A DNA stretch of 64,000 bases, taken from assembly GCA_965113315.1 (NCBI GenBank), contig OZ220365.1; one strand, written 5' to 3'. The notes under the pieces are model-generated. The model was not told the origin of the DNA, searched no databases, and was given only the letters and a program-made list of their open reading frames with translations. The position numbers and the translations under genes were made by a program. Positions 1 to 64,000 of the stretch are shown here, one piece after another. The stretch comes from Podarcis vaucheri. Taxonomy: Eukaryota. Each line of letters starts with the position of its first letter. Within the stretch, counting starts at the first letter, position 1.

Positions 1-1481
1 CAGCTGAGCCCCAATTTTGCACCCAGCTCTCAATCATGAACCTCAGGTTTCCAAAAAAACGAAAACAAAAAACAAAATAGACACAAGATGCAAGAGGAAG
101 CAATCCTTACACATATATCTCAAAGCAGATAAGGTACGAGTCTACTAACTACATTTGAAACATTCCCCACCCCCTCAAAATCTTTATTTTACAAGTTACA
201 GTGCCACAAGTTAGGCAGCCCCCCCAAATGGATTTGAGACAGATCTGCAGCCAATCTCAGCTCTGAAACAAGTGTGTATGGTTAATACAGTCCCCGTGTT
301 TACCAACACATGCTTGCCACATTCATCGTTTACCATTTCATGTCTACAGTTAAAAATAAACGTAGGTGTACAGCAATCTAAAAAACATAACATATGAAGA
401 AGCCTGGAGATTTGGTACTGGATCCAGCTTCTTCCACTAGAGGAAGGGAACCGCTGGATCCAGCCCATGATAATCAGCAAAGGTTAGTTTTGCTGATGAC
501 ATTCCCAGACTGCTTGGTCCAGTGAATAGTTCTGGCTGCTTCAGAGTAATACTGTGAGACTAAAAGCAGTCACAGTTGTTCATTGATCTGTAGGATGCTT
601 CACACTTCACTCAATGCCTACACAGAATGCCAGCAAATCTCATATTCAAATAAGTCATGTGAATTTTTTGTTTGCACACACTAGGAAGCAATTTACACAT
701 GATGATCCGCATGCAAGAGAGTTGCAATTCCCTATGTCAAAATGAATTACGAAGCTGCCTTATATTGGTCCATGAAGCACAGTCTGCAGTGAGTGCCAGT
801 GGCTCTAGAGTGTTTCAGATAGGAATCTTTACCAGAGTTTCCTAGAAATGGCAGAGATTGAGCCTGGGATTTTTGGGATATAAAGCCTGTGCTGTGCTAC
901 TGAGCAACAGCCCTTCCCTTCCTTTGTTTCCTTAATGGCCCCTACCCAAATATATATATATATAGAGAGAGAGGATTTTTGTCATGTGTAAAATAGTCCT
1001 AAGTAGAATGTGTGCTCAGGTTAAGTGTTGTTTCAGCCATCATTAGGTGAAGTAGTATAGTAACAGTGTACACCAACCTTCTCCAAAGTGGTGATTTCCA
1101 GATATTATGGACTATAAATCCCACCATCTCTGGCCACTGGCCATGCTGGTAGGGGCTGATGGGTGTCCAAAACACCTGAAGGATACCAGCTTGGTGAAGG
1201 CTGGACTACTCCCATTTGCCATAACTGCAAAGTGTCATTGAAAGTACAAAAAATGTTGCAGTGCCATGTGCTTTTTCCACCACCACACCAATCTCCTCCA
1301 CTAGACAAGCAACTTCTCTCAGCCATGGAAGGCAAGAAAATACGGAAGGGACTAATTCGTAACTGAGCAGGGTAACGAATAAACAGCAAGTCTAACCAAG
1401 AAGAGTACAAACAGACAGGTTTTCATAGAGATGGCAATATTTCCTTTTCCATGCATGCTCACAATTAGGAAAACAAGATAC

Positions 1482-1832
1482 CTGAGACTGTTTCTGTTGG
1501 CTGACAGAACTGTAAGAGATCTCAGTATGCAGTGGTAACTGTGGGGCTGTCGGATGTCCTCTGGATTCGTCCCTCGGAGACAAACAGGATGCATCCAGAC
1601 CCTTAGATCTTCCATGTCCATATCCGTTGCCTAGGGGAGTGTTTTTGTCCTCATCCGAGTCCGTAATGAAGACAAATTCAGCTTTGAAAAGGTCATCCCC
1701 TTCCATTTCCCCTCTGCTTGACTTGTGATCTTTGGCTTGGAAAAGTTTGTGGCGACTGTTTGTGCAACTGGCAGAGCCGCCGTTTCCCTCGTTTCCACTT
1801 CCTACGGCCTGACCTCCAGGAACTGCTTCGGC
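1482..1832 (-). CDS. MLIP: MLIP exon-3 equivalent: AEAVPGGQ...EMEGDDLFKAEFVFITDSDEDK...SSVSQQKQSQ
   Basis: 351 nt, aatag| ... |gtatct, phase 0/0. DLFKAEFVFITDSD matches MLIP DLFKAEYVLIVDSE and the end QQKQSQ matches QQKHGQ. The gene continues off the left edge. Confidence 0.9.
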
Positions 1833-3697
1833 CTATTGTAAAATAACAATAACAAACCAGACTTGGGTCAATTGTTTTACTTTCATAAGCTCGTTTTCTT
1901 TACCAGCCAAAGAATTAAGAATTTGTACTACAAGCTAATGTTACAGTGCATTGGAAAACATGTCCAACGTCTCAGGCACCAGCAAAGATGAGGAGGGTCA
2001 CAGACAAAGAAAGTGGGGCTTGTATTGTTGACATAATGAGCTTTCCACTGTTGGTGACTTCCCTCTTCCCTCAGTGCACTTTCCCATAAATATGGCCTGA
2101 TACAAGGGAAGACACTTGTCGCTTTCAAGCAGCACCAAAACAGTGAGGGGGGTAGATTCCAGAAGAAATCGTTCACATTTTATTAGGAGCAATAAAGGAA
2201 CTGGGGTGGAGGCAGGTGCAGTCGAGCAGAATGGACTACGAGACCCCTTAAAAGCAGGCACGGTTGAGACTGGGTTCTGGCTGTGGGCTGCACGAAACCA
2301 AAAGACTGGCTCCCACGCTCCTCAGAGGGAAAAATCTGGGGCAAAGCCCCATATAGACATTGAAGCCACAAAAGGACTTCAAAACCAGGACACTCTCTGA
2401 GCAGACAACACAAAAGAATTTGCAGTCAGGGAGCTTGACTGTACTTGTTAAGGGTGGGCATTTTAGTACAAAGCATCATTGTTTTGTTACAGGGACCCAT
2501 TCAGTGGTCCTGCAGATTTTGGCCATTAACCCCTCAAATGCCAGAAACAGCTTTGCTGTGGCTCCTGAATGAGAGACTGGAGGCTGTCCCCAACAAGGCA
2601 CCATGTATTTTAAACAACAAATACAATGTCTTAGCTTGTTTCACAAGGTAGGACCCCACAAGGGAATAGCTCTTAAGGACTGTACACTTAGCCCTAGTAC
2701 ACATTGTGCTCATTCAGGAATGCCTCCTAGGAACTTCTTGTGTAAACACATTGGCTTGGGGAAACAGAGTCGGCACTCCTTAAGGTCACCTCCATTGGGG
2801 ATTTAAAGGGCACAACTGAAGACATGATTGGAAAGACATTCTGCTTAATCCAGCAGAGCATACTTACAAAACATTGCTATAGGATTGGGATTAGTATGGA
2901 TTAGCCTATGGCTTTATATCTGTAAAACAGGGTTCTGTAGAAAATGAGGATGCCCAAATGGTCAAACCTGTCTCTGTTAAATTAGTGGCTCTAGCCCAGT
3001 CTGTTAAGCGTCTCTTTGCAAGACTAAAGAGAGTACAGGTGACTGGTTGCCAAAGAATTTACGAGCTGGATATGCTTCCCAAAGGTGGGCTGAAATGGGT
3101 AGGCCTTCCCTATCCCTCCTGGCTGGTTGTGATGTCATCAAGGTGTGATGAAGAACAAAGGACAGCTATAATGCTGCCAAAGCGAAAAACATTTTTCAAG
3201 AAGGTTCAAACATTAATGCAGTGCTGACATAAAGATCACTTCCAGGAAACCCACAAGTTGAGCATTTTGTCATAATTTGTTTGCACAAAGTTTGTGGGGA
3301 GGGTTAGACGACTTCCATGATTTATTGAGCATTCATCTGATTTGATTATGGAGATGTTTTTTGACATTAAATCAATCACAGTTATCCTACACTTTGCAGT
3401 ACATTTCCCCACCTGTTTGCTTTTCACAAAATGTCCAGTTTTTTGGGGGGGGAGGGTCAGAAAATGGGTCTGTTGCACTACAGCACCAAATAAACTTTAA
3501 TTACAAAACTAGGTTTGCTGGCATGTGAGTGAATCCAACCTGAAAATAACAACAGTTGATATTGCTTGTAAACAGTAAAGATTACAAGCAAAGAGGACCT
3601 ATGCAGATGGCAGCCAACCTATTTCAAGACAGTTTGAAAGACTGTCTCCGCACAAACATAAATCAGTATGAAAATATAAAAAAGGAAAAAACCCTAC

Positions 3698-3841
3698 CTT
3701 GTGCCCAGTAATTTCTCGAGAGTTTCTATCCACAAGTCCCTCTGCAAGAAATGTTGTGGCATCGGCAATGTAGAACTGAGTTGGAAGCCTTCCAAACGAA
3801 GGAACAAAAGTGAACCTCAGAAATTCAGATTCTGAAGGAAC
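3698..3841 (-). CDS. MLIP: MLIP (muscular LMNA-interacting protein) exon-2 equivalent: VPSESEFLRFTFVPSFGRLPTQFYIADATTFLAEGLVDRNSREITGHK
   Basis: 144 nt, tgtag| ... |gtaggg, phase 0/0. FTFVP..RLPT motif matches recalled human MLIP (LIFTFVPTVRRLPTHTQLADTSKFL); synteny with LRRC1. Confidence 0.9.
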
Positions 3842-4082
3842 CTACAAAATATAGATATATATTTGCGTGTGAAGAGGATATTTAACAAAGAACATATAGT
3901 AACGCTGCATTACCATGTCTGAACCACTTTGCAGTCATTTCACTGGACCTAACTTCAGGTCAATATTTTCTCTGACAAACTGGAGTGAGGATCATCTCTT
4001 CTGACTATTTTACTGTTCATATATTTTCATCTATATCAGCTTTTCCTAGTCAACCCAGGCTGAATTTGCCCTTGCTGACTCA

Positions 4083-4376
4083 GGCCTTATCCACACTTTT
4101 CCTCTGTTCTTTCCAGGCATGGTCCACAATTTAGAAGTCCATGTTCAAGCCCTCCCCTTTTGAAAACCTGCTCTTTAAAGCTCAATTGGAGCAAATGGCA
4201 ACTCTTGGAAAACCTGATTTGATGTTTGCTCCAATTCATCTTAAAAGAGTGGGGGGGGGGGTTTCAGGGAAAGCTCATGGCAAAAGCAAAACATACAGAG
4301 CAAATGCTTGGCCATGGAGCATCAGTGCAGACCTCTGCCTGGAAAGAGTGGGGGAAAGGTAACCGTGGATAAGCCC
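4083..4376. mobile_element. Non-autonomous DNA transposon, PIF/Harbinger-like
   Basis: TIRs GGCCTTATCCAC / GTGGATAAGCCC with a 3-bp TSD (TCA) on both sides. Confidence 0.6.
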
Positions 4377-4442
4377 TCAGTGTTTTAAAAAGTTAGATTC
4401 AGGGTTTCAAAGAATCAGCCTGGAAAACAAGCCCACAAAAAT

Positions 4443-5097
4443 CATGAGGGAGTCCATTCCACTGTCAAACAGCTCTTCCCGTCAGAATGTTTTTCCTGAT
4501 GTTTAGTTGGAATCTCCTTTCTCTGGAATCTTTCTTCTCTCTGGAGCAGGAGAAAACAAGTTTGTTCCATATGACAGCCCTTGAGATATTTGAAGATAGG
4601 TGTCATCACTAGCAGAGGAATGGGAGTGCGGAGGGAGCGGACCACCCCCAGCACCGCTATTCCAGTAGGGTGCCATCATGTAGCCCCCCAACATGCACCG
4701 TGCACCCCTGCACGCACCGGGTGCCACACCCCCACAGACGATGCATCATGCCCCCAGAATGTGCACCACACCCCTGCGGGCAGCACGCCACGCCCTCACG
4801 GGTGGTGTACCACACCCCTGGGATGTGCGCCATGCCCCTGTGGGCATTGTGTCACACCCCCGGGGCGCATGTCATGCCCCCCAGAGGGCACCAGCCACAC
4901 CCCCGCCTGCTCTCCGCCCCCAGTAGTGGAGCATGCAGCTTCGCCACTGGGAGTCATATCTCCTCTCAGCCTCCTCTTTCCCAAGTTAAACATACCCAGC
5001 TCCCTCAACCATTCCTCATACGGCTTGGTTTCCATGCCCTTGATCATCTTGGTTGCCCTCCTTTGTGCATGTTCTAGCTTGTCAATATCCTCCTTAT
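4443..5097 (-). mobile_element. CR1 LINE 3' fragment (ORF2 C-terminus), interrupted by an insertion at 4607-4949
   Basis: Translates to [45 protein letters not shown]...IFKYLKGCH, the typical CR1 ORF2 tail. Confidence 0.9.
4607..4949. mobile_element. hAT-like non-autonomous element with internal degenerate GC-rich tandem repeats
   Basis: 8-bp TSD ggtgtcat/ggagtcat; ends CACTAGC...GCCACTG; splits the CR1 reading frame. Confidence 0.65.
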
Positions 5098-6659
5098 ACT
5101 CTTGTAATAGGAACACCTTGCCTGGGAAACTATGCTTTCCCTAAGTTTCTGCCATGTTACTGTGAGCTGGTAAAGCAATTGCTTGTTTTTGTTGCTGTTT
5201 GTCTGTCTTTTAGAAGCATAGGTAGAAAAGTAAGTAAATGGAGCTGGAACAGTTCAAGCAGTCCACAATACTTTCTCTTTTTTTCTCTCCCCCCCCCCCC
5301 ACTTTTCCTGCGGCACACACCACAGGATTTTACTAGTCAATCTAAAGTTTCAAATGTGGGGGTGGTGCCATAATCAGATCAGCATTTATGCTTCCAGTGG
5401 GAATACTCCGCTTTATAAGCACACTAAACAGATAGAAAGGATTCACTCCATGCTTTTGCAATTAGCAGCACCATTTTACAAGAGAGACATATGACTCATT
5501 TTAAAGTATCTCATCAGTTTAACCACTGGCATATTGGAAAATGTTAAGCCAAGCTCTCCCTCAACAAATAAAGCCTTCAGTTAGATGCTTTCATTACCTT
5601 GTAAAAAGAATGCAGTTTTACAGTTGAGGCTACATAGCCAGAGCCAAGTCAACATTCTTATGCAGTTTAGCAGAAGAATACTCTATGGCCCAAAGCTGAT
5701 TTTTTATTTTTTAAATACTCAACGTGATCGAGAAACTTTTCATGAAAAGAACTGCTGATTATAGAACACCCACAGACTTTCAAGATGTGTTATACTAAAA
5801 CCGAGTCCTTCTAACCACTAATTATGTGGAGAGAGTTGTCCCACAGATATTATATAATTCTTGTGTTTGCTTGTATGTGTACAGAAAGCAATAAAAATGC
5901 TTGGCCTCCATAGCAGCTGGTAAAAAATATATATGGGGCAGGATATGTGTGGCAACAGTCTATCACAAATTTGTAAACACAGGGGAACTCAATAGCAGTC
6001 TTGTGGTAAATTAGAGAACACCACATTTCTTGAGATATTGGCCGTGTACATTCTGCCACCCAGAGTGGTCGGGGCAAAATTATTATTACTGATTTGAATT
6101 GAGAAAAAGAACCACCTAGCTGTGTTTTAAGCTGGTAGCGTGTACATAGACATAAACCCATGTCACCCATCAGCGTGAGATGTTAATCTCAAAATGTCAG
6201 GGATACAGGCAGAAAAGGCAGGAGAGTGAGTTCGGTACTGCTTAGTACTGCAAGACGTTGATTTGACACACTCCTCTGGGAAAGTACCAATGGCTGACAG
6301 CTGTCAGTCACTTGGAGGGCACCAAGCTAAAGATTTCACAGATCTATCAGGCCCACATGCTACAATTTTACATTTTTATGGGTCCATTCAGATCACTCTC
6401 ATTTGGGGTTATCCGGAGCATGAAGAAGTTTTCCCAAAGCCTCACCATCCGGAATTGCAGGGTGTTGTAGCCAGCAACACGTGGCACAGATATAGGGAAT
6501 CAGTTTAAGTTTTGCAGTCCACATATTTGGCCCCGCGTAGTCACCACAGAGGCTTCCCTCCCTCTTTCAGATGCTCACTGGGTGTGCGCTTCCATGCTAG
6601 ATGAGGAGCAAAAGGAGTCACTTTGGAGGACCAGGCATCAGGTTCCCCTACCCCAACCC

Positions 6660-7345
6660 ATGCAAATAAGAGACGAATGAGGCTGGGTTTGGGGTCAAAA
6701 CAAGCCACAACTTTATTGAATACAGATGAAAGAGGCTTGGCTTGGGAATGGGGCAATCAAAATACTTCCAGCCCGCCCGCCGGAAGTGAGATGTGGTCAA
6801 TCCAGATGGGGGTTCCTAAGACTTACATCAAATAGGGTGACCCCCCTCAGGGACCACCGTCTGAGGGAGGGCCTTCAGCCCTGCCTTCTCCCCCGGGCAC
6901 ACAGACATGGCCACTCCCCCCAGAACCCTTTAACGGTATACCCCAGCATTTGGATGGAGGGGCAGGCGGAAACTACAACCTCCCCTGCATCCAAAACAAA
7001 GGATTGCCCCAATGCTCAACCAGTTGTGACGATTGCTATGAGGTAGGCAAAACCACCGGGTCAGTGGCAATGAGCCCAGTGGGGAAATTCCTACCTGGCC
7101 CCCTTAAAGAATGGCGACCACCATAGCCACAGCAAAGTCATTGACTATAAGTTTAAACTGAGGGTGGGTGGGCAGGGATAAAAATTTGGTGAAGGAACAA
7201 ACAGGTAGTGCCCCAGGTGTGGACTGCAAGGGGCAGATCCGAAGGAAGCCTACCTGCTCCGTTGGCTCGGCCCCCTGGTGCAGGCCAGGATCCAGTTCCT
7301 GATAAGCCCCTACCGCTTATCAGGAAGGGCACCACTGTTCCAGTT
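6660..7345. repeat. Unclassified GC-rich interspersed-repeat-like segment, possibly an LTR (minus-strand AATAAA near 6712)
   Basis: Composition shift and a polyA-like signal; boundaries and TSD not resolved. Confidence 0.25.
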
Positions 7346-7506
7346 CCCCCCTCAGGGCTCTAGTAAAGCCTTTGCCATCCTGCAATGCTGCTGCAGCAAA
7401 AGGGGTGAACGGACTTTTCTGCATCTGCAAATGGGTAGCATGTGAACAGGCATCCAAAATAAAAATCTGTATTCAGAACCCACTGCATAAAACCAGCACA
7501 ACATTT

Positions 7507-7654
7507 CAGTGGCGTAGTGTGGGTTGTCAGCACCCGGGGCAAGGCAAGTAATTTGCGCCCCCTAACCCGTGGATTTGCGCCCCCTAACCCTAACCCCCAG
7601 ATGTTGTGCCCGGTGCAGCCAGCCCCCCCCCTGCACCCCCACGCTACGCCACTG
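7507..7654. mobile_element. hAT MITE (CAGTGGCGTAG family)
   Basis: TIRs CAGTGGCGTAG / CTACGCCACTG, perfect 8-bp TSD caacattt; sister copies at 29160 and 56679. Confidence 0.85.
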
Positions 7655-7909
7655 CAACATTTAAAGCCTCATCTTAAGCCTATCTACCTGGAAGCAAGCC
7701 ACTGTGAGTTCAAAAGGGGCTTGCTTCCTCTAGCTGTGCTATGGGGATTTCCATCTTAAACATGAAACATTTATACCAGGAGTACCAATACAATGATTTA
7801 AAAATTTAACATCCTAGCAGAACAGCATTATACCTACAGCAGTGTTCAAGTCCTAGAATGTTTTTTTAAAAATATACAATAGGCCATTACATTCAAAAAG
7901 ACTTCATAC

Positions 7910-7990
7910 CTGTTCTCTGTAAAGGAAATTAAAGGAGGAACTGTCTCTCACATTTCTTGCCTCAGTCTGCTCTCCATGTTGTATGGGTTG
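7910..7990 (-). CDS. Candidate in-frame exon upstream of MLIP exon 2: QPIQHGEQTEARNVRDSSSFNFLYREQ
   Basis: Strong polypyrimidine acceptor ttttttcccctccctcttgtaaatag|, donor CAG|gtatga, 81 nt, phase 0/0, open. No recognised homology. Confidence 0.5.
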
Positions 7991-8414
7991 CTATTTACAA
8001 GAGGGAGGGGAAAAAACCAAATAAAATAATGCAGTAGATTTATGCCTGTGTCTTAGGGAATTAATATATTTCTAGCTAGAGATTCCATTAATGGGATATT
8101 CTAGGAGTAGGCAGCTTGTGTGGGCATAGGAAGAATTTGGGACACAAACGATCAGCTTGTTCAGCTACATTCAGTTGCTAAAATGTGACATTGTTAAAGG
8201 CAAAATGGCTGCTTCCTAATGTCATGGGCCAGAGGTGTCAGCAAAAGATTTTCACTGGGCAAGATATTTATATGAAACTGTTAAGATAATTAAAACCTTT
8301 ATTTTCCCAATATTAAATATGCTGGATCCATTATATAGAATACAATGAATCCACTTATTCCTGGAGGTTTGATGTGGCTTTGGTTATGGTGTCCCTCCTG
8401 TTGTTGTTGAACTC

Positions 8415-8663
8415 CCAGTGTGGTATAGTGGTTAAGAGCAGTGGACTCATAATCTGGGGAACCGGGTTCACGTCTCTGCTCCTCCACATGCAGCTGCTGG
8501 GTGACCTTGGGCCAGTCACACTTCTCTGAAGTCTCTCAGCCTCATTCACCTCACAGAGTGTTTGTTGTGGGGGAGGAAGGGAAAGGAGATTGTCAGTCGC
8601 TTTAAGACTCCTTATGGTAGTGATAAAAGGAGGGATATCAAATTCAAACTCTTCTTCTTCTTC
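8415..8663 (+). mobile_element. Squam3-type tRNA-derived SINE
   Basis: tRNA-like A/B-box head (ccagtgtggtatagtggttaagagc...gggttc), CORE-like gctgggtgaccttgggc, (CTT)n tail. Confidence 0.85.
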
Positions 8664-9591
8664 CCATCATCACAGACCACAGGCCATGATAGCAGGGGGT
8701 GACTGGAATTGGAGGCAACAATATCTAGAGAGCCACAGTAGTAAGTTTTGGAGTCAAATGAAAGTTGTGGCCTGTTTTAATCCCAGTATTTTGTAGTCCT
8801 CTCTTTTAACATTTGCAATAAGGCGCTTATGATTATCTTTGCAAGATAGTGCAAAAATGCTTTTCTTTTTAAGTATCACCTCTTAAATTGTATCCCATTG
8901 AATGATTCTAACATATCTTTCTTGCTTTAAATATTAGGCAATTGACATATTTCAGTCCATAGAACGCTTAATGGCTTTCACAGAGTTATCCATAAAAAAA
9001 TTCTGGTGAACAAATAAATGGAATGGAACATACTTAGACAGCACTTGAATGTTCTGTATTGTGAAAGTTTTAAAATCTATCCTTTTATTTTCTTTCAGTT
9101 TTTTGAAATATTAAAGTTCTACCTGCCCACTGCTTGCATGTAGCAGCTCTGCAATGAGACAGAATATTGTGTTACCTAAAAAAGCTAGGCACTTTGCCTA
9201 AGTGACTATTTGAAACATCAAAAAGTCATTTATCATACTGAACGACTAAGAATGCATTTTACCTATAATGGAAAATACTTCAGAATAGCAAAATGAGAGA
9301 AGAGAATAGATGTTAGAACGTTTACAATGCAGAAGTTCAACAGAAATTCATTTATTTGTTTGTTCAACCAGAAGGTTTTGTGGATGATTTTGTAAAAGCA
9401 CTTAAGCATCCTATGAGATGAGGTAGATAGATTTCTGAACATTTCACTGCGGAAAACATGTTATCGTCATTCAATGGGATATAATTTAAGAGGTGACAGT
9501 TTAAAAGAAAATGATGGATGCATTGATTTTCAAAGAAGATCAGGAGCACTTTATTGCAAATGGTAAAATCCTATGCTGGGGTTCCAAACAG

Positions 9592-9808
9592 TAGGGTTGC
9601 CATATCTTGAAGAGCAAAAAAGATGACAGCCCGAGGCGCTGCCGGCCCAAGCCAGGGGAAAAGGCAGAACGGGCCACTGAACTAAATAAATGAATAAAAA
9701 AAACCCCAAACCATGGCATTTCCTTTAAAATTTAAAAATCCCCCCATGGGCATGTTATCCCCCCCCCAAAGGACATGTCTGGGATTTCCCAGACATATGG
9801 CAATCCTA
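9592..9808. mobile_element. MITE with TAGGGTTGCCATA TIRs (hAT-like)
   Basis: TIRs tagggttgccata / tatggcaatccta; degenerate 8-bp TSD ccaaacag/taaaacag; related fragment near 14388-14590. Confidence 0.7.
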
Positions 9809-12800
9809 TAAAACAGGCCACAAGGTTTAACTCTTAAACTTACTCCTAAGACAGAGATGGTGGCCCGGTGGCCTTTCCTATGTGTTGGGACTCCAACATC
9901 CATCAGTCCCAGCCATTGTGGCCTGTAGTCTGGGCTGATGGGAATTGTAGTTCAGCAACATCAGGAGGCAACATCATTACCAAAGCCACATTAGACCTCT
10001 AGGACTAAGTGGATTTATTGTCTTGAAACCTATTCTATTATATTTTTTTATTCCGCTGAAGGATTCAAGTGCCACCTGCTTGTTGCTCGCACATGATGAC
10101 AGCTCTACAGATAATGACACAGATTATCGTGTTACCTAGAAAAGGCACACAGCTTTGCCTAAGTGAATACTTGGAACATCACCAGTCTGTAGCACTGACC
10201 ATATGAAATTACAAAGGAAGCATTTTATTTTACCTACAATGGGAAAAGGGAGGGAGACAACGCAAGTGAATGTTGCTTCTTTTAAGACACAGAATTCTTG
10301 CTTTGCTGGTGCGGACCTATAAAAATTTGTGTGTATAGCATGAATAACAACGGTTTAAAATATTCGTGTGTAGGCGCATGGTGCTGGCACCAACTGCTTG
10401 AGAATGCCCTTCAGAATGGAAGTCAGCCACAAAAGCTGCTTTACTGTAACAAAACTCAGGTGATTGTAAAGTAAAAAAAAAGTGCCTAGCAAAGTCATCT
10501 TGGTGTTTTTAAAGAAAATTGCTCCAAATCGAAACACTTCTACAAAGATTATGCTACAGTGTATCAGACCCCTAATAAGCTGATGGTTAAAATTATGGCC
10601 CTAAAGTGTCTTGCCTAGCTGGCTTCAAGGAATCTGCACAAGAGAAAAATGCAGTTTTGAAAGTAATGTAAGACACTATAATAAAATATCTTATTCTTCA
10701 TGATATATTTATAAATTTATAAAACTGCCATTATGATAACATAATTGCTAAGACAATTTAAAATGCTTTATAACAAGATCTCTGATTCAAATACACTGAG
10801 ACAGTTCTCACTCAGGCCTCTACTTAAGAAAACAGGAAAATGCCTTCTACTGATTCGGACTGTTGGTCTACCTAGCTCAGTATTGACTACAGAACCCTTA
10901 TGGAAGCAGGTCTTCTGTTTTTTAGGCCGAAATTGTTTTCCAACCCTACCTGGTGATGCTGTCAGGGACTGGACAAGCACTTATCATAAATCTATGTTTT
11001 ACCTGCTTTTCAAAAACATCATAAATAATAGCTGTGTCCCGGAGCCAATTGGTCAAATGTTACTGGTTCCATTCAGACAAGCAACTGGTTTGGGGGATGA
11101 GGAGCTGATTACAGGATGCTAATGCTCCCTTTAGGACTTGGATAAGAAACATCTGGTTGCCCAGATGTTGTTGGACTCTAACTTCCACCAGCCCCAACCA
11201 GTATGGTGAATGGCCTGGTGCTTATTTTACTTAAAAGCATTGATAAACCGCTTCATGTTTTACAAATCTCTAAGCATTGTGCCATGTAAAAACCACTGGC
11301 ATCATTAGAACAAAAATACAACCCAAAACCAATAAAACAGCAGCATACATAACAGCATGTAAAAACAAATTAGGAATTCAAGGGATTCAAGCATGGTTCA
11401 ATCTTCTAGGTCAGGGAAAGCCTGAGCAAACAGATATATTGCTACGAGATGTCTGAAGCAAATGGTGGTTGCCATTTTATACATGGCCGAGGGAAGAGTA
11501 TTCCATAATACAGGAACAAAAGCAGGAAAAAAACCTATTTTCATATCACCGCCCTATGATATTCTGTAGGGTCTGGTGCCATGAGTAGAATGCCCTCAGA
11601 TAATTTAAATGAGTTTACTGTCCAACAACATCTGGAAGGCCATAGAGCCTCTATTCCTGTTTTAAGGAAGCTGAGAACCCAAGGTTTTGAGAGCTTATTG
11701 TTCAGCTTCACGCATTCACCCAGCCTTGAAGGAGCTTATTTCCACCAGTGCTATCACAGTATTGCTCCTGTGTGTCTCTGTGTGTAAAGCATCCATGTGG
11801 GAAGAGCAGCTCACATATGGTTTTCCTAACCAGTCAGCAACTTCCCTTCTGGAGGGCTGCCAATCAGGTGGAAGATAGTTATGTGGTTGGTTGTACACAG
11901 CACCAGCGGCAAGCATTTCCCACACAGCTGGTTGAACGTGTAAACAGGACCTTTATCTTAATGACCTCTGTTAACAGCACAGTACCTACATCAAATCAGA
12001 AGGAGCTTTTAGAAACAAGAGAAAGATCAATGGGAGAGCTGTCACTTAACTCTCCAAGGCTTGTTTTCTATTTCCCGAAGTTTTTGGAACATCTTTTCCC
12101 CTTTTCTTTACATATATAACAAGGGAATACCACAAACTTGCATTTACCAGTTATGTCTGAGAAAAGAGCAGAGTAATTAGTCCCTTTGGGATAGATCCAC
12201 TTAGCACAAATAATTGACAACGGCCCCAGTGGGAAACCAAAAACATTTTCAGCTGAAAATGTCACACAGCTTTAGCTCAGTGTTTATCCTGGGTGCTAGA
12301 AAGAGCCGTCACCTTTAACAACCACAGCAGCATCACCGCCACCTGCCCTCTTCACAGGGCTCACCCATTTGGCATTCTCCTGCAGCCAATCGGAAGCTGT
12401 GGAACCTGTGTCAGACGTTTGGGTTCCAAAGAACGTTCACACTCATTTCCAGGTTTGCGACATTTGGGAGCCAAAATGTTTGACTTGCAAGGTGTTTGAC
12501 TTCCGAGATATGACTGTAGTCTTGTAAGTAAGGGACACTGTATGTACATCAGAGACTTCGTCTGTAAAGCATCTCTGAACATAGACATTGTTAATTTTTC
12601 CTCTGCTTTCTGTAGCTCTTTTATTTCATTTACAAGAGGCAAGAGGGTAACAACACATTTGGAAAGTTTTAAAACATTAATATGAACTGATGTAACAGGA
12701 AAGCATATGCCCATTCTATTCCTCAGTTTAAAGTAGCCAACTGATTCTAATTTAAAACGTTATTATTATTCTACAGCTGAGTCGCTGGAGATTGTTTACT

Positions 12801-13579
12801 CTTTTCTACCCCAGTCTGGCCATTTTCTAAAATCATGTGAGCTGTGTCAGTGATGTTAAATAGGCCACTATAAAATCTGTAATTCAATGAGGAGGAATTT
12901 GGAATCCAGCAGTAAAAGTTATTAAAATGGAAGGGAGTAACTTTAGATTAACATCTGAAAATGGAGGCAAGGCTGGGGGCTTTGTAATTGTCTCACATGC
13001 AGGCTTAGAGTCAACCCAGCTGTACTCCAGGGATAATCAATATACAAGGAAACATTATTTTCACAGGAAGCCACGGCCAATTTCTGAATACATTTTATAT
13101 GCTAATTCTAACAGTCTGTCTGCTTTCCCAAAGCTCAGCAGAAGGAAAATTGTAATCTTCTGGTAGATCTTGGAGGTGATTTGCAGTAGATCAGCAAGAG
13201 GTGGATTTTTAGTTTTACTCATATCCATTTAACAACATCAAAAGCCTCGGGGGGGGGGGGATTGCCAAAAAGTAAGACAACTGAGAGGGAAACCAAGCAT
13301 GGAGTGAGATGAGTTTTGATTCTGAAAACAAATTCTAGAGCTGAGCACATGCTTGGAAGCAACCTAGGTCTCAACTGAAGGTGTATAAAAGTAAGCATCT
13401 CCAAGATATTTTGCTGGTAATGGATAATATGATGCTCCACTCCATGTATAAAAGGCAACTAAACTCAGGGCCACCCCATCTATGAAGCAAGGTGAGGTAA
13501 CAGCCTCAGGCAACAAGATATATAGAGACAGTTGTTCCCAATGTAGATCTTTAATCCGTGCTTGTTTCTTATGTGTTGT

Positions 13580-13930
13580 TGTTGTTGTTGTTGTTGTTAG
13601 TTTCTCTTCCACCCTTCATCCAAGGATCACAGAGTCATTTACAATATAAGAACACATAAATGCATATCATAGTAACAAACAAAAATAATATCCCTCACAA
13701 ACTCAGTTTTAAAGGCCATAGGTTGTTTAATTAGCCAAAGGACGAGAAGAGGAATGTTTTTGCCTGGCACCTAAAGATATGTAATGAAGGCGCCAGGCAA
13801 GCCTCCTGAGGGGGAGGTGTTCCACAAGTGGGGAACCACCTCAGAAAAGTCTCTCATGTTTCCACCCTCCAGACTTCTCTCAGGGGAGGAAAACAAAGAA
13901 GGTCCTCAGGTGATGGTCACAGGGTCTGGG
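13580..13930 (-). mobile_element. L2-like LINE 3' fragment with (GTT)n tail
   Basis: Resembles squamate L2 3' ends (tttttgcctggcacctaaag...gggaaccacc...aaaag). Confidence 0.45.
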
Positions 13931-15842
13931 GTGGAATGGAGTATCCTGCAGAGTAGCAAGTCACACTCCAAAAGTTTGTTGCAGTTCCCCACCACTCTGT
14001 CCTCAGTTTCTCCCCACCCTTTTAAAATCCCTGCTTCATATCCAAATTTCTCTCTTTAGCGAAAGAAGCATTCTCAGGGTCATGGCAAGCCAATTTACCA
14101 GGGGCAGCAGGGGCACCTGCTACCACCCTCCCCCAGGACTGCCAGCAGTCTGTCCTTACTTGCTGGCACCACAGAGAAGCACCCTCAAGTCCTGGGAGAT
14201 TTTACTGAGCCTGTAGCAATGTCTCGTGATCCAGTAACAGAGGTTCAGCTTCAGTCGGTGGGTGGCTAAAACCAGGCCTGGCACTCTAGCCAGCTGCTAG
14301 CCTAGCCAGATCCCAGTGGTGATGGGTTGCCTGGCCAGACAGCAGCCTCTGACTGCTTGCTTTCTCTTCTGGCATCTTTCACTTCAACTAGGGTTGCCCT
14401 ATGTCCGGAATTTCCCAGATATAGCCAGAATACTGTAGCCGGAAGCAGTGTCTGGGCGGAAATCGCTGAAATGTCCAGGAAAATCCGGACGTATGGCAAC
14501 TGATGTTGGAAGTCTAGATTTTGGCAAATCTCCTTAAAAATAGGTAAAACTTTTTTTAAAAGGCTCAATAACTTGCCCCCCCCCAAGAGCTAATCAACTT
14601 TCACTTTTTTTACAGAATGCTAAGGATGTCAAGAATTCTGTTAGAGATTCCTTGCCCTCTGTGCAGAACTATAATTCCCAAGGTCCTGTGGATACTGCCA
14701 TAGAGTTAACATTATAATGTTCTCCACTGAGGACAGGAAGAGCTCTGTTTTGTATTTCCTTTTTGTCCCCCCCCCCACACACTATTGATATGCAAGTCTT
14801 TTCTTCTTCTTTCTCTCCTCAGTGCTGCCACTGTGACAGTTCAGTCAACTAGAGAGAGTCATGTAATAGCTGTTGTTGCTGGAGTCAAGTTCTGTCACTA
14901 TTCTTAGAGTACCACACCCTACGGTGGAGGGTTAACATGCTATCCTGTTGATGAGTCATACAGATGACATCAAGGCAGGACTAGGCTTCTACCCTACTAA
15001 TTTTAACCAATAAACCAATTTCATTGCTGGAAGGGAAAGGGAAAACAGACAGAATATCTGTGTGATGCAGGTGTGTTTTTGCCCCCTTTAACTACTAATT
15101 ATGGTTTAAACTAGTAAGATAATCAACAGGATGAAATTTACTAAATTCCACTAGTTCCGTGTCTTTGTTACCTTGTTTTAGACAACTGGAGAAAACCTTT
15201 CTAGTTCAGCAACCTTACTCAAACATAGCATAGCTACCTACATTTGTTTTACTGGTGTTATCTGTGTTTCAAAGATTTTATGTATATTTGGGGTTTTTTA
15301 AAAAAAATAGTTTTGTAGGTTTTAGCTGTATTTTATCTACCATTTTAATGAGTCCTTTGATTAAGTGGTATATTAATCAATTAAAAAATCACAGCTTATA
15401 TACCATTTGGATGCATGGTTGGGTCACCTTGCTGTTGGGACAGTTGACTGGTTTGAAGCAGAGATTCTTTGCAAATGCTTGCTCAGTCTCAGTTAGGAAT
15501 GTAAGAAGGCATCGATTTCCATTCTGCCCATGGTGGTAAAATTCTACATAATTAACTGCATTATTCTGACATTAGGCCACATTGTTTCAGTAAAAAGAAG
15601 ATTCAGTGCAGATTGGAGGGTAGGAGTCATCAAGTACACATAATTTATAGACTGAAAACAATTGTGAATACCAATCAGATTCACTGGATTGATTTGCATG
15701 CCGGACATAGATGAATAAATGAACTTTGGCAATTTCTGCTCCTATTTTCTTCAGAATTCTCTGACATCCCTAGCCTGATACCAAGTATTTCATTTGCTTT
15801 TGTAAAAATGTGTTGCTTTGAAAGAAATCAGTTATATAAGTA

Positions 15843-16084
15843 CAGTGGTACCTCGGGTTAAGTACTTAATTTGTTCCAGAGGTCCGTTCTTAACCTGAAA
15901 GTGTTCTTAACCTGAAGCACCACTTTAGCTAATGGGGCCTCCCACTGCCGCCGGGCCGCCAGAGCACGATTTCTGTTCTCATCCTGAAGCAAAGTTCTTA
16001 ACCCGAGGTACTATTTCTGGGCTAGTGGAGTCTGTAACCTGAAGCGTATGTAACCTGAAGTGTATGTAACCCGAGGTACCACTG
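15843..16084. mobile_element. Tc1/mariner (Tigger/pogo-like) MITE
   Basis: TIRs CAGTGGTACCTCGGGTTA / TAACCCGAGGTACCACTG flanked by a TA TSD. Confidence 0.88.
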
Positions 16085-17460
16085 TAATTAACAAGTAGCT
16101 TTGGAAGGTGGAGGGTATGTGTAAAGTTTTTTCCCATATCCAGGGTGAAGTCCAAAGAGTTGAGAGTGATGTGTGCTCCATGTGAATTTGATGCCCATGC
16201 CTACGTGATTTCCCTCCTTGGATAAGACACTGGAAGCATAAGTCTCAGGTGAATGAGGCAGTTTTTGAAATTACCAGCATTTTACAGCAGCAGGGCTGGT
16301 TTCCAGAATTCACTTATCACCACATATTCCAGACTTTCCCATATCCTCTTCCCCAGGCTCCTCCTCTTCCTTTTCATCAGTCAGCTAATGTTCAGATGTA
16401 AAGCTGGGCTTGCCCATCTCTTCCTGAGAAAGCACCACAAAAATCCAGTCCATCTTGGGCTGCAACTTGCATTTTTAGCAAGGAATGCTATTAAGATGTC
16501 TCAGTTTACTTTCAGTGTGAGCTTCCCACTTAGCAGAGCACCTTGCAATAAACACCCTGGTCCAAAATAAACAGCATTCATTCCTATCTATCATTTGCAC
16601 AACCTGGGGATGTTCAGTTTGAACTGAAAGGCAGTGAACTTTGACTTCTCCTTCAGCCAAGGAGTGTGGTGCTACTTGAGGTCAGTGTACCTTGTCCTAC
16701 CCAACTACCAGAAAGAAATAAGATACATTTGCCTCTAGCCCTTAATGAATCAAGTTGTGACACATCTATCAGTGAAGTTGACCAAGCTGCCAACAGAAGT
16801 TGACTAAGCTGCCAACAGATAGTAAGAGAATGATTAATCAAAGCAAGTCAGGAGTGTCTATGGCATTCTGAAACGTCTTTCTGTAAGGAAAGTCAACATC
16901 ATTGTTGCTGCTCTGATAATCAGAGACTGGCATTAAAAGCCTTTATCTAATGTCAGTCTCTCGTTCAGATGACTCTGTAATGCTTCAAGCTCCATCAAGT
17001 GGAAACAGTCCGGGATCATCTTATAAAGCTGTATTATAGAACAAGATCCAGATTGTGAAGTACTCTGAATTCAAATCTATTGCTTTGTGCTGATCTCAGA
17101 AGTACTGCAGCTACCTTGAAATTCAGTCTGAAATTAGACTACTTACTGCAGACTCATAAGTAGCTACACACTTAGTCACCTGTGATGAGCAAAATCATCC
17201 AAGTGCCACAAATTACAAGTTCTCACAACTTAATCCATGGGTCTGCTATTCTGCGAAGATTCAAGAGTAAAATCACATCAATCCACAGATTTTCTGCAAC
17301 AGCTATGTGGTTAGAATACACTTATTACGGCAGCTTCCAAAGATTTTCCCCCATGGACCACCTGAAATTGCTGGTGGTACAGTACTGGTGGACCACCGAT
17401 TGATTTTTCTGCCTCTTATAGCAATTGCAATGTGCTGAACTAGGTGTTGTGGGAGTAATA

Positions 17461-17521
17461 AAGGAGTTGGACTGGATGACCCTCACGGTCCCTTCCAACT
17501 CTACAATTCTATGAATCTATG
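17461..17521 (+). mobile_element. CR1 extreme 3' end
   Basis: ttggactggatgaccctc...ggtcccttccaactctacaattctatgaatctatg: CR1 terminal hairpin plus ATTCTATG repeats. Confidence 0.75.
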
Positions 17522-19084
17522 GCCAAGAAATACAATTAAAAATGGATATGACTATCTAATGCAATATATGTGCCATCTTCAATCACAAATCCACCAACAT
17601 GCTGTGGACCACCTGAATGAAGCTCACAGGCCACTGGTGGCCCATAGACCACAGCTTGGGAATCCTTGCACTATAGCAGACTTCTGCTCTCATCATTGAA
17701 ATCATCTGGAGAAGCTCTTCTGACTGTCTTGCAGTTACAGTAAGTGATATTCCATTAGTTTCTACATGAACTCGGGCTTTTTAGCACAGGGGCATCAAGT
17801 AATATTGAAGTCGGGCACCTACAATTCTGTCATCTTGACACCTGTCACAAACATTTCGCCAACCATTTTTAAAGAGAATTAATAGGAGCCAGTGGTCATT
17901 TGGTTCTGCATTTTATACTCTTACAACATCTTCATGTACATAGCCATGATTCTTAATGAATTGGCAGCTTATAAATGTTCTTTTAAGTAAAGGCGAATAA
18001 AGAGAAGGGAAGGAAATTCATTGATAAGCTCTCACACCAGTGCAACATCTCAAAACATGAAGCTAGCCGCGTGTTGTGGGGACGCCCAACATCTCATGCC
18101 ATCGTGAAAATGTTTTGGACTGAGGTGCCAGACGGTAATCTTATCTCCCGCAAGAATCTATTTCAATTTCTCCCTGTGGATATTATATTGGCAAAGGGAG
18201 CCTGACATATTTAGGTACGTGAAATTCAGTGCAAAGCGAAGATGGAAAATATGTTTACTGCATGTACTGTATGTAACAAATGTCACACTAAAGATGCGGG
18301 GCTTGCAAGTCCGTTTGCCTTTGATCCTACCCCTTCGTATCAATCATCTCCCACCTCTCGCTGGGCCAGGGAAATGACAAAATATTCAGGTAGGGCAAAG
18401 CTGAAGCACTGACGCAGCAGCTGTAGCGGTAACATAGAGTACTTTTAAACGAAAGGGCACATTAAAAGGTGAGGAAGTCTTTGGGGAGGAAAATACAAGC
18501 AGTGCTATGGCTAATGCCCTTTACCAGACAGGGCACTCTGTCTGCCTGCCTCTCCTTCCTGAGAAGAGAAAGAATGAGAAACTTGCAGTCACAGTCCTGA
18601 AGAAAACCAGCTAAAGCACTGAGGCTCCCCATTACATTTTCCCTCTTGCGCATAGAGCTGTAGTGGATCTGTGCCTGGTCTTCCAAAAACAATTTTTTAC
18701 ACGCTATTGATGAAGGGGCAAGTTGCTACTCCCACTGTTACTTCATGTCTTCATTCACAGCATCAAATAAGCTGTGAAGGAGAAAGGGAGGCAATTGCAA
18801 CTGGCCTGGAAGAGGTCCTGGAGAACAGTACAACTGAGGAGAAATGGGAAGGAGGCTTCAAATGAACATTCATTTCCTAGGCTTTTCACAGTACAGTCTT
18901 TTGCAGGCTTACCCAGAAGTACGTCTCATTGTGTCTGGTGAGGTTTATATCCTAGGTACCTTAAAAACAACCAATTTATGACGGTATCGTTTTTGTGGAC
19001 TCAAGGCCACTTTTTTAGATGCATGAAGCATGCCCACCAACATGCCCCAAAGGAAAACTGGGACGTGTGTCTTTCAGGGCCAGT

Positions 19085-19300
19085 TCTTACGGAAGCCAAG
19101 TGTTACGTTCTTTCAGGTTGCATCCGGCGGTGACCCGGAAGTACCAGAAAGGGTTACTTCTGGGTTTCACCGCTCACACATGCGCAGAAGTGCCAAATCA
19201 CAGTGTGCACCTGCGCAAATATGGCGCTTCAGGTTGCGGGCTTTTCATGTTGCGAACGGGCCTCCGGAACGGATCACGTTCACAACCAGAGGTACCACTG
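19085..19300. mobile_element. Truncated Tc1/mariner-type MITE
   Basis: One end only: ...aaccagaggtaccactg|ta, the same TIR family as 15843-16084; CpG-rich interior. Confidence 0.7.
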
Positions 19301-21056
19301 TATTATTATTTTAAAAAGTTGGATGTAAAGAGGCAGTTGACATAGTGTTTCATTTTTGCTTTCAGCAGCAAATAGGTTGCTAGCCCTTAAACTGAAAATA
19401 AAAATGGAAGTACCTACTGCAGCAAAATGAGAAAATAAATGTTGGACTTCATTGCACAGCTTAAAGTCCTATTTTTGCTTTAAAATTCAGAATGAAAGTA
19501 TTAAAGAAATATATTATTGCAAGGTTGGAAAAATAGGTGGACTTACATACAGAGCTGCATTTTTTAATATGTAGGAAAGAAAATTATATAACACGACATA
19601 GTAAAATCTAGGTAACAGTATTGTATGTACCGGTATGTTAATAATGATGTATAGTAGTTTTGTATAAAAGATAGAGAAAATGAACTGATAATTTTGTATA
19701 TATTATGGAACTCTATGTATACAATTTACTGCAGCATACCAACAGGTCCAGGTATTGACAGGTACGCCTACATCAAGTAAACACTAATTCTAAAGAAGGA
19801 TTCTAGGTCCAGCCTGGGGGTGGCAGTGGCCTTGTCCCTAGGTTACTAGGTGAACACATCTCTGTGTCAGAACTTAAATAATGTAGCACAAAAACATCCC
19901 ATGATAATGGAGAAAATAATCTCTAGGTGAAGGGTTGAGACTAACAGGGCCTCAGACAAAGACTCCTTGAGTAGAATAAAATGTTTGCACTGTTGTCCAC
20001 AAATGATTTTATTTCTTTCACTGGCATTTGGGGGAAGTTCCAAGTCAAAGCCAGCAAAGTAAAAACTAGCAATTCTCACAGTGAATTAGGAGAAGGCAAC
20101 AAAACTGATCCCTCAGTTGTATTGCCTTCCTTCTCAAGAACACGATGCAATTTCTAATTCATCATTCGGTGGAAGCGACAGGCAACACAGTTTACCCATT
20201 CCCAGGGTCAAGAATAACGCAGCCCTTTCGTGCTACCGGGAAAACAAATTTGGCACAAGCAAATTCCATTAATCACCCCGGAGTCTTAGTCAACATATAC
20301 TGTAAACAAAAGCAAATCTGGGGGATTTTGGATTCTTCTCTGCCTTACGCAGTATTGGACACATAGTGGAAGGCATGCACCGGGTTGAAAGACTTGTTAA
20401 AATATATACAGAATACTTCACAAGATACAGGAGCAGATCTATAGCTTTATCATTTTAACAGGCAACTCCAAAGTACCGAAATGTCTGTAACACCACCCCC
20501 ATCATTCCAACTGAGAGATAACAGCAGAATTAATTTCTACACACTGTTATTGAACCTGTTAATCTTCAAGGTCACTGACTCGAGGAAGTATCAAAATAGT
20601 AACTGGAACGTCTCAGCCATGCAAGAGCTACCGTACTTTGCATTTCTTCCATGTCCTCAGCAACTCCAAGCCACCCCATTATTTTAAGGCAAACCACTTG
20701 TTACCTTTAGCGTCTCATTCCACAAAGGGTTTCTTGTTGAAGCTTCTGGTTTGTGCTTTCCTAACTCCATTTCCAAGGAAGAGAAGGGATTCAGATCCCA
20801 CAAAGCAGCGCCTTAGCCGGCTACATGTTAGACACCCTACCACATCACATACTCAAGTTGTGAGACAGAACTGTATCAGGCTGCCCAGGCGATAATTTCT
20901 TGTTAGCTAGGGTTTCCATTTATAGACGTAGAAAATTCACAAATAGAACCCTGGAGGGAAGGCAAGCAACTAGCTTCAGATAACAATAAATGCCAGGCTG
21001 GCATCAAAAAAGCTGGTTAGCATTTGGCACTATCAGCACCACACAATTTTGGTTAC

Positions 21057-21092
21057 CTGGGGATCATGAAATAAACTCTGCTTAAGGATTCC
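21057..21092 (-). CDS. Candidate 36-nt phase-0 exon: GILKQSLFHDPQ
   Basis: ttcctgtttcatcag| ... CAG|gtaacc, open, phase 0/0; splice motifs only. Confidence 0.3.
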
Positions 21093-22266
21093 CTGATGAA
21101 ACAGGAAGGACCTCAGAGATACAAGTCTGCAATAGAAGTTCAGACAACAAAATGCCACCTCCCTGGGTAATCTTTGGCTGCAGCCCAGAGGGATATCAAA
21201 CACCTAAGACATACTTTTCCTAGAAGAACGGTCCAAATTGTTATTTAATGCTCAAAATCTAGTTTGGGGATCTGGCTTAAGAGCTTTGTTAAGGGAAAAG
21301 AGTATTCAGCAGCAGTTTTTCACTGAAATTGTTCAACCCTCCAAACTATGTTTTGAATGTGAGTTTAGAATTTGGTGCTGTCCTCGAGGGCAGCTTCTAA
21401 AAAGCAAAAGCTTTTTTGTGGGGAGGGACTAGGGCATTGTCATTCAAATGGTGTGTGTGTGCTACATCATGTGCTCAATTATGCAGGGTGGGGCTTACCT
21501 GTTTAACCCCCCCTCCCCCCAATATTTTATTCAAGTTGGCACACCATCATCATCCACAGGGCAGGATCGAAAGAGCTGCCTGCGTCTGACTCTTTTCCTA
21601 ACAGCAGGTTCCCCATAACACTTGACGCCACACAACATGTGGGGATATTTTTTGATAATTTCCAAAGCTGTATCGGGAATAATTATGACCACATTTCTCA
21701 GTGAGGTAGATGGTAAAGTTTGCTCCACATCTTACAGTACGATGCAAGCAAGTGCACTCAGGCATTATTACAATCAAGCAATATGCAAAACTTTCCCCTC
21801 TCTCTTTTTTTTTTGGGGGGGGGAAGTTGCGTGAAATCTATGCAAATGTGTTGATTACAACTTCAAGTGAGGCAGCTATCAAAAGAGTCATTTGAAGTGG
21901 ATATAAAAGTGATGGAGAACTGAACCAAAGTAATTAAAACTTCTCAGGCGTGGGAGCAAGTTCTAGTCCCAAAGTGTCTTATATTTGAATTTTTGGCTAG
22001 ATAGGTAGATATGCGATTCATTTACTCGCAAACGAATTAGCTAATTGAAATGTCCCATTATTCATTGCAGCTGCATGATACCAGTGCAAAACCTGAAAGG
22101 AGAAGCACGTACAATTTATTAAAGTGCCCACAACTTTCAGAATTTTAGTTTCAGGTGTCTTTTAACTGTACTGAAAGAGCAGAGTACTCGTTGCAAAATG
22201 GCAGTCTTAAAAATATTTTTCCCCCCCCACTCTCTTGTAAAAAGGAAATTATTAATTAAAGGCTCA

Positions 22267-22310
22267 TGTGTGTGTGCGCGTGCACACACACACATACACA
22301 CACACACACT
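22267..22310. repeat. (TG)n(CG)n(CA)n microsatellite
   Basis: Read directly. Other microsatellites: (TA)/(GA) near 950, (GTT)n near 13575, (AAT)n near 24330, (CA)n near 37230, (CAA)n near 49202. Confidence 0.9.
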
Positions 22311-22549
22311 CGCAGGGAATAGAAATAGATCAATAAATTTCAGGAACACCATGAAAATGGAAACCTGCCAGTTAGAAGATGAGAAGCAGATGCTATTTCA
22401 AAGTAAGGTGAACGGAGGACAATGCTAATTAAAAGGCCAATTTCAGACCTTTGAATATGAGTTACTTCTGAGCAAACATATATCAGGACCTTGTTAGTGG
22501 GGTTGGGCACTGCTGGATATTTAATGAGAATATAGTAGCATTTTAAGTA

Positions 22550-22923
22550 AGGTAAAGGTAAAGGACCCCTGGATGGTCCAGTCAAAGGCAACTATGGGGT
22601 TGTGACACTCTTTTCGCTTTTCAGGCGAAGGGAGATGGCATTTGTCCACAGACAGCTTTCCAGGTCATGTGACCAACATGACTAAACTGTTCTGGTGCAA
22701 TGGAACACCGTGATGGAAACCAGAGGGCATGGAAATGCTGTTTACCTTCCCGCAGCAGCGGTACCTATTTATCCACTTGCACTGGTGTGCTTTCAAACTG
22801 CTAGGAGCTGGGACAGAGCAACAGGAATTCACCCCACCCCGTTGTGCGGATTCGAACCGCCGACCTTCTGATCGGCAAGCCCAAGGGGTTCAGTGGTTTA
22901 GACCACAGTACCACCTGCGTCCC
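22550..22923 (-). mobile_element. Sauria SINE (Squam1), near full length
   Basis: (ACCTTT)n tail, tRNA-like head with a ggttcgaatcc B box, probable TSD attttaagta (22540-22549 / 22932-22941). Confidence 0.88.
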
Positions 22924-25859
22924 TTGTCTGTATTTTAAGTACCACCTTTTTGACTCTGCTCTTAGATGCTTGAGAAAAGCAATGCCTCAGAATTGCTAGT
23001 AAGCTGCAAGATGCAGGCAACCCAAGCAGAAGTCCATTTAACTGGAATAAGAATATTGCTTCCTTCTGTTATCCTAATATCCCTCCCACTCTTGGCCTCC
23101 TTAGTAATGAATGGTAGACTGTAAGCAGCTCAAGGCAAGGCATTCTGTAAAACACCGTGGCACATCAATGGTGCTATATAAATAAAAAAACAAGATTTAA
23201 TTACATTTAAAAAAACGTGTTTTACACTTCAGAACAGGAGTTTAAATCTTAGAAAACCATTCCCAAATCTTTCGAAGGTCACTTCATAATTACAAAACAT
23301 CTCCCTTTGTATTTGGGACAACCTATAATAAAACATTTGAGATTTGGTTTAGTAGTATTTTATTGAGTATGTACAGACACACACACAAAGCCTTTTGCAT
23401 AGCATGGGATGCAGGCTCTGATGTCTAGTTAGTTGTAGAAGAATAACCTGGCAGCAGTTCATGGCTGATAAAAGTCAGCAGTCCAATATTAGTAACTCTG
23501 CTGGGAGGGGGATCATTCCCTGGCGCACAGAGCGGGATTCCTAGGTTGACAACAACAACACACCCTTTGGTTGCTACACCAACGAAAGCAGGGCTGCCTT
23601 GGAAGTGGTTCAGAGCCATTTGGGCAACAGTTAGCAGCCAGTAGTAGGAGAGCATGCCCAGTAGCAGGAACAACTTGTCTGAGGGTGTTTTCACACATCG
23701 CACTAAAAGCGCCTGCGAGTCTCTCATGCCCTATTTTTGTACACTTATGAATGCTATTAACAGGGCAGTGAAAAGTGAATAGTGTCATATTTAAACCAAA
23801 TGTGCGTTCAAGCCAACTAGATGCCAATGCAAAAAGAAATTTTAAAAAATCGTGGTATGTGTGGTTTTTTGTTTTTGTTTTTAATCCCCCATAACTTCAC
23901 TCCAGATAATATGATGCCTCAGATTATTAATGTGCAGTAAACTACATGCTTTCATTGAAATAATTCATTTTTCTTTTCTTTTTTGGTAGGTCACTTCCCT
24001 GCTATTTCTTGCAAAACCCAACCTGACAGTGTTTTGTTTTGGGACATGAATTTGGATTGCGGGTGTCTCTATGAGCATGTTCATGTTTTCTATGAATTTG
24101 CAAAGGTATAATGTAGTTATCTTTTAAAAAGTCAGCTGCTTGGAGACCTTTTAGGTGACAAGTGCCTAATACATCTGCAGAAGAAGAGGAGCAGATTTTT
24201 CGGTGGAAAATGAGGTGCCAGTACTCATATAATGACCACTGGACTGTGGTGCCGGCACAAAATGTCTGTCTGGGCTGTGAAAAAAGGTTTGTGCATACTC
24301 TGTACCAGTGAGTACTGTCAAAAAAAGCAAATAATAATAATAATAATAATCCCTTAATGCTGTGCTGAATCCGGTCCTCCAATTGCTCAGAACTTTTCTA
24401 CCCCTGCCAAAGAGTCTTCCATTTTATTTTTATTTTTCCTCTTTCTTGGGGCACTTAAGAATTCTGGTGGGCTTATCTTATTATTGTGAGGTGCCTGTGA
24501 GCAGTGACTGTGTCCTTCTTTCCATTAAACTTTCTCCATTTCTGTGCAACCTCCTTGGCTGCCTCTACTTCCTGCTCTGAAAAATCCCCGTGGGAGAAGT
24601 TATCTCATGAAGTTCTCTTCTCCAAAGCTTTAACTGAAGAATGGGAAGCTGGGTTGGGGAGTGTGTGTCTGTGTCTACTGAGCACCTGAGATGGGTACAC
24701 TCACAGATATTGTTCTTGGTACATTAAATATATCCATTTTTGTGTGTATCTTTTTGGAATATCCACAAGTTTGTATAATTATTATTTTCGGGGGGGGGGG
24801 AGAACAGCGCTGTGAAATTTGGAGTTTGCAGATTTTGAAGGGCAGCTGCATCTCTCTGCAAATACTGGTTTGATTTCTTCCCCACCCTTAACTCTGGGTG
24901 GATGTTCTCACCCTTACAAACATCACAGAAACCCAATAGCCAAGTTGACGGTTTGTGGTTTTCTTGTGAACATTTTAAGTATAGCCAGTGGTAACTTCCT
25001 AAAGTGGAAAATGCTATAGCTCAGAATGACTAGAAACATCACATGTCTAAGAACCACTCTTCCATAATCCTGAAAGCACCGGGGATGGTTTCGGGAATGC
25101 ACTCTGAACGTGCTCAAAGACCTGTTTATTTCTCGTTACATCACATGGTTCGGACACAAAAACATGTTTCTGAGCAGAGGCATGGTGACCCCTTGGCTGA
25201 AATTAAACTCTGCGCAGAGAGGTATCCCACTGGAAATGAAATGCACTTGGAGAGCCTGCTGTTATCGTCACAGTTATTCCCTTTCAGCTGGCGTGGAATT
25301 GGAGGACGAGGGGGAAGCTAATCTTGTGAGGGATCACAGGCCACATTCCGACAGCAGCACCTGCTGCCATCGCTCTGCAGACAATACTGCTTGCTTTGTA
25401 AATACGATGGAGGAGGGCGAGATAACCAGCCATGGGAAATGGGTGGGGGAAAATAGTGTCACGTGCCTTATACTAACTAATACTACGTCCTCCTCTAAGG
25501 AGCAGAAACACAGGAACCTTGAGTGCTAAACATCCATAATATGTTTTTCAGAGAGGAACCACTTGACCGCGGCTTCGTGCCAAGCCTTTTTTTATCGACA
25601 ACAGGCTTCAAGTATGGAATATGCATGCATCTGTGGGGGGTAGAAGGCAGAAGAGTATGTGAAGGAAGAAGTCTGACTATGCTTGTAGAAATATGAGGGC
25701 CAAACAGAGGAATTCACGCCCGGGGTGTTCTCAGTTGGAGTAGCTGACAAGGGCAAAATGAGAAAAACAGTGGAGCTAAAATCAGAGTCTCCACCATCTC
25801 AGAGGACTGATGGGTGGATGGCTCAGCTTCTTTTATGGATGGTTGTGCAGCTTCAAGGC

Positions 25860-26209
25860 CAGTGCCGGATTTTATGTATAAGCTAAACAAGCTATAGTTT
25901 AGGGTCCCACTCTCTTGGGGGGCCCCAAAAAAATTAAAGGGGAAAAAACTAGATGTACACTTCCAAACTATAAGATAAAAAACAAATAAAATAAAACCTA
26001 CATACAGCAACAGTGTTTTGTGTTGTGTAGGCTCCTATTTGTTATGTGCAAATGGCTTTAGATACCTATTAGGTCCGTAAATTACCATATAGCATATATT
26101 CAACACACAAAACAGTGACAATTTGTTGTTGACAAAGGGCAGCTGGACATATAAAGGGCCCCACTACCTTCAGTAGTTTAGGGCCTCATCAAACCTAAAT
26201 CCAGCCCCG
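25860..26209. mobile_element. hAT-like non-autonomous element
   Basis: Imperfect TIRs cagtgccggattt / aaatccagccccg. Confidence 0.55.
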
Positions 26210-26471
26210 GCTTCACCTAATGACTGCATCAGCCCTGTTTTGAGAAGGGACATTAGAACAATCAAGTTTGTTATAGCGCAGGATGTAGAGATGCTCTGTT
26301 CATCATCAAAAGAATACAGTTAAGAACCCCAGCTTCCAAATTATGGACTTTGTTTTTAAGATTAAGGATAGAGGAAAAGAACTGAAGGGGGAAACAGCTA
26401 GCATAAAAAAGAAAATAGTTTCTTCTCTAAAAAAACCTTACAGCAAGCAATCTTAAGTGTCTCAAACTTAC

Positions 26472-26547
26472 TTGTGAGGAGCAAGGACTGCTCATGATAT
26501 TCCAGAAATCATAAATTTTCGACAGGGGACAATCCCAGGTTTTAACC
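26472..26547 (-). CDS. Candidate 76-nt exon: (x)VKTWDCPLSKIYDFWNIMSSPCSSQ
   Basis: ctgattacacag| ... CAA|gtaagt; open only as phase 2/0, or from the internal ATG (MSSPCSSQ); splice motifs only. Confidence 0.3.
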
Positions 26548-27395
26548 CTGTGTAATCAGGACAGAGGGTTGATGAGAAGGAGCCTCCAGCCAGGTAAGAT
26601 GGCCACGAGGGCTTGAAAGACCTATGTGAATCCACCCATTCATCTGATGGAGCCTCTCCTGCATGTACCATTGTCTTCTGACACTTTCATTGGGACAGCA
26701 TCGCATATGTGGAACTCCCTGTCCTCAGAGTCTAGATCACTTTTCTCTTTATCTCAGTTCCACCAGAGTTTGAAGACCATTTTCCTTTGAAATGAGCCTT
26801 TAATTCTGTTGCTGTGCAATTTCATTGCTAATGTCTCGTCTCTGGGGCCTGGGCCATGGGTTTTTTTTAATGCAGCTTTCAGAATTGAATTAGGTTGGCA
26901 TTTATCTAGTCATTTTAGTGGTGAAATTTTTGTGTTTTGTGAAGCTCTCTGAACATCTCCCTTTGGTTCGGAGAAAATGAAGAGAGATTGTTGTGTAAGT
27001 AAATCTTCTTAAGAATGCCGGGGGCTCTGTCTTCTGCATTCTCAGTTATCTTTCCTCTACTAGAATCCTGCATAAACAATGTGAAAATATGGCCACCTAT
27101 ATATATTTTTGATTAGGCCAACATTTTGGTAAGATAAAAAACTTACCATAAAAGATGACATGAAAATCAATGAGAGTTTGGATAAAATGACTGAAAGAAA
27201 AATCTGTTGGCCTTTCCTTCAATTATTTCCCAATCATCTTTGAAATAAGTTTTTGTATGACAGCATAGCTCATTTTAAAATGCACTTGAAGCTGAATTTT
27301 GAAGCAAAGTTGTGTATGTTTAGCCTGGAGAAGAGGAGAGTGAGAGGAAATATGTGAGCCATCTTCAAGTATCTCAAGGGCTGTCAGATGGAAGA

Positions 27396-27656
27396 AGAAG
27401 AAGAAGAAGAGAAGAAGAGTGTGAATTTGATATCCCGCTTTATCACTACCCGAAGGAGTCTCAAAGCGGCTAACATTCTCCATTCCCTTCCTCCCCCACA
27501 ACAAACACTCTGTGAGGTGAGTGGGGCTGAGAGACTTCAGAGAAGTGTGACTAGCCCAAGGTCACCCAGCAGCTGCATGTGGAGGAGCGGGGAAGCGAAC
27601 CTGGTTCACCAGATTACGAGGCTACTGCTCTTAACCACTACACAACACTGGCTCCC
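27396..27656 (-). mobile_element. Squam3-type SINE nested in CR1
   Basis: Reverse copy of 8415-8663; TSD ATGGAAGA at 27388-27395 and 27657-27664. Confidence 0.88.
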
Positions 27657-27912
27657 ATGGAAGATGGTGCATGCTTGTTTTCTCCTGCTCTGGAGGGTAG
27701 GACCCAAACCAATGGATTCAAGTTAAAAGAAAAGAGATTCCAACTAAACACCAGGAAGAACTTTCTAATGGTGAGAGCTGTTCAACAATAGAAAAGATTC
27801 CCACAAGAGATGGTAGACTCGTCTTCCTTGGAGGTTTTTAAGCAGAGGTTGGATGACCATCAGTCATGGATGCTTTAGTTGAGATTCCTCATTGCAGGGG
27901 GTTGGATTAGAT

Positions 27913-28047
27913 CAGGCATAGGCAAATTCTGCCCTCCAGATTTTTGGGACTACAACTCTCATCATCCCTAGCTAACAGGATCAGTGGTCAGGGATGCTGG
28001 GAGTTGTAGTCCCAAAACATCTGGAAGGCCAAGTTTGCCTATGCCTG
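27913..28047. mobile_element. Palindromic hAT MITE nested in CR1
   Basis: TIRs CAGGCATAGGCAAA / TTTGCCTATGCCTG; perfect 8-bp TSD gattagat. Confidence 0.88.
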
Positions 28048-28404
28048 GATTAGATGATCCTCAGGGTCCCTTCCAACCCTACAATTCTATGTACACTACA
28101 ATTCACTCAGTATATCAGTTTTTATAAATCCCAGTCCAAGCACAATTCAAGGCATATTAATTGAGCATACCAGTAGATTTTGGGCTGCTGAAATTCAATT
28201 CCGTTGTGTTGGCTTAAATCAGAGATGGAGAACATCTGGCCTGCAAATGTAATCTAGCTCATCAAACCTCTGAATCTACTGCCAGCAAGCTCCCTAGGCT
28301 ATCTCATTCTACCTAGCTCTACCCTTTAAAAATATGAATAAATCTGAGCAGTTCACAAACCATATTCAATGCAACAGAAAAACTTTTTTTTCTAAAAAGA
28401 ATAA

Positions 28405-28410
28405 TTTATT
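28405..28410 (-). promoter_or_regulatory. Polyadenylation signal AATAAA overlapping the stop codon of the unassigned gene
   Basis: Minus strand reads CCT TAA TAA ATT. Confidence 0.5.
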
Positions 28411-28561
28411 AAGGGGGGTAAAAAGCATTGTTTAAACAGTCTGAATAGAGGTGGCCTTCTGAACTGTCCGTCTCCTCAGGCTCAAAGTCATCAGGGTCTT
28501 GCGCTAACTGGTCCGTGTCTTCGTCTGAAGTGGAAGGGCGTGTTAGGATGATTCGAGGTAT
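28409..28561 (-). CDS. Terminal exon of an unassigned gene: IPRIILTRPSTSDEDTDQLAQDPDDFEPEETDSSEGHLYSDCLNNAFYPP*
   Basis: Long polypyrimidine tract ending ccaag|, phase 0, 50 codons plus TAA; AATAAA overlaps the stop; acidic protein-like composition with retained CpGs. Confidence 0.7.
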   Translation of the reverse strand: MPRIILTRPSTSDEDTDQLAQDPDDFEPEETDSSEGHLYSDCLNNAFYPP

Positions 28562-28924
28562 CTTGGATACAGTAAAAGAATGCAGGGAAGGGGGTAGGGA
28601 AGAGAAGTGAATTGCACAAGAGAATCTAGAAGCTAACATTCGTTTGCTGCCAGGAACTCTCCTCTGACACAGATCTCCCTTGCAAATTTTAATGTCATGC
28701 ATTTTCCACATATTCTCTGAATGCTTAACTGTTCCCCAAATGTTGGATAGCTTAGGAATAGTCTATTCTCATATCCTTCTTCCTCATATTGGAAGGAGAG
28801 GCCCACCTACAGTGAAAATATGGCTGGGGTAGGACCAGAGAGGGTCTGTGCTCAGATTATATATGGGGTTTTGATGGATGGTTTTATATTGCTGGATTTT
28901 TTCATTCTATTTTTTAGAATGTAC

Positions 28925-29159
28925 GCTTTCAAGCACAATTCAAAGTGTTGGTGCTGACCTTTAAAGTCCTAAATGGCCTCGGCCCACCCCCTTTGTTCAG
29001 CCCAAACACAGGTCCAGCTCCGAGGGCCTTCTGGTGGTTTCCTCAGCACAAGAAGTGAAGTTACAGGGAACCAAGAAGATGGCCTTCATCCTGTGGAATG
29101 CCCTCCCATCAGATGTCAAGGAAATAAACAACTATATGATTTTTAGAAGACACCTGAAG
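28925..29159 (+). mobile_element. L2-like LINE fragment
   Basis: ttcaaagtgttggtgctgacctttaaagtcctaaatggcctcggcc...ctgtggaatgccctccc...: typical L2 ORF2 end. Confidence 0.65.
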
Positions 29160-29298
29160 CAGTGGCGTAGCGTGGGTTCTCAGCACCCGGGCCAAGGCAA
29201 GTAATTTGCGCCCCCTAACCCGTGGATTTTAGCACTCGAGTCTCTTCCGCGCCCCCCCCAGATGTTGCGCCAGGTGCACCCCCCACGCTACGCCACTG
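29160..29298. mobile_element. hAT MITE (CAGTGGCGTAG family), TSD not matched
   Basis: Same TIRs and body as 7507-7654. Confidence 0.8.
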
Positions 29299-29315
29299 CT
29301 CCCACCACAAGTCTT

Positions 29316-29453
29316 CAGGACAGCCATACGAAGGCTGGCGCGGGGAGAAGGTCTCTCCGCCCCACCGCCAGGCTTCGGAGCAGCCTTCCGAAGGCTGGCG
29401 GCGGGAGGAGGTCTCTCCGCCCCACCGCCAGGCTTCGGAGCAGCCTTCCGAAG
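29316..29453. repeat. GC-rich 60-bp tandem repeat, about 2.3 units
   Basis: cgaaggctggcg..ggag.aggtctctccgcccaccgccaggcttcggagcagccttc repeated at a 60-nt period. Confidence 0.85.
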
Positions 29454-29768
29454 CGGGGGTGGGAGAAGAAGCAGAATGTTAACTAATTCTAACTATTGGT
29501 AAATAGTATTCATTCTCCAAAGTCGATGATGCATTTGAAACCTTCTGACAAGAGCCCAGGCTAACACTGACATCTGGTGGGTTGTTTTTAATTCAGTACA
29601 AGAACCAGACAGATAACTTACCATTCATGGGTAGGTGGGTATAAATAAAAAGAACAGGGGTTTTTTTCTTCTGGGGAGGGGAGATTAAGCTATATTTTAC
29701 CAAAACATAATAGTAACACCTCTTCAGACACTATTAATGCATAAATATCTTCCTCCATCATTACTTAC

Positions 29769-29864
29769 TGTTATAACATGATTTACTGTCTGGAATGGTC
29801 CACTTTTGGAGGGCATCTCAACAGGGCCAGAATCAGGTGTGCTGGGTTCTGATATAATGGCATC
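29769..29864 (-). CDS. Unassigned gene exon: DAIISEPSTPDSGPVEMPSKSGPFQTVNHVIT
   Basis: tctttttctttttaag| ... ACA|gtaagt, 96 nt, phase 0/0, open. Confidence 0.68.
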
Positions 29865-30391
29865 CTTAAAAAGAAAAAGAAGAAAAATAGCCAATTCACT
29901 TTTCAGGCATTATTAAAACAGGTGAGGAAACCTGGAACCATGTTTATTCAACAAGTGAAAAAACCACCTCTCTCTCTCTCTCTCGGCCATTATTTACTCA
30001 AAGAATTTCTTACCCACTCTTCATTATTGAAAGTCACCTCAGAATAAGTTACAGTAGAAACGTTACAGACCAGAGACGTCATGAAAGGACAAAATAAATA
30101 GAGGTACAGCCCAGAACCTAACAACCAACAACTGAAGCATGCCACCAGATTCATCTAAAGGTCTGGGTGAAAAGTTAAGTCTTCGGCAGCACTGGACTTA
30201 GGTTCATAATATTATTATTAGAATTGGCATTTTAGTCACCTTTTTTGTTTACAAAAAGTAACCAAGAGCAACTTACATTTGAAAATTTTCTCACAGAAGA
30301 AGAGAGCAATTTTCTTTCAGTACAGGCCATCTGCTAAAATACACTGCTGAAAGAGGGTAGTCCACAACTAATGAGCTTAATTCAGTATTAA

Positions 30392-30569
30392 AGGTAAAGG
30401 TAAAGGTACCCCTGCCCGTACGGGCCAGTTGTGTCCGACTCTAGGGTTGTGCGCCCATCTCACTTAAGAGGCCGAGGGCCAGCGCTGTCCGGAGACACTT
30501 CCGGGTCCCGTGGCCAGCGTAACGAAGCTGCTCTGGCGAGCCGGCACCAGCACAGCACACAGAAATGCC
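30392..30569 (-). mobile_element. 5'-truncated Sauria SINE
   Basis: (ACCTTT)n tail; 13-bp TSD aattcagtattaa (30379-30391 / 30570-30582). Confidence 0.85.
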
Positions 30570-30666
30570 AATTCAGTATTAAGTGACCTTTAATAACCCA
30601 CCTAACCTACCTTGCAGTCCAGGAGAGCATTTCATAAAGTGAAATATGAAAGCAAAGACTCTATAC

Positions 30667-30744
30667 CTCCGCAACTTTGTCTTCAGATTGTACCCCAGCC
30701 AAGTCAAGTGGGCCATCTTTGGACACATGTGCTATTAAGATTCC
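30667..30744 (-). CDS. Unassigned gene candidate exon: GILIAHVSKDGPLDLAGVQSEDKVAE
   Basis: tttctccccag| ... GAG|gtatag, 78 nt, phase 0/0, open. Confidence 0.45.
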
Positions 30745-30923
30745 CTGGGGAGAAATCAGACATTTCAGACCTGGGAGTTTATTTTGGTAGCTATGCATTA
30801 CTAAGTGCACAGGGAGAAAAAAACTGCCTTAAAAATTATATGGACACCAGTTATTTTGGTGGGCACAACAACAAAAATTGAAGCCAGCCTTCCCGGGCTA
30901 GTAAGATCAAACCAAAAATTCAC

Positions 30924-31019
30924 TTGGGAGAGAAGAGGGCCAGAATCAGGTGTGCTGGGTTGGGAAGAGATTTGAGACCATGAACAGAAATGTTTTTGTG
31001 GCATGATGACACGGAGACC
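30924..31019 (-). CDS. Unassigned gene exon: GLRVIMPQKHFCSWSQISSQPSTPDSGPLLSQ
   Basis: ctccttgctcttggggcag| ... CAA|gtgaat, 96 nt, phase 0/0; shares an identical 26-nt block (PSTPDSGP) with the 29769-29864 exon. Confidence 0.55.
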
Positions 31020-31642
31020 CTGCCCCAAGAGCAAGGAGCAATTGTGAAATGAACAGGTGTGATACTTGCATTAGCATAGAAGCAAGTAGAGTCACCTTGA
31101 ATCAAGGTGGGAAATGATACTGGTAATGGCATTTCCAACATATGGGCTTTGTATACAAACAAACAAACAAATATTATTTTAGTCATCCCTCAAGAAGTGG
31201 CAATTCATGTGATTATTCTGAGGTTCAGCATAAGCTAATCTTTCTGCTTTTCTTATTAAGACAGGCTGCCATGTAATGACTTCCAATGAGACAATGGCAA
31301 GACAGGAGGACGGCTGTTTTGGTCTCTCACAACAAAGAATTAGTAGTTGGAAAATGTGTGAGTAATGAAATGCACCTCATCATTTTCTTTACATGAAGAT
31401 GAGCCCTTTCCACCAGCAATGCTAATACCAAGACTCCCCATTTGACTGCACACAGTAATCGTTATCTGGAAGAGAATTGTAGTTCATATTGAATAGGCAG
31501 TTAACAAGCAAACACAACACTTATTCATTATTATTAGACAAGCAACAAGTAATGAAACTCATGCATGACACACACACATGGAAAATGCTGTTTCGTTCAA
31601 AATGAACAGAGATCTCAGCAGTGCCTGTGCTGCAGTAATTAC

Positions 31643-31666
31643 CTTTTTAAACATGGTGGCACAGAA
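31643..31666 (-). CDS. Unassigned gene candidate microexon: FCATMFKK
   Basis: tattctttcag| ... AAG|gtaatt, 24 nt, open in phase 0/0. Confidence 0.4.
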
Positions 31667-32616
31667 CTGAAAGAATACTTATACAACATAAATGGCAGCC
31701 CCATTAAATAAATTCTAAGATATATTTGTTTATGACTCCTGGAAGACGGACGTTATTGAGGAAGTGTGAAGGAATTGGAGACAACCCCAGCAGATTCACC
31801 CAAACCCTCCAGCATTGACCCTCCCACCTGTTCTCCCTCCAGTTTCCTCCATCTTGTGATCTGGGATGCAATGCAATGGAACCTGTATCAACTGTCAACA
31901 CAAATTGCAATCTGACAGCTTAATTTTGGGATGGCATAATGAATGTAGGCAGTATATAATGGCAGTCTGGATTCAGAATTAGTCATCAGGGCTATGGATT
32001 TCAACGGTTCTGCATCAAGCAGGGCAGTCTGGATCCAACCCCATATTATTAGTTAGCCTCTTAATTTAACAATAAGTTAAAATGAATTATGCCATTAGGC
32101 AGTACAAAGTAGTATACCATTAGGTGCTCAAAACACAACATTTACACAAGGGTCCCTTTACCTTTACCTAATGTAAAAAAAAAAAAATCCTTTTAATGAT
32201 CAAAGCCAGCTTCAATTTTAAAAAATGCATTGTTTGACCAAGAAGCTTGCATAAGTTTAAAGCACAGATTTCTAGCACTCACGTCTCTAACAATTATTTT
32301 TAATAGTTTACATCTATTTTGTCTGTCTAGAAAATGTAATTAGTGAAAGCATAAGACAAGTCACAATTTCTGGGACGTTAATCCATGAATATTTTCCCTT
32401 AATTTAGTCAACAACACAATCCTCTACAGATCTACTCCAAATAAGTCCGAGTGGGGCTTGCTTCAAGGGATGTGGCTATAGGATGCAGTTTGAAATAAGC
32501 TTTGGGTTCTCAGCCTTCTTCTTCTTTACCTCCACTTAGAAAGAGTGCCTTTCCCTCACACACATTGCCTTGTATAAAAGTAACTGAGAGCGTGGGCCTA
32601 CTTTAGGGACCTAGGA

Positions 32617-32808
32617 AGGTAAAGGTAAAGGGACCCCTGACCATTAGGTCCAGTTATGGACGACTCTGGGGTTGCAGCACTCATCTCACTTTATTGGCCG
32701 AGGGAGCCGGCATACAGTTTCTGGGTCATGTGGCCAGCATGACTAAGCCACTTCTGGTGAACCAGAGCAGCGCACGGAAACGCCATTTACCTTCCCGCCG
32801 GAGCGGGA
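32617..32808 (-). mobile_element. 5'-truncated Sauria SINE
   Basis: aaggtaaaggtaaagggacccctgacc...ggtcatgtggccagcatgactaagcc...tttaccttcccgccggagcgg. Confidence 0.85.
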
Positions 32809-32897
32809 GCTAATGAATACAGACTGTTCCATTTATTAGCATTCCATTCTAGAAAGCAGAACCAAGAGGCAAATGCTTCTTCTTGCTCATGGGTTAC

Positions 32898-33152
32898 CTT
32901 CAAGGGTGACTGTGTTGTATCTGCAGCTCCTGGGATCTGCTCCTTGCTTTCTTTTGAAAACCTGTTGCCATCCGTCGGGAAGCTGTTTGCAGCTGCAACT
33001 GGAACCTGTGGTTTGCTGTTGGCCACTGGAAAGGGTTTTGACTTGGTTGCCACTTTTTGCCTTTCCTGTTGAAAAGTGACTCTAGCATTTCTTTGATCTC
33101 GAAGGTTGTCTCCAGAGTCAAAGAGACTCCCAGAGAATTTGGATATAGGCTC
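32898..33152 (-). CDS. Unassigned gene exon: EPISKFSGSLFDSGDNLRDQRNARVTFQQERQK...EQIPGAADTTQSPLK
   Basis: gtttgtttggttaaatttgcacag| ... AAG|gtaacc, 255 nt, phase 0/0, 85 open codons. Confidence 0.68.
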
Positions 33153-33930
33153 CTGTGCAAATTTAACCAAACAAACAAACCATGGCTTAGCTTTATGTGT
33201 GAACCAGACCACAGTAAATGTGAAAAGGCATGAAAGGCAGACAGAGCTGCTTGTGTAGCTTCACTCTCACTTCTGAAGTCACAGCCAGGATTAAATGTTT
33301 TCCACAAATCCAGAGAATCTCAGCTCAAGCTCTGAAATCAACAGTTTCTGACAGCAACTCAGATGTCTATGTGCAAATTTACATTGCTGTGAAAATCCCA
33401 AGATTATCAGTCAACAGTGATGATTGGCATTGTACAGTTCATCCTGTGAAAATCTGAAGAACAAAATTGTCTGTTCTGGACATACACTAGGGATAGTTGA
33501 TATATGTCAAAATAAACTAGTGAATTTTACTCAGCATAGACCCATTGAAATTATGAACATAAGTTAGGTCCATTAATTTCAATGTGTAAAATTTAGATGA
33601 ATACCACCCAGTTTCTCTCACACACCAAAGCCTCTATTTCCTGTTCCAGAATCTCTTGTTCTTTTGCCCTTCAAACTTCTCATTATTTTTTCAGCTACTT
33701 CTGATATGCAGCAATCATGTAAATGAGTATTGGACTGATTTCAATGAGTTCAAGGGCTATCATACTGCTAGAAAATCTGTGAATGTTATTACTTCCTAAT
33801 AACATTCAGAATCTACAACATTAGCCAGCATAATTTCTTTTTTCTCTCCTTGGTTCTTTTCTTTGATTTCCTCAAGCCTGAATATGGCTGCAGGAAGGTG
33901 CAGCATATCTTTTGCTGGATTGGCACTTAC

Positions 33931-34137
33931 ATCCTCATCAGGATCCTCCAGCTCCTCGGCTTCTTGTTCGGGGCTGATCCGCCCTTCCTTCCGTTTTTCA
34001 TTGGACGAGTTGAATTTGTACAGACTGCACCCTTGGACATTCTCCTTTCCCTTCAAAGAGCCCCAGCGAGAACCCTGGGAATTCCAGTTATGACTGCCAT
34101 ATAGCTTAGGAGACTTGGGAAGCCATTTGACAGAGTC
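33931..34137 (-). CDS. Unassigned gene exon: DSVKWLPKSPKLYGSHNWNSQGSRWGSLKGKENVQGCSLYKFNSSNEKRKEGRISPEQEAEELEDPDED
   Basis: cttttgctcttccatgcag| ... GAT|gtaagt, 207 nt, phase 0/0, 69 open codons. Confidence 0.68.
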
Positions 34138-35148
34138 CTGCATGGAAGAGCAAAAGCACAAGAGTTTAATTCAGCACAGAGTTCAGGCACTCGAAAAGGA
34201 TGCCTGCTAATTGGACACAAGCTAGAATAGATGACTTCAAGTTTGCCAGGCATCCAGTCAAGCACAGGCTTATCGGGTGTGTTGCGAAGTCAGCCAGTCA
34301 TTGGCTGTGGGAAATGAATGGAGTCACTATCTGATGACAAAAAGGTTGGACAATAGTGAGCAACTTAGAAGGTGCTGTTGCCTGCCAGAACAATAGGAGG
34401 CAGGGGAACACACACAGACATGCACTTTCATCAGTAGCTATTGGTAAACTCTTATTTTGTTGGACAGAGAGATGCCATGCAGAGATGAGACTATCCAGTA
34501 ACTTGGGCTATCTGCCCCATCTCAAGGCTTGTTTACCCTACCCTTCCCATGTGCTCTATCCCTCCCCATCATTCACACAATGCATAAATGGAAACATAAG
34601 TTTGGATGTTTCCATCCACAATATGTGAAAAGGGGGTGCGGGTTGCAGTGGCATGGATGAGCTCAAGGGAACGACAACACACCTTCCCAGATGCAGACAT
34701 GTCAGTCTTCCTGTCCCCAAGAAGACACCTGATCTTAAAACCAATCTACCAAATTTGTCAAAGTTTCATCTTAAATGTTTTGATACTTCCGGCAATCAAA
34801 CTGTACAAGAGCTATGGACTTTGCAACAAAGCTCAGCTTCTTCACAAACCTCTTGAACCTTTATTAGCCTTACAGGACGGATTAGATCAAAAAGAGTTGA
34901 AAAAGTAACTTCTAAGTTACTTTTGCCTCTGATGACAAATGTGCTTGGAAATTCATAAGAAACACCTGCTATCAAAGGGCTTATCAACTATGGTAGACTT
35001 AATAGTCTATTGGGCCATATCTGGTGCCATTCGTGATGACTGCCTAAAACATCCAGATGATAAAGACTAAGGTAGAACAACATATTTCAGGAGCATTCAT
35101 TTGTTTCTCCTCCTATAAAGCTCTGTACACCTTGGACCCATAACTTAC

Positions 35149-35184
35149 GCCTCATTTTGTCTTCCTGAGACTGAGTTAAGACCT
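35149..35184 (-). CDS. Unassigned gene candidate small exon (36 nt)
   Basis: ttgttaatacag| ... |gtaagt; open in phase 2/2 (GLNSVSGRQNE) or 1/1 (VLTQSQEDKMR). Confidence 0.4.
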
Positions 35185-37658
35185 CTGTATTAACAATACA
35201 CGAGCCTTGTTCAAACAGCAGAGTGATAACTTCAGCATGTTACTTTTCTTTCTTTTTATCCACTCATAGTTCCTGGGAATTGGTGGGCTATAGAAAAAAT
35301 CTAGGATATTTGGTAACTACAAGCAGTATTTAGGTGGTCTTAATCTCTATAAATAAGGCAAACACTCAGGAAATCCCCAGACTTGTGACAAGACAAAAAA
35401 AATGGCAAGCATATTCAAAGCAACAGCCCTTCCACTATCTTCACTGAGGACTGGATCAGATCATTAAATATCTTTAATTTATGCAAATTACATATTTATG
35501 CAACCTCTACACACAAACACATATGTACACATATGGGATGTGTAATTGTGTGATACACAAACAATGAATGGAACTTCCAGCAATGTGTCTGTTATGGCAC
35601 CATCTAGTGGATTCTGTTGCAAGAAACAAACGCAACAGATTTCCCTAGTTCATCTCCAATTGCTGGATCCTATGAAACATTTATTATCTCTATAGCCACA
35701 GACAGTGGCATGGTGAAACACTTCCCACTAGGTAAGCAGACTCTAGTGCGAGTCAAAGGAATCTGTCTCTAACCAACGTCTTCTAAAGAAAATGGACTTT
35801 TTGCCAACAGCAATTCAAGCCAAATGGGCTGACATAACAGAACACTTAGTTTAAACACACAAAATACGTAAAAGGGGATTTGTGGGTTATTTTTCTGAAT
35901 ACCTCTTTAAGTGTTTAAAAGATTCACACACTTCACGAAAAATCTGGTTCTTCAGCAGCTCTGTTCAGTACTAAGTAATTTACACTTCTAACGGCATTCA
36001 CACAACTGACAGCCATGCAAGATCTTTGATGGTCCTGCTCTGGATTATTATATTTTCAGTAATGGTTGATTGACAGTAATAAATATTTTGATTGATTATT
36101 ATGAGATATAGCTGAGAGAGGAACAGGGTTGGGGCAGAGACATGCAAAATCTTTTGGCAATCCCTGTGTTATGGTATCAGATTGTGTCAGGATAAGAGGA
36201 AATGTTTGATCAAGGAGTGGCGCTCAAGCAACTTTGGAGCTGGTTGAAGTATTCCATTTATGAATTAAACTCATGTTTGAGTTGGGAAAAACCAAATGAG
36301 ATGCTCCAAAATGGCACCCGTGAAGACCACAATACACAGCTGTTCAACCACAATACACAGCTGTTTCAGAAACCTATGCTGGTTACAAAGGAAGGAAATA
36401 CCGTCAGGCCCACAACTATGATTTAGCAGGTGTAGCCTAATTTCTCCACCGCCACCATCCTCACCAGCAAGGCAGGAGCCCGGACAGACAGGGTGCCTAA
36501 GCATGCCTGCTAACAGAACAAGAAGAGACTCAAAGGAACCAGTAACTACAAGCCTAAAGTGAGCTGTTGTTCAGGACCTAACCAGAACACACAGTCATCT
36601 CACAGCGGTAACAGAAATCACCATGATGAGAAACCAGGAAGCAAGCAAGCCAGCTGTTGAGCCAGCCAAGCACAGTTTTCTTTCCCCTTACACAAGGCGA
36701 GGGAGAAGCCCTGCGATGGGTAGACACTGAGCCACAGGATCCTTATCCTTCATCAGGGCAAACGGTTCCCCTTTGCTTCCCAGTGCAGAGAAACAAGCCA
36801 TCCGGCAAGCAAGCCGTGTTCCACAGTGTGCATGGAACCAATTGGCAAGCCCATGATCTGTATCATCAGACCAACTGGTAAAGAAAGTATGTTGCTATAC
36901 CAGCTTAGAGATCGATGGAAGCAGGAGGTGGGTAAGGAGCCTCCTCATTGCTGCCGAGACAAACACAGATGATCAGCGCCAAGTGCTTTAACTAAACACT
37001 GTGGAAAGTTATTTAGCTAACAGGTATTAGGGAGAGACTGCAACCAAGACTGATGGGATCCTTCAGACATTACAGCAGGGACAGGGAACATTTTTCAGCC
37101 TGAGGGCGACATTCCCTTCTGGGAAACATTCTGAGGGTCACATTCCAGTGATGAGGGGGTGGGCAGGTGGAAAAGTGTGTGGAGCAGCTGATGGCTATTT
37201 TACCTTTGTGCAGTAGTGTCATTTCTGCACACACACACACACACGTGCACACACACATCTAGACAAGCAAGAGGCATAATCAGATGCACATTCCAGCCAA
37301 GAAGAAAATCTAGGTTGCGAAGCAGGGAGCAAGTTCGAAGCACCAGATAAAGGCTTGAAGGGCTGCATTTGACTCTCAGGCCTGAGGTCCCCCACAGATG
37401 TGCTACAGTCATGGAAGCACAAAATGAGGACTGTAATCAACAACCTGATCTCCTGGGGTTCTCAACCGTGCAGGGAGCCTCCGTGTGTAGCAAAGGCTCC
37501 CTGCTGTAGAAGCTACAGAAGAGCACAAGCAAGCTAGAGGGAGCCATGCAGCATGAGGAGCAGAAATAAGGCACACCCTTGCAACTCCTTCAGGGCTGTG
37601 AATCCCAAAGAGGGCTTCAGGGTAGGAAGCCGAGTCGGGCTCTTAGGTCCATCTAGTC

Positions 37659-37796
37659 CAGCCTTTCTCAACCTGTGGGTCCCCAGATGTTGTTGAACTA
37701 CAACTCCCATCACCCCTAGCTAGCAAGGCCAGAGCTCAGGGATGATGGGAGTTGTAGTCCAACAACATCTGGGGACCCACAGGTTGAGAACCGCTG
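37659..37796. mobile_element. Palindromic hAT MITE (ccagatgttgttggactacaactcccatc family)
   Basis: Near-perfect inverted arms; TSD atctagtc/atctagtt; degenerate relatives near 1070, 9870, 11160, 42610, 54770 and 62085. Confidence 0.85.
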
Positions 37797-39033
37797 ATCT
37801 AGTTCAATATCATCTACACTGGCTGACAGCAACTCTCCAGAGCTTCCAGTAGGGTTCTTTCCAAGCCCAGCGTGGGGCTTCTGGGGACTGGACCGAGGAC
37901 CTTCTGCGTGTGCTCTGCCCACTGAGCTTTCTTTCTATAAAGGCCAGATTGTCACCTCAATGTACATCAGCAGAGCCGTACCTTGAAGCAGACAATGGAA
38001 TCTGCAAGCAGAGGGTGAGAGCTTAGTGCATCAGATGGCAGAGTAGGACAAGGAACCACGAGCAAAAGCGTCAGCCATCCAATACCATTGGCGCATGATT
38101 TTAACACGATTTTAAGCAAGAGATATGCAAGAGGGGGACAGGGTCCCACAAGCTCAACCCACACTCCCGCTGACGTGATGTGGGGGGGGGGGGAAATGAG
38201 TGGCGTTGGGCAGCTGCCAAAAGTGCAAGGAGGTAGCTATAATGTCTCTCACCCTTTCATGTCCTGGTCTGGTTCGCCCCTCAAACAAACACCCATAGAA
38301 TATCAAATTTGAAGCCCCATTTGGCCTCCCCGCCCCCCTGCTTTAATGACAAAGAAAGAATCAGGACAGGGCGGGTGCAGCTACCTCATATCCCACTTTT
38401 GTCAGAGCGTGTAAGAGATAAATGCTACTTCTCTCAGTTAGAAAAAACAAAAAAGCAGTCCAAAAGGAGCTTGCCTCGTCCAGTGCCACCACCATCATGC
38501 AAACAAGCACACTTTATTTCAACAACTTTATTAGCCATCATAAAAAAAATCATTGAGCTTTAAATATTATTTCTAGTGCTATTCTACTACTATGATAATT
38601 TATTTACAAACACCTAGTTATTAGACATTAACATTTTTACAAGAACAACCAGGGAACTCTGCATCAGGAACTCCTTCAGATCTTGGTCTGCAAAGAAATT
38701 AAAATGGGAAGAATTAGGATAGCAAAAAGCGAGGAATGCTGGCACAAGCCCCAAAACTGCACAGTATGGAGCTAATAAGCACACCAGAATAGCTGTACTA
38801 AAAGACAGTTTTAAGTGCATCTTGAAGAGAAGTAGCTACAGAAATGTTGGGGGTACACTCTGGCCCAAATAGAAAAAAAAAGTACTGAAAATATAGTCAA
38901 AGAGAAAATGAACCAAGCAAGGCAGAGTTACACCATCCTGTTCCTCTGTTACATCATGGATGACATGGCATCAGTGGCCTAAATATTAATACTATATAAG
39001 CAAAGGCAAAAGGGGCAGAAGAGTTGTTCTAAC

Positions 39034-39099
39034 CTGCAAATGCTGTCTTCACATCTGTCTTCACATCAATAGTTTCCTCAGCCCCGTCCTGTAACAGAT
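39034..39099 (-). CDS. Unassigned gene candidate exon: (D)LLQDGAEETIDVKTDVKTAFA
   Basis: ccctttcag| ... CAG|gttaga, 66 nt, phase 1/1; contains an in-frame 12-nt tandem duplication (DVKT x2). Confidence 0.5.
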
Positions 39100-39378
39100 C
39101 TGAAAGGGTATTACCATTTTTCAGTGGCAGGACCACACAGTGCACTACATCTTGCCAGCATACACTCAGTCTCAGTACACAGTGGCCAATCAGATGCGTC
39201 CAGAAAGCCCACAGATAGGGCATTAATGCAATAGCCCTCCTGGGTGGAACAACCTTGTTTAGATGCTATGCCAACCCAAGTTTTGCGGTGATCAATAATA
39301 TTCTTGCACATTGTTTATGCTGCATTGGCCATGCCCTTGTTCGCTACTGAATCAGGCTGCAATCTGAACACCACTTAC

Positions 39379-39437
39379 CTGGGAGTAAGTTTAATTGATT
39401 TCTGGGAGGCATAGCTAGGATTGTTATCATGCCACAG
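39379..39437 (-). CDS. Unassigned gene candidate exon: CGMITILAMPPRNQLNLLP
   Basis: ttcttctcccttggctaattag| ... CAG|gtaagt, 59 nt; the phase 2/1 reading links the neighbouring exons. Confidence 0.5.
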
Positions 39438-39729
39438 CTAATTAGCCAAGGGAGAAGAAAAGTGTTCTTGAAGAATGAAAACTGGTTACTGAAACTTTTA
39501 TGTGCATGCCCAGCTCTTCTCATCCCTCTCCAAATAGCTGACTGGGAAAGAGTTAAGGAAAAGGAGTGAACAGGGAAAAGAGTGAACAAACTGCTCATGC
39601 ATTGCATAAAGTCTCAAACTAGGCAAAGCATACCACACAGATTGCTTCCCTCCTATCGAAAAAGAGAGCAAGTGGGAAAAGAGGGAAAGATAAAGAGTAT
39701 TTTATTAGACATAAAGAAAAGGAACCTAC

Positions 39730-39786
39730 CCTGCTGCTCTGGTTCCTTCCTCCTCTGTCACTGGAAATATTAGCTTCCTCTCAAAG
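39730..39786 (-). CDS. Unassigned gene candidate exon: FERKLIFPVTEEEGTRAA(G)
   Basis: cttcctctccag| ... AGG|gtaggt, 57 nt; only phase 2/2 is open, matching the next exon. Confidence 0.5.
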
Positions 39787-42700
39787 CTGGAGAGGAAGTG
39801 AGACTACAACTCCCATGATGCAGTGAGACTTCAAGTAAAAGACATACAGGCATGACTAGGATGTTGTGCAACTTTAAGAGTCTCTTAATCCCACTGTGCA
39901 ACTTGGGCTCAAGGCAGCAGTTCTTACAGCTGCAGCAGAAAAATAGAAGTACTCTCATCTGCACCAACATCCATGGCCTTTGGTTAGAAGAATAAACAAT
40001 AATGAAGGAAAGAAGTGCAGTAAGAAACAGCCAGATGCTTTATTGCCTGGTGGATTCTCTTGAGAAATCAGTCTTCCGAGAGAACTGGTGATGGAATTCC
40101 ATCTACACTGTGGATAAAATCTTTTCAAAAATTCTGGTAACTGGCAACAAATCCTCTGGAAAAAGTCTTTTGAATAAGAACTGAAGGTCAGTAAATGCAA
40201 GTGGTAAGAACGATGCTTTAAAAATAAACGTTTTAAGAACTCTCAAAAATAATGTTAAGCTTAATTTCATTTACAGTGATGCTATGTTTGCAAAAATGTT
40301 GAGTTCTGTAATTTCAGCCTGGGTGAAAATCTTCCAGGTGGTTGCTCATTGTTTTACTCCAAACATATATATATCTTTAGTATTTTAGTATTTTTTTATC
40401 ATTTAAAAAAATGCTAACCATGTAAGACACAGGTGCTTTGAAGCAGCAGGAAAAGGCACAAGAGATAGCAGTGCTGAAATGCTGCTCCGTATAGGAAGGG
40501 TTTCTGCTGCCAAATTATCATGTTTCATCTGTTTCAAGACATTCATTTCCAATGTAATGAGCTGGCAGGTGACACCAGGCAATGTTCATATGTGTACATA
40601 TCTCCTATCTAGTAAATCAATACCCCACAGGTGCATACAGTGTTTGTCTGACCTTTTTCTTTTGCTAACAGCACAGCATGCCTTTTGGTCGACTTCATAT
40701 GCACTTCTCTAAGCATACATTTCTCATTGCTTTGCGATTTTAAAGTGATAAGAAACCTATGGCAGAAACGCAGTGATGTTAAATCTGAAAACTGTGCTTG
40801 ATGAAGCCATGAAGAGTCTCTGACCAATACACACATGCAGTTCATGTATTGCTTCCCCTGTATTTTCTTCCCAACGGTCCATCAATGCTAGCACTGTACT
40901 TGCAGTATTTTAGAATGGTGTTTTTATTTGCTACATTGCAAAAGTAAAGGGCATGGATGTTGACACCCATATGAAATTTGGGGGGGGTGCGTGCATAGGA
41001 TTTCAACATAATTCTCCATTTGGATATTTATGCACTAGAATGACTAGATCAAACCCCTATTTCCAAGAAGGGAGAGAAAATATGCAAGATATATTGTAGC
41101 GCAATATCAGACGCAAAGTTTCAAATACTGTGGCTTCACACTTGTGTTTCAACTGCAACTTGATCAGGATTCTGCTTTCTCCCATTTTTGTTCATTGATG
41201 AACACACTTTAGTGCAAATATAGTCCAACAAGACAAGAAAAATATATTCTTGCTTTAGAACATTATTCACCCATGAACACCTACAAGGGAACAATGCCCA
41301 GATTGCAATCTTCTAGCCAAAAACATTGTACCACTCAGAACACACTGCAGCCTCTGCTGAATGACAGCAGCCATTCAACTGATCACCCAGCACAAGCCAT
41401 ATTTAAGTAAAATGATTTCATTTAAACTGGGAAGCAAGTATTTCTTCCATAATAGAAATAAACAGTTCTGGCATTGGGGATGTTACTTACACAAGAGCAG
41501 TGTACTGAGGCATGCCCATATAAACTAGTGCTAGCAAAAGAAACGACCGGCGGTGGTAAATAATTTAATGCAGTTTAAAGAATTGACCCAAACGCTGCAG
41601 AATCTAATCCCACAACAACCATGTTCGCAAGTTGCAAAACTATTTTCCTTTTACTGATAGGGATGGTTAATTGGCAGTTCAAAGATAAAGGGGTAAGCTT
41701 TGTTAATGAGTCTCCAGCTATCAAGCTTCCATAATAGGTCCACCACAATCGCTTGGATTATGAAGTGTGTTAACAAGGAAGTTCCTAGAAGGAAAGTTTA
41801 CTATTCCTTCCTCCAGACCATCTGTGACCCCAGAAAAGCATTTCGGTAGGGTGGGTGGGTGTACCTTCCTGAGCAATGTGAGACAGGGTGCAGGGGCTGC
41901 TGCTGCGAGGTGGGGACAGAGTATTTTCCTTCCATAAACTTCCTTAAGCTAAATTATGTTAGGATCCAAGCCAAAACTTTTCAGTGCAGTCAGCACAAAC
42001 ATTTCATAACCCAGTGATCTATATCTATATGGCACCAACGATGAATCAGGCCTTAACAGTTTTAACAGGCCAACTGAAAACTACATACCTGTTTACTGGG
42101 GAAGCCGGTGAATTTTACCGCAAGAGTAATGAAAACAATGAAAGAATATCTGTCTCCCTTGAACTGAGTAGTTTCCTTTATTATTTTGCTAGCAGTGAGC
42201 AAACAAGGAACTTTGTAGAAGGCTCTCCTCTTAGGGCTGCCCCAACATTGTTCTTCTGCAGAACATGCAAACCTTTGTGCAGATGCTTTTGTAACAATAT
42301 TCTACCTACATATTCTTGAGAATGAACCCACAATGTTAGGCTTTTCCCCCACCCCCAAATTGCAACTGTTCTCCATCGCAGCACAGTGTCACTCGGCTTA
42401 AAACATCTACACATCTTTTCTAAAGACATGTTTTCATGAAGGGTTTACAGAAGATTTTTAGAAATACATTTTCTGGGAGGGCTCTCTTTTGCAAAACACA
42501 AGAGCCCTGTTAGAAAACTCCTACTTCAAGTCATAAAAGTCATTTGGTTGGTGTTTTCCAGGTTTGCAGCACACTACACAGTATGTCTGAAGGCTTTCCA
42601 TTTGCCTAGGATGGGAAATCTGTGACCCTCCAGATGTGGTTGGATTCCCATCAGCCTCAGGTGGTATGGTTAACTGCAAGGAATGTTGGGAGCTGTAGCT

Positions 42701-43159
42701 CACCAACACCTAAAGAGCTACAGGTTTCCCATCACTTGCATGTGTTCTGATCAATAGGGACAGTTCAGCAGGAATGTTTCACCACCAGGACCACAGAACT
42801 TGTGTGACTCAGATATAAGAATTTACATTCCTCTAGAAGCTGAAAACCTTTTATACATTCTTTGGCCAGGCTGTTGGAACTAACAAAGCTACCTTGTGAA
42901 GCAACATCTGTTATATTTATCTGCAGGTCTGAAAGAATCGGCATCCAACAAATCAAAAATTTGGTATCACCTTCAGACATTTGTTGTTTGCATTTCAAAG
43001 CAAATGTGAAGTAACATTTATGAGCAGTATTATTGGGGGCCAACACTGAGCAGTACTTAGTAAGAAATACAGTGCAAAGGAATTAAAGTTATACATCCAT
43101 TTATAAAGTACTAGAATGAAAGGTTACCGAGGCACTAAGGTGTTTGGTTTTTTTAGTGT

Positions 43160-43165
43160 TTTATT
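43160..43165 (-). promoter_or_regulatory. Probable LRRC1 polyadenylation signal (AATAAA), giving a 3' UTR of about 1.2 kb
   Basis: tttatt on the plus strand at the end of an AT-rich, repeat-free stretch downstream of the stop codon. Confidence 0.55.
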
Positions 43166-44339
43166 AAGGTTTTATAGAGATATAAAACCTTCCAAGTACG
43201 TCTGAGAATATCATGCCTGTACAGTACATAACATTCGTTTTCACAACTTATGCTGTTGCTGTTGTGTATTTTGTTCCATTTCTGAAATATATGTTATTCT
43301 TACAAATGGCACATTTAAAAGTGGACACCTGAAATTCTAATGGCTGCAATGCTGCTTCAGCCCAAGTAATTTCTTCATGAACAAGTTTTAAAAGTGTGTG
43401 AGTGCATCATATTATAAGGCAGTGGCAATTCAGTGTCGTCACCATAGTAAAACACTTTGCAGAAAAACTTCAGCTTTTTCTTCTTCTTAAAACAATGGGA
43501 GGAAGTTAAACATTAATTGTTTGCAAAGTCGCACATCTGAGGAGGCACCCTTCTTCAAACTAATCTCGCTGTCTCCTAGGCTTTTTTCTTCTTTAACTAA
43601 TCTCATTAGGCTGCATTAAGGCACATGCAGATATGACAAGCATGAATGTGTCAATGGAATTCACCCTCTACAAATAGTAAAATGTACCGCTTAAAAATCC
43701 TTTTTTTAAAAATGAAATACATCCATCTTGTTGGTTTGTTATGAAACTCGACTCCTATACAAAAAATTATAAAATTTACACCATCTGAGCTGCCAGAGAG
43801 GTTTAAAAAGTATCAATTCTGCAATAAAACTACTTTCCCCCACCACCACAGTCCAGAACAGGGCAGAATAAATACCCCATCACTTGAACTGGGGTTGGGG
43901 GGAGGGCAGAGGAGAACAGCAGCAGACCAACACCCCTGGGTAAAAGAGATGCATGATTGTATAATAGCATATTCCCCTTGTTAAAAACAAAACAAAAACA
44001 AAACAGACCTCTTAATCCTTTTTTTAAAACAAAAACAACAACACTGGAATTGATGGGAACAATTTGCCGGCAAAGAAGCAGGAGTTGTTCAAGCAAAGAA
44101 CCACAGTGGGGGAGCAGTTTTCAGTGCGCTGCACCCCCTGTGCTCAGATGCCTGGACTGAAATAAGGCACTTTTCTTCCAGTGAGAAGCACCTTCCAAAG
44201 GAATGACACAAGGACAAGATGAGTCGGATTTCTGGTTAAAACACATGAGGGTTGATTGGATGGTATTCCCAGGATGCAACAGTAACGGTTCGACAGCAGG
44301 TGGGAAGACACAGGAGGCAAATATCTGGGAGGTGAGCCT

Positions 44340-44498
<159 letters not shown>

Positions 44499-46962
44499 CT
44501 AAAAACAAACAGTGGAATAAATGATTTTTCTCTTTCTTGTGACTCCCCGCCCCCCCTTTTAAGAAATTATTTATAATCTTTAAAATGGCTTTTCAGGCTT
44601 GGCAATCAAATACCAGTGATTGAGTCCACCAGGAAATGTGCTGTCAACTTTAAAATAGCTGCTTAAAAATAATAGCAATAATAATAAATAAATAAAATGT
44701 GGCAGGGGATAGACCTAATAGCTGAAGGTATGCTTGCCGTGATGCAGAGAGGCAACATGCATTGAGGGGACAACCCACTCAAAGTGCTTCCATCTTCCCA
44801 GGATTCAAATACAGTTGATTGGCCCTCACCCTGTCCACCACTACACTGATCCAGAGCTTCCACTGCCTCTCCTGATTTAGTTGTTATGGCAAAATAGGAC
44901 TGCCTGTCAATGAACTGCAGGTAAATATTATGTTCATTTTTCACATGGTCTAGTCCTTTGCCTGCCCACCCCCTAATATTCTTGAGAAGGTCTTTTTTCC
45001 AGTCTTTAGAGAGTAGCTGGAAGTGGGGAGGCAGAAAAAGGTCCCCCTTTCCTTCCACTCTGCAGTTTTAGTCTGAAATTTTAGGCGCAGTGCTGCACCC
45101 AGAGCTGAGAAACTGATTGCACTAACAATATTCCCTGTCACAAAATGTGTCCAGAACAATTGGGAGTTTCAAAAACTGGTTGGGTCCAGGAAGTATCCAA
45201 AACTACTGAGAAATAGAGCAGAAGTAACAGAGCTGTATTCCCCGTCTCACAATGAAAGGCAACCAAAGTCAACTGGGTTCCAAAACCGAGTCTGCTTGCA
45301 GCAAATCTAGATAATGAGTCTCATCCAAGAATACCTGCAGTTACTCCACAATCACCCTTTCCACTATGTTTGCCAAGAAATGGATGTTGGTGACTGGTCT
45401 ATAGATATTACACTCCATTGGATCCAGAGTCGGCTTTTTAATAAATGGACCCACCACTGTCTTTTAAAGGGACTCAGTCCACCACTGCAGTCCCATGCAT
45501 TTAAAAGTAGTCATACTCTGTATCTATTTTATCTCTGTGAATTACATGGTATTACTTTTGGGACACTTCATGCTTTATGTGAAAAATACACCCACATTGT
45601 CAACACTAATGTTTGAAGAGGAGATGTTCATCAAAACACAGAGGAAACATATTTCAATAAGCATCTGTTCTTCAAACTTGTGTACTGTGGGAAATGTGGT
45701 CAACATACATTCACATGTGAGCAGCCATAGCTGCAAAAAGACAGCTGATAATTCTAGTTTACATATGCAGCTGTGAAATGCAATTCTGCTCAGAAAAGTG
45801 ACTGTAGCACCTTCGTAAAAAGCATCCACCACCATATGCATTCTGAGTCACGACAGCTGCTGTTAGTTATGCAATGAATCTTTTTCCTGCTTTTAATTTT
45901 AGTTGATTCTGAAGAATAAAAATAAGTGAAAGTGAGGGGGGTGGCAGGCTGTGTGCACCTTCTATGCACCAAGAAAAATTAAATTATTGTCCCATGATGC
46001 AGAAGGTGTGTGCACGCACACACAAACCATGATATTAAATGAATCACAGCGATTTTAACTGCTTTATAGCAGCATTATTTTAATATGAACTGTGCAATTT
46101 CACCAGTTACGGAAAGTCAGAAGGACCGGGAGTCAATTTGTTGCCCCAATATATCACCAGTTATGAGGAGGTGCCTTTTGCAGTTCAGTTAAGTATTAAT
46201 TGCAAGGAAACACTTATGTTCTTACTCTCAAAAATGCTGTAGTCACTATTCAAAGCAAGAACATTCCTTTAATGCATATTTTAGGTTTGTACTGTGGACA
46301 ATTTCACACATGGCTTCTTTAAGTGTATACCTAAGGTATTTGTTTTTAAGTGTGAACGCAAACACGTGTCTCATACTGCTACACTCCTATATGAAGGTTG
46401 CCTGCCTGCCGTTTGACATCTTCTGTGAGTAAAAAGCAATCATTTAAGTGGACCTACTTCACGGGCATATTTGGAGGGAGAGAGGATGTGCTTTACTGGA
46501 GGTCTCATAAGTACAGTGACAGGTGCTCCCACTCGGCCCTCCTTCATTTTGAGCAGAACACTGAACATTTCCTGCCAGTTCAGGTGTCAATACAAATGAT
46601 CGTGTAATGAAGGCAGGGCGATGGAAGGGATTGTGGCGATGACAACAAACAGTATGGTAGGATAGGAGACAGTCCAATGGGGGAGGGATAACTCCAAGGG
46701 TTTGCTGCCTACAGGATGTTGGTTCCATATCTTAGATCTTCCACAGAAGATGGATACTTCCATCCTGTTTTTGGAAAACTGAAGGGAACACCCCCAAAAA
46801 AAGACAATAAAAGTCAATTAAAGCTAGGATTAAAGTAGGATTAAGTAGCAATATTTTGCTACCCAGGAGTTTCTGCAAGAGTATCTGATTACAAGCATTT
46901 AACAAAATTGGCAATTTAGTAATGGTCTGCTGGTGCCGTGTAAATTAATGCCCAAATCATCA

Positions 46963-47229
<267 letters not shown>

Positions 47230-47836
47230 TCAGATGTCAAGGTTCCCCCCCCCCCCGATAAAAACACATGTTTGACAATTCCATACTACATTCACTTGAG
47301 AGGTCAGCTGCAGAGATCTTATGCTTATGTTTAGGAAAGACATTACATCGCATTTGCAATGATACAGTCTTATCAGGAAATTTGGTTCATGTCTCCATAT
47401 ATGAGCAGACAGAGGCTGAAACATCAACTTTCTGGAACTCTTTTCTTTAAGACTGTTGCCCTGAAATGTAAATTTCCCCTATGCCCAAGATTGTCATCAG
47501 TTCAAGTGCAAAGAAATCACTTCATGTACGTAACTCTTGTGCTTGCTTGAGCTAAGAGTTAAGAACATGCAACGTATTTAAACATCATCAAGACAAGCTG
47601 TTCCAAGATCAAGCTAATGATTTGCATTTATTCAATAAGTTAAAAGTAAAACTACAGGGAATGGGGAGCCGATAAGCCATTATTATCATCACCTGGCAGA
47701 AGATATGCAACACTTCATAACCTCAAAACTACAATTTCTTGAAAACCTCTTAAGAGGCATAGCACACTTACATGATACTATGCAGCCAAGGGAGTTTTGT
47801 TTGCTTTTCTCATTACCCTGAAGCCATCTTGCTTCA

Positions 47837-48118
<282 letters not shown>

Positions 48119-48820
48119 TTATGTCTGCAAAGAGGTGGAAGAAGGTGCCCCAAACAACTGTTTCCCCATGCAACATCATACAAATTTAATTTTTTACATG
48201 GTTGGTTTCTGTGCACTTAATGTAACTTACTGTTTTCCAACAAAAGATCAGCCTTACCACATTGGTTTTGTTATGTGCAGGCAAATATGCAAGAAGCATC
48301 TGATGTGATCAGGAAAGAGCTTGGCATTTTCACAAGTATACATAGGTAGTGTCTGGTCTTGAAAATTGCACTATTCCACCCACCCAACTAACTCTTCATA
48401 TTCCATGCATTTCCCTAAAAGTGTTGTGAGAAGGGTATAGGTATTGCTGTAAGTGAATGGAAAGGGGGGAAATTAAATTCTCTAAACTGGGGAGAGGGGG
48501 GATTAATTGCTGTGAACTAAATTACAGACAGACAGCATAAAGACTCACATCCCATTACAGTAGCTGCTGGATCTTAACACAGCACAACAGTCTAAGGAAG
48601 GGAGATTTAACCTCCAGTACCTATTTTTTCTTCTGCATGGAAAAGATAATAAAATGATACTAAGATATCTGGTGTTTAAAAACAACATGCCCCAATCTCA
48701 TTACAGATACAGCTGTACAGCTGTATCCCAGTGGAATAATAGCAAAAAAAAAAATTAAATAAATCTAAATCCAACACATTTCTTCATTTGACTTAAATTG
48801 GGAACTAACCTAAACATTTA

Positions 48821-49165
<345 letters not shown>

Positions 49166-52100
49166 CTAGAATACTCATGTTTGCCTTAGTAGTTGCTTTG
49201 TACAACAACAACAACAACAACTTGCTCCACTAAGGGGCAGTCTTGGGACACTCATTCAGATTCCTTCTCAGCTAACCCATTGGACGATGGATGCTTCAGA
49301 GACAGCATTTAAAGTTCTTCTGTTTAGCGACTAAAAGAGAGCAGCTGGGAACAAAGTTGATAAGCTTCAGCAAAACATCTGAATTCCTGGTCTGATGGTT
49401 CTGCCACTGCTTTTTAAAATTAGGCTTCCTGATCTCATTTCTTTTCCCTACATGCTACTCTGCATCAGGGATGCTCAGGGATGTGCTTGTATATGTTGGC
49501 GCACCTGCAAAGCAACAACGGAATACACAAACCTGCTTGCCCAAAGCAAGATTCATTGTCAAATGCACCGGCATCTTCAATTCACTCTATTTGCAGTTGA
49601 GGTGTTTTTAAAGCAGCAGTTGCTTATACTAAGTAAAACACCCACAAGGTTGCTCCATAGCAATTATTGAGACTGCACTTATGCAAACTTGAAAACTCAG
49701 TACTTATGTAAGAGTGCACTGTAAGGCATCTTGCACTCAAAAAAAAAAAAGCCATAATTTACACGAACCCCAATAATTAACTCAACAGCACAATGGAAAG
49801 CAATAGATTGAAGCAATAGATTCAAGCACTTAAGGCATACTTTTTAAGTTACACAAAATCACAATCGCCATTTTTAAGTTAGCAATTCTAAGTAGGTTTT
49901 AAAATGTAATAAGATTGAGTAAGTTCCACTAAAATCAGCAAGCCTTTATTCTAAATGAACATGGCTAGGATTTAAGAGTGGGTCTTTTCAATTTACTGTG
50001 TCAAATATCCAATTTCCTCTGAAACTCTGTATAAGCTTCTGTTTACATTCACCTAAACTTCAGCGTAGCAAACACTATGCATCTTGAACTCAAGATATCA
50101 TCTCACACCCAGGTTCTGTGAAGTTCAAAGCTTCATTTCAAAGCATTCTATTATAAAGAACTTCAACAGCACATGCATCTTTAAGATGGTCACTTTGCAA
50201 CATGAATGGAATTTCCATCATCACATTTCTCTTTTTAAAAGGATAAAAAGTTTTCTACTGTCATTACCACTGATGCTAACCACCAACTTAAAGAGAGTCT
50301 GTACCATTTGAAGGAGACCACAATCTTTGTATCAACAAGCCACTTTAAAACCCCCTCTAAGCCTTGGTTATAAATCTAAAAATACTTTTTCAAACAATTC
50401 ATTAAATGCTAGCTAGCTATTGGAGTCAATTCAATTTTGGTTGAATTGAATGTTCATTCCCCCCCCCATTACAACTGAAATCTTTTTTTCCCCAGTAACC
50501 ACCAAAAAAAGTATTCTTTTCATCACATTTTAATCTTTATGCAAAGTTTTTGCCAACATAAATATTTCCATCGTATTCCCTTCCATTAGAAACAGGCATA
50601 CTTTCCTCCTATTTTCATGCAAGGAGTTCATAGTGGAAAAAAGCATGAGCAAGATGATTATATATTGTGTTTTTTTAAGTTGCAGAGCCTCCCCAGGAGT
50701 GAAAAACCATGCACTAAAATTTCTCTAAGTACTCTTGGCAGGATATGAGGAACCGTAGCAAAAGTATCCATTGTCTGCCTAACTGGTGCATCTCTAAAAT
50801 GAAAAAACTGAGCACAATTATTCATTCTGGTTAGTGAATGCTAGATGAGCTGGCAAATGATGCCCTGTAGCACACAAGGAGTGTTTTCTTTGAATGATTC
50901 TGTGTCGAGAACAAGCAGAATGAGTTTTGGCCATGCAGCCTTCTTGAGAGGAACCCACCCCTTGAGCTGGAAAACCCCAGACTTTTGGGGGCAATGAAAG
51001 TGCAGCCAGTTGGAATCATCATGCATTGAAAGCAGTTTGGATGAAAGGAATCAGTGCAACCGTGGACAGAACAATACTTACAAGGTTACAAGAGTTTACC
51101 TGACTCAATTTTTCCAAGCAGCTAACAATTAAGAAAAACACAAGAGACAGTTGTTTGATATAAACACACACTATTATTTCAAAGGACAAGACAATACCAG
51201 TCTTGCACAAGCACACACACTCTATGATGAGACATTTTTTTCTCTACCAGAGAACTCAACATTTCTGCCACTTCACTGAAACTGGCTTCCAGCTAGTTCT
51301 GCATTGAACAGCCTTGAGCAATTTGCCTGGTGAACTGACCACTGCATGGTAAACTGTAATAAATCTGTAAACTGACTAAATGAAACCATGTGAGAAGCTA
51401 GTTGTCCATAATGCTGAGCTTTGTGGACCTAATCCAAAACATGGTAAAGTATTTGCTTACCACAGGGTCAGATAATAATGACCAGTTCCCTATGTGTTTG
51501 TATACATCCTAGAGCGAGTTTTGCAAATGAATACTATGTGATAAGTGATTGCTTGCTATCTACACTTCATGCTCATATGGAGGATACAATCAGGAGATGC
51601 AAATAATGCCTTAAGGGTTCTCTTTTTTTAAAATAGGAAAGTTGACTATTCAGAGCACAAAAATGCTACACATTTAATGGCTGGCTACACACAGCACATT
51701 CTTAATATCTACCACATATAGTTACTTTAAAAATGCCATAGTTTGCAGCTGAGCAACATTGACAAGGTTGAACCATTTGTTACCATGCAGCTCTGTCAAA
51801 AATAATAGGTGAAGATGTAGCATCCAATCAAAACTGATAAGATATCAACTGTGAACTAATAGCCCTTCTTGAAATAATCACCTCAGCCTTTTTTTCTGAA
51901 ACTTACACCTCCACTTCAAAAATTACAGGGTTCCCTAGGCATGAATGAATCCCTAGGTGAAACAAAATTCTGATCTTGACACTTTCCGGTGAAGTTCTCA
52001 GGTGTTGTGTGCACACTTAGGAATTTGAATGGAGACAAGGGCTTAGGGTTTCTTTGTATCCCATTCTGTAACATGGGGACACACTGGGTTCAAAAGGATG

Positions 52101-55100
52101 GCCGTTCAGTACCTTGAGGTTTACTGACCTTGCTGCCAAAATATTTCACACTTTGTAGAGGGGGGAAATATCTACAAATAGTGGTAAGGAGAGTTTGCAG
52201 AAACATTTACTTACATGCAACAATTAACAGAAACAATGATTACTAGGGAAAGCATTTTAGTGGGAGAATCCATTCTACTTTTGCGGCAAGCCAAATAAAC
52301 AGGGTTCAAAGAGCATAAGAATATAAGGGTCTGCTGGATTGAGTGCATCTAGTTCAACACCCTGTTCCTACAGTGGCTAATCAGATGTCTATGGGACGTC
52401 CACAAGCAGTACTGGCATACAGGGGCATATTGCCTCCAACACTGGGGAGAGAACATAGCCACAATGGCTTGTGGCCTTGATAGCCTTCTCCTCCATGCAT
52501 GTGCCTAATCTTCTGTTAAAGCCATGCCAACTTAGTGGCCATCACTGCATCTTGTAGAAGTGAGTTCCATAGTTGAACTAACATTGTTTTCTAAATGGCA
52601 TGCACGTTCCGAAGCATCCATGCCACAACACTAATCCAGAATATTCTCTCGCCATCTAAGTCAAGTGATGAATAGCCAGTGACTCGCTTGATATTATATT
52701 TGCCAACAGTTTTATTTGTCCCCGCTGCCAATTTATATCTGTAGCCACCACTTCATTTTTATGTATTTATAGATACCTAATGTATATCTCAAAACATGGC
52801 TCAAGTGCAGGACAAAAAACACAACACAAATGCAAAAAAAAGTCAAAAATAGCAGACATTTGAATCTGGTTAGTTGAATTGCATATATGTTCCTCTGACC
52901 CCTTTTGGATAACCTGGTATGACCGAAGAGTATTGTATTCATTTGTGCATGTTACATTGCATACCAAGGATCTTCAGGGGCTCTGATTCTAGACTTCGTT
53001 AAAGATCCCCATTTGCAAAAAAGGGAACAAGAAAATAGTTGACAATACGACAGACAAAATTCGTATATATGTATATATATTTATGATCTCAGAACTCCAA
53101 AACTTCAACATTAAGTGATGATTTGCAGGTGTAAAACAGCCACCACTAACAAGCACCAGAGTTTTTATATCAGTGCACATCATTTCAGACAATACCTTAT
53201 CAAAGCAGGCTGCCCCACATCAAATGCCGAATAACAGAGCAATGAAATAAATCACTGTGTATGAATCAGCTGTTAGTTCATATAATGATTTCAAACAGGT
53301 AGGAATAAAAGAACCTGACCGTCACTTCATCAAACCTGCCTGCCTGCCAGAAGCTGCCTGCTGAAATCCACCCACTAATCTCCCCATGTCAAACCCCTTT
53401 GCTATTAAGGCAACGCAAGCCCACCTCCTTTGATCTCACCTGTCAGAATTTTGTCAAGGTTCCATCCCAACACTGCGCAGCAGAGGTTCTCATTATCACA
53501 CTTGGCAGTTCACTTTGTCATATTTCTGTAGGTGGCACTGATGGCTATGATTAGCTGCGGAGCAGCCTGAATAGCTGGTTTATGTAACACCAGACACAGT
53601 TCACCACTGGCAATATGAGGTTTGAAGGTCTGAAACAGCTACTTATGACATCATGAAAAATACCAAAGAGGGTATAGGGAAATAAATTTGTGAATATTCA
53701 AGATCCAGAGAGTGAGCAAAACTAACTGGACTTTTGAACAGTTAATGGAAGCAAAAGGAGTGACCTATTAGCAGCAGAAGTGACACCGGAAGCTGATGTT
53801 TGTGACATCCCTGGACAGGAGAAGAAGGGCTTGTGGGTCTGGCTTATACCATTGCCTGCCTCTGTACTAAACCAAAAATAAATTGGCCACCAATTATTTA
53901 GTCTGTAGTCAAACACTTAATTGCATGGCACTACAGAGCAGAAAAATTACCCAAGCTTTTTGCTATGCTTCTAAAAAACAAATAAAGCACATATTTAAGG
54001 TTATCTACAGAGTATGTTGATACATTTGAAGCTGAACTCCAGTATTTCCTTTCCTGCTCTCAACAAGACAACTATTTGACTCAGCATGCAGTTATCTCTG
54101 TACTATAACACAACAGTCAACTTCGTGTAGCAGCTCATTCTGTATAATCTGAAGCTTTCACAGTAAAATGACAGGCTGGATCGACAGGCCCTCAGGCACA
54201 ATTCAGGTCCCTCAGATATTTGTGACAAATTAAGTGGTACACAGAAAGAAGGCTAAACTCACCAGGCAAAAAACTGTTTCTTATCAGACCCTAGCATACA
54301 TTCAGTGAAAGACAAAATTGTATTTATAATTTAATTTTATCTCCAGTTTTAAATATCACTGACATCAGAAGAAAACAGTCAGCTTCCTGAACTCACATTT
54401 TCTAATCAATGAAGTATCATATAACCACTAAACGTCTCTACTATTGTATGAATAAAACTGTAGAATAAACTCTCAGGGTGGTATTCAATGCTAGTCCTAT
54501 GCAGAGCAGACCCATTGAAATTAATGGAAATTACCAATTTAGTTTCGTTGATTACAATGGGTATACTCTGAGTAGGACTTGGTCGAACACAATCTTCATT
54601 CTGCAGTTACATCCAATTAAGGATGCTGATTTGCTTTGCTTTCAATTAACTGTTCTCATACACTTAATTGTCAACATATTTGTTGGCTTAGAATCTAGAG
54701 AGTAACCACATTTGGTTACGTTCCCCAAGGAAGAAAATGAATGTACAGCCCTCATGCTTTCAATGTAGGGCAGGGGTGTGGAACTTGTGACCCACCAAAT
54801 GTTGAAATCCAACCCTCATCATCCTTGATCATGCTGGCTAAGGCTGATGTGAACTGGAGTCCAACAACATCTGGAGGGCCACAGGTTCCCTACCCAAGTG
54901 TAGAAGCTCCCAGGTTCAGTCCCAACATCTGCAAGTAGGGCTGAGAAAGACTCATCTGAAACCCTGCAAAGCTAAATGGAGACCTGGTCTGATTTGGTAT
55001 AATCCTATATAAAAGGGTATGAGTACACTTATCCAAGGTTATCTCTTTATACTGGGCCCCCTTCACATTTTCTAGCATGTAGAACTGCTCAGGATTGGTG

Positions 55101-56678
55101 ATCCTCAGTGCTCATTGCCCCCATCCATCATGCCTGTTCACAGATACCAGATGCATCTGGAGAGGCCAGAAAAATCAGCATCCAAACTACAAAGAAAAGG
55201 AAGGTTCTGAAGACCTCTCTGACTTGGAAGCCTAAAAGTGCAGGAGCATGAGGCCAACTGAACCAACAAACCTATGTTGACCTTCAAGGGCTAATAAGAC
55301 TGTTTTTGAAATGTTTACTGCAATGTAGCAGTAATCCCCATTGAGTGGCGAGGGCAGAGTTGAAGCCTTTGTGTTACTAGGACAAATCAAACCTACTTCC
55401 AGGGCCAAGGCTCCTGTCACCAGGCTGAGTCTGCAGAATTTGTAAGGCTGTCAGCTGGCAGACTCCTCACCACACTGCTCCATCCCTGCAGTCTTTCAGT
55501 CTCTGGATGTATTAAATTAAATTTCTTCTTGTCATTTTGACTTTCACACCATGTGTGGCTTTTCTTATTTATAGCACATGTTCATATTTTGCTGAAAGCA
55601 AATGTTATCAAACAGCTACAAAAAAAACACCACCAGAAGCCTGTCGGCTGTCATTCCAACCCCCCTCCCACCCTCCTTAAAAACCAAAACCAGTTTCACT
55701 CAGCAACAAAGCAGAACTGAAAGCAAACCAAGCAGATTACATGTGCCCAGCACAGTTTTTGCATAAAATGAAGAACGGAAGACACATGTGTGTGAAAGTA
55801 ATTGTGTCTGTTGAAAGTTATGCCACAGTGACATTTGTTAGCCTTAAAGGACACTGATTTAGACTAAGATGGCAGAACTGAAGCCTACGTTTACTTCCAA
55901 AAGTTGCAATTCCCAAGGACTAAAGGGGACATTTGCAAGGTACACTACGCTTTGAAATCAGAAATATTACATTGCAGGATTCAGTTACAAGGTACATGCT
56001 TGCTCAAACAGATCACGGGACTAGCTTCCTATGAGGAATCTAGGGCTCCTGAGGATTCTCAGCAGATTTGCGATAGGAAATCTATTAAATCGTTTTTTCC
56101 CCCCTGCAATGCTTTTTGTTTTGCTGCAGTAGACTAAGCACAGCTACCCCTCAGTAAATTATTCACACAGAAAGACACAAGCATTCTGCAGGTCAGAGCC
56201 TGCCACAGACAAAAGTCTGTGACAATAAGACTGCCAGGAATGCAATCTCATCAGTGTGCTAAGTACAATTTTTTTAAAAAAAAAACAACAACCTGCAGAT
56301 GTTGTATAGATATCCAAGAAGGCAGCGTTCTTCAGTTCATTTGTTACAAGCACCCAATGCCATTTCAAATCTTGTGACCTTGAGACGAACTTCTGCATAG
56401 TAATTTTTAACCATAAAAAGCTAAATGGCTAACCAGTAATACTCATAATTGCTTGGGACTTTCAAGGGTATTCTGATAGAGCACCACACACCACACATTC
56501 ATCAGCAATTAGTGTTCCAAAACATTGCCCTGGGAAAGGAACTGGCCTTCTTTCTTCCTTTTTCTAACTTTGAAAATGCTTCATCTGCTGTGTTGAGTGG
56601 ATTTTGATGGAAATTAAGAGCTCCTTTCAGATCTGGGATGTCCAAGACCATGAGAAGTGAAATCATTTGGGCTAAACC

Positions 56679-56853
56679 CAGTGGCATAGCGTGGGTTGTC
56701 AGCACCCGGGGCAAGGCTAGTAATTTGTGCCCCCTAACCCATGAGAGAGCAAGTGAGCCAGGTAGGGGCAGAGAGCTGCGAGTGCAAGCCCCCCCCCCAG
56801 ATGTTGCACCCGGTGTGGCCGGCCCCCCCTGTACCCCCCACGCTACGCCACTG
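56679..56853. mobile_element. hAT MITE (CAGTGGCGTAG family) in an LRRC1 intron
   Basis: TIRs plus a perfect 8-bp TSD gctaaacc. Confidence 0.87.
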
Positions 56854-57074
56854 GCTAAACCACTAGACACAAGCCACAGCACATTGGACAGTAAATTACC
56901 ATTTCAGTTACAGACTGCTCTAACACACTTCCTTACTTCCTTATGTGCATTTATTTCCATCCACCTAGGTCCACTTATTTCAGGTTTTACTAGTCAGTGC
57001 AGTCCAAGCTCTCGCCCTACTACATTTCATTCTAGTTGAGAAATGGGGAACCTATGGCTCTCCATTTGTTATTA

Positions 57075-57305
<231 letters not shown>

Positions 57306-57839
57306 TTACCAATACCACCAGCTTTTCAATATGTGTTTACCTTTCAGAGCAGTTTGGAAATTCCAGGTGATACAGGTTGTTGAGATTTAAAGACTTAAGA
57401 TTCCAAGGTGTGTGAGCTCAATGAAGTTCTCGGGGTGAATGTGGTGGGGCAGATCAGAGCAAAGCAAGGTCATGTTTGCACTAACATGACCTTTGCCACC
57501 AATCCTCTGCTACAACCATGTGACTATGACCTCAATGCTGACTCAAACCTAACCCCATCCCAGCTAATGAGCAGTGATGACAGTGCCAAGAGAAATGCTC
57601 ACCACCACATACAGATTTACATATGAATAACCTGAGGATGAAGCCGCATGTAACAGAGTTAAGTAACTATGGTGTGCACTCTGTTTTTATGTTTGCGTCT
57701 TGTCTAGCGAATCAAAATGCTGCTGTGTCATTCAGGACCCTCCTTGCTTCCTCACCTCTGCAGCCATTACTGCTTTTGCCTTCTCCTCCTCCCCTTGCTT
57801 GAAAACACAATGTCCCAAGATCCAACACCATCCTAACTT

Positions 57840-58010
57840 GGGCACCCACCTGGAAGTGTCAGAAACAGCTGCCAACATAAGCAGCCCTATTTAGGGAAGC
57901 TTTTAATGTTTAACTGACCACTGTATTTTAATATTTTGTTGGAAGCCACCCAGAGTGGCTGGGGAAACCCAGCCAGAAGGGCGGGGTATAAATAAATTGT
58001 TGTTGTTGTT
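57840..58010 (+). mobile_element. LINE/SINE 3' tail (L2-like)
   Basis: ggaagccacccagagtggctggggaaacccagccagaagggcggggtataaataaa followed by (TTG)n. Confidence 0.65.
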
Positions 58011-58579
58011 TCCATTTTCTTTTTCTACACTGCCTTTATTTCCAGCACCAGGGACCTGAAAACACCTTTTGTGCACTATGGATTTCTACCTCCTCATTCC
58101 AATACCTTTAAAACATCTAGTTGATTTAAGAAACTTGCAAAATTATTAGGCGAGCTTTTGTGCCATAAGCAGGAGCAGTTCCCCTGATGCAGAGGTGGGT
58201 GGGTGGGTGGAGCTACAGCAATAGCATTTGCACAACCCCAACCTCATCGCTCCCAGTAAGTAGCAGTGACTATGCTGCTGGGAGGCTATTGCTGCTGCTC
58301 TGCCACACTGGGCAAATGGAGAATGTTGGAGGTTTTAAATTAAAGCCTCTCTCCCTCTGAAGATATAACCATCAGCTTACTATAGAGCATCTGCAATCAG
58401 ATATTCATTTGGGGAGATATGTGGACCCAAACCCTTTTAATCAAGGCTTTTCATTATGAGGTGAATGCATGTTAGGAAAAACTGGGTAGGGAAGGAAGAT
58501 AGAATGACACAGTAGTGAAGTCCTACCAGCCAATCTTGGCAAGTTTCTTAAATTTGGTACAGGTGTTCCTACACTAGAG

Positions 58580-58702
58580 CAGTGTTTCCCAAACTTGGGC
58601 CTCTAGCTGTTTTTGGACTACAACTCCCATCATCCCTAGCTAGCAAGAATGATGGGAATTGTATTCCAAAAACAGCTGGAGACCCGAGTTTGGGAAACAC
58701 TG
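58580..58702. mobile_element. Palindromic hAT MITE
   Basis: TIRs CAGTGTTTCCCAAACT / AGTTTGGGAAACACTG. Confidence 0.8.
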
Positions 58703-59199
58703 TGCTAGAATGTAATGATGGGACATTTCACCCAAGGAAGTAATAAGTAGCTTTTCCATCCCTGTGGTTTCTTAAATATGCAAGCAAAATAAACAAATAT
58801 ATAAATAAGCAGGGTAGGCAAAACATATTTATTAATCAAATGTGCTTTGGACCCTACTGGCCCTTCTTTGGGGAAATCAAGATCCAGTTCCATTTTTTGT
58901 GTGGGGGGGTTGTTCTCATTTCTGTTGCACTTTTCATACATGCCACAGATGGTTTCTGAATAATTTATTGTAACAAGCTAGATACAAGTAACAGCTGCTT
59001 AAAACTAAGTTTGTTCTCATTCTCTCTGTTAATCCCATATTTTCCCTAGACTACAGCCTCCATGGTATGCACAGTATGTGTTTAAGAAAGCACATTGAAG
59101 GGTACTAATTCGACTGTCTTATATTTTACTAGAGTAGTCATAAGTTGGAAAAACAAAGATGCTGCAGTGAAAATGAGTCAGGATGTGGCAAAAGGCTTA

Positions 59200-59439
<240 letters not shown>

Positions 59440-62400
59440 TCATTAGCAGGTATTCTAAAATACTTGAGGTGTGCCAGCAAAATTTTGTGGTGATGTTGTT
59501 TCTAATAAGGTCTTTTCAAAGATAATTATTTCAGGTATGTTTATAATCTAGAAAATGAAAAAAACAAAACTCCATGTGACTTTTATCTAAGTTTTTTTAT
59601 CCAAGTTCTTTAATGATAGCTGTTGCAGAACAGGAAAGGACAATATAATCAAGAACCATTGAGGTACACCTTCCATCAGATAAACTGAGAATAAAAGTTA
59701 TGAAGCAAAAATGTGCAAACAGCCTTCTAAGTGATTTATGTAAGATGATCAAGCCTGGCTACACCTGGCTTGCAATGTTTTTAGCCAATGAGTGAATTCA
59801 AAGCAGTGATGGATGAGTGAGTTGTTTAGATACCAGGATATAGGAATCACTGGGGTTTAATGGGGATTAGTCTTAGATTTCTTGTGAAAAAGCAACGGGA
59901 CAGTTCAAGATGGGAGGAGGGTTGTCATTATCAATGCAGATATAGGTAGACCACTATGTTTAAACTGTTGATTAAAACTTCTTAAAAATCAAATAATTGT
60001 AACACAATTACATTATTCAATGAAAACAAATTCCATTTTAAATTTATGCTAGTTATTTCAGTGGTTCTGCTGTGCAGCAAAACACCGAAAAGTAGGGAAA
60101 GGCTTTGTTTTTATTTTTAACTAAGCAATTAGGAAAAATGCTGACCGTATGCTTTTCCTTACTATTTCACCTGTAAAAGCAAAATAGTAAAAAGCTTTTT
60201 AAAATGAAGGAAGATTACTCTGTTGTCCACAGTCCCTTATTCGTGTCCGTTGTAGATCACGGGACCCTCCCCCCATGCCTACCCCAAAAAGCTCAACAAT
60301 TTATAGTGGGAGTAGATCTCAGTCTCTTGAAAGTTGGACATGCCTGCCTTATGGCACCACCTCTTTGGAATAAATCTTCTGTGCACACTTATCTGTGAGT
60401 AAGCTCAACTCAGAACAAGTGGGAGTTATGCATCCAACAAACACAGTAATCAGGCCAAATTAAGTTTGGTTAAAGCCACAGAGTTGTACCAATGTATATG
60501 TGTGTATGGGGGGGGGAGTCCTTTATAGTACAAACCTGCATCTCAGGTTAAAGGAAGCAACATTTGATGCATATTATACCAGCACTAAGTCTCTGTTTTT
60601 TTGCCATTTTATGGTAAGTTAAGTGAGTTTAAAATGTGAAACTGCCCATTTTCAGAGTAATTTCTTTTCGTTTAGCAAGGCTAGCAAACTGTCTTTTGCT
60701 TGTGTTTAGCTGACTACTGCAAAATTGTAGTTGCTATTTTTTTGTAGTTTATGAAAGCTTATGCCATAATAAATTTGTTAGGTACTTTAAGATACTTCAC
60801 AACTTGCTTTGTGTATTCGGTGCCGGGAGGGGAGACAACTACTTTGCAAACTGCGCCATGGCCCCCAATCACCTTATTCCAGCCTTGATTTCAATATACC
60901 CTCAACAACCCTGTAAAGTATGTTAAGCCAACAGAGGCAAGGCTACCCAGCAAGCTTCATAATGCAGCAGGGATTTGAATTCTGGTCTAATTCCATATTT
61001 CCATCCACTGGATATAAGACACAGGTGTAGAAATTCATGCATTTTTAGGATAGTTGCTTTTGGGGAGGGCAGTTTCATTTTTAATGCCGTGGCCACAGTG
61101 AGAGAGTCTGATGAAAGGTAATTAATGGCCTCATTCATAAGCCTCCAGTTGCCCTCTCCGTAATAGGTAATTGGTTATGTACCAATAAAAAATTGGCAAG
61201 GCACAGCGAGTAAAAAGGAAACTGCTGACTGACTGCTTTGGGCTATATCACCAAGAGTTAGAGTACTAAGGGCAGCAGCCAGGATGTTTAGCAAGTGGGA
61301 GGAAGGCAAGGACAAAGAGGGAGAGGCCTGGGCAGCACCAGACAAGATAAGGCAATCAAAATAAAGCTTGCGAAAATAGAGATATTACAGTGGGAAGAAT
61401 CTCATGTGAGATGTTTTCTTAAGAGTATTCCCTTACTGTACCTGAAAACCATTGTACTTGAGTTACTATTATTTTCATAGCAACATCAATATGTATAGTG
61501 CTTTAACTAAAGCAAAAAAATAAAACTAGGTCCCTGCCCCAGGAAGCCTGCTAGCAATAGTGGGAAAGGAAGAAATGTCGCAAAAGAAATGGATGCAACC
61601 AAATGAATTTGCAGCTATCACACTTCGTTTAAAAATGACCACAGGACATAAATGGATTTGAGAGGGAGAACCATGTTGGTATTCCAGAACAAAGCTACAG
61701 GCTCAAGTGGGAGAAAGATTTAACAGCCTGTATCATGGAAGACGCAGGAGTCTTTTGAGCAGATGAGGTAGCAGAGCAGAGAGTGACTAACTACAGTTTA
61801 CAAGTCCATCTGAGTCCAGACTAGCTAACATTAGTCTTAAGCACCAATTTACTAAAACGGAAGCAAGCTGTGGTTTATTATACTAGTTTGTTTTTATCTC
61901 TCACTTTTCCTCCCAGGATCTCAGAGTGGCATATATGATTCTTTTTCCTCCCTTGCTTTATTTTCAGGAAGTAGATTTGACTGAGAAAAACCAAATGGCC
62001 TAAGGACAACCAATGAGCTTCATGACTAAGTAGGGATTTGAACCTTGATTTCTCCCAGATCCTGGGCCAGACATTCTCTAACCCAGGCTTCCTCAACCTC
62101 GGCCCTCTAGATGTTTTTGGCCTACAACTCCCATGATCCCTAGCTAGTAGGACCAGTGGCCAGGGACGATGGGAAATGTAGTCTCAAAACATCTGGAGGG
62201 CTGGCTCTCTTCACAGCTTAAAGTTTGGATACAATACTAAATTGAGGATAGACAAAAGCAGAAGCTATTACTATTCTGCTTATGGCCCCGCCTGAGGAGG
62301 AAAGAGGCTGGAGAATACATGAGTCCAAGAGTCACACAAACTCAATCTTGCAACCCTAAACCAAGGGCTAGTGTTATGTGTAAATACAGCCAATGTACTG

Positions 62401-62540
62401 TGCTGTCCTTTACCAGCATTAGTCCAAAGCAGAAATTTCTTTGAGAAAGAAATTGTTCCATTGGAAATGTTTGGACTTGATTAAATTCTTGTTGCTCTAT
62501 TTTATTATTTTATTTTATTTTTTTAAAAAAACACTTTTCA

Positions 62541-62690
<150 letters not shown>

Positions 62691-63901
62691 CTACAAGACA
62701 AACATCTAAGTCATGTCTCAACATGCAGCACCCAGAGATCTGACAACTGCCCCATAACAAGATGCTTAACAGCAAAAGGGCAATTCCTCTCTGCCAGACG
62801 ACAACTCGTTTCTGATGATATCACAAGTGATTCACCAGTAAAATCTCTGTGTGCAATACCTAGCATGTGCTAACAGTCCAAGTTAATTTGCTGACTTATG
62901 AGTGTAGCCCAGCACTGCCAGCCAGTCATTCATTCAACAGTAGCCAACACCCAATTCTGAATACTATTCAAGGTGAAAGGGCTAAACATGTAAAAGCTTA
63001 GGCACACAATTAGTCAAATCAGTCCTTGCTGACTAAAGCTTCAGTATCAGTATATGGGGAACCTGCCTCTGCATTCCTTATAAGAAGAAATATGTCTAAC
63101 AGGGGGATATTTTAACTATTTAATCTCACTGAATTGTATACCAAGTTTTGCCATTATACCATCAATGTTTGGATTACAGTTAGCTGAAGATATGGGTGCT
63201 TTATGTTGAATTCTGCTCACATGCCAGTGAACCCGCACTATAAAATCCACACCTACACACATTTTCTCATGGTTCATCTCCCAAGTTATCAAAACACTCG
63301 TGTTGCTGAATCGGCACAGGTGGAAAGATAGCAGAAAGCAGACATTCCAAAACAGCAGCTCGCTCTTTCTATGTAGAGCATCTCTCACGTTCCTCATCTT
63401 CCAAACAGAAAACTGCGAAAAGCAGAGGTGGGCAACCTGGAGTTCAAGGGTCAAATGCAGCCCTCTAGGCCCCAAAGCATTCCCCACGCCTTACCCCCTC
63501 TGCTTGGGCAACACCTCTCGTCATCTTTAAATACATTTGATAAGTCTACTGCTTCTTGGATAGAGGGGTGTGAGGAGCTACAGAAACATCTGGCATTTGA
63601 GTAGCTGAAATGTAGCCTATTCTACAAAGGTAAGTGCCTCTATTCATTACGGTGCCCATTTTAGTCCCTGCCCACCTGCCCTAATGTTTGCCTCTGGTCA
63701 CACCCGCTTTTACCTTTGGCCCCCTTCCCTGGCATGTGACCACACCCACCCACAAGAAAGGTCAACCATGAGGAAATGAATCCATCAGACTGAAAAGGAT
63801 TCACCACTCTTTGGGGGGGGGGGCTTAATATCCTTGAGAGTCACCTACTTCCCCCTTGAGATTATCATGGCCCCTTCCACTTCCTTGCAGTTACATGACA
63901 C

Positions 63902-63991
63902 CATAGCTGTCAGCTTTCCCCGTTTCTTGCGAGGAATCCTATTTGGAATAAGGGAATTTCCCTTCAAAAAGGGGAAACGTTGGCAGCTATG
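63902..63991. mobile_element. 90-bp hAT-like MITE
   Basis: TIRs CATAGCTG / CAGCTATG with a perfect 8-bp TSD catgacac. Confidence 0.8.
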
Positions 63992-64000
63992 CATGACACA

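Follow-up and report, generated by a model that had tools for sequence, protein, structure and literature searches.

A PxIxIT-like motif in the terminal exon of a predicted long LRRC1/Lano isoform of Podarcis vaucheri, a candidate calcineurin docking site

A stretch of 64,000 nucleotides from Podarcis vaucheri (contig OZ220365.1 of assembly GCA_965113315.1; called the window below) contains a short exon whose translation opens with PRIILT, a hexapeptide resembling the PxIxIT motifs through which calcineurin is docked. An earlier note had proposed that this is such a docking site, carried by an unassigned protein encoded next to MLIP. The locus thus raises two questions: may the motif dock calcineurin, and which protein carries it?

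Terminal exon T6 and its splicing

The exon, referred to here as T6, lies on the minus strand, which the earlier note had left unspecified. Its translation from 28561 to 28409 comprises 50 codons and a stop; it opens IPRIILTRPSTSDED, with PRIILT followed by an acidic stretch as had been described, and it ends AFYPP-stop. The layout is that of a PxIxIT-like motif, an acidic linker and a conserved AFYPP end, and a pyrimidine-rich tract ending in AG is located directly 5′ of the exon. The following features are found at T6.

28409..28561, minus strand: T6, terminal coding exon of the predicted LRRC1 long tail; spliced from T5, and the C-terminus of the homologues listed
28541..28561, minus strand: I(−1) and core PRIILT, predicted calcineurin A docking strand (from conservation and a model on the NIR strand)
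28517..28540, minus strand: RPSTSDED flank with Ser at PxIxIT position 9 and three S/T-x-x-D/E sites, read from the sequence
28406..28411, minus strand: predicted AATAAA polyadenylation-type signal, read directly and overlapping the T6 stop codon

A protein search with the exon found T6 as a single copy in its own genome. Pfam scanning of T6 revealed no family, and an ESM Atlas search with T6 gave no usable match. The AFYPP end (window 28409-28444, minus strand) is another island of conservation, present from rays to birds but lost in frogs. A FEM1B Psi-Pro C-degron was considered for this end and rejected: Pro is the last residue in 115 of 140 distinct tails, and an aromatic residue or His at −15 to −22 is present in only 54 of those and absent in the lizard.

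Taken as a bare pattern, PRIILT is unremarkable. P.I.[ILVF]T occurs seven times in the six frames of the window and the broad PxIxIT pattern 118 times; in the same six frames, neither strict PxIxIT, because of the Leu at position 5, nor a pattern with I/V required at that position matches the PRIILT site. When T6 was shuffled 100,000 times, P[^PG]I[^PG][ILV]T arose in 0.27% of cases and the loose published pattern in 10.6%. What raises the site above chance is splicing and conservation.

Gene order in the window, all on the minus strand, is LRRC1, tail exons T1–T6 and MLIP. The LRR exons of LRRC1 run from 62690 down to the classic last exon at 44498-44340, and MLIP exons are located at 3841 and about 1830. 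Splicing was followed in contigs from four of 24 listed public runs, whose RNA nature is guessed (18 of the 24 are guessed to be RNA and none is recorded as such). The tail exons upstream of T6 are:

33931..34137, minus strand: T1, containing the SPEQEAEE island; the stand-alone model P0002 begins with an in-frame ATG at 34143
32898..33152, minus strand: T2, poorly conserved linker; joint 33151>33930 in three of four runs
31376..31465, minus strand: T3, first piece of a truncated PDZ (LGISIAGG loop); joint 31465>32898 in three of four runs, skipped in some models
30667..30744, minus strand: T4, second piece of the truncated PDZ; joint 29863>30666 in three of four runs
29769..29864, minus strand: T5, phase 0, ending HVIT directly before the motif

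All six tail exons are in phase 0 and have AG/GT ends. T6 exists and is spliced to this tail: the T5–T6 joint, 28561>29769 (CT..AC), is present in contigs from all four guessed-RNA runs, and the T4–T5, T2–T3 and T1–T2 joints in three of the four each. All tail joints seen are GT-AG; the T3–T4 joint is absent among those listed for the four runs.

Several other elements of the tail region deserve mention. The SPEQEAEE island of T1 (about 33945-33980, minus strand), possibly a phosphorylation site, is kept from rays to marsupials inside an otherwise variable exon. T3 (31376-31465, minus strand) is 90-96% identical among reptiles and birds despite the truncation of its PDZ and its frequent skipping, and may have acquired a new role. 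The T5–T6 intron contains, at 29290-29460 of the window, a GC-rich tandem duplication of about 57 bases in two to three copies beside interspersed repeats. A PP1-type RVxF motif (RVTF) in T2 was discarded because the Anolis, bird, turtle and crocodilian sequences read do not contain it.

The conserved block and predicted calcineurin docking

Conservation was measured in a set of 197 family proteins, 170 of which have the downstream anchor and yield 146 distinct tails; most of the 27 dropped end before T6, and a few carry the motif but failed the filter. P1, I3 and T6 of the motif are invariant in all 146 tails, and position −1 is always I, L or V. Position 5 is L in 145 tails and V in one, position 2 is R in 142, Q in three and W in one, and position 4 is I in 144 with V and T once each. 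Core changes are thus confined to positions 2 and 4, save for one L-to-V at 5; the electric ray form is PRITVT. In a 48-row alignment conservation is 0.98 for the core, 0.94 for the next eight residues, 0.49 for the acidic linker, 0.76 for the last twelve residues and 0.35-0.62 for the upstream exons, the figures for the block being upper bounds since the searches favour block carriers and the downstream anchor fixes positions 8-13. The comparison of PRIILT with its flanks that the earlier note had called for therefore comes out in two ways: the motif is well above the acidic linker and the upstream exons, but not above the PSTSDED that follows, which is equally conserved. It follows that the conserved unit is about 15 residues long rather than six.

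Relative to the lizard long form, identity within this 15-residue block is 73-100% in all 16 species compared (93-100% in 14 bony vertebrates, 73% in two rays) and exceeds that of the LRR domain in most of them. A chance pattern match in a non-functional stretch, for which the 7 to 118 occurrences of loose patterns in the window would speak, is scarcely credible: T6 is spliced and near-invariant from rays to marsupials, and such conservation refutes this explanation.

PRIILT and the variants checked match the published core P[^PG][FILV][^PG][FILV][^PG] which, in the accessible part of its source, permits Leu at position 5 and is matched by 21,791 human peptides, almost all of them taken as non-binders (10.1101/632547). 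A strict Ile or Val at position 5 is not what the family has, Leu occupying it in 145 of 146 tails. According to the available portion of published bead data, a hydrophobic residue at −1, R/K at 2 and phospho-S/T at 9 raise calcineurin binding, with position-9 phosphorylation increasing the affinity of PVIVIT, though not of every scaffold (PMC6728138). In 12 of the 30 supplementary files of the same work, PVIVIT I5L gave 6631 versus 15998 at 1000 nM and 653 versus 2388 at 125 nM, i.e., Leu at 5 weakens binding about 2.4 to 3.7-fold, and the I5L peptide still binds in an NIR-dependent manner (192 with the NIR mutant).

The flanks of the T6 motif agree with the measured affinity enhancers, with Ile at −1, Arg at 2 and Ser at 9. 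Pro at 8 and phospho-Thr at 9 are reported for C16orf74 and CABIN1, and position-9 phosphorylation raises affinity in C16orf74 (PMC12612047, accessible part). T6 likewise has Pro at 8 and, at 9, a Ser within three S/T-x-x-D/E sites. Such sites are the CK2 consensus. The ray variant PRITVT differs at one place from the CABIN1 core PEITVT, as given in the accessible part of PMC12612047. The composite LxVPxIxIT, searched as L-x-[VLI]-P, does not occur in most species, where the L place is I or M; L is found there only in frogs and a few others, and the residues leading into the core proline read ITIP or MTIP in most species and LKIP in frogs.

Positions 2, 4 and 8-14 vary hardly more than the pocket residues do, a constancy beyond what docking alone requires. 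The conserved block may thus bind a partner other than calcineurin, for example SUMO through a CK2-phosphorylated SIM, or a partner that reads all 15 residues; for this, too, would speak the Leu that is fixed where Ile would bind calcineurin better, and the invariance of the whole block rather than of its pocket residues only. A phospho-SIM consists of a hydrophobic core plus serines and acids phosphorylated by CK2, as described in the accessible part of PMC12295420, and IIL-T followed by S-T-S-D-E-D has a similar appearance; no SIM consensus was found in the available part of PMC4276917. We nevertheless consider this explanation unlikely. The SIM core patterns that we used were a four-residue hydrophobic core and a VIDLT-type core; the block resembles the phospho-SIM of PIAS1, yet neither core occurs in any of the six variants tested, while the PxIxIT pattern is present in six of six. 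In addition, an invariant Pro and the Arg at position 2 are not SIM features, and ray PRITVT loses a hydrophobic residue and yet comes nearer to CABIN1.

In an AlphaFold2 model of the long form the LRR domain is folded and residues 467-764 are under pLDDT 50, which suggests, with low confidence serving as a proxy, that the motif region is disordered and accessible. Strands assigned to 718-721 (the motif) and 639-642 (the PDZ remnant) have pLDDT near 30 and were discounted as not meaningful. A complex of a 38-residue tail piece of P0002 with the catalytic domain of a metagenome calcineurin A was modelled using ESMFold2 and no alignments. The metagenome sequence was used as a stand-in because the vertebrate calcineurin A sequences read were without the NIR exon or had internal breaks; it is of invertebrate type and agrees with sturgeon at 16 of its 17 interface residues and with mouse lemur at the remaining one. 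L004 (G000:C34:34214709-34218053) and L007/L019 (G000:C33) are intronless, frameshifted phosphatase copies resembling processed pseudogenes, whose parent genes we take to be PP6-type and PP1-type.

The complex scored 0.87 in three runs, compared with 0.01 for the best of three controls, among which there was no motif mutant. The runs share at least 60% of contacts, and partner pLDDT is at least 51. Among microbial pairs, 51 of 78 solved and 2 of 108 mismatched ones attained the score mark, compared with 71 of 105 and 2 of 126 among eukaryotic pairs, a calibration not made on peptides. In the model, peptide residues 213-223, which hold the motif, contact calcineurin residues 325-333 plus L273, M288, F297 and P298; the motif runs along the N-V-M-N-I-R-Q-F-N strand, with P1 near F297. 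We take this strand to be the known PxIxIT docking groove, from recall and from the NIR mutant used in the papers. Modelling of the peptide with calcineurin A, as the earlier note had suggested, thus puts the peptide into the known groove. Resemblance to solved complexes can, however, give the same outcome and probably accounts for the high score. Since PxIxIT–calcineurin complexes have already been solved, the model shows likeness rather than binding. The reading of PRIILT as a PxIxIT motif gains support from conservation and from the docking model, and binding itself is predicted.

Carriers of the motif and the history of the tail

A search with T6 matched 145 proteins among 150 candidates. 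Of the 120 matches listed, Podarcis proteins are the closest (96-98%). Those with names come from lizards, birds, turtles, crocodilians, frogs, bony fishes and marsupials and are annotated as LRRC1 isoforms (about 610-935 residues; e.g., isoform X1/X2), as stand-alone “protein scribble homolog” or LOC models, or under PDZ-based misnomers. The protein is therefore not unassigned, as had been thought: in databases it is LRRC1 isoform X1/X2, or a stand-alone “protein scribble homolog”/LOC gene.

Out of 210 motif-bearing proteins fetched, 58 contain the LRRC1 LRR/LAPSD half and 152 are not joined to it. The 58 joined models come from lizards, birds, turtles, a crocodile, frogs, marsupials and teleosts and use two recurring junctions; in one of them the donor lies inside the classic last exon of LRRC1, in the other the exon before it is joined directly:

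44340..44498, minus strand: classic last LRRC1 exon, ending RVTTSV-stop; an internal phase-0 GT donor after 44379 is used by many long models
47023..47159, minus strand: LRRC1 exon before the classic last one, ending ATG|GT; the Podarcis isoform X1/X2 models splice it directly to T1

The splice sites for an in-frame LRRC1-to-tail connection are present in the window, with phase-0 GT donors after 47023 and 44379 and a phase-0 AG acceptor before 34137. Among the joints listed for the four guessed-RNA runs there is none from the internal donor (44379), and LRRC1 exon 47023..47159 was outside the stretch compared. In run X1, a spliced T2–T1 contig of depth 38.3 ends at 34138 and shares an overlap of exactly 30 letters with an intronic contig of depth 16.2, from which we infer a second upstream neighbour of T1. 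The break at 34138 would fit an exon ending in TG and is compatible with the LRRC1 exon ending in ATG. The LRRC1-to-tail joint is thus predicted by annotation pipelines and hinted at by one contig branch. The classic last exon, which is skipped in 24 of the 58 long models, presumably encodes LAPSDb, needed for basolateral retention, and long models lacking it might localise differently.

The docking site could be real and yet have as its main carrier a separate protein of ~260-320 residues, made from an internal promoter upstream of T1, with the LRRC1-joined forms being minor read-through. The 152 unjoined carriers, many of them named as LOC or “scribble homolog” genes of their own, fit such an arrangement, as do three unnamed proteins nearly identical to a chicken model, which span all tail exons and begin upstream of T1 without LRRC1. 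In addition, contigs from three of the four runs (X1, X2 and X9) continue past T1 into the intron 5′ of it, one of these contigs having the T2–T1 splice, and an in-frame ATG is located 6 bases 5′ of T1. The N-termini of stand-alone models, however, vary between species and resemble translated intron, the intron-covering contigs may be unspliced RNA, the two LRRC1 junctions recur in many species, and the tail has a Scribble-like PDZ, as expected of one ancestral LAP gene. We therefore judge a separate main carrier rather unlikely, if worth keeping in view; the ATG at 34143 together with the T1-to-intron contigs in three of four runs makes a tail-only product, as such, plausible.

The tail is indeed encoded next to MLIP, as the earlier note had it, and the connection is mostly one of adjacency, save for two bird models that splice on into an MLIP exon:

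3699..3841, minus strand: MLIP exon with a phase-0 acceptor, into which two bird gene models splice tail exons, skipping T6; 3′ end approximate

In these models (P0124 and P0126), T5 or T2 is spliced into the MLIP exon (29769 to 3841 of the window, minus strand); the splice is in frame here too. It may be real read-through or a modelling error. That the tail exons are alternative 5′ exons of MLIP and T6 a premature last exon, as these two in-frame models would have it, is very improbable: such fusions make up only two of the 58 matches to a search with the wombat tail, T6 has the strongest conservation, its own stop and an AATAAA, and the PDZ links the tail to the LAP family. The suggestion that inclusion of this one exon switches the docking site on or off has to be recast. 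T6 is terminal and not a cassette, so a switch, which is possible, would be a last-exon choice between the short LRRC1 end, the long tail and, in the two bird models, continuation into MLIP.

T3 and T4 encode the first half of a PDZ. When nine proteins were scanned with Pfam PF00595, the paddlefish and gar tails contained a whole PDZ (67-68 bits), the turtle tail scored 24.2 bits but over positions 9-51 only, and the Sceloporus tail was below the cut-off (19.7 versus 23.2 bits, positions 8-50 of 81); among these nine, no match was found in the Podarcis stand-alone model P0002, wombat, frog and alligator. The best single-domain PDB match of the paddlefish tail PDZ is Scribble (E 2.5e-31, compared with 4.5e-13 for Erbin), and we take the Scribble entries matched to be PDZ1. 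Skate and electric ray have a full-length PDZ-like stretch plus the motif, as read by eye. Judged from these matches, the tail PDZ is of the Scribble type; rays and bony fishes have it whole, reptiles and birds have it in truncated form, and in frogs and marsupials it was not detected.

The wombat-tail search returned its 58 matches from 881 candidates, none of them placental. A tail-end profile search found 71 proteins, none recognisable as SCRIB itself, and among them a mouse prediction of 83 residues, EDL26348.1, in which PRIILT is kept and the flank has decayed; it could be a relic or a surviving microprotein. The tail was likely lost in placental mammals, as their sequences suggest, leaving a decayed trace. 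Decayed-looking copies of T6 are P0315 (mouse EDL26348.1) and the unnamed P0306, P0310 and P0317; PRIILT is kept in P0315, P0306 and P0317, the flank is altered and the stop has moved.

We hold it to be fairly probable that T6 ends a six-exon tail belonging to a long form of LRRC1/Lano, that IPRIILT[R/H]PS docks calcineurin A as a PxIxIT strand, and that long Lano serves as a cortical anchor. The LRR/LAPSD half, which the accessible part of PMC6605793 links to the cortex, would target the protein to the membrane or cortex, and the motif would hold calcineurin there, docking as a strand against its V-M-N-I-R-Q edge as modelled. Leu at position 5 would keep basal affinity moderate, and phosphorylation of the invariant Ser at 9, a CK2-type site, would raise it, as in C16orf74 and CABIN1. 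By the choice of last exon, the long tail would exchange the short TTSV end of LRRC1, presumably a PDZ-ligand-type end, for a PDZ (in fishes) or a PDZ remnant together with the docking site. An internal start probably also gives rise to a shorter product with the tail alone, which would act as a free calcineurin binder or competitor.

A wider scenario can be drawn more tentatively, and we give it somewhat less than an even chance. Ancestral jawed-vertebrate Lano would have been a LAP protein with one PDZ, and its long isoform would have brought calcineurin to the basolateral cortex by means of a PxIxIT site tuned by phosphorylation. Stepwise decay of the PDZ would have followed, with the docking site unchanged over some 450 million years before the tail decayed in placental mammals. 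Last-exon choice would select between a MAGUK-binding and a calcineurin-anchoring form.

Relation to known proteins

The T6 motif is likely a new PxIxIT site on an undescribed Lano isoform. The literature searched, to which subscription papers, including the original LAP phylogeny, and bioRxiv supplements did not belong, describes neither a long or PDZ-bearing Lano nor a Lano–calcineurin link. The isoform itself is already present in automated annotation, which, together with the apparent placental decay, limits the weight of the finding. Should the site bind, zebrafish-, frog- and chicken-type models would have a Scribble-family polarity scaffold linked directly to calcineurin, with a splice switch and a phosphorylation switch; such a link between polarity scaffold and calcium signalling could not have been found by work on mouse and human. 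The tail would also document, with dates, how a domain was lost step by step following the SCRIB/LRRC1 duplication.

Human LRRC1/Lano, in its 524-residue form, is the product of the same gene: its LRR and LAPSD exons and classic last exon are present in the window, and long isoforms in RefSeq and UniRef end in T6. Lano has been described as the only LAP protein without a PDZ (PMC12731447, PMC6234904, accessible parts). That description seems true only of the short Lano studied in placental mammals. In the long form the TTSV end is absent, and a further ~290 residues contain the PxIxIT-like site and a PDZ or PDZ remnant. LRRC1 is a paralogue of Scribble, and its tail has a single PDZ, truncated in reptiles and birds, compared with four in SCRIB.

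The docking site itself is most like those of Calcimembrin/C16orf74 and CABIN1, where a PxIx[I/V/L]T core is likewise preceded by a hydrophobic residue at −1 and followed by Pro at 8 and, at 9, a residue that can be phosphorylated (PMC12612047, accessible part). T6 differs from them in its Leu at 5, in the acidic surroundings of its Ser at 9, which stand in place of PPTP, and in having no true LxVP overlap; its site would reside on an LRR scaffold, whereas that of C16orf74 is on a lipidated microprotein. In function, long Lano would resemble AKAP79/AKAP5, to which it has no sequence relation; in the available part of PMC12612047, this scaffold is suggested to keep calcineurin at membranes by way of a single tuned site of the PxIxIT type.

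Follow-up and report, generated by a model that had tools for sequence, protein, structure and literature searches.

What is encoded on the minus strand between LRRC1 and MLIP in lizards? In a 64,000-nucleotide stretch of the Podarcis vaucheri genome (contig OZ220365.1 of assembly GCA_965113315.1; hereafter the window), a first-pass annotation made from the letters alone had drawn a chain of 15 exons between the two genes, and had read it as an unassigned gene, either lineage-restricted or lost in mammals. Our data suggest another answer. The exons at 28409–34137 (minus strand; hereafter the module) are in our judgement quite probably downstream coding exons of LRRC1, which would have two alternative 3' ends here.

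The downstream exons of the chain are spliced to one another, and one cassette exon is used alternatively. Four public runs, covering three organisms (A, B, B and C), provided Logan contigs that were aligned over 28300–34200. In runs from the three organisms, each of the five downstream introns is represented by minus-strand GT..AG joints, and so is a cassette-skipping form (Table 1). The joints 33931^33152 (runs X1, X2 and X8) and 29769^28561, both foreseen by the first-pass annotation, were each found in spliced contigs of three runs, as was 30667^29864. Inclusion of the cassette is documented by 32898^31465 (two runs) and 31376^30744 (four runs) and its skipping by the direct joint 32898^30744 (two runs), which together define a 90-nt exon at 31376–31465. 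The terminal exon 28409–28561 had been proposed to carry a stop and a poly(A) signal, and both could be located, the TAA at 28411–28409 overlapping the AATAAA at 28410–28405. Exon 32898–33152 has 11 database matches with an E-value of 0.001 or less (best 1.7e-25). In the searches, database orthologues (P0007, P0039, P0053, P0061, P0170 and others) served as stand-ins for the protein of the window; Rfam gave no match over the whole window.

Table 1. Features of the window that bear on the 3' ends of LRRC1 and on the neighbouring MLIP gene.
Position	Strand	Feature	Basis
47023..47160	-	LRRC1 exon with phase-0 donor	tblastn of P0170 and P0166, 100% identity
44379..44498	-	LRRC1 exon ...DSNKNE; weak donor GTCAAT at 44378, used in long-isoform models	P0166 residues 580–619, 100%
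44340..44378	-	read-through tail, 12 codons and stop; ...RVTTSV, the classical short LRRC1/LANO end	translation
33931..34137	-	first supported exon, DSVKWLPKSPK...EELEDPDED	joint 33931^33152 (X1, X2, X8); P0053 maps to 34143–33931
32898..33152	-	linker exon, EPISKFSGSLFD...PLK	joints at both ends; database matches
31376..31465	-	cassette exon ITITVCSQMGSLGISIAGGKGSSSCKENDE, start of PDZ	included and skipped in RNA; translation
30667..30744	-	exon GILIAHVSKDGPLDLAGVQSEDKVAE, middle of PDZ; the domain breaks off here	joints; weak lone Pfam PDZ_6 match
29769..29864	-	Ser/Pro exon, DAIISEPSTPDSGP...FQTVNHVIT	joints 30667^29864 and 29769^28561; P0076, P0059
28405..28561	-	terminal coding exon, IPRIILTRPSTSDEDTDQL...AFYPP	stop and AATAAA; joint 29769^28561; motif invariant in 16 species
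3746..3841	-	first conserved MLIP exon in the window, VPSESEFLRFTFVPSFGRLPTQ...	phase 0 after AG

All 15 segments of the original chain are indeed AG/GT-bounded and stop-free in one frame when joined. As had been supposed, the large 3' exons are genuine: they are spliced together, code for protein and have a stop and a poly(A) signal of their own. Five of the 15 (33931–34137, 32898–33152, 30667–30744, 29769–29864 and 28409–28561) are present in spliced contigs; the other ten lack such support. Two of these, 31643–31666 and 30924–31019, occur in none of the joints shown, and the 90-nt cassette takes their place. Segment 30924–31019 (minus strand) is intronic; within it the core of exon 29769–29864 recurs as a 28/29-nt copy, and organism C has an 11-nt deletion inside it. 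The PDZ-coding cassette was itself absent from the 15-exon model. The remaining eight, the small 5' exons at 34850–39786 (minus strand), are best read as chance AG/GT open segments. No orthologous protein maps there, and the interval contains approximately 1025 AG/GT-bounded stop-free segments of 19–70 nt versus 959 ± 57 in shuffles, a level at which a phase-compatible chain is expected by chance. The explanation that the whole chain is such an accident and no gene exists holds for these eight segments only. For 28409–34137 it is refuted by the spliced contigs of three organisms and by protein conservation to ray-finned fish and sharks, and we consider its probability negligible.

The connection to LRRC1 comes from the comparison with annotated orthologues. 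The LRR and LAPSD exons of LRRC1 lie upstream on the same strand at about 62690–47023, followed by exon 44379–44498 and then by 34137. Proteins P0170 and P0166 map onto the window exon by exon at 88–100% identity and pass from 47023 or 44379 straight to 34137: the LRRC1 isoform X2 of P. raffonei joins exon 47023–47160 directly to exon 33931–34137, and in P0166 it is exon 44379–44498 that continues into 34137. The donors at 47023 and 44379 and the acceptor at 34137 are all of phase 0, so the junction is phase-compatible as in the annotated orthologues. The exons that had been called unassigned are in fact annotated as the 3' part of LRRC1 in 34 LRRC1-named or LRRC1-described proteins, which include P. 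raffonei X2 (an XP model, 734 aa), P. muralis (an Ensembl model, 881 aa), Anolis X1, tegu, turtles, crocodile, many birds and three sharks; the long-isoform models in the databases are automatic predictions. From the annotation of the sister species we infer that the LRRC1-to-34137 junction is in use in this animal. The RNA contigs of X1 and X8 stop precisely at 34137/8, which is what a branch point would produce. In a Logan peptide search with exon 33931–34137 the matches were all bird contigs, either genomic or reading into the intron; a lacertid transcript spanning the acceptor was not among them.

The same exons appear in RefSeq as a separate gene, LOC144327299, in P. muralis; many birds, turtles, crocodilians and marsupials have such separate models too, and teleosts have stand-alone PDZ proteins. 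They might thus form an independent small gene with a promoter just upstream of 34143 and a disordered product of 264/294 residues, the LRRC1 fusions being read-through artefacts of gene prediction. An in-frame ATG at 34143–34141 with a stop just upstream, which is the start of the LOC144327299 model, fits this explanation, as does one bird transcript contig (P0143) with a non-LRRC1 leader before DSIKW. One low-depth X2 contig is unspliced across the acceptor 34137 and for about 490 nt further upstream, and it could represent either an internal first exon or a retained intron. However, there is no CpG island upstream, the N-termini of the stand-alone models are unrelated between species, and conservation among the orthologues begins exactly at the acceptor 34137. 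Leaders that diverge before DS[VI]KW and a sequence conserved from there on are what is expected of an internal exon. The phase-0 junction shared by the 34 LRRC1 models, from sharks to birds, also speaks against an independent gene, which we regard as unlikely. Beside the long isoform of LRRC1 there may also be a stand-alone transcript that begins shortly upstream of 34143.

If the module belongs to LRRC1, the two ends of the gene may arise as follows. With the weak donor at 44378 left unused, translation would proceed through 12 more codons to the stop and give the short form, the classical 'no PDZ' LANO-type protein. For the long form this donor, or that of exon 47023–47160, would be spliced in phase 0 to 34137, and the protein would gain some 260–295 residues. 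The added part would consist of two linker exons, the optional 30-residue cassette, a 26-residue exon, the Ser/Pro exon and the terminal exon with its motif and acidic tail; between them, the cassette and the 26-residue exon supply no more than the opening half of a Scribble-PDZ1-type domain.

By translation, the cassette and the exon that follows it cover ~55 residues from the beginning of a PDZ domain, one that is closest to Scribble PDZ1. Single window exons, which are too short alone, gave no Pfam match or PDZ_6 at an E-value of 0.11 only. The crane orthologue P0007, which has the same exon chain and 90% identity to the window in the cassette exon, matches human Scribble PDZ1 chains over the PDZ segment with an E-value of 7e-15. 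Its match to the Pfam PDZ profile covers positions 9–51 of 81 only, and the same positions of PF00595 are matched by the sauropsid orthologues at 18–27 bits; a complete PDZ of ~80 residues, with the second helix and last strand, is not present in them. A search of the window introns for a relic of the second half gave nothing above noise. The shark and ray-finned fish orthologues possess a full PDZ, and in the LRRC1 models of three sharks the LRR and the full PDZ are found in one polypeptide (precomputed Pfam). The full domain of the paddlefish protein P0061 scores 104–112 bits versus Scribble PDZ1, 80 versus fly Scribble, 51–65 versus other Scribble PDZ chains and 52 versus Erbin; of the PDZ domains compared, Scribble PDZ1 is the nearest to this segment.

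The half domain is strongly conserved across sauropsids, as judged from automatic gene models. AlphaFold2, applied to the Sceloporus orthologue with a 44-sequence alignment, yielded pLDDT values of 40–49, no strands and a fully disordered chain, in agreement with the first-pass expectation of a mostly disordered product. The amniote half-PDZ is conserved yet predicted not to fold. Instead of working as a PDZ, the added part may be a disordered tail in which short docking motifs are embedded.

Candidates for such motifs are found in the tail, where IPRIILT-x-PSTSDED is invariant in all 16 aligned species from teleost to amniote. As a sequence pattern only, PRIILT fits the calcineurin PxIxIT pattern P-x-[IVLF]-x-[IVLF]-[TSHEDQNKR]. 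The succession of IILT and RPSTSDEDTD also fits the pattern of phospho-regulated SUMO-interacting motifs, in which Ser and acidic CK2-type sites come after a hydrophobic core of 3–4 residues, and we consider it a putative motif of this kind. The tail may offer a PxIxIT-like docking site for calcineurin or a phospho-SIM-like strand beside CK2-type serines. A literature search on PRIILT, or on MLIP with calcineurin, SUMO-interacting or PxIxIT, found nothing relevant.

The module dates back at least to the jawed vertebrates, and automatic annotation already contains it. Protein searches found homologues in ray-finned fish, coelacanth, a frog and cartilaginous fish, and the notion of a lineage-restricted gene has to be abandoned. 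The alternative of loss in mammals survives in part: placental mammals seem to lack the module, judging by database protein matches within the length limits of the searches, where no placental match was obtained and mammals were represented by two marsupial LOC models only. The supposed novelty likewise gives way to a match with a well-known gene, LRRC1, with a PDZ that is Scribble-like.

On the other side of the module lies MLIP, with exons at 3841 and below, and the exons might be taken for an upstream 5' module of this gene, with 28409–28561 as an alternative end of minor use. In older bird models that bear the name MLIP (P0059, P0076, P0088 and P0169), these exons are indeed joined after ...VNHVIT to an MLIP exon, a sawfish model joins the full PDZ to MLIP-like motifs, and the junction 29769^3841 would be in frame in the window, 3841 being of phase 0 after AG. 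In the lizard group, however, contigs of three runs, aligned over 28300–34200, connect the donor at 29769 with the terminal exon, the newer RefSeq models place the module under LRRC1 or a LOC, and none of the module exons matches Pfam MLIP (PF15274) when searched one by one. Assignment to MLIP appears very improbable to us, and the module is better regarded as the 3' part of LRRC1. The MLIP-like motifs of the sawfish protein come from an automatic gene model.

For annotation, these results remove a supposed new gene and provide a corrected exon set that includes the missed PDZ-coding cassette; the weak internal donor at 44378 would be the switch between the short and long ends of LRRC1. The polarity literature treats LRRC1/LANO as a PDZ-less LAP protein, whereas outside placentals the locus has retained the code for a Scribble-PDZ1-type segment, together with a tail motif of deep conservation. 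The basis for this segment is provided by the databases and now by lacertid spliced RNA; we found no study of it, and no paper on PDZ isoforms or a long isoform of LRRC1. The half domain and the sawfish MLIP-like motifs are of possible interest to researchers of LAP proteins and MLIP. One may speculate further that LRRC1, the PDZ module and MLIP were once a single transcription unit, that of a Scribble paralogue in ancestral jawed vertebrates, that it is an artefact of a placental focus to say 'LANO has no PDZ' or 'MLIP is an amniote innovation', and that the half-PDZ, conserved across lizards, turtles and birds, and the IPRIILT-x-PSTSDED tail are functional docking elements (e.g., for calcineurin or SUMO) linking the polarity scaffold to MLIP/lamin biology; we regard this scenario as rather doubtful.

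Among known systems, LOC144327299 of P. muralis and the bird, turtle and marsupial models called 'protein scribble homolog' or 'uncharacterized LOC' have the identical exon chain, with 88–99% identity exon by exon; none of them is linked to LRRC1, and they begin either with the ATG next to the acceptor or with unrelated leaders. MLIP, the neighbouring gene on the downstream side, has the same orientation and a compatible phase and is fused to the module in some bird and sawfish models; the lizard-group transcripts seen end at 28409–28561. Scribble PDZ1 is the closest solved domain, and its GLGISIAGGKGS loop is nearly identical; Scribble has four PDZ domains where the long form of LRRC1 has one, and in amniotes this one lacks its second half. 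The full set of a LAP protein (LRR, LAPSD and PDZ) is present in the shark LRRC1 models according to precomputed Pfam, whereas the lizard PDZ is truncated. LANO has been described as a protein without a PDZ domain (PMC6234904). Mammalian LRRC1/LANO ('LAP with no PDZ', the SCRIB paralogue) is the same gene as that described here, and its classical end ...RVTTSV is present in the window at 44340–44378; what the probable long isoform of this lizard, like that of other non-mammals, has in addition is a linker, followed by a PDZ1-type segment and a conserved tail.

The exons between 28409 and 34137 on the minus strand, which encode a linker, a PDZ-type segment and a conserved tail (hereafter the module), follow LRRC1 and precede MLIP, and in our best reading of the sequence they belong to the 3' part of a long isoform of LRRC1, the joint to LRRC1 being predicted. 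When an LRRC1 model from tinamou served as the query in a length-shifted search, 34 module-containing proteins named or described as LRRC1 were returned. Module-bearing LRRC1 models include those of P. raffonei (X2, 734 aa), P. muralis (Ensembl, 881 aa), Anolis (X1, 766 aa, with the cassette exon), tegu, turtles, crocodile and many birds, and three shark LRRC1 models carry LRRs together with a full PDZ. Two types of junction are found in these models: either exon 47023-47160 is joined directly to 34137, ending before |DSVKW, or splicing uses a donor that lies within the classical last exon (...DSNKNE|DSVKW) and that corresponds in the window to GTCAAT at 44378. All the LRRC1-module junctions are in phase 0, and both Podarcis models match the window at 88-100% identity. 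If the donor at 44378 is not used, 12 further residues are followed by a stop.

Minus-strand features of the LRRC1-MLIP interval
Feature	Coordinates	Strand	Remark
LRRC1 exons	62535-47023	-	same strand as module
Classical last LRRC1 exon	44498-44340	-	ends ...RVTTSV
Cassette exon	31376-31465	-	translation ITITVCSQMGSLGISIAGGKGSSSCKENDE
Next exon	30667-30744	-	translation GILIAHVSKDGPLDLAGVQSEDKVAE
Lizard MLIP exons	3746-3841, 1395-1832	-	

A separate transcript starting just upstream of 34143 may be present as well. Two RNA contigs terminate precisely at 34137/8, as is expected at a branch point, and one contig of low depth is unspliced across the acceptor at 34137. The stand-alone models have N-termini that are unrelated between species, while conservation begins at the acceptor, which fits an internal exon. 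Our literature search found no paper describing a long LRRC1 with the PDZ module; the module is nevertheless already known as annotation, since long LRRC1 models are present in RefSeq and Ensembl.

Eighteen small sequencing runs matched the stretch, each with 8-20% of the sampled words of the stretch, to be compared with the approximately 16% of the stretch occupied by the exons claimed earlier. Four of the runs, originating from four studies (organisms A, B, B and C), were aligned to 28300-34200; their RNA nature is a guess and unspliced sequence is also present, the splicing being shown by the joints. The contigs contain the minus-strand GT..AG joints (donor exon end^acceptor exon start) 33931^33152, 32898^31465, 31376^30744, 32898^30744, 30667^29864 and 29769^28561, so that both inclusion and skipping of the 90-nt cassette exon are represented. 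The first-pass annotation had proposed an unassigned gene of 15 exons at 28405-39786. All 15 segments are indeed AG/GT-bounded on the minus strand and give a stop-free joined reading in one frame, and the two junctions it had given as examples for RNA checking, 33931^33152 and 29769^28561, were recovered. The joints confirm the proposal in part, with support for five of its exons, including the terminal one, where the stop TAA (28411-28409) is overlapped by AATAAA (28410-28405); 31643-31666 and 30924-31019 are absent from the joints shown, being displaced there by the cassette exon. Segments of 19-70 nt that are AG/GT-bounded and free of stops number about 1025 in the 5.7 kb upstream of 34137, versus 959 ± 57 in shuffled sequence, and short open segments of this kind are therefore weak evidence alone. 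An 11-nt deletion in organism C lies within 30924-31019. In that segment the upstream intron also carries, at 30933-30965, a near-identical, AG/GT-flanked copy (28/29 nt) of the core of exon 29769-29864, which encodes EPSTPDSGP; the copy is probably a decayed exon duplicate.

In most or all of the four runs, contig depth over the intronic stretches 28891-29284, 30270-30663 and 32437-32830 is in the thousands to hundreds of thousands. These stretches are copies of an interspersed repeat that is transcribed and very abundant, and they form false joints among one another (e.g., 29306 to 32619).

Together, ITITVCSQMGSLGISIAGGKGSSSCKENDE and GILIAHVSKDGPLDLAGVQSEDKVAE make up the opening strands and first helix of a PDZ domain. 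Single exons of the window are too short for Pfam, and the domain searches were run through database orthologues instead. Exon 32898-33152, searched against 1.8 billion representative proteins, matched 11 proteins at E-values up to 0.001, among them a crane orthologue (XP_054675207.1, P0007, 332 aa) named "protein scribble homolog", the sequence of which corresponds exactly to the RNA-supported exon chain. Of the 81 positions of Pfam PDZ, its PDZ segment covers only 9-51; against human Scribble PDZ1 structures the segment gives an E-value of 7e-15. The full domain of the paddlefish protein P0061 scores 104-112 bits with Scribble PDZ1, 80 with fly Scribble, 51-65 with other Scribble PDZ chains and 52 with Erbin. 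A solved 96-residue PDZ chain deposited as 'Leucine-rich repeat-containing protein 1' (PDB 8boj, 8buw, 8bv7) gives 34.5 and 66.7 bits with the PDZ family of the module, well under Scribble PDZ1.

Homologues of 180-580 aa occur in birds, turtles, crocodilians, squamates, two marsupials, a frog, coelacanth, gar, paddlefish, many teleosts, sharks and rays; P. muralis LOC144327299 (P0053) matches the window at 88-99% identity, each exon taken separately. The presence of the same exons in LRRC1 models and in homologues across these jawed groups is at odds with the earlier reading of a new, lineage-restricted gene; an apparent absence from placental mammals stands, on the basis of protein searches with length limits only. 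The PDZ is complete by Pfam in the tested paddlefish, chimaera and sawfish proteins and by precomputed Pfam in the other fish matches. In the alignment, amniotes lack the second PDZ half and the linker after it, and no relic of that half was detectable in the lizard introns. The half that amniotes retain is very conserved: between lizard and crane the cassette is 90% identical, and exon 32898-33152 48%. For the orthologue from Sceloporus, AlphaFold2 run on an alignment of 44 sequences predicted disorder throughout, including the half-PDZ (mean pLDDT 47).

In the tail, IPRIILT-x-PSTSDED is unchanged, and SPEQEAEE almost so, across all 16 aligned species, which range from teleost to amniote. The long tail would be a disordered extension carrying short motifs and replacing the ...TSV end of LANO (mammalian LRRC1), a C-terminus of the class I PDZ-ligand type. 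Among these motifs, PRIILT conforms to the PxIxIT pattern of calcineurin docking and is a putative docking motif; the IILT core followed by STSDED likewise conforms to the pattern of a CK2-regulated SUMO-interacting motif. No paper mentioning the tail motif was found in the literature.

Read-through from the LRRC1 module into MLIP is possible. An exon ending ...VNH[VT] is joined to MLIP exons in older models from birds and in one from sawfish, and in the window sequence the MLIP exon at 3841 begins in phase 0, so that a joint 29769^3841 would be in frame; in three runs of this lizard group 29769 is joined to the terminal exon. The sequence encoded by the MLIP exon 1395-1832, LFKAEFVFITDSDEDK, shares its pattern with the long-isoform LRRC1 tail IPRIILTRPSTSDED, with Ser and acidic residues after a hydrophobic strand; putative docking motifs of a similar kind may be present on both alternative 3' paths, or this may be a coincidence. 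MLIP, with LRRC1 and TINAG as its flanking genes, has been described as an amniote innovation (PMC3103349). The predicted sawfish (Pristis pectinata) protein P0121 possesses a full PDZ of the module family and two MLIP signature motifs, KPLAFTFVPTIRRLP and LRQQSEELYATIEQVLADPL (E 6e-9 and 8e-7, respectively, against flycatcher MLIP), with a Pfam MLIP score of 24.2 bits, slightly below the cut-off of 27. Such a predicted PDZ-MLIP joining would argue against an amniote origin of MLIP (PMC3103349).

The GTCAAT donor (44369-44378) fits the donor consensus poorly, a weakness that would be consistent with regulated or inefficient use, and candidate poly(A) signals of the short LRRC1 form lie at 43165, 42182, 41569, 40928 and 40044. 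Skipping of this donor would yield the short, LANO-type LRRC1. LANO/LRRC1 is a SCRIB paralogue described as devoid of PDZ domains (PMC6234904), whereas the long LRRC1 models have a PDZ-type segment added.
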